From: Guillardia theta CCMP2712
Taxonomy: Eukaryota; Protista; Cryptophyta
Length of the DNA stretch: 64,000 bases
Direction of reading: 5' to 3'
NCBI RefSeq assembly: GCF_000315625.1
Contig: NW_005434665.1
Span: 783,741-847,740 of the forward strand
Positions 1 to 64,000 of the stretch are shown piece by piece; the stretch's first letter is position 1; every line of letters begins with the position of its first letter. A program made the translations under genes and the position numbers. Below the pieces are notes generated by a model, which saw only the letters and a program-made list of their open reading frames with translations, did no database searches and had not been told where the DNA came from.

Positions 1-674
1 GAATGGATCAACGGGGGTATGAAATCGCATTACCCCTCCTGGGACCATACGAAATCGGACATAGGACCTGGTACTAGAGTCCCTTGAGCTACACCCCTAC
101 CCCTACTTCTCTTTAAGTTATTATTGTACATAGTGGTAGGGGTCCTCACTTCTATTTCCGGAACCACTGCAGATGTAGGTGGTACGTAGGGTGATACTAG
201 AAAGGGTACTTTGTAGGGGAATACGGGGGTAATACGGGGGTAATAAGGTTGATGGAAAGGGCAGGGGTATGTGAAACACTACACTGTCTGAAATGGGTTG
301 GTGGGTGGTATTTCAAGTATGGTACAGGGAACACACGATCTGGGAAACTTAGGGTACTTTACTATAGGATGATGGGGGTAGTGATGTTGATATTATACGA
401 ATGGGTAGGTGTAGTAAGTGTCAAAAGGAGGGTAGGGGGGTAGTTGGAAGGAAGTGGTATAAAAAGCAAGAGGAACGAAGGGTCAACCATAACGAGGTGA
501 GACATGTGAAGGGGCATGGCAGTTCAGACAAGCATTTGTATGCCCGAATATGCTGCGCAATGAAAGAAACACAAGGAATCAACTTTGTGGATTCTTTCGT
601 TGAATGTGACATGTGTTCATTTTGATTTTCTTGTATCCAAATCCATGTTTCATGTTTCTGATCTAGTTTATCAG

Positions 675-845
675 ATGTTCTCCCTTCTCTTCGACCTTGA
701 GGATTACGCCACCACCTACCGCGCCACCCGCGATGCCTACTTGAAGGCTGCCAACGAGCTCAAGCTCGCCACCGGCCCCTACAAGGCTGCCCGTGACGCC
801 TACGTTGCGGCCACCGCCACCTACACCAAGTCCCTCTACGAGTAA
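675..845 (+). CDS. 56-aa Ala/Tyr-rich microprotein with heptad Tyr repeat, function unknown
   Basis: ATG 675 to TAA 845 encodes MFSLLFDLEDYATTYRATRDAYLKAANELKLATGPYKAARDAYVAATATYTKSLYE. Strong C-ending codon bias (GCC, ACC, TAC, CGC) against AT-rich flanks, and AATAAA shortly after the stop. Confidence 0.7.
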   Translation: MFSLLFDLEDYATTYRATRDAYLKAANELKLATGPYKAARDAYVAATATYTKSLYE

Positions 846-1149
846 ACTGGTCCAAGGGAGAGTTAATAAAACATTTAAAAAGACATCTCAAAGTGTGTTG
901 TTCTGTTTTCGTTTCACATCCAGCTTGCAAACCGTGTGTTGATCATCAAAATAGTACGTACTCCATTCCGGCATTCATGTCATATTTTTACTGTCTAGAA
1001 ACAGAATATGTTCTGGATTTCCACTCGTTGATCAACCCCATGTCATGTGCGGAGGAGGAGGCCCGGGATTCAAGCTTGGATGTAGCTGTGCGAGTGTGAG
1101 CCTGGAACATTTGTTTGGCATACAAACATCACCTCCCTCGATCGCGTGT

Positions 1150-3014
1150 CTACTGTCGAAATTCCAGAAGGTTTCTGCTGACATGGTGAGAAGGACAGGA
1201 AGAGGGGCGACTGACGAGTTCAGACCTTCTCGTCCATGGATGGATTGCAATATTCGTACAGTGCCCCCGTGATGATGTTAAACTTCTGTGGTTGAAGAGC
1301 GAAGTCAGCGATGAATCCTTACCACCTGCTCATTCACCTTGCCATTCGTCTCTCTGTTCCTCAAGTTTTGTGTCCGATCACTGAACTTCACTTCCGGCTG
1401 GTTCATCGAGTAGTCTATCCCCGCATCTTCACGGTGAAGCAGCGTCACGTCCAGAGGCGTCAAGAATACAGGAGAGCACAAACCTTGAAACACCCGCGAG
1501 TAGGTGTTGGTCGGGTTGACAAGCTCCCTCACCTCGCTAGGGATCCGCTTCTTCGTTGCCCACAACCTCCGTTCGAGACCTGCGCGAGCAGGTGAATGAG
1601 AGGAGACGAGAATGGAGGCGCTGAGTACCGGGAGGAGGCTGCACGTTGGGGTCAACCTCTGTCATGAAGTCATATCCGAGGTGAGGCGCACTGTAGCTGT
1701 TGGACTGATGAGTAGGAGACAGAGCTTGCGAGTATGTGACAGATGCACCTGTTCTGCACCAGCCACTCCTGCCTCTGGGACCTCTTCAGATCACGTTGCT
1801 CTCGTTTTGAGTTAGCAGCTGGGAGGTTGTTACTGAGAGCGCAGAGTAGTTTCCTCCTCGAACTTACCCATCCTGTCTGCCGCGTACACGATGGTATCAG
1901 GACAGTCTGCAGACTCAACCCCGATAACCTGCAGCCAACCTCAACCCAAGGAGGGCAAACATTTCAAGCTTACTCCTGACGGGAAGCGCTTTTGCATCAG
2001 AGCAATAAGACGCATTTGTTTGTGCCTGTTCCATGGAAGAGTGAGACAAGGGAGGGGAGTATTGAAGGCGATCACTTGTCTTTTGCCTTGATGATATCAG
2101 CCATCCTCTTCTGCTTCTCGTACTGCAAGATAGACTCCCTCTCCTGCACCTCTATCAACCCTTGGGACTGCCATACACAAGCGGGTGGCCACCTTGGCAG
2201 TGAGCAGCCCCTCCTGCTTGTACCACGCGTCCGGAGGAAGAACAGTTTTGGCAGGCGGAACCTGTCGCGAGATGAGGAGGAGCGGCAGAGGCAGCAAGTC
2301 CAGTATCTTGCCTTCACTTTGAAGAACTCGAACCTCTCAGGTTGCACCATGAGCGCCGCGTCACCCTGAACTTCGGCCTGCAATGTCGCAGATCGCTTCA
2401 GCCAGATCCTGCTTTCCCTGAAACCACTTTGTGACCTGAGCGTCTTGACCCTTTGGATCCTTTGCTACAGCCTTGTACTCCAGTTTCCCTGTCAACTCAG
2501 CCCTGCACAACAAGTCAGACACTTCAAGTTCACGAGCACGAGCTCTTCAGGAAGTCAGGTTTCACCTTATCCTGTTCACGTGGTTCGCCATGTCGCTAGC
2601 ACAGACTGAAGGCGCCCATCGCGACAACGTACCGACCGGCTCAGGCTCCTGCGCAGAATGAGGAGGATGGACCAACGAACAACAGGGGAGACCGGATCTT
2701 CAAGGATAATCGTACGAGGTTCCTCCCACGGCGCGAGCCTTGTGGTGTGGAAGCCTCCTGTCGTCCCAAACCCTCCCCCGGTTCCGAAACCTCCTCCTGA
2801 TCCTCCTCCTGCCGTTGCTGAAGGTCTGAACTCCGGTGGGGAAATGATCTTTGGGCCAGAAGCAGGTGCTAACCAGCAGTGTCACAACGAAGTGATGAGG
2901 AACGGGGCAGGCAAACACACCCATCATGTCGTGATGGTCCATAAAAGCTGAAAGAGCATCCGGGCGAGGCGCGGTTGTAACTCTGGAATGCGCCAATCTC
3001 GCGCTTCTCCTCAT
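1150..3014 (-). CDS. Multi-exon hypothetical protein with Gly-rich segment; 3' end uncertain
   Basis: ATG 3014. Successive GT-AG-bounded exons read APASGPKIISPPEFRPSATAGGGSGGGFGTGG..., EPEPVGTLSRWAPS..., AELTGKLEYKAVAKD... No family motif recognised. Confidence 0.45.
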
Positions 3015-3936
3015 CTTTGATTGGGTTGTTACAGAACAGGGGCTTGATCTCTTAGAGTGTCACAAGAGTCTTCTAATTAGCATTTTGAAACTGCAAATGT
3101 AGAGTAAATACTGAAGAATGCTGCATTGTTCAAGATTCATTCTCAGATACACCAAACATGAAAGAAACTTGCTCCTTTGAAAAACATTCCACTTACTTCG
3201 TCAACTTGCTGCACTTTCCATTTACATGAAAATGCACAGTGTTCGCGGACAAGTTTAAAACTTTTTCTAGTCTTTGATTCATCAGGATTGTCGACTCGGG
3301 TATCACAAACTCTCTCCACCATGCCTGAACCATCCTAAATCATCGGCTCCTCTTTCTCAACAGTTCTGCAGGCCTGTATGCAGAACTTTCCATATCCTCG
3401 TCTCCAACACCGCTGTTTCTTCTCTCGCATCTATCATACTATCGTGTTTCGTCTCTTCGTCTGTCTTCGTCTCTTCTCTCATCATTTTCCCTCCTCCTCG
3501 TTGGCTGCCCCAAAGGTTACAAGGTGCCCAGCATGGCGAAACCGTTGGTAGTAACCCTCTTCCCCTCTCAGCCCACAGTTGTCCCGGTGCCCGGCCTTGG
3601 GCCCGGCAGGGCCCTGGGCCGCTTATCTGTTTCTCAGTGTTATGCGCTTCCTTTGACGAGGACTCATAACCTTCTACTCCCCCAACGGGAACTTCGACTA
3701 CCCCCTACCCCACCCAATATGAATGTACCCTATCAGATACACAATCGTATACCCTTACCCCTATTTAGAAACTAAAAAGTACCCCTTAAAATGCATTCAA
3801 TTTTACCACCCCTACCCTATTCCAACGGCAGTGTGACCCTCGGACCACACCCCTGTGTTCCCCTACCGCCCCCCCGGAGGAAAAAAGAACGGAAACTCTG
3901 TAAAAGGAGGCGAGGGAAAGTGCCGTTGCCCGAAGC

Positions 3937-5777
<1,841 letters not shown>

Positions 5778-6018
5778 CGCTCGTCCCTGACCGCTACCGC
5801 AGATCCTCGCGCTGGGGGAGAACATTTTCCGTACTCAGGCTGGAGGGAATTATTCTTTGTTCTGAGACCGGAGGAGGAGGAGGAAGAAAAATTCCTGGAG
5901 ATCTCTCATAGAGAATTTTTTGGCTACTTACAAAGTAATCTACATTAGGAAGGAGGAAGGAGAGGAAAGGGGTAGAGGAATAGATGAGAATGGCCATGTT
6001 ATCAAGGATAAAAATCAC

Positions 6019-6315
6019 TCAGTCGTCGTCTATCTCGAGCTTCAGCCCTCGTAGCTGTAAGGCAAGACATCGTCACACAAGGCAGGAGGAGGTGGGGGAA
6101 GGAGGAAAGTGAAAACTAAAAGACGAGGGAAGGGAGGGGGGGGGGAGATGGCGGAGAGAAAGAGGTAAGTCACTTACAATCGAATTAGGAACGCGATTCC
6201 ATTCATCATCTCCTTCTCGTTCACCTCCTCCTGCTGTGCCATCCCCGCTGCCTGCCCCTGCCCCCGCCCCTTCCCCTTCCCCTGCCCCTGCCCCTGCTCC
6301 TGCTGCTCCTGATCT

Positions 6316-6352
<37 letters not shown>

Positions 6353-9300
6353 AATCGTCCCCTCGTCTCTCCATTCGCTTTATCCACGTCAACCTCTTTC
6401 CGATCTTCTTCATCCTCGTTTGCGTTGTCGTTCCCTGTCTGCCGCAGCGCTTTCAGTGGCTTTACTCGGAGCAAGCATCACGGACCTTCTCCTGCTCCTG
6501 CTCGTCGTCATCCTCCACCTCGCCATGGATCGGAGGACTAGGTGCTGCCCTGTCCATCTCCGGCTCTTCTTTGCCTCTTCTCTCGACCTCGTCCTCCTCG
6601 AGCAGCTTCGACTCATGCTGCGGCTGTTCAGGATACGGGAGAGCCCTCGCACCTCTCTACCTCGTCGCTCCTCTCCGACCCTGAGTCGGAGACCGGGCGT
6701 GTGATGTCCTCCTCGTTCATGCCTGCAGCCCACTCACGACTCCTTCCTCTCCATCCCTTCTCGTGCCCACTGCCTCTTCTCGTTCTCTACCCCTTCCTTC
6801 CTCCTCACCAGAACCCCTCGCTCACCCTCCGCTCCTGCTCCTTCCATTCACGACCTCCTTACCTGTGCCCAGGTTGGTGAAGTCTTCAAACATCGTGCTG
6901 GGGGCATCGAAGGCTGTGTCGTCGAACCTGGAACGATCTCGTAAGTATTCACATCAACGGAAAGAGGGAAAAGGGGGAAGGGGAAGGGGGGGGGGGAAGA
7001 GGGAGGAGGGAGAGCGGAGAGATAGAGAACGGAGGAGGGGGAGAGAGCCAGGGAGGAAGGGGAGAGAGGAGGGGGGAAAGGGGAGAGAGCGTGAAAGGGG
7101 AAGGAGGACGACAACAATATCGAGGGGAAGGAGGACCTCGAGTCATCGTAAACGTCTCTGTCTGTCAAGTTTCCTTCCGCATCAAGTCGCTCCAGTAGTC
7201 TCCCCCGCTCGCTCATCGTCGGCCCGACAGCGCTTCCGTCCTCTACCATTATCTGCTTGTAAGCTCGCCGCATACTCGCGATCCTCTCCTGGATCGAGCC
7301 ATGCACGTCCTCCGTCAGGTCCTCGGCTGTAGACTCCATCCCCACCTGCAACATCTCAGCTAGCAGCAGGGGGCAGAGCACGCGGCACCTCCACCAGGGG
7401 AGGGAGCTTGGCGTCGAACTGCTTCCTCCTGTCCGATCCGTTCCTCATCCTCTCACGGAACCTGTAGGCCGCCAGCTTCATGAAGTGCTCCACCCGCTGC
7501 TCCGTGCTCCCTGCTGGAGCATGCGGCAGCCTCGGCGTAACCAGCAGCCCATTCTCTCCGTCCTCGACTCCGTTGTCCTCCGCCTCCTCATCCCCGCTCC
7601 CCCAGCTCGCGTCCGCCTGCCTCCGAGCAGAGTTGCGAGCTGGAAACGGCATCTCCGTGGGGGCCAGCATCCTCGAGGAGAGCAGCAGCTGGGGCCCGGC
7701 CTCAGAGCCTGGAGCCCTGGGGGTGGCAGATACAGAAGTCCCTCCCTCCTGGAGCTCGCCGAAGATGTCGGGGTGGTGAGACGCGTAGAAGTTCTCAGTG
7801 TTGGTGAGCGACAGGTCCGTCTCCTCCATCTCCCTCCTCACCAGCTGGTCCAACTTCGTCTTCAGCTGGTTCGCCCGCGCCTCCTGCTGCGGAAACCGCT
7901 GCTCCGCCTCCTCGAACTCGGCGGACGCGGTCTCGAGCCGAGAGGTCTTGAGATGGATGCTGTGCATGTCAATCTTGAGCTGGCGGAGCATCTCGCGGAC
8001 CAGCTGAAGCTCAGCTGCCTGCTCGCGGAGCTTGCATCGGTTCTTCCAGACGAGGAGGTTCACCATCTCATGCTCGAGCTGCTCAACGAGGTACTTGTAG
8101 TCGAGGAAGCTGTTGGAGCAGAAGAGCACGGACTTGCAAGCCTTGCTCAGCTCCTCTGCACAGTCGGAGATTTCCAGGATGGGCTGCTGGTGGACATCCT
8201 TGTAGCCGAGGATGTGCTTCCTCCTCTCCCTCTCGCGCGACCGCAGCTTCAGCCCTATCGCGATGCTGACGGCAACGATGACGACGGCGAGGAGCGAAAC
8301 CCCAGCCAAGAGGCCAACATGCCGCTGGGCCCAGGTGGAGCAGACCAGCCACTTCTTCTGAAGGGAGGAGACGCCTTGCCCCACCTTCAGAGAGACGTTT
8401 GCTCCCGTCAGCTCCTCCCCGATGGCGAGCGGATTGACGGGGCAGAACCCGACGACAGGAAAGGGAGGGAGGACGGTGTGGTTGCAGTAGAGCTGACCCT
8501 CCCGCTGGTTGATCCAAGGGCTCCCGATGCTGGGGCAAGAGGAGGAAAGCATTCCGCAGTAGGACAGGGAGAAGGGGTCGAAGCTCTGGACGGACGAGTC
8601 GCTGCGAGCTGCAGTGATGACAAACAGAAAGAGGTTGGTGCCCAGCACCTGGCCTACGTGGAACTCAGCTGGGTAGATCTGAGTCAAGAGGCCGGAGAGG
8701 ACCCCCCCTCTGCTTGACAGCAAGCTGGAGTTGAACGTGTAGAAGGAGCCCACAAACATCTCAGCAGTCTCGGAGATCCTCCGATTCACGAGAAAACCAG
8801 CGAGGAAAAGCTTCTCCGCCATCTCCCCGTAGTAGTCCCCGAAGAACAGCTCTGTCTGCGCGCGAGACGACGGGGTCTGCGCAGCGATCTCCTCTAGCCA
8901 GGAGGGGGAGCTGTGGGTGATGAAGTACCCCTGATCATCTGTCAGGAAGAAGTCGAACGGAACCGGCTGCGTCACAGCTCGAGAGAGAGCTTGTCGGATG
9001 GACGAAGACAGGTCGGACAGCCCGAGCGACATCCCCACCAGCCCCGCTGGCTCATCTCGCAGCCCCGACTGGCCAGACGTTGAGGGAGAAAGGAGAATCG
9101 GCACAGAGATCACGGTCTCCAGCAGGGCCCCTCCCCAGCACCCTCCTGCACAGGTGTGCGGCCTCGAGACCGTCAAGCTCCCGTCAGACATGACAGACTG
9201 AGCAAACCACATCTCGTCCGCTGCTGAGTAATCCTTGGGGATGTATCGACCTGGCCAGACCCCGTACACTCCAGACCGGAAGGCGATGACGGCTGACTTC

Positions 9301-11546
9301 TTCCCTCCCCCGTCTTGGTTCCACGAGGTCACCTTGAGCTCGGACGCCAACACTCGCGCGAGCGAGACATCCCTCATGGCTTCGAACGTCATCCCATCTC
9401 CAACAACATTGCTGCCTTGCACCCCACCAAGGTAGACGAGAGGATCCTGCAGGGAGCGGTTGATCCATTGGTTGATGCTCGCGACCTGCTCCGCGCTCTC
9501 ACTCTGCGCCAGATACTTGAAGGCGTTGAGGAACGACGAGGCTGCGAGCTTCACCGAAAACGCCCCAGTGGAGAAAGTCTTCTCCTGCTCCTGCACCATA
9601 GAAACTCCCAGCTGAACCAGGGCTGACGGGTCGGCAAACGTTGCGTGATAAAGCATCGCGGCTGCTGGGACTTGGAGCTTCGACCATGCAGCGTAGGGGG
9701 CAGTCATGTTGTTGAAGGAGAAGTCGAACTTGTCAACAGTAGCCGAGCTCTGAAGGTCAGCCAGGATGTAGGACACGAAGCTGGTGCCCGGGACTCTCTG
9801 CCAGCAGAAGGCGACGGAGACATTCACCTCCGTAGTGTAGTAGACGAGTTTCTTCTTGTTGACCGTGAGCCACTTGAGCAAGGTGAGGGGAGTGCGATCT
9901 ACCCTCACTACCGCACATCCTTGCGTCACAGTCGCTGCCCTCTCAAAGAGGGAGAAGGAAGACGCTGAGGAGTCGCCTTCCACTCTGTTTGCATCCAGTG
10001 GGAGGTAGACCCCTGCTTCAGCAAGCTGCACCACGAGGGGATGAAAGAAAAGTTTGAACGGCTTGTCCCTCATGAAGACACCCAGGTGATAGTCCTCGTC
10101 GGAAGTCTCTGCAAGATCGGACAACTTGGCCACGATGTAGTCAAAGTTGAAATCGATCGCAACGACACCTTGGAAGTCTGCATGACCACTCTTGTCTGCG
10201 GTGACTATAGGAGCCGACATGGTGTAGACACATTGCTGAGAGCTGCAGTTGGGCAACATAGAGCCCTTGTGCTGCTCGTCGAACTTGAGAAGCAGAGACA
10301 TCATATCCATCACAGGATTCAGCTGGCTTCGCAGAGCTGAGAAGTTCCCATACGCTTCGACCTGAACGTAGAGCCCTTGGTACTTGCAAGCCAGAGTTGA
10401 ACAGAAATTGCAAGTGGTCGAGCCCAAGGAGATAGTGAAGACCTGTGCAAAGAGCTGCTTCTGGTACGGCTCGATATCATTCAAGGTCTTCGTCGCTTCG
10501 GTTGTCGTAACGAGCCCGTCCGTGATGAGGAAAAGCATTCTGGAGCAGTTGCGCGAGTAGCCTTGAGCTGCACTGTTGCGAAACAGGTCCCAAGCCTGAG
10601 TGATCGACAACTCCAACAGGTGAGTTTGCAACTGCAGCTCCTTAACGACCACTTGCTTCAGAAACGACATCAAGATGTCTCGGTTCGCTCGGGTTGCAGG
10701 TATCAACAGGCTGTTCGACACACAGGGGCTCAACTTGCCCGACACGATGAGCTGCAAGGAGTCATCCGGGGAGACAAGGCTCAACACGGCATCCACCACT
10801 CCCACGATCATCTCCGAAGCACGTGGTATTGAGACGGACAGGAAGGAAGACACGTCAATCACAACCACGACGTCTTTGCTGATCGAGGCAGCGCTTGCGA
10901 ACCATTGGAAACCTCTTCCGTCCTGCTCTTGGAAAGTGGAATACCGAGGATCCGTCCTTTGAACAGTTGAGATCGTCTCCCCGATAGAAGACACAAACGT
11001 CACAGCTTGTATGTAAGGAGCTTTGATCGTTCGGAAATATTTCGATAGGCTCGAGTACAGGAGGCAGCTTTGTAGTTGTGGTCGTGACTGTACACTCTCT
11101 GCACTTGGCGGGAAGTTGACGAGAATCGAGGAATTGTCAAACGCGCAAGTGCTGTTCTGACTTGTTAAGCTGTTTTCGATCAAGGACTTGACGATGCTGG
11201 AGATGTTTCTGAGTGAAGTCACAATGTCTCCAAGAACAGATGCGTACGCCTGAATCGAAAACTTCTGAACGCGATCAGGCAGGCTCAGAGTCGAAGTTGT
11301 GGATCCACCATTTGAATTGATCGTATCAATAACATTCTGCAGGCTTGCGCTCAACACACAATCCTTGCCCTTTGCCACCTTCAGGTAAGTACACGCCCAC
11401 GTTGAGAGGGTTTGCTCTACCTCCCTGGTCATGTTCATTACCTGTCTACTCTGCAACTGAAAGCCATGACCTTCTGCCAGTAAGAGTGCCAGCAGGGTGA
11501 GAAGGAGACACTGCGCTGGCATCTGGCTCTTCAGTCTCTTCACCAT
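6019..11546 (-). CDS. alpha2delta/CACHD1-like type I membrane protein: signal peptide, VWA, Cache domains, TM, long coiled-coil/acidic tail
   Basis: Signal peptide LLLTLLALLLAEGHG. QWFASAASISKDVVVVIDVS and LFLITDG match the VWA entry of alpha2delta. Cache-like GVVAIDF, DEMWF..LTVSRPH, FLTDDQGYFITH. TM LLAGVSLLAVVIVAVSIAIGL. The 4.2-kb first exon is followed by small exons ending LRGLKLEIDDD-TGA at 6019. Confidence 0.75.
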
Positions 11547-12027
11547 ACAGGCAAGAGATGGACTACTTCCGCATGGATCCCAACAGAGATTGTTAGCAGA
11601 CCGCTACAGCTCGCATGCCCCGAACAGTCTTAGAGGTGACTCTGACTTGGACGGCATTGGCTATCCGCGGCTCTCTGTCTTCATTGCTTGCCATCTCCTC
11701 CCTCCCTCCCTCCTCCTCCCCCTTTCTCCTCCGCCATGAAAGCCATTGATAGATCCCCAGAAATAGTCCGAGGGTAGGGGTAGTTCAAGGTAGGAAAGGG
11801 GGTGGGGTAACTAAGTGGATTGTGGGGGTAAGGGTAGTGTAAAGGGTACTTCGTAGATGGTAGGTAGCAAGGAAGCAGAAAAGTAGGGGGTACTGAGAGG
11901 TCATCAAAGGGGTACAGATTCTGGCTCTGGTACGAAACAGGGTAGGAAGATATCAGAGGGTGAATGTAGCGGGGTGGGGGTAATATGGTCAGGGAGGGGA
12001 CGAGGGGACGCCCTTTCGATTTTTGAA

Positions 12028-14184
12028 ATGGGCGTGGAAGATGGCGGCGCCGAGGAGATGGAAATGCAGCGAAAGGAGGTGACCCAACTCCCTCCTCTGC
12101 TCTTTCCCTCCTGCTTCTTCCCCTCTCTTCCTGCTTCTACGACTCCCCTTCTTCTTCTTCTCATCCTCTACTTCTTCTGCTAATCATCTATATCTTGTGC
12201 TCATCCTCTACTGCTCCTGCTCCTGCAACCACAACTCGCACTAGCATTGTATACTCCTGCCTCTTATCAATAATCATGGATCTTGCCTTGAATATTCCAT
12301 TCTTTAACAGCCTCCTTCTCAATATTGGTACTTTTCTGTTTCCACTCAATCTCAATGTCGATTTCTTTTCCCTGGTTTTCACTCTCATTGCCGTGTACCT
12401 CTTCTTCCTTTTCTCACCCTGATCTTGTCTTCCATTTCACAGGAATCGCAATTTAACGCGCGACACATGAGCCCGGAGGAGCAGAAAAGAGACGAACTCC
12501 GTGCTCGTCTGGCCGCGCTGTCAGACAAGGTCCACAGGGCAGAACAAGATGTGATCTTAGAGCAACAGGCACAGAGGAGGCAGAGGACGCTCCACCAAAG
12601 ATTGGTCAAGGACGTCGATGACCTCCGACGGACCCTCCTTGAGATGAAGAAGTTCGAGAAGGAAATCAGCGGCAGCCAATCGACAGTGGAGAAAGCTTTC
12701 GAGGATTTCAGCGTCAAGAAGAGTTTCCCACCCCCACGGCACAAGCCAGAAGGCCATGCGGTGGATGAGAAAGAGAACGTCAGCCCTACGAAGGCAATTG
12801 CGATCAGGTTTGACGTGGAGAAGAAGAAAGTACAACAGGTCTGCGAAGACGCGATAGCAACCACAGGGAGCAAGCTGGTCAACCAGGCTGCAGGGAACCT
12901 GGCGATGAGTTCATTCCCGTCTCTCATGGAACAAGGTGTCTTGAACATGGATCATACTACAATGCTTCAGGTTGCTTCCAACTTAGCGGACAGAAAGGCT
13001 CAAGATATCAGGGATGTCATGAACGTCGACAACATGTACGAGGCCTCGAGACAGCGCATGCAGTCGGAGAAAGTGGCAGATAAGATGCGATCGCTCCTTT
13101 ACTATGCGCACAGAGAGCACCTTGCTTCGTTCGAAGAAGGCCAAGCTCTCCGGTGCGATGCTCAGAATGCTCAGCGTCGTGTCGAGTCGCTGATCAAGGA
13201 CCTTGAAAGCCTTCACGCCAAGAAAGCGAGGAATGATGCCGAATGGAGGATCCAAGCGATCTCGATGAAGCAAGACCGAGACTTGAGCGCGGCGAAGACG
13301 AAGATGGAGGTGATTCAAGGCAGAATCAACGAAATGAAGCTCAAGGTGCGGGCCCACAAGCAGTCTTCAAGAGCTCTACACTCCAAGCACGAACAGAAGA
13401 AGAGGCTCGCCAAACAGGAGAAAGACCTGAGAAACTTTCTGCAGCAACTCATTGCAATCAGCAAGAAGTCGTCTGAGTCTCTGTGCGCCGCCCATGCCAG
13501 GTTGCTGGATGCAGGACGAGCAAGCTTGATGGACAGAGCGAATGAGTTGGAGGACATGCACATCCGTGTGGAGGAATTGTGGCCCAAGGACAGGGATGGG
13601 CAGCAGGAAGATCTGAAAACATTCCTGTTGTCTCGCTGTCAGAAGGTGAAGAAGGTGGAGGAGGATGGCAAGAGCTTGTTCTCTGGGAAGCTAGCGCTCG
13701 AACAGACGATGGAAGACAAGAGTTTTGTCCATCTTGTGGCGGAGACCAAGTGGCTGTTGATGAGGGAGAAGACCTTGGAAGCTCAGCTTGCTGCCTGTCA
13801 ACATCTCAAGGATTTTGTTGAATCTTCTCGGTCAAAGCCTTGGAACGATGACAACTACGTGCACACGTTGCAGACAAGCCTCGATGCTCTCTGCTCTGTG
13901 AGTGTCTTTCTCCTCCTCCCCTCTCCCCTCCCCTCACGTCTTCCCTCTCCCTCCTCGCTGGTGCTGACGATGAAACACAGAAATGGCAGCGAGTGGTAGA
14001 GGAGGAGATCCTCAAATCTGTTCGAACGGGTGTAGACGCTATTGAGAGGAGCAAGAGGCTGGAGGAGATGGTGCAGGACTGGAGGGAACAACCAGCGCAG
14101 TTCGCGCTCCCCTGGGTGAAGGTGAGGGGGATGAACCTGCAGGAGTGGATCCATCACTTGAAGAGGAGGGGTGAGATGATCTGA
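12028..14184 (+). CDS. HAUS5: Coiled-coil protein, likely augmin subunit HAUS5/AUG5
   Basis: Long coiled-coil ORF 12425-13999 plus a last exon DWREQPAQFALPWVKVRGMNLQEWIHHLK, resembling the WWEQP..W..G..L..W C-terminal motif of HAUS5/AUG5. First exon MGVEDGGAEEMEMQRKE is inferred. Confidence 0.65.
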
Positions 14185-14241
14185 ACAAAGAAGAAACATG
14201 TGCATTCACGCTGCTGCTCGATGCACTCCAAGTGCGCCGCT

Positions 14242-14309
14242 GCCTCCTTTCGAGGATCGACCTGCTCCGAGAGCTTTCTGTCGACCCTGTCATCCGTCTT
14301 CGAGGAAGC
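14242..14309 (-). promoter_or_regulatory. Type II eukaryotic SECIS element in the TrxR 3' UTR
   Basis: Minus strand reads GCUUCCU..AUGA-C-AGGGUCGAC-AG-AAA-GCUC-UCG-GAGC-AG-GUCGAUCCU-C-GA-A-AGGAGGC. This gives helix I, the AUGA/GA core, a 9-bp helix II, the AAA bulge and an apical mini-stem. Confidence 0.92.
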
Positions 14310-14375
14310 GAGAGCACCACAGGCTGCTGCCACCCGCCGACCAGGAGCTGGTCGGGAGGAGGGGTGGCAGCTTCT

Positions 14376-16581
14376 TTATCCTCAGCAGCCCGAGAGCTTC
14401 ACCTTCTTGCCTGAGCTCTTGGTCACGCTCAGCGTCGTGAAGGACTCAGCGCTGGTGGGATGGATGCCGACGAGCTCGTCGAGGTCCCTCTTGCACGCCC
14501 TCAGCTTGACCGCCAGCGCGAAGCCCTGGATGATCTCTCCTGCGTTGTCCCCGACGATGTGCATGCCGATGATCCGCTCCTGCTCGGAGGGGAGCACGAT
14601 CACCTGCAACCCCCGTCAGCTTCCTCTCCCTCTCCCTCCTCTTCTTCGCCACCTTGAGGAAGCATGCTGTCTCCTTGCGCGCCGCCCTTGGCTGCAACTC
14701 CATCATTGGGAGCGCCCACTCGAGCGGCCTATAGAGGTTGTGGTAGACTTCGATCTTGTCCTTGCCGTAGGTCTTGATCGCCTCCTCCTCGCTCATCCCG
14801 ACGCATCCGTACTGCCAGCAGCGTCAGCATCGCACCCGCCCGCAGGACAAGATGCCTCGAGAGGGGTGAAGACTGTCGTGGGGACGCCAAGGTAGTCCAT
14901 CTTCCTTCTTGAGTTGCCGAACAGACGATCAGCAAGGAGCTGACCAGCCTGGATGGCAACGGGAGTAAGCTCAGGACGACCGTCAAGTACGTCCCCGATG
15001 GCAAAGATGTGCTCGCAAGTCGTCTGCTCTGTGTCTCCGATACCCTCCCCGACCCCGACGATCTTCTCAGACTTGCTCTCGACCTTCACGCCCGCTTTGT
15101 CGAGGTCCAGCTGCTTCGTTAGCGCGTACCTGCAACACAGGCAGGTAAGGAGACGACTTGCACGTCGACAGGAGCGTCAGACCTGCCAATGGCGAGGAGG
15201 ACTGTATCGAACACGTCCTGCTTCATCTCGCCCTTGTCATCGGTGTAATGGACTTTCACCTGCTTGCCAACCCTCTCGAACTTCTTGGGCAGGCATCCCC
15301 GCCAGATGTCAACCCCGTCCTTCTGCATGTAGTCCACTACAAGCTGCGCACACTGCTGGTCGAACCCGCGCAGCGGAATCGACCGCATCATGACTGTGGA
15401 AGAGAATCCGATGGCGTGCAAGAAGCCGGCACACTCAAGAGCTACGTAGGAGGCTCCGACCACGAGAGTTCGGCCTGGCGGTTCCTTGAGAGAGAACAAG
15501 TCGTCACTCGTTACGCAACACTCCCTGTCTCCTTCAACATCAAGATACTTGGGTCTGCCTCCCACCGAGATCACAAATGCTGCTGCTGTCTTCTTCTCGA
15601 TTCGCCCTTGGGCATCCCTGAGTTCGACGGTGTGGGCATCTATGAAGCGAGCTTTGCTGTTCCAATACTCGACGTTTGCTGACCTCAGCTCGTTCCTGGT
15701 TACCGACAGGTTACAACGTCGCTAGAGAGCACGAAAAACAAGCACGTGCAAGACAATTGTGTGCGGAGAGAAGACATGGAGTTTGGGGTCAGGGTAGCAG
15801 GGAGGGAGGGAGGCAGGAGGAGACTGGTCAGACCTGTATCCGAAGTTCAAGCTTCCGATGTAGTTCTGGACGTTGTCGACAAGCGTCTCCCATGAGTGTT
15901 GGACATCGTCGGGGCATGCAAACCCGAAGCTCTTCGCGTCCAAGATCGCCTCGTGGATCAGCCCCGCTCGATGCATCAGCTTCTTGGGGATGCAGCCAAC
16001 GTTGACACACGTTCCTCCCAGTCCCCATGACGTCCCCTTGGGCGTCGGGTCCACATAGTCGCACACCGCTACCTGTAAACTGCATCAGTCGCATGATGCG
16101 AAAGAGGTACAATGGTCGGCTCTGCGACCTTTGCGCCATGGCTGGCCGCCTGCTTCGAGCATGCAAGGCCTCCCGACCCTCCGCCGATGACGATCAGATC
16201 ATATTCGTAGGGATGAGAAGCAAAGTTGATATGGTTTTCCGCTACCACGACAGTCTCAGTGTTTGGGGACCCTCGCGGAGCAGGGGAGCTCGATTGCATG
16301 AAGGCACGTGATCGCTTCGCTCGCATCTCGGAAACATCCTCTGCATAGATCTCGCTCTGCAGCCCTTCCTCCTCGAACTCTCCGGCCGCCTTCTCCATCG
16401 CCATCTGAAGCCGGACCAAGGCATTGCCTCCCCCACGAAGTCTTGCCAGCCTCGCCGCAGGCATCGCAGGGGGGCAAGGCGTGAGCTCGGCGAGGGAAGG
16501 GGCAACGAGAAGTAGCGATGCTGCAGCGAAGAGGAGAGGAGAGGAGAGCCAGGCTCTCATGCTGCAAGCGCTCCCCTTCAT
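14376..16581 (-). CDS. TXNRD: High-Mr (animal-type) thioredoxin reductase, selenoprotein with C-terminal Gly-Cys-Sec-Gly and N-terminal signal peptide
   Basis: [59 protein letters not shown]. The end reads GGC TGC TGA GGA TAA (TGA at 14382-14384), with a SECIS downstream. Confidence 0.95.
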
Positions 16582-16772
16582 TCCTCCTCCTCGTTAGGCT
16601 TGTCCTCTGTTTTCCCTTTCCCCTTTTTTCTTCTTACATTTTTCGAGCCCGCCTCAAGGTTTCCCTTTTAGCCTCCTGCAGGCTCCTTTGGGCTCCTGCT
16701 CCTCCTGCTCTTCCTGCTCCTCCTGCTCCTCCTCCTGCCCCATCGCTCCTCTCTCCCCTGACGATCAGGGCC

Positions 16773-18109
16773 ATGCCTGCGCCCACGTTCGAGGAGGTTG
16801 ATCGTGAGGCAGAGGAGTGCGGCTCCTGACTTGTTTCTGCAGGTTGAGGGGTTGGGCATGACGTCATCGCAAGCCATCATCGCGTTTCTCCTTGCTGCCT
16901 GGTTAGCGGTGATGTACTGTATCCTGGACAGGAGAATGGGTGAGAGCATGTTGAGGTTAAGCGGGCAAGGTGACTTCGTGGGCTTGCAGGAAACAGCAGC
17001 CAGGAGAATATGTACAGACTGCTGGAGCAGATGGAGAAGATGAAGGAGCAGGGGTTGCTGGACGAGAGCGACATGGAGGTCCTGCGAGCGCAGAAGAAGA
17101 CGAACTAGCAGTTTGATTGAAGGGAGTCTGAGGACAAGGAGGAAGCGAAAGATGTCTTCAGACGAACAGAAGAACCCCGAGCAACAAAAGGCAAGTAAGG
17201 ACGACGGGAGAGTGCGAGCAGGCGCTAATGGCCTGGAACCATTGTGGCCAACCTCCGTCAAGTACCTCAAAGTGATCCTTTGCAGACCCTTGCCCGTTGT
17301 GTGATGTTGCTGAGCTCAGGAGAACGACTGGGATGAGATCTCGGGCAGTGAACGAGAATGGTTCTGTGTAACAAGACTGCAAGGAGTGCAGGTATGATCG
17401 CGCATCGTCATCAAACGCAAGCATGCGGAGTCCGGTGCGAGGAACAGAGGCTGAGCGCCACTGGGCAGGTCCGTTTCATCCACCATGATGGGCACCCTTG
17501 CAAGGGACAGCGGGGGTTGTTTGCCATCCGGTACATGCGCAGGTGTTTGCCAATGACCGCTGAGCGTCAATCCTTCAGAGTATGGGAGCCTTTTGAAGTC
17601 TTGGGAGAATACTGTGGAGTGGTGAAGGTTCCGAATGATCAGGAAGCAAGACAGTGTGACAGTGACTATGCTGTAGCAGTCTACAAAGTAACACTCATTC
17701 ACTTTGATAGCCCATATCTTGTCACCTGTTGATCTGAAACGTTGTTTGCATCGCAATTGCGCACCCTCTGCGGTCTCAGTCTGCAACATGGACGCCATTC
17801 ATTGATGCTTCTCGAGCAGGAAATGAAACCAGATTCATCAACGACTTCCGAGGTCTCATCGAGTGTTCCCCATCCCACGTCTCTGCTGACTTGTTGCCAG
17901 GAGTGGCAGGCAGCCCGAACTGCAAGTTTTCGCAGGTTCCTTCTCTTCAGTCTGTTTGTCACCTCCTTTATGAACTTGCCGCCCTCCAGTCTCACGTGGG
18001 AGGGAGGCCTGCGATCCTTGTGGTTATCACAAGGCAAGTGAAAGAGGAGGAGGAGCTCCTGGTCGACTACGGCGACGTCTACTGGGCGGGGTCGACATAC
18101 CGCGAGTAG
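16773..18109 (+). CDS. SET-domain protein with N-terminal hydrophobic segment
   Basis: Spliced exons give GQRGLFA, VLGEYCGVV, IDASRAGNETRFINDFR, PNCKF and EEELLVDYGDVYW, which are SET motifs. Confidence 0.85.
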
Positions 18110-18156
18110 TGATGGGTTTTAATATCAGTCAGAGGTTCGCATATTTTTCACATGGT

Positions 18157-19942
18157 CTAAGAGTCGGAGTCCGATGATTCGATGATGCCCACCTTGCTGC
18201 CCGATGCTGCCGTCGGGGTCGGGGCCGGTGATTCATCCGAGGACGACGACGACATAATGCTTTCGTTTCTCCTCGGAGTTGATTGAGAATCGTCATTCTG
18301 CTGGCTCTCCCCTCGCTTCTCCCTCTCCGCTTCTTGATTTCCATCTGCCAAGCTCTCCCGTCCCAGATCAATTCGCTTCTGTTTCAGGGCCTCCTGCTCC
18401 TCCTCAGATAGCTTCCGAAGCTGCGAGAAAGAATCACAATAAATCATCACATCGGGGTTCAACAAGAGCAGAAAACACAACAAGATGCAACAAGACAGAA
18501 GGGTGCTTCACCGTTTGAACTGCTTTCAAGTACGACGGGAATCTCTCCTTCAACCTGCGAGAAATCCTGTCTGGACCGTCGAGATCCCTGCAGAAGCAAA
18601 CTTCAGCATTGCAGTGGAAGAGAGCATAACGAAGGAAGCTCACATGATTGCCGAATGGGTGAGAATGTCTTTGCGCTTTCTAAGATAGGTTCGATTGTGA
18701 AGCGGATGATAAAATGCACATCCCGAATTCTCCCCAGTTTTCTCCACGAAGGCCACAACGAAGTGGTCATCATGCCACTCCTCCTGGTACATTCGTGCCT
18801 GAGAAGATCAAAGGATGAGTAGAAAGCTACAACAGCCGAACGGAAACACTCACCTCATTCTCGCAATACTCTCGAAGACAATTGAACTCGGTGACTTTTT
18901 CGTCCTCATCTTCATCCATCTCATCATCGGCATCATCACCCCGCTGTGGAGCAGCAACCACATTCAGTCGGACGCATCGGTCAGGATACTTCACACTCAA
19001 CCTTCGCCATCTTCTTCCGTCGTTTGCTTTCAGGAGCAGGCAGCATGTAAGCAAACGTACGATCATTCGCCTGCAGATAGTTAGACTGGAGACAGCCGAG
19101 TGTACGATTACATGCTGCATCGAGCGCCCAATGTTGATGAAGGCCGTTGATGCCAAAGTTGCGCGATCTGCCATTGAAGTATTCGCTGCCTTCGGGTCGT
19201 CCAAGGTAGGATCTTGGTCGAAAACAAGCTCGGTATAATCGTTGGGCCAGCACTTGGTATCCGGTAGGATCTCCCAAACCTTGGTGGCCACGAGATCCGG
19301 GTTTGTTGGATGTTTGAGGTCTTCGAGCTTTCGGGACAGTTCGAAGGATTTCTCGATCTTCTCTGCCAGCTGCTTCGGCGTGAGCTCCTGAACGTCCTCT
19401 TGGATGGGAACAGGCAGTTGAACTTGGGGTTTGTGACCTTGCTGATAGTCATACAAATCCTCATTGCCATAGTACGCAGTCTTGTGCAGCCAAGGCACAT
19501 TAGGCCTCTCCTTGATATTGATGCGAAGGTTGGACCTGTTTGTTTCGACCTTCTCCCCTTCAAGAAGATATTTATCCTCTGGAAGCAGCGGGGCGCCGTT
19601 TGACGGCGGCTCGTAAGTTTCCGGTTCGATAAGATCGATGTGTATCCCCAGGTTCGGCTCCGTGAGCAGGCTGTACTTGAAGTTCTTCTCCAGGGACGTG
19701 AACGAGTACGAAGTCAGCTTCTTTACATCCATCTGGCTCGCCAGGAACTTGGGCTCGAAGGGTAGCTCAGGAAGGTCGTTCCTGAACTTCATCTTAGAGA
19801 TGAAGGTGTCGGCTCTGGACCTCTTGGTGAGCAGCGAGTGATCCTCTGCTAAGTTGATCGGCGCTGCATCGCCCTTGTTCGGCGCCTTCCTGCTGTCCTG
19901 CCCAGGCTGCCGCGCGTGCGACGACGTCGGCCGGGCTGCCAT
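18157..19942 (-). CDS. PAF1: RNA polymerase II-associated factor 1
   Basis: FISKMKFRNDLPELPFEPKFL, TSLEK..LLTEPNLGIHIDLI, IEKSFE..KHPTNPDL..WEILPD, FDQDP; acidic tail. Confidence 0.88.
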
Positions 19943-20307
19943 TCCTCGTCCACACGTCCGTTACCGCTGTAACGGAGTATTTGGATCGAGCGGAACCGGT
20001 TCAAATCGGCTCGAATCGATTTGAGACTTCAATGCGGCATGGGCAGCGCTAATGATGGGGGAGGGAGGGAGGGAGGGAAGGAAGGAGGGGCGTAGAGATG
20101 ATGAAAATGGAGGAATAGAGAGAGAGAGGAAGGGAAGGGAAGGGAAGGGGAGAGGAGAGGAGGGAGGCCAACAGATAGCAGGAGAGGCTGAGAACTTAGT
20201 TATGCTCCGTTGCTGTGTGCTATTGCCTGCACCACTCGGATTTCAGGTAGACCTCCTGTGCAGAGATTGCTGAAATTCTGTTCCCCTAGCGGCTGAGCAT
20301 CTTGAAC

Positions 20308-21986
20308 ATGAACAGAGAAGAGCTGCCCCAGGTTTGTATGAGTTCTGTACTCCTACGACTCCGACCACTAGGATTTGATTCATGGTGCTGCAGGGCGTAC
20401 AAAACCTTGGCTCAGAGCAGATCATCTTATGGAAAGACACGAAGAAATGGGTTGAAGAGGTGGCAAAGAGGCTGAAGTACAACAATGTCCAGGTGGACGA
20501 TGTTCATCTTCCTGTTCGTGTATGATTCTCATCATCGTTTCTCAGGTTGCCAGACTAACAGGACTACCCACCGACGCATTCGACGCATGGTATTCAGGCG
20601 CGGCGCCTGAGGTAAAGATTACCACACTCTTGAGACAATGGATCAAGAAGATCGTGGATCAAAACGCCAACAAGCATCAGCCCGCATCAGACTTGCAGAA
20701 GCAGCAGCAATCTCCGATGCAACAGAACTTCGCTGGGGCCTCGGGGAAGTCACAGCAGGTAGCGTGACCTTCTTGCGAGATGCTGCGGTCTCACATCCTG
20801 CAGCTTTTTCGTCCACAGCAAAATGTCTCCTCCCAGTATCAGGGGAACAAGCCCGGTCAGGTACCGCAGCTGCGAGCGGGCGTTACCTTTCCTGACCTCC
20901 ACTCCTTCAAACCAGGTGGGACGCGGTGGCCAGATGCTCCCTGGCGGGACAGGGATGTTCGGTGATAGTGCAGGAGCTCTCTCTGTGGATGCTTCAGCGA
21001 AGGTTTCCTCCGAGCTCATGCAGGCTATCTCAGGATACTACAACGATTACCTCTTTCCTGACCCCACCCGTGATGAGCTGCCGCCCTTCCCGAGGATTCA
21101 AGCGCCGGTGGAGTACGTGGAAGCCAAACCTCCGCCAGACTGGTCGCCTGATAATTTCTTTCCCTCCTCCGACAGCGCTGCCGAAAAGTTGGTCCCCATC
21201 CGCCTTGAGATCCATGCGGACGGTCGTTCGCTAAGGGATGTAGTGATATGGAAGATCAGCGAGAATAACGGGAAGGGAGACGTGATTACGCCGGAACAGT
21301 TTGCAAGGCACCTCTGTGAAGACACGGATCTCCCGCCAACCTTCGAACCTCTCATCGTCAACCAGATGAATGACCAGATCAATGACTTCCTCTACCACGG
21401 GGCATCGGAGGAATCCGTGCAAGGGTGCATTGACGAGGATTCGTACGGCAACTCCACCGAAAGATTGCACAAGATCAAGATCGATGTGAGAGTGAACGAT
21501 TTCGTCTTGGAAGACCAATTCCTTTGGGACCTCAAGAGTCCGAACAGCGATGTGGACTTCTTCGTGGATCAATATTGCAATGACCTGCAGCTGCCTTCCG
21601 ATCTGCGGGGATTAATAGCCCACAAGATTCGTGAAAAGATTTTCGAGTCCAGGAAAAAGATCCGCCAAGGGAGGGATGCAGGCATTATGAGGAGCATCCG
21701 GATAAGATGGCGTGAGAGTGACAAGCGGGAATGGGGTCCCAACACGCAGGTGACAAGCCCAGTGGCTGCTGCTGTTGCCAGTCTGTGACGACCTTGCCGC
21801 GCTTGCAGTGGCTCACAGTGAAGGAGCGTGAGATGCTGGATCGGAATTCAAAGAAGCAGAGGAGAATGCCGGGTTGATCTCTCCCTTTGTTTGTGGCTGT
21901 TAATTGACTGCACGTGGAATACCACAGATGTGAAGCCCCGACCCTTCATGAACAACATGAATATGCCTGTGTTACCGAGATACTAG
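20308..21986 (+). CDS. SNF5: SNF5/SMARCB1-family chromatin remodelling subunit
   Basis: Repeat 1: LVPIRLEI..LRDVVIW..ITPEQFARHLCEDTDLP. Repeat 2: IKIDVRVNDFVLEDQFLWDL..FVDQYCNDLQL..IAHKIRE. Then EWGP. Confidence 0.88.
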
Positions 21987-22799
21987 CTGTTAAAACCTAC
22001 GAACTACAACGATGTACTAGCTGTTTCAAAAGAGGAAGTGATGATAACTAACTGAGGTCCGATCGGCCGAGGCTGGCCCGGCTTCGCCCGACGACGAAAT
22101 ACGGGAGGCGGCCTGCAGCGGAGGCGGCCCGGGGAGTCGGAGTCCGACGGAGTCCCGGCGGGACCGTACTGGGAAGAGTACGGTCGGAGCAGCTTGATCT
22201 TCTTTACTCAAAGCTTGATCAGAGCTGAGACGGTCGGACTGAGTAAAGGACTGAGCGTCAGAGTCACGCTTCCGCGAGTCAAGTGCATATCCTTTACGCA
22301 AAGTAAAGCATATCATAATCAAAAATAGAAAATGAGAAGGTTGCCATCATATCCGTATCTACTAGACAAGTTCCACATACAGCCTGATTAGTCATCTTCT
22401 TTCCTAGGTACTAAAGTTTACTTACTTGGTGGATTCGGGACTGTAAGGCTTCGGAAGTAAAAACATCCGGACCAGCATGCGACCACCTCCTGATACGGAT
22501 ACGTGAGGGGTGGGTCCAGAGGGGGCAGGGAGGGGGTCCGACCTTGATATTGATATTACCATGTCGCCGAGTAGGGTAGGTGGGGGAACATATCAGTGCA
22601 TTTGTAGTAAGGTCCTAGCTGTGTCCTAGCCAGGGTACAGCGCGTGTAGGACCCTAAGAAGCTAGGACCTCTAGAGCACAATATGGACCCTAAGTGATAC
22701 CCTCGAGGTCCTAGGAAACGAATCAATCGGGGACCATTATAAACACGGAACATATCAGCGGAAGAAAGCAAAGAAAGGACGACGGCAGGGAAGAAGTCA

Positions 22800-23453
22800 G
22801 TGAGGAGATCAGGCCCCCTGGAGGAGGTAGGCTTCAGTCTCCGAGTCACCCGCCTTTCCGAGCCATCGCCAGAGCCCGTCAGCAACAAGGACGGAGGAAG
22901 ACTCTTCTCAGGGACTGCGAGAGAAGGCTATTTTTCTGAGGCAGGAAAGGAGGAAATGAAGCTCATCAATGATGAGGCGTTTCAGCAGATTCTTCTGTCT
23001 CAGGCGGTAAACATGAAGAGTTCTAAATCGACTCCCACAGTTAAGGAAGATGTCAACGTGAAGGAATATTTCCATCATTGGTTCATGATCAGCAAGTTTA
23101 TGAAGTCCTGCAACAATTGCAAAATTGCTGTGAGGCAAAAGAAAACATTTATCCGAGCCGAGAAATCCCGCGATGGCTCAGAAGTGACATATTTCTGTCC
23201 CCCTTTTCCGTGGCAAAGGCAGAAAAGAATATGGGAGTCTTTTGACAAGAAGAGCATGCTCAAGACCAAGATGGATCCTGGGAGCTCGATCCGATTGGAT
23301 GGATTTTCCGCTGGAAGAACGCCGGAACAAGAACAAGGACAACTCAAGTCTGCCCGAGGTCGTCGAGCCCTGTCCCTTCCCGACATCAGTCACATTCATG
23401 TATCCAGCAAACCTCCCCTGGCTCAAATCAACAGTGGCGAGCTGATTCGTTGA
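22800..23453 (+). CDS. Hypothetical basic protein; start uncertain
   Basis: 217-codon open frame with no recognised motif. Confidence 0.45.
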   Translation: MRRSGPLEEVGFSLRVTRLSEPSPEPVSNKDGGRLFSGTAREGYFSEAGKEEMKLINDEAFQQILLSQAVNMKSSKSTPTVKEDVNVKEYFHHWFMISKFMKSCNNCKIAVRQKKTFIRAEKSRDGSEVTYFCPPFPWQRQKRIWESFDKKSMLKTKMDPGSSIRLDGFSAGRTPEQEQGQLKSARGRRALSLPDISHIHVSSKPPLAQINSGELIR

Positions 23454-23639
23454 TGAAGGATAAACTGATGATTGACTTCACCTGTAATGTAGATGGCACG
23501 CTCGAGGACACAACGAAATTTTGCGATTGGAATTGCCGTGAATGAACTTGAGAATTTATTGGAGGTTTGTAAACTTATCGTCGCATCCAATTCAGTGTAT
23601 TTCCCAAATAAAGTTCAGATGTGCCTATCCCCGAGGCAG

Positions 23640-25423
23640 CATCTGCTTCATGCGTCCGCTTTTTCTGACTCCTGGAGCTTTACTGGCCTGACGAGATACA
23701 TGGGATCTTCTGCATTCATGGCCTTCATGGCAAGCCTGAACAAAGACTGCAAAATATGCATGTTAGCTGCACACTAAGTATCCTCTGACTGCATACCCGC
23801 TTCCTGGAGTAAGTGAATGTCGGATTCAAATTGAGGGCAGCAGCAATCTCCTGTACGAAGGAACAAAAATGTAGATTCAGGCCTTGTGAGTCAGCATCCT
23901 TCTTCCGCGTACCTTGCCGTACTCGATCCACTCGTCGTCCATCTTATGCCCTTGATCCTTCAGACGCTGAATCTGGATGAGGTAAACAAGCAAAGTTACG
24001 AGTCTTGTGGATGCTCAGAGTCATTCGCAGACCTCGGCATCCGCATCTAGGCACGTGAATGCATCTTCCTGTGGAGGGATTGGTTTCTTGATTGCTAGGA
24101 AATTGTTAAATCGGAGACTCAGGTTGGTGGTCATACTTTCGCGTATAGCAACCTCACATTCGATCGCCTCTGTTTGATCCTAGGACATAGTCAAGATTCC
24201 ACAAAACCGCATCCCACACACACACCTCAGAATAGAGATAGTAGGACTGTTCCACTCCCTTCCTTTGCTCGGCCTTCGGCGTCCTCTGTGATACAGCATG
24301 TTTTGGAGCATGATCTATGACATGAGAGTAAGGAAGGGCCAAGAACTAACGAAGGCAGCGATCACCTGCTGCAGAATCTCTCATTTGCTGAGTGTCACTC
24401 ATGATGTCGGTAACGACGGCCTTGGCTGCTTGCACGGACCTGCAAGAGAGATTTGAGCTTACTTCTGACTTCACACAGGAGTTGCAATATACTTGGAGTC
24501 ACCAACAATGATGATCTCTCTTTGTGCATTGCCATCCTCGTCTTCTGTCCCTGGCCTACGAACCAGAAATGGTAACCGAAAACTCAAAATCTTTGAAAGC
24601 AGTCTGAAAGACGATACTTGTTCTGCAAGAAGAGCTTAGCATTCGTATCACTTTGTATCTTCTTGATATTAGCTCCTCCCCGTCCGATGATGGCAGAGGC
24701 CACGGCGTTGGAAACGTCAAAAATTTCCTTCTCCAATCTCACGGCCGGCGCCGATGCCTTAGCTGCGACCACATCATCAATTCGCTTCTTGGCGGCTTGA
24801 ATGTTTTCTGCAGGTGCTCCATACAAGACAATCTCGACATGCTCCTGTTGCTCAACAGCATCACACACTCTCATTCGCACTCCAGTATCCTCTGTGAGCT
24901 TTCGAACGTTGACCCCTCCTCTGCCAATCAGGAAAGGGAGTACGCTCTTTGGAACTTCAAGCTTAACAATGCCCTTGATACTCTCCAAAATCATTTCCTT
25001 AGCCCTCGCCACGTTTTCGGCGCTTCCACGGATCTCAATATCTCTCTCGGCGCCATCGTAATGCTTTGACAAGTAGATGATGGTTTTGGTGGCCGCGGTT
25101 ATTCTGTTGATGTTCTCTCTTTTGTTTCCTATGATGAGGAAGCTGAATTCCTTTTCAACTTTCAATATTTCCTTCACCTTGGCTTCCTTTGAAGTGGACT
25201 TCTTCTTCTCTGCCTTCTCAGGGTTGGGGGGAAGTTCAGAGGTGCTGAACCTTCTAATGCAGGCAACCCGGGGAGTCTGGCCCCTCCAGGCCTCCTCTGC
25301 CATCGAACTTGCACGGCCACACCAGACGGGCGATGAAAAGCTCAACAAATTTCTGCTCCTCCCCGCCAGACTCCCCGCCATCTTCGACACCAGGCCCCCA
25401 CCTACCCGCAGCATTCCGCGCAT
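23640..25423 (-). CDS. Multi-KH-domain RNA-binding protein with mitochondrial-type presequence; 3' end approximate
   Basis: Arg/Ser-rich, acid-poor leader ending IRRFSTS. Three KH repeats: IIGNKRENI, LIGRGGVNVRKL, IIGRGGANIKKIQ. Further small exons downstream. Confidence 0.8.
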
Positions 25424-25660
25424 GAGCCACCGCGGTCGAGGTTTTAGTCAACAAAAGGGTTTAGGTAAAAGGGTTTTTGCTGTGGCCCTCATCCCTCCTC
25501 TTGACATCTGCGGGTGGCGGGAAAGAAAGCAGCAGCAGCGGGCAGGATTCAGCGGCATTCGTCCTCCTCCCTCTTCCTCTTCCTCCTCCGCCCCCGCCTC
25601 CAGCTCCTCCTCCTCCTGCAGCTCCTCCTCCTCCTTCTCTTACTGCCTACAACTTCGTCA

Positions 25661-26662
25661 ATGTCTACTGGTTCGCAGGTATGTCTGTCGGTTCGCTGGT
25701 GCCCTTTGCACTTCTATTCTTGTTGTCGTTTTTTTGATGAATCTCCCCTCTTTCTTGCTCCGTCCTCATTGGGTCCAGGTCAACGTCGCATCTCTCCCCA
25801 TCGACCAGCTTCAAGCGCTGAGGGAGCAGCTGCAGGTGACGACGTTGAGGAGACACCCTTGCATGTTGGGCTGACGCAACAGTAGGAGGAAGATCGTTTC
25901 CTGACGAACTCCTACTCCCAGTTGAAGGTGATCTCACTTGCTGGTCCTGTCTGCACATGTTCACTTCATCGCTCAGATCGCTCAGAACAAGTTTGTCGAC
26001 TCTCGTGAGGCCCTCAAGGTCATCACACCGGAGAACATTGACAAGGTAACCTTGATCATCATTTGTTTCGTTTTGTCATCATTTGTTTCGTTTTGTTTCG
26101 TTTTGTCCTCCTTTCCCTTCAGGACATTCTCGTTCCGATGACATCGTCGCTGTATGTCAAGGTGCCCCTTGACCGTCATATCGTATGCCACATGACACGT
26201 GGACCTCAGGGATCTCTGGCCAAGACGGACACTGTCCTTGTCGACATTGGGACAGGCACAGTCTACTGGGGACGGACAGGAAGTGACCTGCGCTTCAGGT
26301 TATTATGTGGAGAAGACTCCAGAGGAAGCAGACGACTACTTGAAGCGCAAGGTCTCGTTGCCTGAACATCACTGCTATCCTCCTCTTCCTCCCTCTCATC
26401 CTTCTTCTTCTTCCCTCCCTTCGCGCCTCCCGCTCCACCTCACCTTTCCTCTTTCTGACCCCTTGTCCAGATTTCATACCTTGGTGACAACTGTGAAAAG
26501 CTGGAATCAAATATCTCTGAGAAGCGCAAGAACATCGAGGCCGTCACGATGGTATTGCAGGTGTCCCAAGTCTCCGTCGGCCGTGTGGACCACTGACCCC
26601 TTTCACAGGCTCGGATCAGGGCGATGAACGAGCAAGCGCAGCCTGGTGCGAAGAGCTCGTAG
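25661..26662 (+). CDS. PFDN5: Prefoldin subunit 5 (alpha type)
   Basis: Spliced exons give LPIDQLQALREQL, ILVPMTSSLYV, VLVDIGTGYYVEKT..ADDYLKRK. Confidence 0.92.
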
Positions 26663-26781
26663 GGAGTGAAGAGCAGAACTTTCAACGATCAATTATCGAC
26701 ATTCATTGCTTCATAAACATTCTCGAGGAATGACTATCGTCATCGTTCCGTTTACATTTTCTCTGCTTCGCCCCGCACATC

Positions 26782-29700
26782 TCACCACCTGCCTCGCCCC
26801 CGTCCTCCCCTGCTGCCATCGTCACATGCCTCGTTCGACAGAACATCCTCCTCCCACCTGAAGGGTCGACCGCGCACGAAGGGGCTGCGAGACATTTGCT
26901 GGACGAAATGGTGAGCAGCTGCATGGATGCCACTACCGCAGCGCCTGTTACCTTCTCCTCCTTCGCGTCCTGAAGAACCTGGTAGAGCGAGTTTGGAACC
27001 TCCTGGTCGGCCTCTTTCAGGACCTGGACATCCACGTCAGCGTCTGCTCTGAGGACCATGCTCACGTCTCTTGCTCGCCTTGATGAGCGCTGGACCCAAG
27101 GTCCCAATAGCCGCGTCATTCCGCGTGAAGAACGAGTAGGCAGTCCCGCTCCGACCAGCTCGTCCTGTCCTTCCAATGCGGTGGACGTAGTCGGATATCT
27201 ACCAACAAGTATGTCAGAGAGGGAGAGAGAAAGTGGTTGACAGAGCATCAGTCAGGGGAAGAGGCGGGGAGGAGAGCAGGAGGAAGAACGAGGGACATAT
27301 GGCAAGAGGCAAGAAGAGACAAGGAGGGACGCAGATTTCTTTCCTCACCTGCCCCGGCATATCATAGTTGACGACCAGCAAGACGTCGTTCACGTCCAGC
27401 CCTCTCGAGGCGACATCAGTCGCTACGAGAATCTGGCAGTCCCCCCGTTTGAACTGGACAAGAATTCAGTTGCTGCTCACAACCTTGTACACTCGCCTGT
27501 CCTAAAACCCAATCTCGCTCCTGCTGATCCTTGTCTCCATGAATTCCTTTCAGGGCTTGAGTCACCGACCGCAAAGAGGAATGAAGGTTGAAGAACAGGG
27601 GCAGAGGTAGAGGAAGGAGCAGGAGCAGGATGGATAAGAGGCAGGAAACGATTGTTACCAAAGGCTCGATAACCGCAGCGACGGAGTTCGAAGACGAGGT
27701 CGTCTGTTGTCCTTTTTGTTGCAGAGAATATCTGAATCTCGTCACGAACCAACACCATAGGAGCATCTACTCACAAGGATTTTTCCATCGGGCATATCCT
27801 TATTGAAGGCCGAAAGGATCCTGACAAGTCGGGGAGGCTTGTCCGCCTCCTCCAGCACCTTGAGCAAAGCAGGGTTCAGGTTGAGAGGTTTGCCATCAGG
27901 AATCAATCACCTCGACGTATTGTAAAACTGTCTTGACAGCTTGCATGCCATGACTGAAGAGAGATGATCAGAAGCTGAAGTAACGAAGCGCATGACAACG
28001 ACGCGAACCTGCCGACGTAAGCAACGAGGTGCTTTGGATGCAAAAAATCTTGCGCCATTGCCTGTGGGATTCCAAATTTATCGAATATCAAAGGCACCCA
28101 TGGTAACAAACCTGCACTTCAGTTGGCCATGTCGCTGTGAACATCAGAGTCTGCCGGTCGGGCCGGATCTGACTGACGATGGAGCGGATCTTGGAGGAGG
28201 ACATGAGATAGGGACAGCAAAGAGGTTCAAGCTCGAGGAACCTGAGGCTCGAATCCCATATCCAACATCCTGTCTGCTTCATCCAAGACAAGGTATGTTA
28301 CCCTGCACTATTCGATCAAAAACCTCTCCTCCACTCTTCTCCACTCTTCTCCTTCACCGTCTCAGATTTGTCGTTCCGGTTTCAAGGAAATCTATGAGGC
28401 GCCCAGGGGTTCCAACACAGATGTCGATTCCTGCAGGAATACATCAGCATCGCTCGATCCAGATCATGACCTGCAAGTAGGAGGGAGGGAAAGTCCAACG
28501 CTCCTCCTTCTGTCTGTATCCTCACCTCGTCTCAGCGACCCTGCCTGCGGTCCCTTCGGCGCTCCTCCAAACACTGCTCCAGTCCATGATGAGAGAAAGA
28601 TATCAACTTCCCCCTCTCTTTCACCGCAAGTACTCCGAAGCCTCGAGCTCCTTCCAAACTTGTAAGCAACATCCTGTTACGAGCTTGTCAGGCGCAACTG
28701 TTATACTGGCGAGAAAAAGTCCTGCACCTGGATCTGTTGAGCCAACTCGCGCGTGGGAGCCAAGACGAGTACAATGGGTCCATCCCCTGGTCGCAGGGCC
28801 GGCTGCCAGCAGATATCACAAGAAGACTGACAAGCATTTGCACACCGACCTGTGCGTTAACGTGTACGATTGCTGGAAGCAAAAAAGAGAGAGTCTTTCC
28901 AGATCCTGCATTTGAGCGTCAGGCAAAAGCAAACAGGTGATTGAAAAAACGACAGAAGCAAAACAAGACCACTGCGAAGATATACACATTATGGGCAATT
29001 GACATCGAAGTCACAGCATACTGCTCTAATCAAACCTGTTTCAGCAATGCAGACACCATCCCTGCCGGACAATGCAATCGGCCTACAAAAAAGGTTGAAA
29101 TAAGTGGGAATAGGATCATGTGCATGGATATGAATGGGGCTTGGAAAGTTCGGAAAGTGGGGGCATGACACGAAGCAAGGAAAGCCAGAGGGATGGCAAA
29201 TAAGCATGGGGAAACAGGAGTGAAGGTAACGAGAAAGGGGCAATACAAACCATCCGATCGACTGAACTGGTGTGGGCTCTACGAAGCCTTCTTGTGCTAT
29301 CTGAGTCAACACATACTGTGGGAACCCCCCCTGTCGAGCAGTCAGGTACGGAAATGTTCCACCTACCCCTACTTGCTCGAAGGTCAAGATAGGCCGTGGT
29401 GCATCCTCCCCCTGCACGAGACGTCAGCCATCGCCAAAAGCTGCAGGTTGCAAACAGACCTCCATCCTGATTTCGAGACGCTCTGTGATGCTTTGAACCT
29501 CCTCCTGTCGTGTCACAAGTCAAGATTTTCCTAGCTTGAGTTGCGGCAGCACTCAAACCGGACTCAATGCAGCAACTTGGGGATGTTCCTTGTAGAAGTT
29601 CTTCTGGAACACGGGAAGGTCCCATTTCTTCCAATCCTGCGTCAGGCATTGCACTGAGCCTGAGAATATGAATGATCGAAGAATACCTCCTTTGAGATGT

Positions 29701-30128
29701 CTTTCAGATTCCTGCCTAAATCTTGGGACTTATACTAAAACAAACCAGTCATCACATGCAGTACAAACAAAAAGCAACACTGACTGGCTGATTGTTCGCT
29801 TGCTCATATTGATAGTCTGGAACTGTCACAAATCGTATGAGAACTGGCCAGCAGCAGCAGGACGGATTTTACATTCGGAGCTTTCATGCCTATTGCCTCC
29901 ACGTAGATACGGAGGTTGATATGAACCTGCACATCTCATGATGATGAACACACAAGAAGCATCAACAACGTACCAGAGAAGCCGTTAGTGTTGGAAGTTT
30001 CAGCCTGTCGAATTCAAAAATCATCGGATGCCTATGTCCACAACACTCTTCATTACCAGCGCGATGTAGAGACAGAGAGATTGGGCGATGACAACCCCCC
30101 ATGCATTGATGACAACTTTCGCTTTCAT
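26782..30128 (-). CDS. DBP2: DEAD-box RNA helicase, DBP2/DDX5 (p68) family; very intron-rich, 5' end uncertain
   Basis: [87 protein letters not shown]. Confidence 0.9.
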
Positions 30129-31364
30129 CTTGAATACAAGCCTGTGGTTGATTTGGGTAAGCCCAGACAGCAGAAACTGGATACAAGTGTACCCTGAGGA
30201 CAATTCGATCCCTTCAGTCAATCACAAGTCTATCGTGTCAGAAGCAGAAGTCTATCGTGCGATTCAGCGTCGACATAAAGCTATCATCATGCTTGTATTA
30301 GTAGTTGTGCCAACATGATTCAAATAAAATCTGGTAATCGGTTCCTTGTTCTGGTGTGTAAGAAGAATGAGATGTACTTATGTCTCTAAAACTTCGGGAG
30401 AGGTGCACACGTGGCAACGAAAAAACTGATCCGACACAAGAGGGTTCCTGCTGCCATCACGCACATACAGCGGGATAGCGCTCTCAGAGCAGATCAGACA
30501 TGTGACAAGAATCGATAGGCGACCAGCAGGAGCAGGAATGGCGTCGATCAAACTTATAACCCTTACGACAGGGGTGCGGCTCGAGGCGCAAAGGCAGAAC
30601 AAAAGGATGTTGGATTGATAGAGCAAGATGAGCAGTTAGAAGGGAGGCAAGAACGATTCATCTCTCTAGGTAAAGGTGAAGGAGGAGTTCTGATGGGGTT
30701 TGTTAGGAATAGAGCAGGCAGACGGATGGAGGTAGTGGACGTAGCAAGGGAAGGGAAGGGCAGCAATACGAACTGAAGCAGCATGCGTATGAAGTAAAGA
30801 CGAAGTGAGGGGCCGGACAAGGAGGAGGAGCAGGGATGGAGAGATGGAGGAGGAGGACATGAAAGAACGGAGCGGGGAGCGCGACAGCATGGCTGGGGCA
30901 TGTGCAGGGTTGCAAGTCCAATTTCCCTGCATGGCGCTCAGGCAGCCCGAGGTCTGCCACCTAAACTACCACTCATGGCCTAAGCTACCACTTATGCCAT
31001 CCAACTTGGGTACCACTTGCCATCTAAGCTACCACACACAAAGTTGGCCGGGCACCGTGGCACCCGGCGGAGGTTTTTCAGTTCCGAGAGCGGCCGGGCC
31101 GGGCCGGGCGGTGGCGTTACCGTAGTCACATGATACCTCAGGAGGGCCGACCGCGGTGAGCCCGGGCGTAACATGACGGCATTCAATGATTACAGTGAAG
31201 TCATACGAGTTACTCGCTGGTTTCCGAGTTGAAGTCAGTAAGTTGAATCATTTGATAATTGAAAGAATAACTGCAGTGTTCACAAATCATGAAAAGAATA
31301 CGTGTGACTGATGAATACGGCAACGCCCTGCACTGTCCCAACGGGCCCCCGGGCGCGGCTGAAA

Positions 31365-33167
31365 TCATGCTGAATGCTTGTTCTCGTCATCAGTGGATTC
31401 CCAGGTAAAGAACAGAGGAGGAGCTTCTTCATACGGATCAATCTGTCGTGTATATGAGACCTGCCATGGAACAGAGAGGTCAGCTAGTTCCTCGATCTAC
31501 GTGCAGTACAGCAAGCCTTACCAATGGTCTTCCTAAGGTCTCTCTGTTGAAGTAGACAGCAGCCAACAACCCCCCGAGTGCGAACAGTCCCAGCCCGATG
31601 TAGACTGAGAGGAGAGACACGTGGAAGCACGCTGTGAGAACAACCTACACCATCACCACGTCACCTTCCTCCGAGGCGTCAAACCACAGACAAACAGACA
31701 TACCGGTGCTATCATGGCTGCAATCCTCCCAAAGCTGTTGCAAATTGCCACTGCCACACCTCGGTGGGTGGTAGGAAACAGCTCCCCAGCAAACACATAG
31801 ATGAGAGTGAAGGGTCCCTCTATGATGCCTTTGATCGACGAATTCAGCGCAATGAACTGAGATAGGTTTGTGCAGAATGGAACCAGGCAGACAGCCACGA
31901 AGCACAAGAAAAATCCGATGATCATGGTACCCCTCCTGCCAATTCCGTTCATGTCCATCAGAATCATAGCCACAACGACCGCGAAGAGCTCGACGCCGAT
32001 GCTAATCAAGACTGTGCTGTAAGCTTCTTTGATCTCCATCCCATACTCGTCTTCAAGGATGATGGGGTATATGAAGATGTGCCCATAATAAATGAACCCG
32101 CAGACTATCCATGCAACCGTGCAAAACAAAGAAGTGGACAGCAATCTCCTCCCAAAAATCTCTCCGATGGAGAAGTCGTCGACACTCAACATGAGCCCCC
32201 AATGCCCCTTCGTGCTCGGAGTGGGCGAAGGTGGCGGCGCTTCTTCAGGTAACGACACCCTCCCTTCGGCGAGCGGATGCACTCCATTCCACTCGCAGAG
32301 CTGGACCATCAGTCGCTGGACCTCTTCATCCTTCCCCTGGACCAACAGCCAATGAGGCGACTCAGGCAGGAAGAGCAAGATAAGCGGCAGAGAAACCAGT
32401 CCGGGAAGCACGCATACTGCCAACATGTATCTCCACCACGAATGATCATCGAATGAGTCATGCATAGTAATCCCAACCACACAGGCGAAGGCTGCTCCAA
32501 CGGCAAATGCGAGGCCCGTCAGAGACATGGCTAGCCGGGCTCTCCATTCCTTTGGCGACCATTCCAGCAAATGACTATCAGATACTGGGACCATGGATCC
32601 AACACCCACTCCTGTGAAGAAACGAGAAATGGCAAATACCCATATGTTGGTTGCTAGGGCAGAGAGGATACCAAAGACACAGAAAAGCACAGAGATGGAT
32701 ATCATCGTCGTTCTCCTCCCGTATCTATCTGCTAAGTAACCTCCGATGAGATTTCCGAGCAAGAGGCCAGCAAAAACAGTCGATCCGACAGATGAAAATT
32801 CGTAATCATTCAGCTGCCATTCTGTGAGACATGAATTAGCCGTGTGCTTCCTTCTCAATCAGGGAGGCGACTTTACCCTTCTGAAGAGGCTTCCGAAGCA
32901 AGCTTATCACGGTCATCTCCATGCCGTCAGCCGCCACCATCAACGATGCAATCAAGAATATGCACAACTACAACCTGATCAATTGGACGCATTCACAAGT
33001 GCACAGTTCTGTACCTGGAACATCCCGACGCCCGCATGCTCCAGATGCTCCTCGAGGCTCGGCGATCTTTCCTACGGAAGGGTCATGGGATCAAAGATTC
33101 TGTTAAGTGTGGGACTGACATGATTTGTCCGATCTGTCACGCTCCCGGAATTCCTTTCTGTAGACAT
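31365..33167 (-). CDS. MFS transporter, SV2/SVOP-like
   Basis: GYLADRYGRR, RFFTGVGVG, LPESPHWL, GIGRRGTM, GELFPTTHRG, ETLGRPL; about 12 hydrophobic segments. Confidence 0.9.
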
Positions 33168-34217
33168 CCTCTTCCGATCCACGAAACAACCTCGAGGAGT
33201 TTCAGTGTGTTATAATGCCTGGTAATGCCTTCGGTTATTCAGCAGTCTCGGACGTCTGGTGGATCTTCTGAGAAGATCGAGTCAGTCAGAAAATCAAAAA
33301 CGATAATTTTCAAGCGCAAAGTTGTGTTCTAACAGAAGTTTGAAATGTTCAGCCGAGCGTTCACGTTCCGTATCTCGAGCAGACGAGGGAAAGCAAATCA
33401 TCTAGAACAAATTCCTACAAGCGGATGCTAGAAGTAGCAATTCAGAGAACATGATAGACAATAAACGGGTGGCAGGAAAGGAGAAAGTTCGGTTGTAATC
33501 GATCAAAAGCATGTGATTACGGTGTGGAGGAAATCCGCAGACAACAAGATCGCAAATAGAGCTATCACAGCAGGACACACAAGGGGAGACCAACATAGTC
33601 TTCGAAGAAACTTGAAGAGGAAGGAGGGGAAAGAAGGATGGGGGGGAGAGGAGGGTAAAGCCACAGAGTTTCGCTCCTCTCTATGCGCATTACGTACGGT
33701 GAAAAGCCGCCCGGTGGTCACTACTCTAAACATCGGAGGAGGGGTACTGTGTACCGATAGGGGTTCGCCATAGGGGCAGGATGGGGGTGGAAGAGTTTGC
33801 ATCAGGGTACTCAGGGAGAGAGGAGTAGGGGTAGTCAATCCAACGTGAGGAGAGGTCACGGAAATAGACTCTCAGTGGCACGGTCCGATTCCGAACTGCC
33901 GCACTGGGCCGTCCCGGCGGAGCCCCGGGCTCTGAGTCTCTACTGACGGTAGTTCAACTGCCAACGGTTCTCGGACTCCCGGCCCGGACCCCGGGCCCGG
34001 GCTAGCCGGGCGTCACTGTGCTGGCAGCACGCGGCGCGGCCGGACAGCCTGGTGGGTAAGGCGAGGCTTCAAGTACTGAGTCAATCATTCTTGTCCATCA
34101 CAGTCAGTAGCTAAAGTTTAACTTTTTTAATTGAAACACGTGACTCGGATGCGGCAGCGGCGATCTTCTGAGTCTCCGACTCGTACGCTCCGGGAAAGAA
34201 CACCGTCACCAATGCCG

Positions 34218-35879
34218 TTACTTCAGCTCGTCAAAACTTAAAATCCGAACACCCGGCTCTCGGCACATCATTTGTTCGTTAGCATTCTCCATTCTCCCGC
34301 ATATTCTCCTGTGTAACAAGATCAATGTCTCGCAAATCACGAACCTCGAAAGTCCACCTCCCAAAAAGCTTGGAAGTACGTTTCTGTCAACCAGTTCCAA
34401 ACAAACCTGGAGGAGCAGACAGGGAGGAAGAGAGAGGAGCAGGCGGACGAGGAGGAAAGAAATCAAAAGGATCAGACCACAGGTGGACTCTCATCGAATC
34501 AAACCTCCTTGCTCTTGGATGAATTCGACGTCACTGAGACTTTCTCAGCGGTCCGTGCTGGTATGAAAGGATGCACCAGCTTCCATATTGCAGTAAAAAA
34601 CATTGGCGCGTTCACCACACAGACCTAGAAGTAGTCAGATGCGTTGTCGAAGAGAGATCGATTGTTTCAAGTGCATCGAAGGCTATTTCACTCACTTTGT
34701 GGAAGCATTCCGGATAGCACTCCATGATTTCAACCCCGAGTCGATGCCTTCTTGCCGTGACGTTGCTCTGCCACTTTCGGATCCACATTACTTGCTTCAT
34801 GCTGCAGCTTGTCAAGTCCATTCTAGAATTCGTTGTCAGGCAACCGTCAGGATGTTGATGTAAAGAATCTGTAAGCAACAGAGAGATAAGACGAACTTAC
34901 ATTTTGACGTATCCCGGAATCCTCCCTGTCTGGAGAAAGATATTGTCCTAGAAACAAGGCTCAGAATGAGGGATTTACCTTCAATGCAAAGACCAACCAG
35001 CAGGAAGAAATGATACTCCAGGTTGTGCATGAGATATCTGTCCGATACTTCAGGCGGAATGTTCACCAAACCCTGCCGATCAGTTATTCAACTTTCAACA
35101 ACGAATCAAACAAAAGCAAATGCAATATTCAACATCAGATTACACATCACGGCGAAATCAAATCGGACACTGCAAGACCTGAAAGTCGAATTTGGGTGTC
35201 TGCTCGATGTTGATAGGGCTATCATTTCAAATCAGCGCAGATTCTGTAAAATGTATCCGCAAAGTTCACCTGCCATTCTTACTCCTTCCACTGACAAGAT
35301 CGAAGGTGCATTGATAACATCTGTTCACAAGTATGTCAATTCTAAAACCCTGGCAGACAGTAAGCCGCACAAGTGATGTTCATGGTAGCCGGGGAACTGA
35401 TTTGGCTTCATGCCCTCCAAGAGCTGATTTCTGCTTAAAAGATCAACAACAGATGCGACTTGCGGCTAACTTCAAGAAATACCTGATATTATCAAGACCG
35501 TACTCTTTCCTGTACTTCATCATGTTCCTGTACTTTTCTCCTGAGCAGAAATCAATTTGATATTGAGGCAAACTTCTTGGGTCAATACCAGCTGTCTTGA
35601 TGTCCCATTTGAAACCGATGAGAAATCTTACTAGCCAGATGTCGCGAAGTGGTCCCTTAACAGAAAGCATCACAATTTAGTGATGTGTTTGGCATTGTAA
35701 TCCCACCTGTCCAACCATGGACATGCTCATGCAATCCTGTACCTCTTGAAGCATACTCTGAAACTAATGAGAAAAGTCAGGACAGAGTCCGTTCAACAAA
35801 ATGGGCGAATTCAAGACATGTTATTACAACAAACCTTCGCTGAGTGTTCCTTGACGATGTCGGATACGAGATCGCCCAT
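34218..35879 (-). CDS. CRAL-TRIO (Sec14-like) lipid-binding protein
   Basis: DIWLVRFLIGFKWDI, CYPE, VVNAPMFFTAIWKLVHPFIPARTAEKV and LPSFLGG, read across small exons. Confidence 0.82.
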
Positions 35880-37231
35880 GTTGCGGAGGTTAAACGAAAC
35901 TCCACCTCAAGATTCAGTGCAGTTCGCGAGAGACTTGGAAACAGAAAGGGAATTACTTCTCAGAAAGAAGTAACTTCTACCAACTCATGTCCTTTTTTCC
36001 GTTGTGTGCGTTGGATTGTCCTTATTGACTACCCTAGTTGTGCTGATCTTCCCATATTGAGGGAATACACCTCTCAAGACGAGCAGAAATGATGTACAAG
36101 AGCATGGCAAATACTATCTGCTCTATCATTCCATCCCATGCAAACCTAACACTACTATCTTCAACTACCAGCAATATCGTGTTTGTGATACCCAACAAAT
36201 CCGCACAACTGACTCCTCCCCCCGAACATCATCTCGAGCACTCTACCTACTTGCACTGGCGCTCGTCTTCCTCATCCCCTGTCGTATCCTTCTTCTGTCC
36301 TGACATTTGCCTTTCTTGTTTTCTTCCTCTCCTCTTGCTCCTGACAGTATGTGCATTTCCTTGTTCCTTAGTTTCCCCATGTTATTTGATGACCTTCCCC
36401 GTGATTTTTACAATGACCCACCTCTATAAAGCGAATCCACCACCCCTTTCCTTGAGTAACCCCCACAACTCAAGAGTCGTTGCTTTTCCAGGGGGTGGTT
36501 GAATTCAGTACCGGTGATTTACTGAACAAAAAGTCTATTTGATTGTAGGTGGTAAGGATACAAGTACCCACCCAGGAGAGTGAAATTCCATCGTACCCCT
36601 CGCTCAATGACTGCAGGAACACCCATGCTTCAGAATTTATCTTCTAAATTTCAAAGTTCTGTATGAAATGTACAAAATTCCCCTCAACCATTGTGAACCC
36701 CATCGATATAAAATGCTTTGGTGAGGAGCACTTGTAGTACCATAAACATATATATTGTTTTATATTTGTATCAAATCTATTCTATATGACTTGTATGAAT
36801 ACAATCAATATTGTCATTAACCAATACGAATTTAAGTCAAGTGCCACCGTACGCCGAGAGCAGTTTTTAGCCTCGGTTCAGTTCATTTCAGTCCAAACTT
36901 GGGCCGGGGGCTCGGAGCGGGCCCGGGCGGCCACGTGTCATTGAAGCCACCGCCGCGCCCGGGCCACCGTCAGCGGCCCCGCCCGGCTCTGGATCAATCT
37001 CACTCTACAGTGTCGAACTGGTGACTCCGAGTCGTCACGACCATCCGATGATGGCAGTGAGTTTCAAGTCTGAGCCCTGGCAGTCGGGACGCTGAGCCTC
37101 CGCGGCTTTACCAGTATACTTGAACAAAAAATTCCGACAGCAACACGCCCGTGCGCCCAGCAAGTCAGAAAGTTTGACGAACAGCCTTATGCCTGCTCAG
37201 TGGTGCCGGATGGAAGGCTGATTGATCCGCA

Positions 37232-37915
37232 TCATTTGCCTGTGCGAGCCAGTTGGCTGCTTCCTGTCTTGTTCTTTGATCCAGTAGAGAGGTAGTTGTG
37301 CTGGGATCGAGGCACATTCGTGCGAGTCAACTTGGCGATGTTGGAGTTGGTGTGCTGAGTCATCTTGTGACAGGTGCGAACCTGAAGAACGTGAGGTCGG
37401 ATCATGGCAGAAACACATGGACGCCTCCCCGTACCGAGTCCTGCATGGTTTGTATGGAATCATTCAGCGCCTGCTGCATCGTGTCTCTCTCTCTCTGCTC
37501 GACTCGTCAGTTCTCGTTCTCAAAACATTCAGGAGGATGTGCAGACCTTGCAGTTGGCCTGATGTACTTTGATCAAGTCGACTTTCGCTTGTTTCTCCGC
37601 CAGCTCTCCTTCGATTCTTGCAACCTCTGCTACATCAGCTTCTATCTGATCTCCACAATTTTTCCTTCGCTGCCGAAGAAACGCTATGAGGCTGTCCAGC
37701 CCCGTCATTGCTATCTTGGCGACATCCAGCGCCTGCGCCTTCTGCTTCAAAGAGGGGCTAACGAGTCGATTGAAGGATTCCCTGTCGTAGGGCACATACT
37801 CGTTGAGGAGATTCGTCAACGAGTCTTTCTTTGGAACAGCTTGCTTGTCTTCATACCCGAACTCGTTCTGAGGTTTCTTCGCGCCTTTCGTTGCTGGGCT
37901 CCTTTGGGCGGCCAT
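37232..37915 (-). CDS. Hypothetical coiled-coil protein (3 exons)
   Basis: MAAQRSPATK... open frame joined by two GT-AG introns to a stop at 37232; heptad-like central region. Confidence 0.6.
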
Positions 37916-38742
37916 GTCTGCAGATACAGTAAGAGCAGGAAACGAAATTGACGACAAGAAAAAAGCCAGGCTGCAGAATGCTAGGATATAAGAAAGATAA
38001 AGAATTTGCGATGAGGTCGAAGTTGGAGGAGGCCAAGGAGGTCTTAGCAAGGCAAGTAGATGGCAAGAAAGGGTGAGAAATAAGTGCTGCATGAAATGGA
38101 CAACTGGAACGAAATGAGGAGGAAGGCGGCGCGAGGACAACAATATGTTGCGATGAGGTTGCAGGACTGAGGAGAGGGAACAGACAAGGCGTGCGGTGCT
38201 GATGGAGGTGTGTGGGCGGCTGTGACTCATGCGAGCAGCGAGCAACAGCAGCTGTGGGGCGGCGGCAGCATGGTTTGAAGGGTGAGGAGGGCCTAACAGA
38301 ATTACTCAACAACAGCAACGGATGTGGATGGGGAGGTTTGCGATGAGGGCAGACGGTCTTGGTAGCCAGAGCTCCCGTGAGACAGGGAGGAAGGGAGAGG
38401 GAGGGAGGGAGGGAGAGGGAGGGAGGAAGGGAGGGAGGGAGGGAGAGCTGCAGGAGTAAGGTTAGATGTGAGGGGAGATGATACAAGACGGAAGCTGTCG
38501 AGACAAGCTCGGATAGACGGAGGGGGATCGGAGAGAGAGCGCTGCAAGAAGTATCAGGCCATTGGGAGTAGCTTACACATCCAGAGGAAGTGCGCTCACA
38601 TTGATATCGCAGATGATCAACCCTCAGACTCGTCGAGCAGAGAAAAGAAATGATCGGACGGTGATATGGTTGTGTCTATGAACCCAACAGAAGAGTAGCT
38701 CAGGACGGCACCTCTCGTTCTGTTGTCATCGAGTCCCTCCTA

Positions 38743-39562
38743 ATGAAGTCACGAGGAGTTTGCGTTCTTGTTCTGCTAATCGCCACATGGATAGCGTCAG
38801 TGTGCTGCTCTTGTTGGCAGCCTACAAGAATCGTGCAGGCGATGTGCTCTTCTGCTGAGAACAACACTTTTCCCACGTATCAACTGCTTCAGCAGCAGTA
38901 CTCGGGGGCGAGACGATTGCTGTGGCAAGGAGGAGGACCCGCAAGTGAAGACGTGAGATGTTTCCCCCTCAAGCTCTTGCTCATGAGATGCTTCAGATTC
39001 CAGATCACATCCTATCAGAACAAGCAAGATTTCGTGGAGACGGTGGGACCATTCTCACCTACAAGGGGCAAAGCATACCTCAACGTAAGGAAGCATGTAT
39101 CCTTGCGTTCTTGGTTCACTGTGATTCATATCAGCCGGATCACCTGACTGGGACCTGATCTTTGCAACTGAAATTCAGCTGAGGTTTATGCGATTCAATG
39201 AGGTGGGGCAATGTCACCTCTTACTGGTCTTGAACAAGAATGTGAATTTCTGCAGGGACAAGCGGCGCAAGGGCATACAACCATTTACGGGTATGAGGAT
39301 ATGTGGTTTCAAAATCTGTGAGATGTCTTTCAGTAAATGAGACAACAGATATTGCTGAGAAGTGTTGAACAGGTTGAAGTGTACGAGTAATCCCGAAGAA
39401 CAAGTCTGCGATTACTGCGGGATGTCGTGTGACGACACGACGTGGCAGAGCAGCGGATATTCTCTCTTGAACGGAACGGAACTTGTGATAGACAATCTGA
39501 TCTGGAGTGAGAGCTTACACGTGCGTTGGACGATCTTGACTGGATTTTGCAGTGACGCATAA
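38743..39562 (+). CDS. Hypothetical secreted Cys-containing protein
   Basis: Signal-like MKSRGVCVLVLLIATWIA, an RRLL motif, several short exons, and a Cys-rich last exon ending GFCSDA. Confidence 0.55.
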
Positions 39563-39775
39563 CGTCTACATCTCTCAGACAACGATTTTGCCGTACAGTT
39601 TTTGCACGCAATACGATTGGTGGATTTGCGCAAGACGTCTGCCCACCAATGTGATGGCATGATTTCCTAAATGTTGATGGCTAATCATCCTGTTTTACAG
39701 TTTGACAGCATAGGTTGAAAGATGGCAAGCGTGTACTCCAACCCGACTCTTATTCCTTGATGAATGAAACTCAAC

Positions 39776-41955
39776 TTAGTCTGAAGACCATGCATCCGAT
39801 TCCGAGTCGTTGGAAGAAGAGTCTCTCATGTTCTTCATCTTGGCCAGACCAGCTCCAACAAGTGCTGCAAGGAAGCATGTGACTGTCTCATACCTCACTC
39901 CAAGAATCTCTTTACCTAGGTTCATGTTCACGTTCTGAGCTTGCTCTGGCTTCTTCTCCTCATAGCTCACAGCCACCTACAGGAAGTTGAGAACAAGAAG
40001 CTTACACAGCATGCAGAGACAACCTTCTTGAGCATCCGCAGCTGCTTCTCCAGCGCCGCTTTCTCCAACACAGCCTGCACGTGCACACGCTCGGCTTTGG
40101 GCTTCATACTTTGTCCCAAATCTTCCTTCCCTCCTCCCTCGGAAAAGCCGGGGGGAGGAGGGGGCGGCGGAGGAGGGGGCGGCCCACCAACAATACCCGT
40201 TCCTGTACCAGGGGGAGGGGGAGGGGGAGGGGGCGGCGGAGGCGCACCACCATTTGCACCCATGCCGGGGGGAGGTGGGGGAGGGGGAGGGGGAGGAATT
40301 CCTGTAGCCACAGGTGCAGTGGTTGGTGGAGGGGGAGGGAGAGGAGCAGAAGCAGGTTGAAGAACAGGAGGAACCATGGCGGGGGCAGGCAATTGCTTTT
40401 CAGCATCATGTGCAGTCATGGACGATGTTGGAGGAGAGACAACGGAATCTGGTCTTTGAGGTTTTAGCTGGTCCGGTTGCTCGGATGGATTCCGGCTGGC
40501 AGGAGATGCTGAACTCCGCTCCTCAACCACAGCTGCTAACACTGCAGGAAACTTCTGTAAACGATACAAGGCAAGAGAGCACCGATACCTTCATGATGAG
40601 ATGATGGAAATTGGACTGGGACGTCCATGTAGGAGACAGGACGACTTTGAGCCTCTGCTAGAATGCGTCAGAGATGACAAGAACTGAGAAGCTTTCTTCA
40701 TAGACGCTCTCACCAGACCCTCCAGAAGATGTGCTCGCTACAGTAGACGCTGAGCTTTGAGTATCCTGAGGATGATGCTGCGAGTGACCGTATGTGCTTG
40801 CTCTTTCCTGCCATTCAATAGGGAAAAATCAGAAAATGTTAGAATTTCGACATTCGGATCTGATAAAAGAGCATCATCACTTGAGCGGGCAGAATCATCT
40901 TCTGTTCCGAACGAGCGTATGACGAAGCCAACGATGGATTGACATTGAAAATGCTGGGGATTTTTCACTGTCAGCGCATGGAGTGTACCGTACAGTCGTA
41001 GAGGGAATAGATGGTTTCACCTCAAATTGCAAAGATTTTGGCTGGCAGCAGCATCTACTTCATACTTGATGTCTTTGTGCTTGGTTGCCATCACTGGCAG
41101 GCCTGCAAGAAATGAATCATGAACTTGACAACCTCTCAACGATGCGGCTCCACCTGTTTGAGTTCTGATGAGGTCCCGGCAGTCGTCCATGACCACGAAT
41201 CGTTTCTTCTTGATTTCCTGGACGTTGGCCGCCACCTTGGATCGTTCATTCTCCTTCTGCTTCTTCATCTGCGGGTCCCGAAAGCTCAGAGTTGGCGCCG
41301 CAGGTTCACACATGTACCATCTCCTTTGCCTCCTTGTGATGTTGCTTCCTTGCAGTCTGCAACTCCATCTCTTCCTTTGCAATCTCGCGTTCCCATTCTC
41401 TCTTGAAGAATTGCGGATCCGAGTATGCTTCTTGATTCTCAACCTGAGGCTCTTGACGGCATCCATCCAACCTGCCCTGTATCCCCTGAGCCCACGCTGG
41501 AACACTGCGATCTTCGTCATAGAGGCTTGGCCAGGCTGTCATGGGGAGTTCGACAGGTTTATCTGGCAGTTCTGACCCATGCTCAATGACTGCAGGCAAG
41601 GTAAACACAGTGAGCGAAGAAGACACGAACCATACTCAACAGGTTTACCAAAGTTCAACGAGTCTTGCGCAGGGGAGAAGGTCTTGAGGTCTTCCTCGAG
41701 GAAGCCGACAGCCTGCTCTGCAGATCTAACTCGGCCTTCAAGGCTCATGATGCGACTCTGAGAAACATCGGCGCAATCGAGGATGTCCTGGAAGATGGCT
41801 GTTGTGGACCTCGTGAATTGTTCAAGTTGCCGCAGCAGCGCAACGGTGGAAGCAACGGTGGATACCCGTGGGTATCGACGACTCTGCTCCTCGTCTTGCA
41901 TTATCGGAGCAAAAACCTCGCTTTCCGATACAATGGAAGAGGCTGATTCCACCAT
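39776..41955 (-). CDS. SCAR/WAVE-family Arp2/3 activator
   Basis: N-terminal WAVE-homology region (ALLRQL..IF..SRIMSLEGRV; YSDPQFFKREW), a basic stretch, poly-Pro tracts, WH2-like ..QLRMLKK, and an acidic end SDSESDAWSSD with Trp. Confidence 0.78.
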
Positions 41956-42523
41956 TTCCCGTTGCAGCATTCTCGCTCTGGTGAACAAGGGCCCCGCGTT
42001 TAGCTAGACTTTGTCGTCGATCTTTATCCAACGCAGCCACTCTTGAGCTAAATCTTGCTTGCCTCTTCCTTTCTTCACCACCTCCACGTCCTCCTCTTCT
42101 TCTCTTTCCCCCTCTCCTCTCCTCTCCTCTTTTCTTTCCCCGTTGCCTTTTCCTCCCGAAAGCGCTTCCGCTACACCCGCCGCATGGCAGCAGGCAAAAG
42201 TTCTTGAGGTGGAACTTAGTGGCTGTTCTGTATGAGGAACATTTATCAAAATGGACGACCCTACCCCACCCAAATTCTCTTTTACTGCAACTGTACCAGA
42301 CTTTTGCAGGGGTGGTCGCCAAATTCCAAAAATGGCAGGGTGGGTTACAGAATAATTGATAGGGGTGGAGGTACTATTCATGGTAGGATATCTGGTGTAG
42401 TATCGGTAGTAGGGCCATTTCTTCAGTACGGTGGGTAGGCTTCGGAATTCTATCTCGTGGGTGGGTGGTCGGTCCTGGATTTCAGAGAGGGGGTGGGGGT
42501 GGATGGGATTGTGAAAGGGCAGC

Positions 42524-44280
42524 ATGGTTGGGGGAAGCAGGAGTATGGTGCTCATGGTGGTGATGATGCTCGTAGCGAGCGCAAGCTGCGTGTCCATTCA
42601 CAAGATTGGCACGGTGAAGGAGACTGGCACGGTGAAGGAGTCCGACAAAGTAGCTCGCGGTGATGTGAACGAGTACTTCGCTGAGGAAACGAACAAGGAG
42701 ATCGTGAAGACTATGGAGGATTTCAAGGCAGGCCATGACTGGGATGTTGGATCGCTCCCTTGTGAGACTGGCCCTGTCCACTTCCAACTGGCATGTAAGT
42801 CAGTCAGCTTTGCCAGAAGAAACCGTGGCAGGACCGTACCATTCAGGGTCAAGAATGGCCAGGTGAAGAAAGACTCTCAGTTGTTCTCAGAGAAGTTCCG
42901 CCCTGAGGAGTCCCGCCACTTCAACGTGGCAGCATCATCCTCGTTTCAAGCACAGACCTCCATGACCTTCGACCTCCATTACGCTGACGGCAGCCACTTG
43001 CGCGGCTTTGGAGGCAAGGATGTAGTGCAACTCGGTGATTACGATGCCAACGCCCCTTTCGGGGTTATCACCGATTGTAACAGCCCGGATTTCAACGGCG
43101 TTGACGGGATTCTTGGGTTCGGTCTACCACGTGCTAACAACAACATGCCTTACCCCATCCTGTTCTCCATCACAGAACAGAACACAGACCTTCTCAGAAA
43201 GTTCACGTTCTTCTCAACGGACGATGCTGCCGAGGTCCAGCTTGGAGGGTACGATCCTTCCAGTACGGCTGGCACAATGTGGTATGTTCCAGCCATGGCG
43301 AAAGATGATTTCATTGTGGGGACGACATCCTTGAAGTTCGGTGACAACCTCAACAGCGCAGTCGAACTGCTGAAGTTCAAGAGCACTGCACAGCAGAAGG
43401 TCGGTATGCCATCGATCTTGGATTCTGGCACTTCCTGCCTCGTCATTCCAGGGGACCGCGGCGGCGGCGTGCTCACCAACATTCCTTGGGATGACTTTGC
43501 CAAGAACTGGAAGAGGGGGCGATCCTTCTGGTTGGAGATTGGACAGAAGACCTGGGAGATCCCGTTCTCGTCGTGGTACCTGGCGGATACTGAGCAGACT
43601 TGCGTCCAGCCCTCTCCGGAGGGCATGCAGGGTCTGTTGATCGGCGACGTCTTCTTCCGGGAATATATCGTCGAGTTTGACATGACTGAATCCCGTCCTA
43701 TTCTGGGTATCGCTCCCTTGAACAAGCATTACAGCCTGGTGAACAAGAACACGCTTGAGTCCCTTGAGGTGGACGTTGCTCCCAAGAGCAAGCTGTCCCT
43801 TATCAAGGGCGCGCAAGTGATGTACCCTGCTGAACATGAGGCAAAGTTGGCCAACGTCGACAGGATTCCTATCGAGAACAGCATGGGAACTCAGTATTTT
43901 ATGGATTTGAAGATTGGCACACCCAAACAAACCTTCACTGTAATCTTCGACACTGGTTCAACTGTCTTCGGAGTATTTACATGGAAGAATAATTTGCCGA
44001 AGGACATCAAGGACAAGCTTCCAAGCTACTACTTCTCCCAGAATCTTTACGGTTTGGAGCAAGTCAAGGTTTCCTCGAGCTCCAATTATTCCAGCATTTT
44101 TTCTGTCAAGGGTGTCTTCATCCTGGCCTGTGTAAACATAGCACTGCTTGCATCGATCAATGTTCTGCTCCGCAGGTTTGAACTTACTTTGGTTCCTTGT
44201 TTTCTGACCTCCTGACTTCTCCCAGGCATCGCCGACGGTCGTACCAGGCAACGGCGAGCGAAACAAGTCCACTGATCTAG
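42524..44280 (+). CDS. Pepsin-family (A1) aspartic protease with permuted motif order, signal peptide and C-terminal TM anchor
   Basis: Flap LHYADGS, DGILGFG, ILDSGTS, LIGDVFFREYIVEFD, then QYFMDLKIGTPKQTFTVIFDTGS and a TM segment. One 3' intron leads to the tail RHRRRSYQATASETSPLI-TAG at 44280. Confidence 0.9.
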
Positions 44281-44444
44281 ATTTGAAGGCTTCTGTGTCG
44301 TTCATTGATAAAGACAACATTTGGGGATGATTATGATGATGGTGCACGAATCAGGTACCGTAAAGATGGTGGTACTCGTAATTTGTGTAGCACAGGAGTG
44401 CAGATGAGAAGGACTTGTTAAGATGAGGAGTTGGCATCAGATCA

Positions 44445-45437
44445 GTTTCCACCTCTGATTGAGAGAGCAAGCTCTGCTGTGTTTGCTTTACTATGTGAAT
44501 CGTCACCAACTAATTCTCATGACGACTTGTTGGAATGGTAACGACGAACATCGAGAGGGGCAGCCTTGGTCTACGCACAGAAACAGTGAGTGCCGCACTC
44601 CTACTGAATTTTGATGATGAATCACCATTGCATCGGCGCGATCGTACTTGGTAGCTCCTGCCTTGAACTCGTTTGTACCGGGGGCACTGGAACAGAGTCA
44701 TTTACCAACCAGGTTGTGACACTAAGACGTCATGCATGCAGTCTCCTTGCGCGGCAATCTCATCTACACCATCAACTTACCGATACATCCATCCATCCGC
44801 TCGCCTCCTGGCCTGCTTGGCAGTATCATCATCCTAGATGACGTGTCAGCATTCGTGGGACAAACACGCTCCATCTGTTGCCTTGATACAACCAGCTCCA
44901 TCCGTGGCAGGAAAGCCGAAGGTGCGCTTGAAGGTCTAACATAGGATCACGACAATCAACCCCGATCTTGAGCAGGTGCATTCTAACCTTTCGGGATTCG
45001 CAGACCATGCTCATACCACTAAGAGCATTCTTGGGGGTTTGGCGAAGGCCTTAGGAACGGGTGGTTAAATTTCGACGAACCCACACAAGGACAAAAAACT
45101 GGAAGGAGAAACAGACACAAGAGGAAAACAAGAGTAGATACACTCGCTTGTAGGCGAGGAAGGCAGGACGATTGATCCATGTTTCAGACACAATCACATA
45201 CATACACAGATGAATCAGTTATCCACAAGTAGCAAACGACAATCAAACGTTTCCCCACCCAACGTTTCCACCCTCTGGGGGCTGCATAACACAGGCGAGC
45301 AGACAAAACGCCAACGGAAAGACATGCATGCCATGAGGCAAGGGAACTTGAAGTAGAACTCTTGTACCACCTGGGGATGGGGTGGGCGCGAAGGCGGAGG
45401 CAGCGGCAACAAGAGCACAGCCAAGGATGAAGCGCAT
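44445..45437 (-). CDS. Small plastid-targeted protein of unknown function
   Basis: MRFILGCALVAAASA-FAP bipartite leader, transit-like GLRQTPKNALSGMSM, and several tiny exons. The 3' exon structure is tentative. Confidence 0.65.
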
Positions 45438-45693
45438 GCTGGCGTCCTTTCAATCTCCCAACTTTCTCGGCGGGTGTGATGTGAATATAGACCATTGCAT
45501 GAATTTTAAAGACTAAAGCGAAATAATTCTATTATTTTTCAAAAACACAAACAAAAAATACAAAAAATACAACCTAATTATTGCCCTTGCGGAAAGCGAA
45601 GGGGGTGGGGGCCGGGGAGGGGGGGCAGGAGAGGCCGATCCCCTATGTGAGGCAGAAGGAAAAAGAGGCAGGTAGGGAGGGGTGGTGGCAGGC

Positions 45694-45698
45694 AAAAA
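45694..45698 (-). terminator. Probable Pol III oligo-T terminator of tRNA-Phe
   Basis: T5 run on the minus strand about 40 nt downstream of the tRNA. Confidence 0.5.
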
Positions 45699-45738
45699 GA
45701 AGGCGCACACTTTGGTTGCAGAAGCCATATTCAGCTTC

Positions 45739-45811
45739 TGGGCTCGCCGTGGATCGAACACAGGACCTTTAGATCTTCAGTCTAACGCGCTCCCAACTGC
45801 GCCACAAACCC
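45739..45811 (-). tRNA. tRNA-Phe (GAA), intronless
   Basis: GGGTTTG TG GCGC AGTTGGGA GCGC G TTAGA CTGAAGA TCTAA AGGTC CTGTG TTCGATC CACGG CGAGCCC A folds into a full 73-nt cloverleaf. Confidence 0.97.
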
Positions 45812-45842
45812 TTGCGCCTTGCATATGAGGTCACGAGCAAGG

Positions 45843-45850
45843 TTTATATA
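45843..45850 (-). promoter_or_regulatory. TATA box upstream of tRNA-Phe
   Basis: TATATAAA at about -32 to -39 from the mature tRNA 5' end. Confidence 0.5.
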
Positions 45851-46205
45851 CAGTGGATAGCCCGCAGCCGCTGACTCACGAGTCAGCCAGTCACGTGGCC
45901 CCCCGGCGACCGTTTAGCCGCCCCGTCACTGTCCGGCCCGGCCCGAGACTCTCCGATTACTGCGCCGTGACCGTAGCTGCCGACAGTCACTGAGTGTCAG
46001 GACGGTTAAGCCTCCTCGGAGGCTCTACACCTGATTGTCCTCTAGCAATGATTCGAACACCGGCGTAGATCAACTGGATGATGGCTCAGAGTCCCGGAGT
46101 CCGGTGGAAACCGAGTTTGTTTTTTGTAAGGTTTTTTTTCCTGACTTTCTTTCTTTTACAAGGACGGTTTACAGGAGAACGTCGTGGAGTTCTTGGCACG
46201 GCAGC

Positions 46206-47782
46206 ATGGCGGCAATTCCTTCGGGGAGGGGGAGCGCAGCGTGGTTGATGTGCGCCTGGGCTCTCACGTGCTCATGGTCCAGCAAGACAGCCTCTGCATT
46301 CTGCCTCCGATCGCATCAACCGTTTCTCCGTCCAACGAGGACACATGGCTCGCAAGGGTGTAGTTCAAGGGTGGCATTCGGGACCTTTGGCGCACATTCA
46401 CGCAGGACGAGGGCGGACATGAGATGGATAGCGAGTGTCGCAGGATCGTCGAAGAAGACAGCCATCGTCACCAACGACAACCACAAGAGGCACAATGGCT
46501 TCATGCATCCTGAATGCCCACAGAGGGTGGATCGCATGTGGGAGGAGATGCGCAAACAGGGGATCGCTGACTCGTGCACGGTCCTCGAGAATCGTCTTGC
46601 TGAGGACAAGGAGATCGAGCTGGTGCACGATAAGAATTATGTGGAATCCATCCTGTCAGGGAGCCCAGAGATCGATGGTAGCACTTACTTCCATAAGAAG
46701 GACTCGGCCTCTGCGAATGCGGCCAGGTCGGCTGCTGGCGCCGTGATCGATGCGGTGGAGGCTGTGTGCAAAGGAGAGGCGAGGAACAGCTTCTGTGCTG
46801 TCAGGCCACCGGGACATCATGCTGAGAGGGATCGCATGATGGGATTCTGCATATTCAACAGGTGAAACTGCTTGACTCCACTCTTATCGATCGTTGCTTG
46901 AGATGGCGATAACTTTATAGCTGACTGCTTTGATTGGCAGCGTCGCCATCGCTGCGGAGAAGGCGAAGAAAGATTGGGGCTGCAACAAGGTGTTGATCTT
47001 CGACTGGGACGTGCACCATGGTAATGGAATCCAACACATCTTCTACGAGGACCCCAGCGTCCTTTATATCTCCATCCACCGAGGAGGTATGGATAAGTCT
47101 TTCTTCTACCCCACCACGGGCACAGCAGGGGAGGTTGGCAGGGGAGAAGGGAGAGGGTTCAACGTTAACATTCCGGTGGAGTTTCCTGGGGTCGGAGATC
47201 CCGTCTACTCCGTCGCCATGGAGCGGATCGTTCTACCCATCGCTCATGCCTTCAAGGTGATCCTTCACCTCTCCCCTGCCGTTGGATGACTCGTTGTGCC
47301 TTCAGCCGGACATCGTCATCGTCAGCGCCGGGTATGACGCTGCCGGTGGCGACCCCCTCGGCGGGATGAACGTCAGCCCGGCCATGTTCCGGAAGATGAC
47401 GAAGCAGATGATGGAAGTGGCCAACCAGCATTGCGATGGCAAGATCGTGTTGGCGCTGGAGGTGCCCTCCTGCTGCAACCCCCCTCCCCCTCGCCATTGT
47501 GGCCACTCACACCGTGCGCGCAGGGAGGCTACGATGTCGATGTCACTGCGGACTGTGCGGTTGAATGCCTCAAGGTGAATGAGTTGGCTTTCTGTTTGAT
47601 CGCAGACTGAGCCACATGTGCAGGAGCTTGTCGGATTGGATGACGAGGTGAAGGAGGAAGAAGACATTGCCCTGAGCCCGTGGGCTGCTGCGGAGTTGCA
47701 GTGGGTGAAACCGTCGATGGATAGAGTCATCGAGATTCAGTCAGAGTTCTGGCCGCAGCTGAAGCAGGAATCTGCCAAGTGA
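46206..47782 (+). CDS. Class II-like histone/lysine deacetylase with ASA-F bipartite leader
   Basis: HPECPQRV, RPPGHHAE..MGFCIFN, DWDVHHGNG, VSAGYDAAGGDPLG, LEGGY. Leader ...WALTCSWSSKTASA-FCL. Confidence 0.92.
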
Positions 47783-48895
47783 TTCAGCGCAGACCAGGGA
47801 CCTTTGGGAGAGAAGGGTTCCTGAAAGTTTTTTCCATGCTGCTCTCTTTGCTCGATGTTGTGAAATCAACGGATTTCTTGGAATAAAGAGTTTTTCTGTA
47901 CCGAACAGAGACTTTCAACTGGGGCCGACAGTCTTCATGGTCTCGAATCTTGACGATGCCTCCTCTCCTCTCCCCTCCTCTCCCCTCCTCTCCCCTCCTC
48001 TCCCCTCCTCTCCCCTCCTCTCCCCTCCCCTCCGTTCCTCCCCTCCTCTCCTCGATCCTCTTCGCTCCTGACGTCCTCTCCCTCTATCTCGCCCATCGCC
48101 CCGACATAATTCATTTTTCCGTCAGGTCCGAACATTCTAGCGGAATATGCCGAACGATGAAAACTATTCGGAAGTGGGTAGGGGGTACATGAGTACCCCA
48201 CCATACATAAAGATAATTGTCTAGTCACTAGGGGTAATTTACTCCAAGGTGGGGTGGGTGCAAAGGTTATTATGCGGTGCATCTTTCATGGGACGAGGAA
48301 AGGCGGGGGAGAGGAGGGAGGAGGGAGAGGGAAGGAGGGAGGGAGCGGGAAGATCAGACAGAAGAAGAGGTGCAATGGGATGAGATTGCGATGCGTTTGA
48401 GTTGGAAGAAGTTGGAGAGGGAGGATAGATCTCTGAGTAAGGCGAACAGACAGAGGGCACCTTACGAGAGAGTGAAAATGCCATGGAGGAAGCTCGACAG
48501 TGATTAAGGCACAAGGCACTCAGTAACTTCGAGGAGGGAGATAGAAAGAAGGAATCTGGTAGGAGAGATAGAGAGATGGCAATCATCCCAGAGTGTACTT
48601 GTTCGACGCAGCAAAGCAAACTCACTGTAACGAGAAGAGTTGGCTTGTAAAGGAAAAGGCACATAGCTATGAACAATAGTATTGCTTATCATGCGGATCC
48701 GCTTTCAATATGAAGTATTTTCACAGCCATGATATGAAACATTGATTGAGAATAGATGAGAAATGATATGCATCAAACATCGTTGTTGACCCGATTCGCA
48801 GGCCATGTTGTTGATTCGTGCCAGGGTCTCATGACTTTGTGATTTTTCTGAGCCAACCTTGGGGAATTTTGCTGATCGAGTCATCACTTGAAAAG

Positions 48896-51800
48896 ATGGA
48901 GATCGAACAGTTCGAGGACTTGCTCAAGACGATGGTTGATCTTGAAAAACAAGAGCAGGAACGGCAACAGGCAAGGCAGATCGTTGAGAACATTCTCGAT
49001 TGCGTCTTGCAAACGAACGTTTCTCATGAGCAGAGAAAGAAAGCTGAGGAGTGTGTAAACAATCTGGCGAATCCAGTGAATCTGAACATTACAAATGATG
49101 CTATTCTCGCTCAATCTCTGTCCGACAACTTCACCAGAAAGCAAATCGCCATTCAGAAACGCCTTGCACAACTGCAATACATTCTTGATAACTCGACGTC
49201 TCACTATGCTCAGGCTGTTGCTTGCAACAGTTTGTCGCTGCTTGTCACAAACAATTGGAATGAGAAGATGATTCCCTACACAGAAATTAAGAATTATGCT
49301 CTCAGTTTCTTGTTCACGCACGCCACAGACCCGAACTGCCCACCTTTCGTGAAGCAAGGGATGGTCAGGCTGCTCTCGAGGGTTGCTAGGTTGTGCCGAG
49401 TGAGCAATGGGCCTGACTGTGCGATCATGAATGATCTGAGCAAGATGTTTGAGACGTCGGTGGAACATTTCATCCTGGGGATGCGAATATTGCTGGATTA
49501 CGTAGAGGAAATTGTCGCAAAGGCTGGAGAGGTTTCTTTCTTGCACCGGAGGATGTTCTTTTATTCCGATTTGACGACCATCTTGAAGTTTGCTCTGGAA
49601 TCTGTTCGCAAGTACTTCTCGAACATGAGCTCAGAAAACGATAAGTTGCTCCTGGACTCTGCTCTAGAACTTACCGTCCGCTGCCTGACTAGTCCGGATG
49701 CAGACAGGACGTACGACAAGGACGAGATGGATCTCGGCCGGGGGCTGATCCTTGCCAAGTGGAGCCCCTTCATCACTCAGATGGAGCTGATCGACATGTT
49801 CATCGTCATGTACGGCTCGCTGGATGCTCCGATCTCGACGCGGGCCCTGACGATATTGCTCTTCATCTCATCGCTGAGACCCGGCATGTACCGATCTATC
49901 GCAGACTTCCAGAATGCCACCAAGAGGATCATCATGGGGATCGGGCAGATTCTCAAGAACAGGAAGGAGCTCGACAACCCCAACAACCTCGACATCTTCT
50001 GCAGGTTCTTGAGCGAGTTCGGACAAGTCTGTATCATCTGGAAGTACATCCCGAAGAACGAGTGTAACGAGTTCATCGAGATGGCATCATCGCTGACCCT
50101 CGCAATCTTGCGGGAGCTGGAGCCCCCTCCCAACAGCGTCTACCACCTTCTCCACTTCTGGTGTAGGCTGGCCGTGTCCGAGATGGGGCGAGGGAGGAGC
50201 TCGCCGCGATCTCCCGATCTTCAGATCGTGCACGAGGAGATTGAAGAGGCGGACGATAACCTCGGGGACCTCTACGATGTGCTAGAGCGAACTCTGCCCG
50301 CCATCGTCTACACGTACATCACTGGGAGGATCGAGTGCATTCAAGCTGCTGCATCTGGTGGCGCTGACAACCCCTTGGAGGACATCGACTCGCTGGAAAA
50401 CCAGCTGGAGCTGATCCCGATCCTTTGCACCATCCGGTACGAGAAGATCGGAGGGCAGCTGTTCGAAATGATCGACCACTTCTACAACGTCTACGAGGCC
50501 GCCTTTAGCAGCTCCAACCAGGTGCAGCTGGAAGTGCTGGAGATGCAGATTGCATGGATGATCCGGTTGTGTTCTGCCATCGTGGGAGGCCACTACACGG
50601 TGAGGGCAGGGAGCTTCCGCTCCTTCGACATCAACCCCATTATCGAGACGACGCTGCAGGAGGGAGAGGAGCTGGTGGACGCAGAGCTGATAGGAAAGGT
50701 CTTCAGGCTGATGATGCTGATCCAGAGAAGAATCTCAGTCTCCAACACCCAGGACAAGTGCGACTACAGGCTGGAGCTTGCCGTCCTCACTTTCCTGGAG
50801 AAGCTCAAGCTGGGCCTCCTGTATGTGGACAGGACCCTTGCAGAGCAGAAAGAGGACACAGGGCAGATCCCGGAGTACCTGCCCTCGTTCCTCCGACGGC
50901 TGGTGATCAGGCGACCGAAACCCATCCTGACGCAAGACATGCACATTGAAATCTTCAAACGGATCGGTTTCAACGATCACATGGAGGTGATCAACATGAT
51001 GCTGGGGAAGCTGCTGGAGAACCTACAGGTCTGGGGCCACAACTCGATGGTGGTCAAGGAGACCCTCCACCTGCTGGGGATCATCATCCACGGTACATCA
51101 GGGGAGGGAACATTGTCAATGCTGCTGGAGATTGAGACGATCAAGGGTCTGATGAAGAATCACGCAGCTGTATCGTCCTCATTCCTCAACTATCCCGCTA
51201 ACGCAAAGAATCGCACCAATTACTACCTGACCATCACGCAGCTCTTCTTGCTGGAGGAGGACGACGCAGAGGCGTCTGGATCTTTTGAGACGTTTCTTGA
51301 GCCCACCATCACGACGCTGGTTCAGCTCAAGAACACGGCGAACTTGCGGACGGACGAGGCTCGCTTCGCCATCATCGGGGTCGCTAGGGATCTTCGAGGG
51401 ATCGCATGCGCAACGGACGGGAAACTCTTCCACGTGCTGTTTGACATGATGTTCCCTGCCTGTCAAAACGTGTTCGCTCGCTGCCTCGAATGCTGGGCGG
51501 ACGATCCAGCCGTCTGCATCGCTGTCCTCAAGATGTGGATGGAGATCGCTTCCAATGCCAGAAATCGCATCTCCTTCGATGCCGGAATCCCCGCCGGCCT
51601 CGTCATCTTCAAGGAGCTGGCCATGACCATCATCGTCTACTGCCGCTACCTGCTGTCCAAGGGCCCCAACTCTGGCGGCATGGACCCCTACAACAACCGT
51701 TACAAGTGCATCGGAATCTGTATGCTGAGCATGACGCTCGCACTCTCCGGGGAGTACGTTGGATTTGGCGCCTTCTCCATGTACGGGGACAGCGTGGTGG

Positions 51801-52758
51801 AAGACGTGTTCAAGCTGATTGTCCAAGTGGGCCTGTCGATGCCGCAGAACGACATCCTGGCCTACCACAAGGTCGCGATCTCCTTCTATTCCTGCATCGA
51901 GGCCATGTTCAAGCACGCCATTTCCATCGTGATCGGTCTGGAGACTGTAGAAGTCACGCAGATACTTCAGGTGGAGATGTCTTCCCTCCTGTGAATGTTG
52001 TCAACTTCTGGATCTCACGTTCCGCTGCAGATCGTGTACAACGGCTTGACAAACGCTCTGCACCCGAGCGTCCACGTCATGTGTGCTTCTACCATTGAGA
52101 GTTTCGCCATCTTCCTCTTCCGCACGAGCAAGAGACGCTCGTCCCTGGCGGTCAGGATGAGGCTCCATCTCGAGCAGGTGAGTGCATCCGACCCGCCCCG
52201 ACCCCATGGTGAGACGAGCGATGGCTCAGGTACCCACCCTGCTCGGCGACTTGCAGCTGGTGCTGCTCAAGCAGGTGATCTTCAACGACGTGGTCGGGCT
52301 GGAGCTCTTGGCCTTCCCGCTCCTCTCACTCATCTTGGCTGCTGAGACAACTTTCACCGCTGTCACAAACGAGGTTTGTCGTTGTCCTTTCCTCTCCCTC
52401 TCCTCCTGCCACTCGCCCATTCAGTTCTATCTGGACCAGTCTCTCCCTGCTCCTGCCCCTCGTTACGATGCTTTCTCCCTTCCTCCTCTCCCCTCCTCAT
52501 AGCAAGAAGTTGAATTTCCCTGACCCCTCTGCCAGTTTGTAGCGAGACAAAGTCAACAAGGAGGGCTCTGCCTGATGGAGGCGCTGAAGCTACTGATGCA
52601 AGGTAGAGGAGCGGGGGAGGGCGGGGAGCACGCAAATGACCGATGCCTTCGCAGATGTGAACAAGAACCTCGAAGGATTCAATCGAGGCAAGTTCATCAA
52701 GAACGTGGAGAGGTTCAGGGCGGAGCTGAAGGACGTAAGGGACGTCCTCGTGGTCTGA
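48896..52758 (+). CDS. Exportin-7/RanBP16-17-like karyopherin
   Basis: Over 1000-aa helical protein with SVYHLLHFW, ARDLRGIA, VLKMWMEIASNARNRISFD and YKCIGICMLSMTLALSGEYVGFGAFSMYGD, resembling XPO7 motifs. Confidence 0.85.
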
Positions 52759-52866
52759 CCGGCCACCACGACCACCGGGAGTCTACCCTCCCACCATGTA
52801 CATAGCATAGGAGGACTCTCAATTTTTCATCTGGACCTCTGCAATCCGTTTTTTCCCTCTCGTCTT

Positions 52867-53570
52867 TTATGTGAACTTTGGCATTGGAACCAAGAGGCTT
52901 GTCGAGCTCTTGTACTGCTGGTACGACACGTCCTCCCCGTATTTCTGCATGCCGCTCGTCAGCCGGAGCGAGCAAGAGCCACCACCACACCTTGTCGTAG
53001 CTCGCCTCGAGGATGGGAATGCCTGACACCCGCAGCAGCAGGAACGTGATGAAGAGGGGAGAGACGATCGTCCACTTGGGGGCCAGCGGCAGGGAAGCCA
53101 TGTAGAGCGACCACCACTGCATAGAGTTGCTCAGTCAGCAGCAACAGTACGCCTCACCGTGTCCTCTCCCTTCCCTTCCCCTCTCCTCCCGTGCCCTCTC
53201 CTCACCACGACAATCTCCCCGAAGTAGTTGGGATGCCTGCTGTAGTACCACAGTCCCTGGTCGCAGAACTTGTTCTTGTTCTCCGGCATCGCCTGCCCAG
53301 CATCACCCGTGAGGAGGGCAAGGGCGACATTACCTTGAAGGTGCTCTTCTGATGATCCGCAAAGACCTCGATCAAAAAGCCTACGAGGAAGGGGAGGAAC
53401 CACAGCTTGCTCCCCTCCGTCGGCCTCTTGGCCGGGTTCACTCTGCACGCGGTGAGGATGGGCAGCATGGTGATAAGGGACCAGAGGGCCTGAGCTCAGG
53501 CGTTATCCTTCAAGACAAAGAATAAGGAAGGGAGGGGTTGGGGGGAAAGTAAGGTAGACGAGGATGGACT

Positions 53571-53608
<38 letters not shown>

Positions 53609-54005
53609 CAGGGGAATGGTGATATAGCACCTGGATGAACCAGAAACCAGCTAGTTTGATAGGAATCTCCCCAGGTTTGGGGAAGAAGGATGCTAGGCGT
53701 TTGTCTTCGGGCGAGCGGAGAATCCTAAGAAAGAGGAAGCCTCCGAGTCGGATAGACCAGAGAACGACGCAGGCGATGAGGAGCAGCTGCGTGTTGGAGG
53801 GAGGAGGGCGAGGACGCTGGGAGAGGTGAAGCAGACGCTGCAGCGCCATGACTGTGAAAGCGCCGCAGCCGCATATGTCAGTCAGCTTGTGCGTTCCAGT
53901 CCACCAGGTGAGGAGGAAGCCGACGAAGTTGAGCATCCCTCCCACGAGCCAGCCTGCCTCCTCGCCAGCCAGCCATCCCCCAATCCGCTCCATCCCTTGT
54001 CGCAC
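52867..54005 (-). CDS. DUF1295 / steroid 5-alpha-reductase-like membrane protein
   Basis: [53 protein letters not shown]. Confidence 0.85.
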
Positions 54006-54922
54006 TTCTGAACCGGATCATCCTTTGTATGTCCCCCGACCCAAGACAAACTCAGTGACCGGTGTCCACTTCGGCATCGGGCCGCCATCCCGGCATGCCG
54101 GCCCGCCAACGAATTCCACCCTAAAAATATCCATTCATGGCCTCAGCACCCACACCCCCGTGAATCGCCAGCAAAGTACCCCTACTAAGAGGACTTCCCT
54201 ACATTGCGAAGCTGACCTCCGTACCCTACCCTTTCCCCAGGGTCACACCTTCCCACCCCAGATCAGTGTACCCCCCTGTTATCCATGTCATTTCAGTATT
54301 TAGCACCCGTACTTGGCTACACCTCTACTACCTGTAGTAGATGCACAACCACCCTACCTTCTAAAGCCGTTTGATCACCCCTACTCTCTACCGTGTCCCG
54401 TCCCTCTACCCCCTCCTCCCCCCCCTTTTTCATACCTCCAGTACCCCTCATCCAGGTGGATCCTTGTCATTACCAGAAACATTTACTACCCCACCATTCT
54501 GCTTGGTACCCCCCTTGTCATCATCTGACTACCCTACTAATCTCGGGGTACGTACCCCCTCGACTGACCAACACCTGCATCCTGCAGCTCTTGGAGTGCC
54601 TAGATCTGTACCGCATAACTCAAATTGCAACCACCGGTAGTCTTATCACCCCTACCCCAGGTTTACAGGAAAAATCTTAAACCACCCCCTTATTCATCAG
54701 CAATAATCAGTTGAACCAACCGAAGTTGAGAAACGATTCAGTAAACCCATCTCACCCCCTCATTATCCCCAAATTAGTACCGGTGATCATGAATTTTACT
54801 CCGAACACCCACCCCTGCATACTAAAATTAACCTGCACTACCCCCACAAAATCGAAGACCCCTCTCAGAATGACCCACCCTCGTCCACCTGTCCTGGCTA
54901 ATCTGGGCAGAACCGCCGAAGC

Positions 54923-55670
54923 CATGGCGACCGTAGTTTCATCTCACATTCAGTTGCCAATGGCTGACAAGGCGCCACTCTCAACCCCCTCCTCCTCTCA
55001 TGCCAACTTACCGCTTGTATCCTCTCCTGCTGCTACCTCATCGATGGTCTCATCCTCTGTGCGCAGCACTGTATCGTCACCCTTCACTAACGACCAGGCA
55101 ACGACTCAAATTCCTTCCTTCCCTTCAGCGCGCGAGCGACTTCGGGCCGGCCTTCTTCAGAGGAAGGCGATGTCAGCGTCAGGTTCTCACATGCAAGCTG
55201 GCAGCGAGAGCGCAAGGCTTGGATCGGGATCTTTGGTGGAGAAAAGGAAGAGCACCTACCAGGAGATTATTGCTCCCTCTGCTAAGAAGCCGCGTGGGCA
55301 TGAGAGTTGTAAGGAGGCGGAAACATGCAGTCCGTTGCCACAAAATACTTCAGGTCATGTTGTCGGTGACATGGAGAGCCCATGCAGTGTCGCAGATGCG
55401 GTGGGTTATCATGGTTTCACCGAGTACGATCAGGTGAACGCGTCCTCGGAACACGGTGGGGTCGATAGCGAGACGGACGGTCTTTCCCTCGCTGTCACGC
55501 CTGAGGCAGTCTACGACGTGTTGGAATCAGGAGAAGAGGATGGAGCTCCTTGGGATTTCGAGATCGGGACAGGAGACATTCAAAACCTGGACGATGGAAA
55601 TTGTGGGTTGCAGGATTGTGGAGAGTGGGACATGAACTTGTATGAGATGCTTGATTCGAATGCAGACTAG
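54923..55670 (+). CDS. Intronless hypothetical protein: Ser-rich, NLS-like basic motifs, acidic C-terminus
   Basis: Open frame from MATVVSS; KRKS..AKKPR; D/E/W/F-rich end. Confidence 0.55.
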
Positions 55671-55864
55671 GCAACTTCACCCTCGAGCTACTGACGAAGA
55701 AGTGCTCCTCTTGCGGAAAGTGAGGCTGGAAATTCCAGTCCGTCGCATCGAGGCATTTGCGAACTGGTTACTGTTGTGTTGTACGTGTGAAGCGGATCTT
55801 TCTCTGTCGAATTCAAGGTATAAATAAAATTCAAAAAAGATGAAACAGAGACAATCATGTTGAA

Positions 55865-58800
55865 CTAGGTTTTGATGTATTTCTCCATGATCTTAACACA
55901 CTCTGCCCTCTTGAACATTCTCGCCACGTCCAAAGGTGTTTCTCCATGACAGTTGGTTACAGTCGGGTCTGCTTGCAGTGAGAGCAGGTACTCACAGCAC
56001 GAGATGTGCCCGTAGCAGGCTGCTAGATGAAGAGCCGTCCTCCTCTCCGCCATATCCTGCTGTGAGACAAACTCCCTGACAGAGGAGATTGTTTCTTGCG
56101 GACTTCTCCCATCCAACTGTTGTGTCTCAGTACCAGCCGAGAGGGGAGCAAACCTTGCCTTCAACTTGTCCCTCAGGCGTCCGATGACTAACTCCATGCA
56201 TTCTTGCTTCCCCCACTGCGCTGCCTGCATCTGGCATCAGCAGATGCAGCAGAGCGCCTGGACTCACATGATGCATTGTCGTCCAACCCCCCCGTACTTC
56301 GAACAGGCATGCCGCTGGCAGCTCCTGCAGGACAGCGAGATGGCCAAACATGGACGCAAGGAAGCTTGCTGTGTTGCCTGCAGATCGATAGCTCAGGTGC
56401 TGTCAAGAAATGCTCTTGCCCTCTTCACCGTCGGCATCCGCGGCGTGTGGATCGGCCGATCTCTGTAGCAAGGATTTGACAACTGCAGCATGCCCGAATC
56501 TCGCCGCTCTTGGTGAGATAGAGGAGCAGGTCAGGCTAACAAGGAGGGGGCAGCCGGATGATGCTCTACCTCATCAGTGCAGTTCCATCTCGACTTCCTG
56601 CACCTGCCTCCACCTGTGCTGTCATGAGCAGCAGGTGATCACAAGCAAGCGTTAACCTGTGCTTTCCCTTCATTGCAGAGAAACTCTACGGCGTCGACCT
56701 TGCCGTAGCCCTGCTGTCGTCGTCATTTGTCGTCCACAGAGGGGCCTCGTCACCGCGGCGAACAGCAGCGGACGTCTCCCCCGCTTGTCAGGCTCATCGA
56801 GGGAAATGCCCTGGCGATGAGATTCCTGCGATGGATGGGAGGGAGGGTCAAAAGAGCATGGAAGTAGAACCGGTAAAAGAGGAATGGCAAGAGGGAGTGA
56901 GGAGGGGGAGTGCAAGTGCAAGACACGTGGGAAAGGTGGCGTGAGTCTCAAAGGAGCTTGTCTCAGCACCTTCAACTTAGCTAGATTCCCTTGCCAGCAT
57001 GCCGAAGACAAAGCATTGACTTGGTTCAGCTTGGACAGCTGAGCAAACTTCGGCTCCTCCAACTCGCTGCAAGCCACCTCTCTTTCGGGCTCCGGTGGAA
57101 TCACGATCTTTGCCAAGACGATGATGCACCGTTGCCAATGATCCTGCCAACATCGACTTCACCCAGCCAACACCAGGAGCGGAGGGGGGCAGCAGACCTG
57201 CTCATCGTTGCTTCCCATGCCATGGTCATCCACCGCCATCTCCTCCAGCTGCAAACCTTGGACGATGGTGAGCGCAACGTAGTGTGGGGATGGAGCAGGA
57301 TACCGATCTCGAGCCGGTCGATGATGCTTGACACGAGCTTCTCAGCGCTCCCCGTGGAACTTTCCCACCACCACATCCTGGGTCGATCTTCATCGTCCGC
57401 TGCACTCCTCCCCCTCTCAAGTTACGCCAGTCGAGCTCCAGGCGCCATGGCCATTTCAGCCCATCGCAGTAGGCTACTCAAGATGCCAAAGTCGACCTCC
57501 TCATCCCCATAGTAGACCTGTCCTGCCCTCCTGCTCCTTATAAGCTCTTGGGGCCGTAGCAGGGCGGCAGCTGTACCTCCCATATGGAGGGTCGCAGACG
57601 ATCGCGTCGAATTTCCCCACCCACGGGCATCGGCTGATGTCAGCGACGACATCAACAGCTCCGGTGCCTGTGAAACTTGAGCAAGACGGACAAACTTGCA
57701 AATGTCAAACTGACATTGAACGTCCGAACCCAAGGTGAACGATGCTCCCAAGTCCGTTGCAGCCTGAAGCAATGCCTGGTACAACGCATGTCACCATCCT
57801 CTTCCTCCTTCCCCTCTGTCTCACTGCCGGCCTGACTGTGTCTCTCTTTATCAATCTCCATGCATCTCTGCCTTTCATCTTACCCCACTTCCCGCAAACG
57901 GGTCACAAACAAGCTTCCCCGGGCACACCCGCGCGCAGTTGGCGGTCAGCCAGGACCGGATGGCGTCCATTCTCGTAGGAGCTGCACGGAGATAGAGGTA
58001 CTGAGGTTACTCGTTCGGCACTTGCGCTTGCATGTTCCGACCTGTCTGCTCAGCTACAGCCGAGTCGGGCTTGCCGACAGAGGAAAACGACCTGTAAGCA
58101 TCCAATTGAGCAAGGAGCAGGAGAATGGACAGGAAACAGCTGGATGGGCCTGACGGGGGGAGGGATACCATTCTTTGATCGCTCGAGCTGCTAACTTGTT
58201 CCCTCCGATCGCAAAGAGCCTGCCATGAGTGCATGGGACAGTTTTCTCGATCGCTATAAGGGCCGTCAGCTTGGACCGAGCATCCCTCCATGCTCACCGT
58301 TCATGCCGCCCGCAACTCCTCGCATGTCAGCCAGTACATGCATCTCCCCAACCTCCCAGTCGCCATTGCTCGCATCGCCTACATCTTTGATGTTGTCTTC
58401 CGACTGCCAGAACTGTTTGCTCCAAGCTCTCATCTGAAGGAGCGACACTCGTCGGCCTATCAGCTGGAAGATGCGAGGGGGGGAGCAGAGTGCAATGCCA
58501 ACAAGTCCGTTCCCCGATGTTGTCTGTCAGACAGCAACTTAAAGACTTCAGCATGCTCCTGACGATGCTAACCTCTGTGTACGCACTCCGAACGAGCACA
58601 CATCGCGCCAGGACGGATCGAACAACAGAGAAGAAATGCGCCTGAGATGAGGAGGAGGAGGAGGAGGAGGTCAATCTGTACTTGCCAATCACTGAATCAG
58701 GATCCAAGATGAGCAAACGACCTGCAGCGGACGAAGCATGTGTGAATCCGTTTCGAAGAGCTGTTTGCTGGGAAACCAATCATCCTCTTGACAAGTTGCG

Positions 58801-59017
58801 ATCAGACAAAGAGATCCAAGGGTGGCGAAGGGGGAGCGAGCTAGTAAGGGCGGGAAGGAGGAAGGAGAAAGATGCTGTCCTGATTACCATCCTCTGGTCG
58901 GAAGTCGCAGAGCAAGATTCCTGCGAGAGAGGCGACGGACAACAGCTCGAGTGCAACGAGATCCTGGATGAAAGGAAGTTGAGGGGCGATGTTCTCCGCT
59001 TCCCTTCCTCTCTCCTC
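55865..59017 (-). CDS. Trm11-like (tRNA m2G10-type) SAM methyltransferase fused to C-terminal ankyrin repeats; 5' end near the gap
   Basis: APTRMDAIRSWLTANCARVCPGKLVCDPFAGSG, GSD, FDAIVCDPPYG, GARLAMWW and WQRCIIVLAK run in frame into ALSSACWQGN, RRPLLFAA, TALHLAACYGH and GETPLDVA. Confidence 0.8.
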
Positions 59018-59192
59018 CTGCAATCCTTGCCATCTCCATCATCTCTGCTGCATTCTCCCTTCATGCTTCACCTCTCCCTCTTCTCCCTCCTCTCTCCTCT
59101 CCTCTCCTCTCCTCTCCCTCCTCCCTCCTCCCTCCTCTCCTCTCCTCTCCTCTCCTCTCCTCTCCTCTCCTCTCCTCTCCTCTCCTCTCCTC

Positions 59193-59292
59193 NNNNNNNN
59201 NNNNNNNNNNNNNNNNNNNNNNNNNNNNNNNNNNNNNNNNNNNNNNNNNNNNNNNNNNNNNNNNNNNNNNNNNNNNNNNNNNNNNNNNNNNN
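59193..59292. other. Assembly gap (100 N) next to a (CTCTC)n repeat
   Basis: Run of N read directly. Confidence 1.
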
Positions 59293-59442
59293 TGATGGGT
59301 CGGCCGGAGAGGGAGGGGGAGGAGGGAGGGGAACGATGGCGAGGGAGATGCAGTAGGAGGGGAGAGAGAGGGGAGGCAGCAGCAGGAGGGGAAGGAGGAG
59401 AGGGGAAGGGGAGGGGGCAGCGGTGGGCAGGGGAACGTGAGC

Positions 59443-59508
59443 ATGATCATTCAGTGGAGACGAGAAGTTGCAAGAAGGAGGAAGGAGGGTCAAAGTTCCT
59501 GCAATGCA

Positions 59509-59573
<65 letters not shown>

Positions 59574-62500
59574 AGGGCTGATCTGACAGCAGATGCCAAC
59601 TTCATCCAAGGACAAGGAGGAGTCAAAGCTTCCTATCGAGGAGATGAAACCTGGTGACTCCTTGCGAGCATGCAGCTCACGATATGACGCTTGTCACCGC
59701 AGGGACCAAGTGCGCAGCCTTCGATGACCGGGACGGGAAGTGAGGAGGAGCAAGTGAGGGAAAGGATGTTCTCCCTCACCGCCATGGCAGGTGGTTCAGC
59801 TCCCGTATCGTGGAAGTGAACGAGGACGAGCAGACGGCCAAGGTTCACTTCATTGGATGGTGAGCAGGGAGCGATCCTGGGCGGGAGCTGACGCAAGGGG
59901 TTCAGGAGCAACAGATTCGATCGCTGGGTGAACTATAAGGACCTGAGAGGATACATGGTCGATTGCCTCAACCGCCTGCTGCCAAGTGATGACTGACTGT
60001 CTGCAAGGAGACAAGCCTTCCCAAGACCCCAACCCCGAGGATCCTGCGGGTGATCAAGGTGGGTCTGGTAGCTGAGCAGCCAACTTCTACCGTCATCTCC
60101 TTGCTTCCCCCCTCCCCCCTCCTCCCTCCTCCCCGTTCAACAAAAACTGCGTGGCACAGCTTTACTCCCTGTCTCCTCCTTCCTCCCTCCTCCCTCCTCC
60201 CTCCTCCCTCCTCCCTCCTGTCCTCCCGACTCCCGACTCCTCCCGACTCCTTCATCTACCTCATGCGCCCGGTACAGGTGGCAGAGAATCTCGTCGATTT
60301 CGAAGTCAGACAAGAGACTTTTGGTTCTTTCCACTCATGGTTGACATCAGATCGAAGAGAAGGATCCTGTGATGGCTCCCTGGAAATATCAGGTCAGTAT
60401 GATCTGTGATTGAAGGAGGAGGAGGAGGGAGGAGGGAGGAGGGAGGAGGGAGGAAGGAGGAAGGAGGAGACAGGGAGTAAAGCTGTGCCACGCAGTTTTT
60501 GTTGAACGGGGAGGAGCAAGAGTCGCAGCGGATCTCGACGACGAAAAGAAACATGAAGACAAACGCAGAGGGCAAGGTGATCGACAAGAACAGGAAGAAC
60601 ATCTATGTCTGCCCTCTGCGGGATGCGATACTGCTAGAGGACATCGAGGTCCTTTTTCTCGATTGTCCCCCGAACCCTCTGACAGGCTGCAGGGTTTGAA
60701 AGTCAGCCTGCGAGTCCAGGCGTCAAAGCACTCTTTCAGTGACTGGAGTGCTTCTAAGCTCGTGCGCCGCTCAAGGGAGAGAGAAGGGCGTTTGACTTGC
60801 CTTGCAGCTGACAAAGTGGCTTGCGATGAACGGTGAAGGCAAGAGTCCGAACAAAAAGTCTCCGAAAGGTGATGGAGGTCATTACTTTTTCTAGCTCGAT
60901 CTGTGTTGAAGTTTTTGGTTGTGATTGGTACGATCTTGACTGGACAGGGTCTATCTCTTCAGACAAGGTGAATCATGCTACAAGCTGAACTCGTTTTCAC
61001 TCTTGTTGTCGACTTTTCAGGTGATTCAGGAAGAAGCTCAGGTTGAGAAGAAGAAGAAGAAGAAGAAGAACAATCAAAAGACAGGTAACCAGAATTGCGA
61101 CGAGGTAGAAGTATGTATATCGTATTTGTTGAAATGATTTTCAGACGACGCTACTCCGGAGAAAACTCCAGAAAGCAGCGGAAAGAAGAGAAAATCTGTG
61201 AGCAGCAACAGCAGCAAATCGCCGAGGGATAACAAAGTTCAGAAAACATCTCAAGGTGAAGTCCAAGACGCCAAGACACTCCTTTCCGACGAAAATGTTT
61301 TGAGCGCGAACAAGGACGCTCAAGAGACTGTTCCTACCGACGACAAAGATCTGAGTCCAAACAAGATGCCCAAAGAGGCAATTTCTACCGATGGCAAAGT
61401 TTTGAGTTCGAAGAAGAAGTCTAAATCCAAGAAGTTGGAGTCCAAAGACTCCGGAAAGAAAACAAACAGCGTAAAGTCAAAGAAAGTGTCCAAACAGCAG
61501 CAGCCAACAGCTACAGCTGATGACCTCGGAGTAACAGAGCTGGCTGCTGCGGATTTTGCGCTGGCCCCGATCGGTTCTGAGGAGGAGGCGAACAAGGGAG
61601 TCAAGGCAGAGACGGTGACGGTGGCAACCAAAAGCTCGAATGAGGATTACTTTCAGCTGGACGCCCGTCCGAGAAACCTTGATCGTGAGCTGAGCCAACC
61701 GAGTCATCAGACGGGGACAGGTCCTGTCCAGGTAGATCCCACCAGCCAGCGCTCGAGAGTGAAGGTGATGGCCCTTTGGCATGCGCTGGTGTTGTGACAT
61801 TTGTACAGGAGGAGGTTGACGAGGAGGGAGAGGAAAAGGAAGAGCAGGGCAAAGAGATCAAAAAGGACAAAGAAATGCTCGGAAATGCTGGAACGAAGGA
61901 GGAGGGAGTGGATGAACTAGACGCGGCCGGCAGGTTGCAGGAGGAGAATGGAGATGTGGGAATGGAGGAGGAGGAGGAGGAGGACGGAGGTAGGGGGACC
62001 AAGGAGCTGGAGAAAGCGAAGATTGATGAGGAGCAGAAACCGTGAGTTTCTCCCCTGTGTCGTGCCCTTGTGATGTAAACTCGTCCACCGCAGCAAATCA
62101 AGGGAGGAATGCAGCGGGGGAGGTGGAGACGGCAAACTAAATGTCTTGACTAGCGAGAAGAAGGGAGTTTTGGTGCGGGACACCAACCTCGTTCGGAAGA
62201 AACTCCAGCCCTCGGTGACAAATTCCGCTCCTCTGGACCCCCCCCCAACCACCACCACCACCTCCTCCTCCTCCACCACCACCACCACCACCACCACCAC
62301 CACCACCACCTCCTCCTCCTCCTCCTCCTCCTCCTCCTCCTCCTCCTCCTCCTCCTCCCAACTCTCAACACCTCTCCTCATAGCTCTCCTTGCTTGGCCC
62401 TCATTGAACTGATTCTCTTTCCTCAGCTTCCTACGTTTTCTTCTCCCTTCTGCCTCAAGCCGTTTGTCAAGCTCGGCGCCTGGGACGAAGGGTGAGAAAT

Positions 62501-62722
62501 ACTAGGAAAAGTCAGCGGAGTTCGGGAAGGAGGAAAAGGGTTTAGGGCATTCAAGGAGCAGGAGCAGGATAGGGGAAGGAAGATGGAGAGCAAGAGAGGG
62601 ATATGCACAGGAAGAGGAAGAGGGATTGAGGGAAGTGAAGCGCATGCTGGGGCAGGTACAAGATGGTTGCCTACCGACGAGGGACGCGGGAGGAAACGAG
62701 AAGCTTGCAAAGGAAGAGCTGA
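59443..62722 (+). CDS. Tudor-knot/chromo-barrel domain protein with Lys-rich and acidic low-complexity regions; both ends approximate
   Basis: Spliced GTKCAAFDDRDGKWFSSRIVEVNEDEQTAKVHFIGWSNRFDRWV matches the chromo-barrel VH(Y/F)xGW..xD.WV pattern. Confidence 0.7.
60126..60516. repeat. Inverted repeat, arms about 60126-60215 and 60424-60516
   Basis: CTCCTCCCCGTTCAACAAAAACTGCGTGGCACAGCTTTACTCCCTGTCTCCTCCTTCCTCC is the exact reverse complement of the right-arm sequence ending at 60516. Confidence 0.95.
62251..62356 (+). repeat. Compound (ACC)n/(TCC)n microsatellite in an intron
   Basis: Read directly. Confidence 0.9.
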
Positions 62723-62893
62723 GCTCCGGAAGATGTGGAGTTTGACACGTGTGCTTGCAGAAGTAAACAAGAGGGTGGAGGGCGGGATGAAGGAGGAGGA
62801 GGAGGAGGAGGAGGAGGAGAGGTGAACTCTGTTCCAACAAGAGTTCGATGGAGTAAGTTGAGGAGGAGGAGGACGAAGAGGACGAGGAGGTAG

Positions 62894-64000
62894 TCACTTG
62901 CCATGGCAGACGATCATGATGTCGAGCTGCTCGTGCTTGCTGTGCAGAAGTACGGGAGAGATTTCAAGAGGATACGAGAAGAAGTCTTCAATGGTGATCG
63001 CGGGTAACGACATCGCACCCCTTTCCTCCTCTTTCGTTTCCTCCTCCTGTTCCTGTTCTTGTTCCTGTTCCTGTTCCTGTTCCTGTTCCTGTTCCTGTTC
63101 CTGTTCATGTTCATGTTCCTCCCACTCCTCCTCCACCACCACCTCCTCCTCCTGTTCCTGTTCCTCCCACTCCCCCTCCCTCTTCTCCCTTCCAATCCCT
63201 CTCTTGCTCTTTCCACTTCGTCTGGCCAGTCCCCATCTACCTGAACTTTTCATCCCCTCAACTTTCTCGCAGCGTCATTTGCATCCGAGACAAGTGGAGA
63301 AAAATCTGTCTGCGAGAGAAGAAGAAATGAAATCAAGACATCCTCCTCCCCCCCTCTTCCCCTGCCTCCCTTTTCTCCCTTCCCCCTCTTCGTCCTCCTT
63401 CTCCTCTCTTGTTCCTTTCGTTAGATCGTCCTTCACAACCACCTCGCCCTCCACTAGTTTCCCATCTTCCAGCAAATTTCGACATATTTTTTGCATTCCG
63501 TTTATTCAATCGAGCTGTTCGACAACAGTTGATCTTTCAGACATTTTCACAAACATTTTCACATTCTGACATTCTCACATATGTACATCATGGACAGGAA
63601 CACCAAGGCACTAGAAGAGGCCACGGCGGATAAGCAAAGTTTCTCCATCCCTCCCTCCTCCCCCCCTTCCGCGCTTATCATCACTTGCTCTTTCGAGAAG
63701 AAGCGCGGGACGGATGCTCGGAGGGAGCTCGGGACTTCACCCCAGACGGAGCTCGCGCCACCTGCTCACCCTGCCATCATGTCAGATCCCTCCTCCTCCT
63801 CCTCCTCCTCCTCCTCCTCCTCGGTGGGGTTGCATCATCAGCAGTTGGTTGTGGTACTGGTGGTCCTCCTCCCCCGCCACCATCATCATGATGATGATGC
63901 TGAAAAGGTAGTAATAATGGTACGAAGAGGAGGTCGATCACGATAATAAGAACCAGGACAACAAAGGAGGAGGAGGGAGGAGGAGGAGGAGGAGGGGGTG
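62894..64000 (-). CDS. Probable multi-exon hypothetical gene entering from beyond the window
   Basis: Short exon-like islands between microsatellites (DFSPLVSDANDAARKLRDEKF; KHEQLDIMIVCHG). The model could not be completed. Confidence 0.3.

What the first reader, a model, noticed from the sequence alone, without database searches (positions are those of the whole stretch)
42524..44280. Apparently circularly permuted pepsin-family aspartic protease
Seen: in one uninterrupted exon the order is signal peptide, RHFNVAASSSF, flap LHYADGS (Tyr ~153), DGILGFG (~195), ILDSGTS (Asp ~300, nt 43421), LIGDVFFREYIVEFD..LGIA (~372, the normal pepsin C-terminus). Only then come KLSLIKG (propeptide-like) and IPIENSMGTQYFMDLKIGTPKQTFTVIFDTGSTVFGV (Asp ~476, nt 43949). 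Established: in family A1 the Y..I.IGTP.Q.F.V.FDTGS segment carries the first catalytic Asp at the mature N-terminus, before the flap. No D(T/S)G precedes the flap here (only CETGP and WDVGS). Inference: the first ~40 mature residues, perhaps with a propeptide remnant, moved to the C-terminus. This is feasible because pepsin termini share the interdomain sheet. Both Asps are kept, so it may be active with a non-standard activation mechanism. I know of no natural permuted A1 protease.
Basis: partly seen in the sequence, partly recalled or inferred. Interest (0 to 1): 0.9.

Follow-up and report, generated by a model that had tools for sequence, protein, structure and literature searches.

The report
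Circularly permuted membrane-anchored pepsin-type protease
This expressed gene of the cryptophyte alga Guillardia theta encodes a pepsin-type protease in which the first ~42 residues of the fold, carrying one of the two catalytic aspartates, sit at the end of the chain beside a membrane anchor; every pepsin-type gene I could read in this genome has the same order, and I found no paper describing it.

Summary

**Gene.** It is Guillardia theta GUITHDRAFT_161360 (568 aa), coded by 42524-44175 plus 44226-44280.

**Expression.** Spliced cDNA contigs from three studies cover the whole coding sequence. They start 11-32 nt upstream of the ATG, so assembly error and an upstream DTG exon are excluded.

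**Chain order.**
- Residues 124-400 superpose on pepsin 47-326 (Z 22.5, rmsd 2.1 Å).
- Residues 445-485 match pepsin or chymosin 1-42.
- A transmembrane helix and a short tail ending ETSPLI follow.

**Conservation.** Tyr153, D300-SGTS and D476-TGS are invariant in 89 aligned homologues.

**Model.** AlphaFold gives one confident domain (pLDDT 89.9, pTM 0.88).

**Distribution.**
- About 24 loci in this genome match the family profile. In the 20 where both pieces are found, the order is permuted. None is canonical.
- The same order occurs in six other cryptophyte genera, in a divergent Ancoracysta protein, and in many environmental sequences.

**Origin.** Tandem-duplicated canonical A1 proteins exist, for example in Cymbomonas. 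They are the kind of intermediate that permutation by duplication requires.

**Prior work.** No publication was found. This scan had already reached the same conclusion on two other paralogues of this genome (s1-445486, s1-436885).

The parts
42492..42523 (+). 5' UTR. The cDNA contigs begin at 42492, 42511 and 42513.
   Evidence: table 8
42524..44175 (+). Coding exon 1 (codons 1-550 plus 2 nt)
42524..42598 (+). Predicted signal peptide (about aa 1-25), with a hydrophobic core MVLMVVMMLVASASC
   Evidence: Read from the sequence. AF2 gives helix 7-17. The cleavage site is inferred.
42599..42868 (+). Variable N-terminal extension (aa 26-115). It has no Pfam match and low pLDDT, and it is absent from the ~475-aa homologues.
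42893..43723 (+). Body of the pepsin fold (aa 124-400), equivalent to pepsin residues 47-326: the rest of the N-lobe plus the whole C-lobe.
   Evidence: VIA-align to 6xcy gives Z 22.5, rmsd 2.1, 252 aligned. Pfam PF00026, E 3e-32.
42980..42982 (+). Flap tyrosine Tyr153 (equivalent to pepsin Tyr75). It is invariant in the 22-sequence alignment and at least 90% conserved in the 89-sequence alignment.
43421..43435 (+). D300-S-G-T-S, the C-lobe catalytic motif (equivalent to pepsin Asp215). Invariant in 89 sequences.
43724..43852 (+). Linker (aa 401-443) joining the old C-terminus to the old N-terminus. It is weakly conserved and variable in length. It has one modelled strand (410-418), and the rest has lower pLDDT.
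43853..43984 (+). Transposed N-terminal segment (aa 444-487), equivalent to pepsin or chymosin residues about 1-42, with strands at 457-464, 469-476 and 482-485.
   Evidence: (chymosin 2-42, E 4e-11)
43949..43960 (+). D476-T-G-S, the N-lobe catalytic motif (equivalent to pepsin Asp32). Invariant in 89 sequences.
43985..44104 (+). Variable spacer (aa 488-527) between the fold and the membrane anchor
44105..44175 (+). Transmembrane helix. AF2 gives a helix at 528-559, and the best hydrophobic window starts at aa 531.
44176..44225 (+). 50-nt GT..AG intron, removed in the cDNA contigs of three runs and in one raw RNA-seq read
   Evidence: table 5
44226..44280 (+). Coding exon 2: the end of the basic stop-transfer cluster and a short cytosolic tail ending ETSPLI (an acidic dileucine-type motif), then the stop TAG at 44278-44280.
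   Evidence: The tail is read from P0001.
44281..44364 (+). 3' UTR. The cDNA contigs end at 44327-44364.

Best explanation
The gene encodes a type I membrane-anchored aspartic endopeptidase of the pepsin family (A1). Its polypeptide is a natural circular permutant of the canonical fold.

The chain order is:
- a signal peptide and a paralogue-specific extension;
- a start at the equivalent of pepsin residue ~47, running through the flap (Tyr153), the rest of the N-lobe and the whole C-lobe (Asp300, equivalent to Asp215) to the old C-terminus (~aa 400);
- a ~43-residue linker that leads back to the old N-terminus;
- the first four beta-strands of the N-lobe, carrying Asp476 (equivalent to Asp32), which are supplied last;
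- a spacer, a transmembrane helix and a short cytosolic tail with an adaptor-type sorting motif.

In pepsin the two termini lie side by side in the interdomain sheet, so the segment can insert in cis and complete a normal Asp-Asp dyad.

Shown here: the order, its expression, its family-wide conservation, invariance of the two catalytic motifs in 89 sequences with the flap tyrosine almost invariant, and a confident single-domain model.

Inferred:
- catalytic activity at acid pH in an endosomal, lysosomal or vacuolar compartment;
- no active site can form until the last luminal segment has been translocated, and there is no classical N-terminal propeptide;
- origin by tandem duplication of an A1 gene followed by loss of both ends, once, before the cryptophyte paralogues radiated.
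For: - **Sequence order:** Pfam and PDB searches give swapped split hits.
- **Structure:** residues 124-400 superpose on pepsin 47-326 with Z 22.5 and rmsd 2.1-2.2 Å. AF2 gives pLDDT 90-98 for 121-410 and for 441-510 in the full-length model. The domain-only model has pLDDT 89.9 and pTM 0.88.
- **Conservation:** D300-SGTSC, D476-TGS, DGILGFG and GDVFFR are invariant in 89 sequences, and Tyr153 is invariant in the 22-sequence set. 113 of 120 homologues show DSG then DTG at ~176-207 aa spacing, and none is canonical.
- **N-terminus:** short homologues start the body right after the signal peptide, so nothing at the N-terminus can replace the missing strands.
- **Expression:** spliced cDNA contigs from 3 studies and MMETSP transcripts of other genera.
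- **This genome:** ~24 loci, 20 with both pieces, always body then N-segment. TAXi_N and TAXi_C scans add no canonical gene.
- **Membrane anchor:** 154 of 170 permuted proteins have a hydrophobic helix after the N-segment. 81 of these have YxxΦ and 8 have [DE]xxxL[LI] in the tail.
- **Possible intermediate type:** tandem canonical A1 proteins P0254 (Cymbomonas) and P0187 align across their domain junction to the permuted order.
Against: - The Asp300-Asp476 distance and a non-sequential superposition on pepsin could not be computed, so docking rests on AF2 confidence and strand register.
- There is no biochemical evidence of activity, pepstatin sensitivity, localisation or processing.
- The raw RNA-seq run sampled gave only 16 reads. 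The expression evidence is mainly assembled contigs.
- Four loci in this genome show no detectable N-segment within the DNA examined.
- The duplication-and-truncation origin is a standard model, not demonstrated here. The tandem proteins found are not shown to be close relatives of the permuted clade.
Confidence: 0.82

Rival explanations
1. The permuted segment works in trans. The C-terminal DTGS strands of one molecule insert into the N-lobe of a neighbour, giving a domain-swapped dimer or oligomer on the membrane. The active enzyme would then be obligatorily multimeric.
For: The linker is long (~43 aa here, ~150 aa longer in Ancoracysta P0159) and weakly conserved, so it does not force cis insertion. 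Membrane tethering raises local concentration. No coordinates or multimer model were available to exclude it.
Against: The AF2 monomer model places the segment with pLDDT 83-95 and pTM 0.88. The old termini are neighbours in the pepsin fold (established knowledge), so cis closure is the simplest path.
Confidence: 0.07
2. It is a catalytically dead pepsin-fold protein that serves as a binding protein or receptor, like the TAXI xylanase inhibitors or pregnancy-associated glycoproteins.
For: No activity data exist. There is no recognisable propeptide. The family has expanded to ~24 loci, a pattern also seen in non-enzymatic A1 offshoots.
Against: Both D(T/S)G(S/T) motifs and both psi-loop glycine motifs are invariant across 89 sequences down to ~35% identity, and the flap Tyr is invariant in the 22-sequence alignment and at least 90% conserved in the 89-sequence one. 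Inactive A1 relatives typically lose these residues.
Confidence: 0.06
3. It is an artefact or a decaying remnant: a misassembly, a mis-joined gene model, or the stub of a second tandem domain that is being lost.
For: Tandem A1 duplications do exist in other eukaryotes.
Against: cDNA contigs from three studies are contiguous across the junction. The order, spacing and invariant FDTGS are the same in more than 110 homologues from at least 7 genera. The segment is followed by a TM anchor, not by a further body.
Confidence: 0.01

Closest known systems
Pepsin, chymosin, renin and cathepsin D (canonical MEROPS family A1, Pfam PF00026)
   Same: The bilobal fold is the same: Z 22-23, rmsd ~2.1-2.3 Å over ~250 residues. 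Both catalytic D(T/S)G(S/T) motifs, the flap Tyr and the psi-loop motifs are present, so the chemistry is presumably the same.
   Different: The chain starts at the equivalent of residue ~47 and ends with residues 1-42. No A1 propeptide was detected. It is membrane-anchored.
BACE1/BACE2 (memapsins), plasmepsin V and plasmepsin X
   Same: BACE1/2 and plasmepsin V are type I membrane-anchored A1 proteases, and BACE has a short cytosolic tail carrying a dileucine-type sorting signal (my own knowledge). Plasmepsin X and BACE1 are among the top structural matches.
   Different: Their order is canonical. The anchor follows the C-lobe, whereas here it follows the transposed N-lobe strands. BACE has an N-terminal propeptide.
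Swaposin, the plant-specific insert of phytepsin-type A1 proteases
   Same: It is the only circular permutation that the literature searched links to aspartic proteases.
   Different: The permuted unit is the inserted saposin-like domain, not the protease fold. The protease itself has the canonical order.
Tandem-duplicated canonical A1 proteins (Cymbomonas tetramitiformis KAK3284678.1 = P0254, 772 aa; metagenomic P0187, 704 aa)
   Same: Read across the domain junction, they have the order body then DTGS segment, and they align to the permuted profile that way. This is the intermediate that the duplication-and-truncation model expects.
   Different: They contain two complete domains, each in canonical order, and share only ~25-28% identity with the permuted family. 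No direct ancestry is shown.
Type III metacaspases of phytoplankton, with swapped p10-p20 order (PMC3734836)
   Same: This is another protease family whose segment order is rearranged in algae including cryptophytes. The authors discuss it as circular permutation.
   Different: The fold and catalytic type are unrelated (cysteine peptidase family C14).

Membership tests
Peptidase family A1 (pepsin family, Pfam PF00026) | Significant sequence match to the family profile | tested here: met
   PF00026 scores 112.7 bits (cut-off 19.9), E 3e-32, but as split hits. PDB phmmer hits pepsin, renin and chymosin.
Peptidase family A1 (pepsin family, Pfam PF00026) | Bilobal pepsin fold | tested here: met
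   AF2 models. VIA-align gives Z 22-23.6 and rmsd 2.0-2.5 Å to renin, pepsin, cathepsin D and plasmepsin X. Only the 277-residue body can be aligned sequentially.
Peptidase family A1 (pepsin family, Pfam PF00026) | Two catalytic Asp residues in D(T/S)G(S/T) motifs, plus the flap Tyr75 | tested here: met
   D300-SGT and D476-TGS are invariant in 89 sequences. Y153 is invariant in the 22-sequence alignment and at least 90% conserved in the 89-sequence one.
Peptidase family A1 (pepsin family, Pfam PF00026) | Canonical linear order: N-terminal DTG strand, then flap, then C-lobe DTG | tested here: not met
   The order here is flap, then C-lobe DSG, then N-terminal DTG strand. It is a homologue by descent with a permuted topology.
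Peptidase family A1 (pepsin family, Pfam PF00026) | N-terminal activation propeptide (A1_Propeptide, PF07966) | tested here: not met
   No Pfam hit in residues 26-118 or in the whole protein. Many homologues have no N-terminal extension at all. Linker-to-propeptide homology is inconclusive.
Peptidase family A1 (pepsin family, Pfam PF00026) | Two Asp carboxylates within hydrogen-bonding distance in one active site | not testable with these tools
   Model coordinates are not exposed. There is only indirect support from pLDDT, pTM and strand register.
Peptidase family A1 (pepsin family, Pfam PF00026) | Pepstatin-sensitive endopeptidase activity at acid pH | not testable with these tools
   This requires expression and an enzyme assay.
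Natural circular permutant (in the sense of Lindqvist and Schneider, and Bliven and Prlic, PMC3320104) | The same fold and homologous sequence, with the N- and C-terminal parts exchanged and no duplicated remainder | tested here: met
   The body corresponds to pepsin 47-326 and the tail to pepsin 1-42, with a clean cut near residues 42-46 and no second body.

The most novel reading that the evidence does not exclude
This would be the first natural circular permutation of the classic pepsin fold. It is not a one-off: a whole eukaryotic lineage (the cryptophytes, with divergent members in Ancoracysta and in unnamed protists) appears to have replaced the canonical A1 protease entirely by the permutant. 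That implies a different route to folding and latency. There is no N-terminal prosegment, and the Asp32 strand is delivered last, next to the membrane. The family may also preserve the duplication-and-truncation pathway in extant tandem A1 genes.
Probability: 0.75. Interest if true: 0.78.

Novelty: new variant of a known kind. Interest (0 to 1): 0.72.

Why it matters
Pepsin-family proteases are among the best-studied enzymes. Their zymogen activation depends on a propeptide attached to the N-terminal strand, which is exactly the strand relocated here.

- **Folding and activation:** a natural, expressed and widely conserved permutant shows that the fold tolerates a new chain start inside the N-lobe. 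It also offers a system for asking how latency and activation work without a classical prosegment.
- **Protein evolution:** it is a concrete case for the duplication-and-truncation model, because tandem intermediates exist.
- **Annotation:** domain-order-blind annotation ("Peptidase A1 domain-containing protein") has hidden the feature in public databases. Linear-profile pipelines will truncate or split such genes.

Tried and rejected
1. **Degenerate N-terminal DTG.** I looked for a degenerate motif in residues 26-123 (WDVGS, KKDSQ). I rejected it because homologues of ~475 aa lack this region, AF2 gives it pLDDT below 50 and Pfam finds nothing.
2. **Continuation of a second domain downstream.** None exists. 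The cDNA ends at ~44364, followed by tRNA-Phe and an unrelated histone-deacetylase gene.
3. **Model coordinates.** I tried to obtain them to measure the Asp-Asp distance. They are not stored in /data.
4. **Linker as a propeptide remnant.** The profile of linker plus N-segment against PDB zymogens extends only ~3-12 residues into the propeptides, which is inconclusive.
5. **ESM Atlas searches by features and by shape.** They returned only canonical A1 clusters with TM ~0.6 and gave no taxonomic gain.
6. **Naming the source organisms.** Three cluster look-ups named only cryptophytes, Ancoracysta and Cymbomonas.
7. **Literature.** Eight searches found no description.
8. **Contact prediction by covariation.** I did not attempt it, because there are too few effective sequences.
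9. **Spliced protein.** The spliced protein used throughout is the database entry P0001.

Full report
**What is there**

The window carries an ORF at 42524..44215 on the + strand (563 aa). It is 100% identical to Guillardia theta CCMP2712 GUITHDRAFT_161360 (P0001, 568 aa). P0001, returned by the database search, is the spliced product and was used by reference.

Contigs of three public runs from three different studies (1804, 1786 and 1775 nt) lie on 42492/42511/42513..44172. They skip 50 nt with GT..AG ends and continue to 44327-44364 without a single differing letter. Because they lack the intron, these contigs are cDNA.

The coding sequence is therefore 42524-44175 plus 44226-44280. The mRNA begins 11-32 nt before the ATG. 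The upstream neighbour's transcript ends at 42429. Misassembly and a hidden upstream exon are excluded.

**The observation**

Only two D[TS]G motifs exist: Asp300 (ILDSGTSC) and Asp476 (IFDTGST).

- Pfam Asp matches residues 129-391 to profile positions 41-309 (E 3e-32). Residues 458-481 match positions 1-24 of the related TAXi_N model.
- phmmer against PDB aligns 129-398 with pepsin 52-324, and 444-481 with pepsinogen 44-81. That puts Asp476 on pepsin Asp32 and Tyr153 on the flap Tyr75.
- A family profile of linker plus tail hits chymosin residues 2-42 at E 4e-11.

**Structure**

- An AlphaFold2 model of the full protein, built from an 89-sequence alignment, has pLDDT 90-98 for residues 121-410 and again for 441-510. 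The linker scores 59-84, residues 1-120 score below 50, and there is a helix at 528-559.
- The domain alone (116-500) gives mean pLDDT 89.9 and pTM 0.88, with the transposed segment at 83-95.
- VIA-align places residues 124-400 on porcine pepsin 47-326 (6xcy: Z 22.5, rmsd 2.1-2.2 Å, 252 aligned). Scores for renin, cathepsin D and plasmepsin X are similar.
- The modelled strands 457-464, 469-476 and 482-485 fall where the sequence alignment puts pepsin 13-20, 25-32 and 38-41. The third strand ends on the catalytic Asp, as in pepsin (my own knowledge of the fold).
The Asp-Asp distance therefore remains unmeasured. This is the main gap.

**Conservation**

- Of the 120 best homologues, 113 have DSGTSC first and FDTGS about 176-207 residues later. 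The other 7 show no second motif. None has the canonical order.
- In the 89-sequence alignment, D300-S-G-T-S-C, D476-T-G-S, much of DGILGFG and of GDVFFR, and three cysteines are invariant. Tyr153 is invariant in the 22-sequence set and at least 90% conserved in the 89.
- Homologues of ~475 aa begin the body directly after the signal peptide. Nothing at the N-terminus can stand in for the missing strands.
- The linker is poorly conserved and variable in length.
- After the transposed segment come a variable spacer, a hydrophobic helix, a basic cluster and a short tail. Of 170 permuted proteins with enough sequence, 154 have this helix. In the tail, 81 carry YxxΦ (often a terminal YGAI or YGTL) and 8 carry [DE]xxxL[LI]. 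The present gene ends ...ETSPLI.
- Both motif types are adaptor-protein sorting signals (established knowledge). Endosomal, lysosomal or vacuolar residence is an inference from them.

**Distribution**

- Within G. theta, a PF00026 scan found no locus with a contiguous canonical match.
- Family-specific HMMs and a profile search give about 24 loci. In the 20 where both pieces are detectable, the N-segment lies downstream of the body on the same strand. Intron-rich copies are included, and their exons are colinear with the permuted profile.
- TAXi_N and TAXi_C scans add nothing.
- An exhaustive profile search of 1.84 billion representatives finds 116 clusters at E<1e-30. Nearly all members long enough to judge are permuted.
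- Named members come from Guillardia, Hanusia, Rhodomonas, Hemiselmis, Baffinella and Teleaulax, all cryptophytes. One comes from Ancoracysta twista.
- The Ancoracysta protein is only 29-32% identical to the cryptophyte members, yet it has the same architecture: signal peptide, body, linker, N-segment, TM helix.
- In a quick ML tree of the body region, rooted on three canonical rows, the named cryptophyte sequences form one clade (SH-aLRT 98). Ancoracysta and about a dozen unnamed permuted sequences lie outside it.
- That tree has few canonical rows and several long branches. It only suggests that the permutation is older or wider than the core cryptophyte radiation.

**Origin**

Three canonical-order proteins appear among the top hits. 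Two of them are tandem duplications of a complete A1 domain: P0254 from the green alga Cymbomonas (772 aa) and metagenomic P0187 (704 aa). They align to the permuted family straight across their domain junction.

Such proteins are the intermediate required by the standard permutation-by-duplication model. Their existence makes that path plausible but does not prove ancestry.

**How it most likely works**

The protein is translocated into the ER lumen and anchored by its C-terminal helix.

- The body folds as an incomplete N-lobe plus a complete C-lobe.
- The last luminal segment then inserts as the first four N-lobe strands and brings Asp476 next to Asp300 under the Tyr153 flap.
- The result is an ordinary acid endopeptidase active site (inferred, confidence about 0.8).
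- A functional site cannot form before the whole ectodomain is made, and there is no classical prosegment.
- Whether the linker or the paralogue-specific N-extension (aa 26-115) regulates activity is unknown.
- Insertion in trans (a domain swap) and loss of catalysis are minor rivals.

**Novelty and surroundings**

Eight full-text searches found no description of a permuted A1 protease. The literature links circular permutation to aspartic proteases only through the swaposin insert. A rearranged order is described for type III metacaspases of the same algae.

This scan has already reported the same phenomenon for two other paralogues in this genome (s1-445486, s1-436885). My independent tests agree with both.

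The surroundings are unrelated: tRNA-Phe at 45739-45811 (-), a histone-deacetylase-domain ORF from 46035, and an exportin-7-like ORF from 48818.

Noticed in passing
window 45739-45811 (-): A tRNA-Phe (GAA) gene lies 1.4 kb downstream of the protease gene, on the opposite strand.
   Followed up: partly
window 46035-46865 (+) and 48818-51994 (+): The neighbouring ORFs carry a histone deacetylase domain (PF00850, E 1.5e-29) and exportin-7-like TPR repeats (PF25795, E 3.6e-42). They are unrelated to the protease, and there is no tandem A1 neighbour in the window.
   Followed up: partly
window 42429-42492: The upstream neighbour's cDNA contig ends at 42429, and this gene's cDNA contigs start at 42492-42513. 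The intergenic gap is only ~60-80 nt.
   Followed up: no
P0272 (NCBI MGB1592005.1), cluster of P0121: A protein labelled 'MAG: pepsin-like aspartyl protease [Promethearchaeia archaeon]' sits in the same 90%-identity cluster as a Teleaulax amphioxeia (cryptophyte) transcript. It is most likely a eukaryotic contig mis-binned into an Asgard archaeal MAG.
   Followed up: no
P0254 (Cymbomonas tetramitiformis KAK3284678.1) and P0187 (metagenome): Both are tandem duplications of a complete canonical A1 protease domain in one polypeptide (DTG/DSG motifs at 94/279/462/647 and at 46/224/408/586). In P0187 the two body segments were collapsed as identical rows in the trimmed tree alignment.
   Followed up: partly
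P0159 (Ancoracysta twista, EukProt EP00164): A divergent permuted A1 protease (29-32% identity to cryptophyte members). Its linker is much longer and of low complexity, and it has a long Ser/Gly/His-rich cytosolic tail.
   Followed up: partly
G000 contig C9, 1007151-1007897 (-), about 180 kb from this gene: A second, divergent A1 paralogue lies on the same contig. Its N-segment was not detected within the flanks examined.
   Followed up: no
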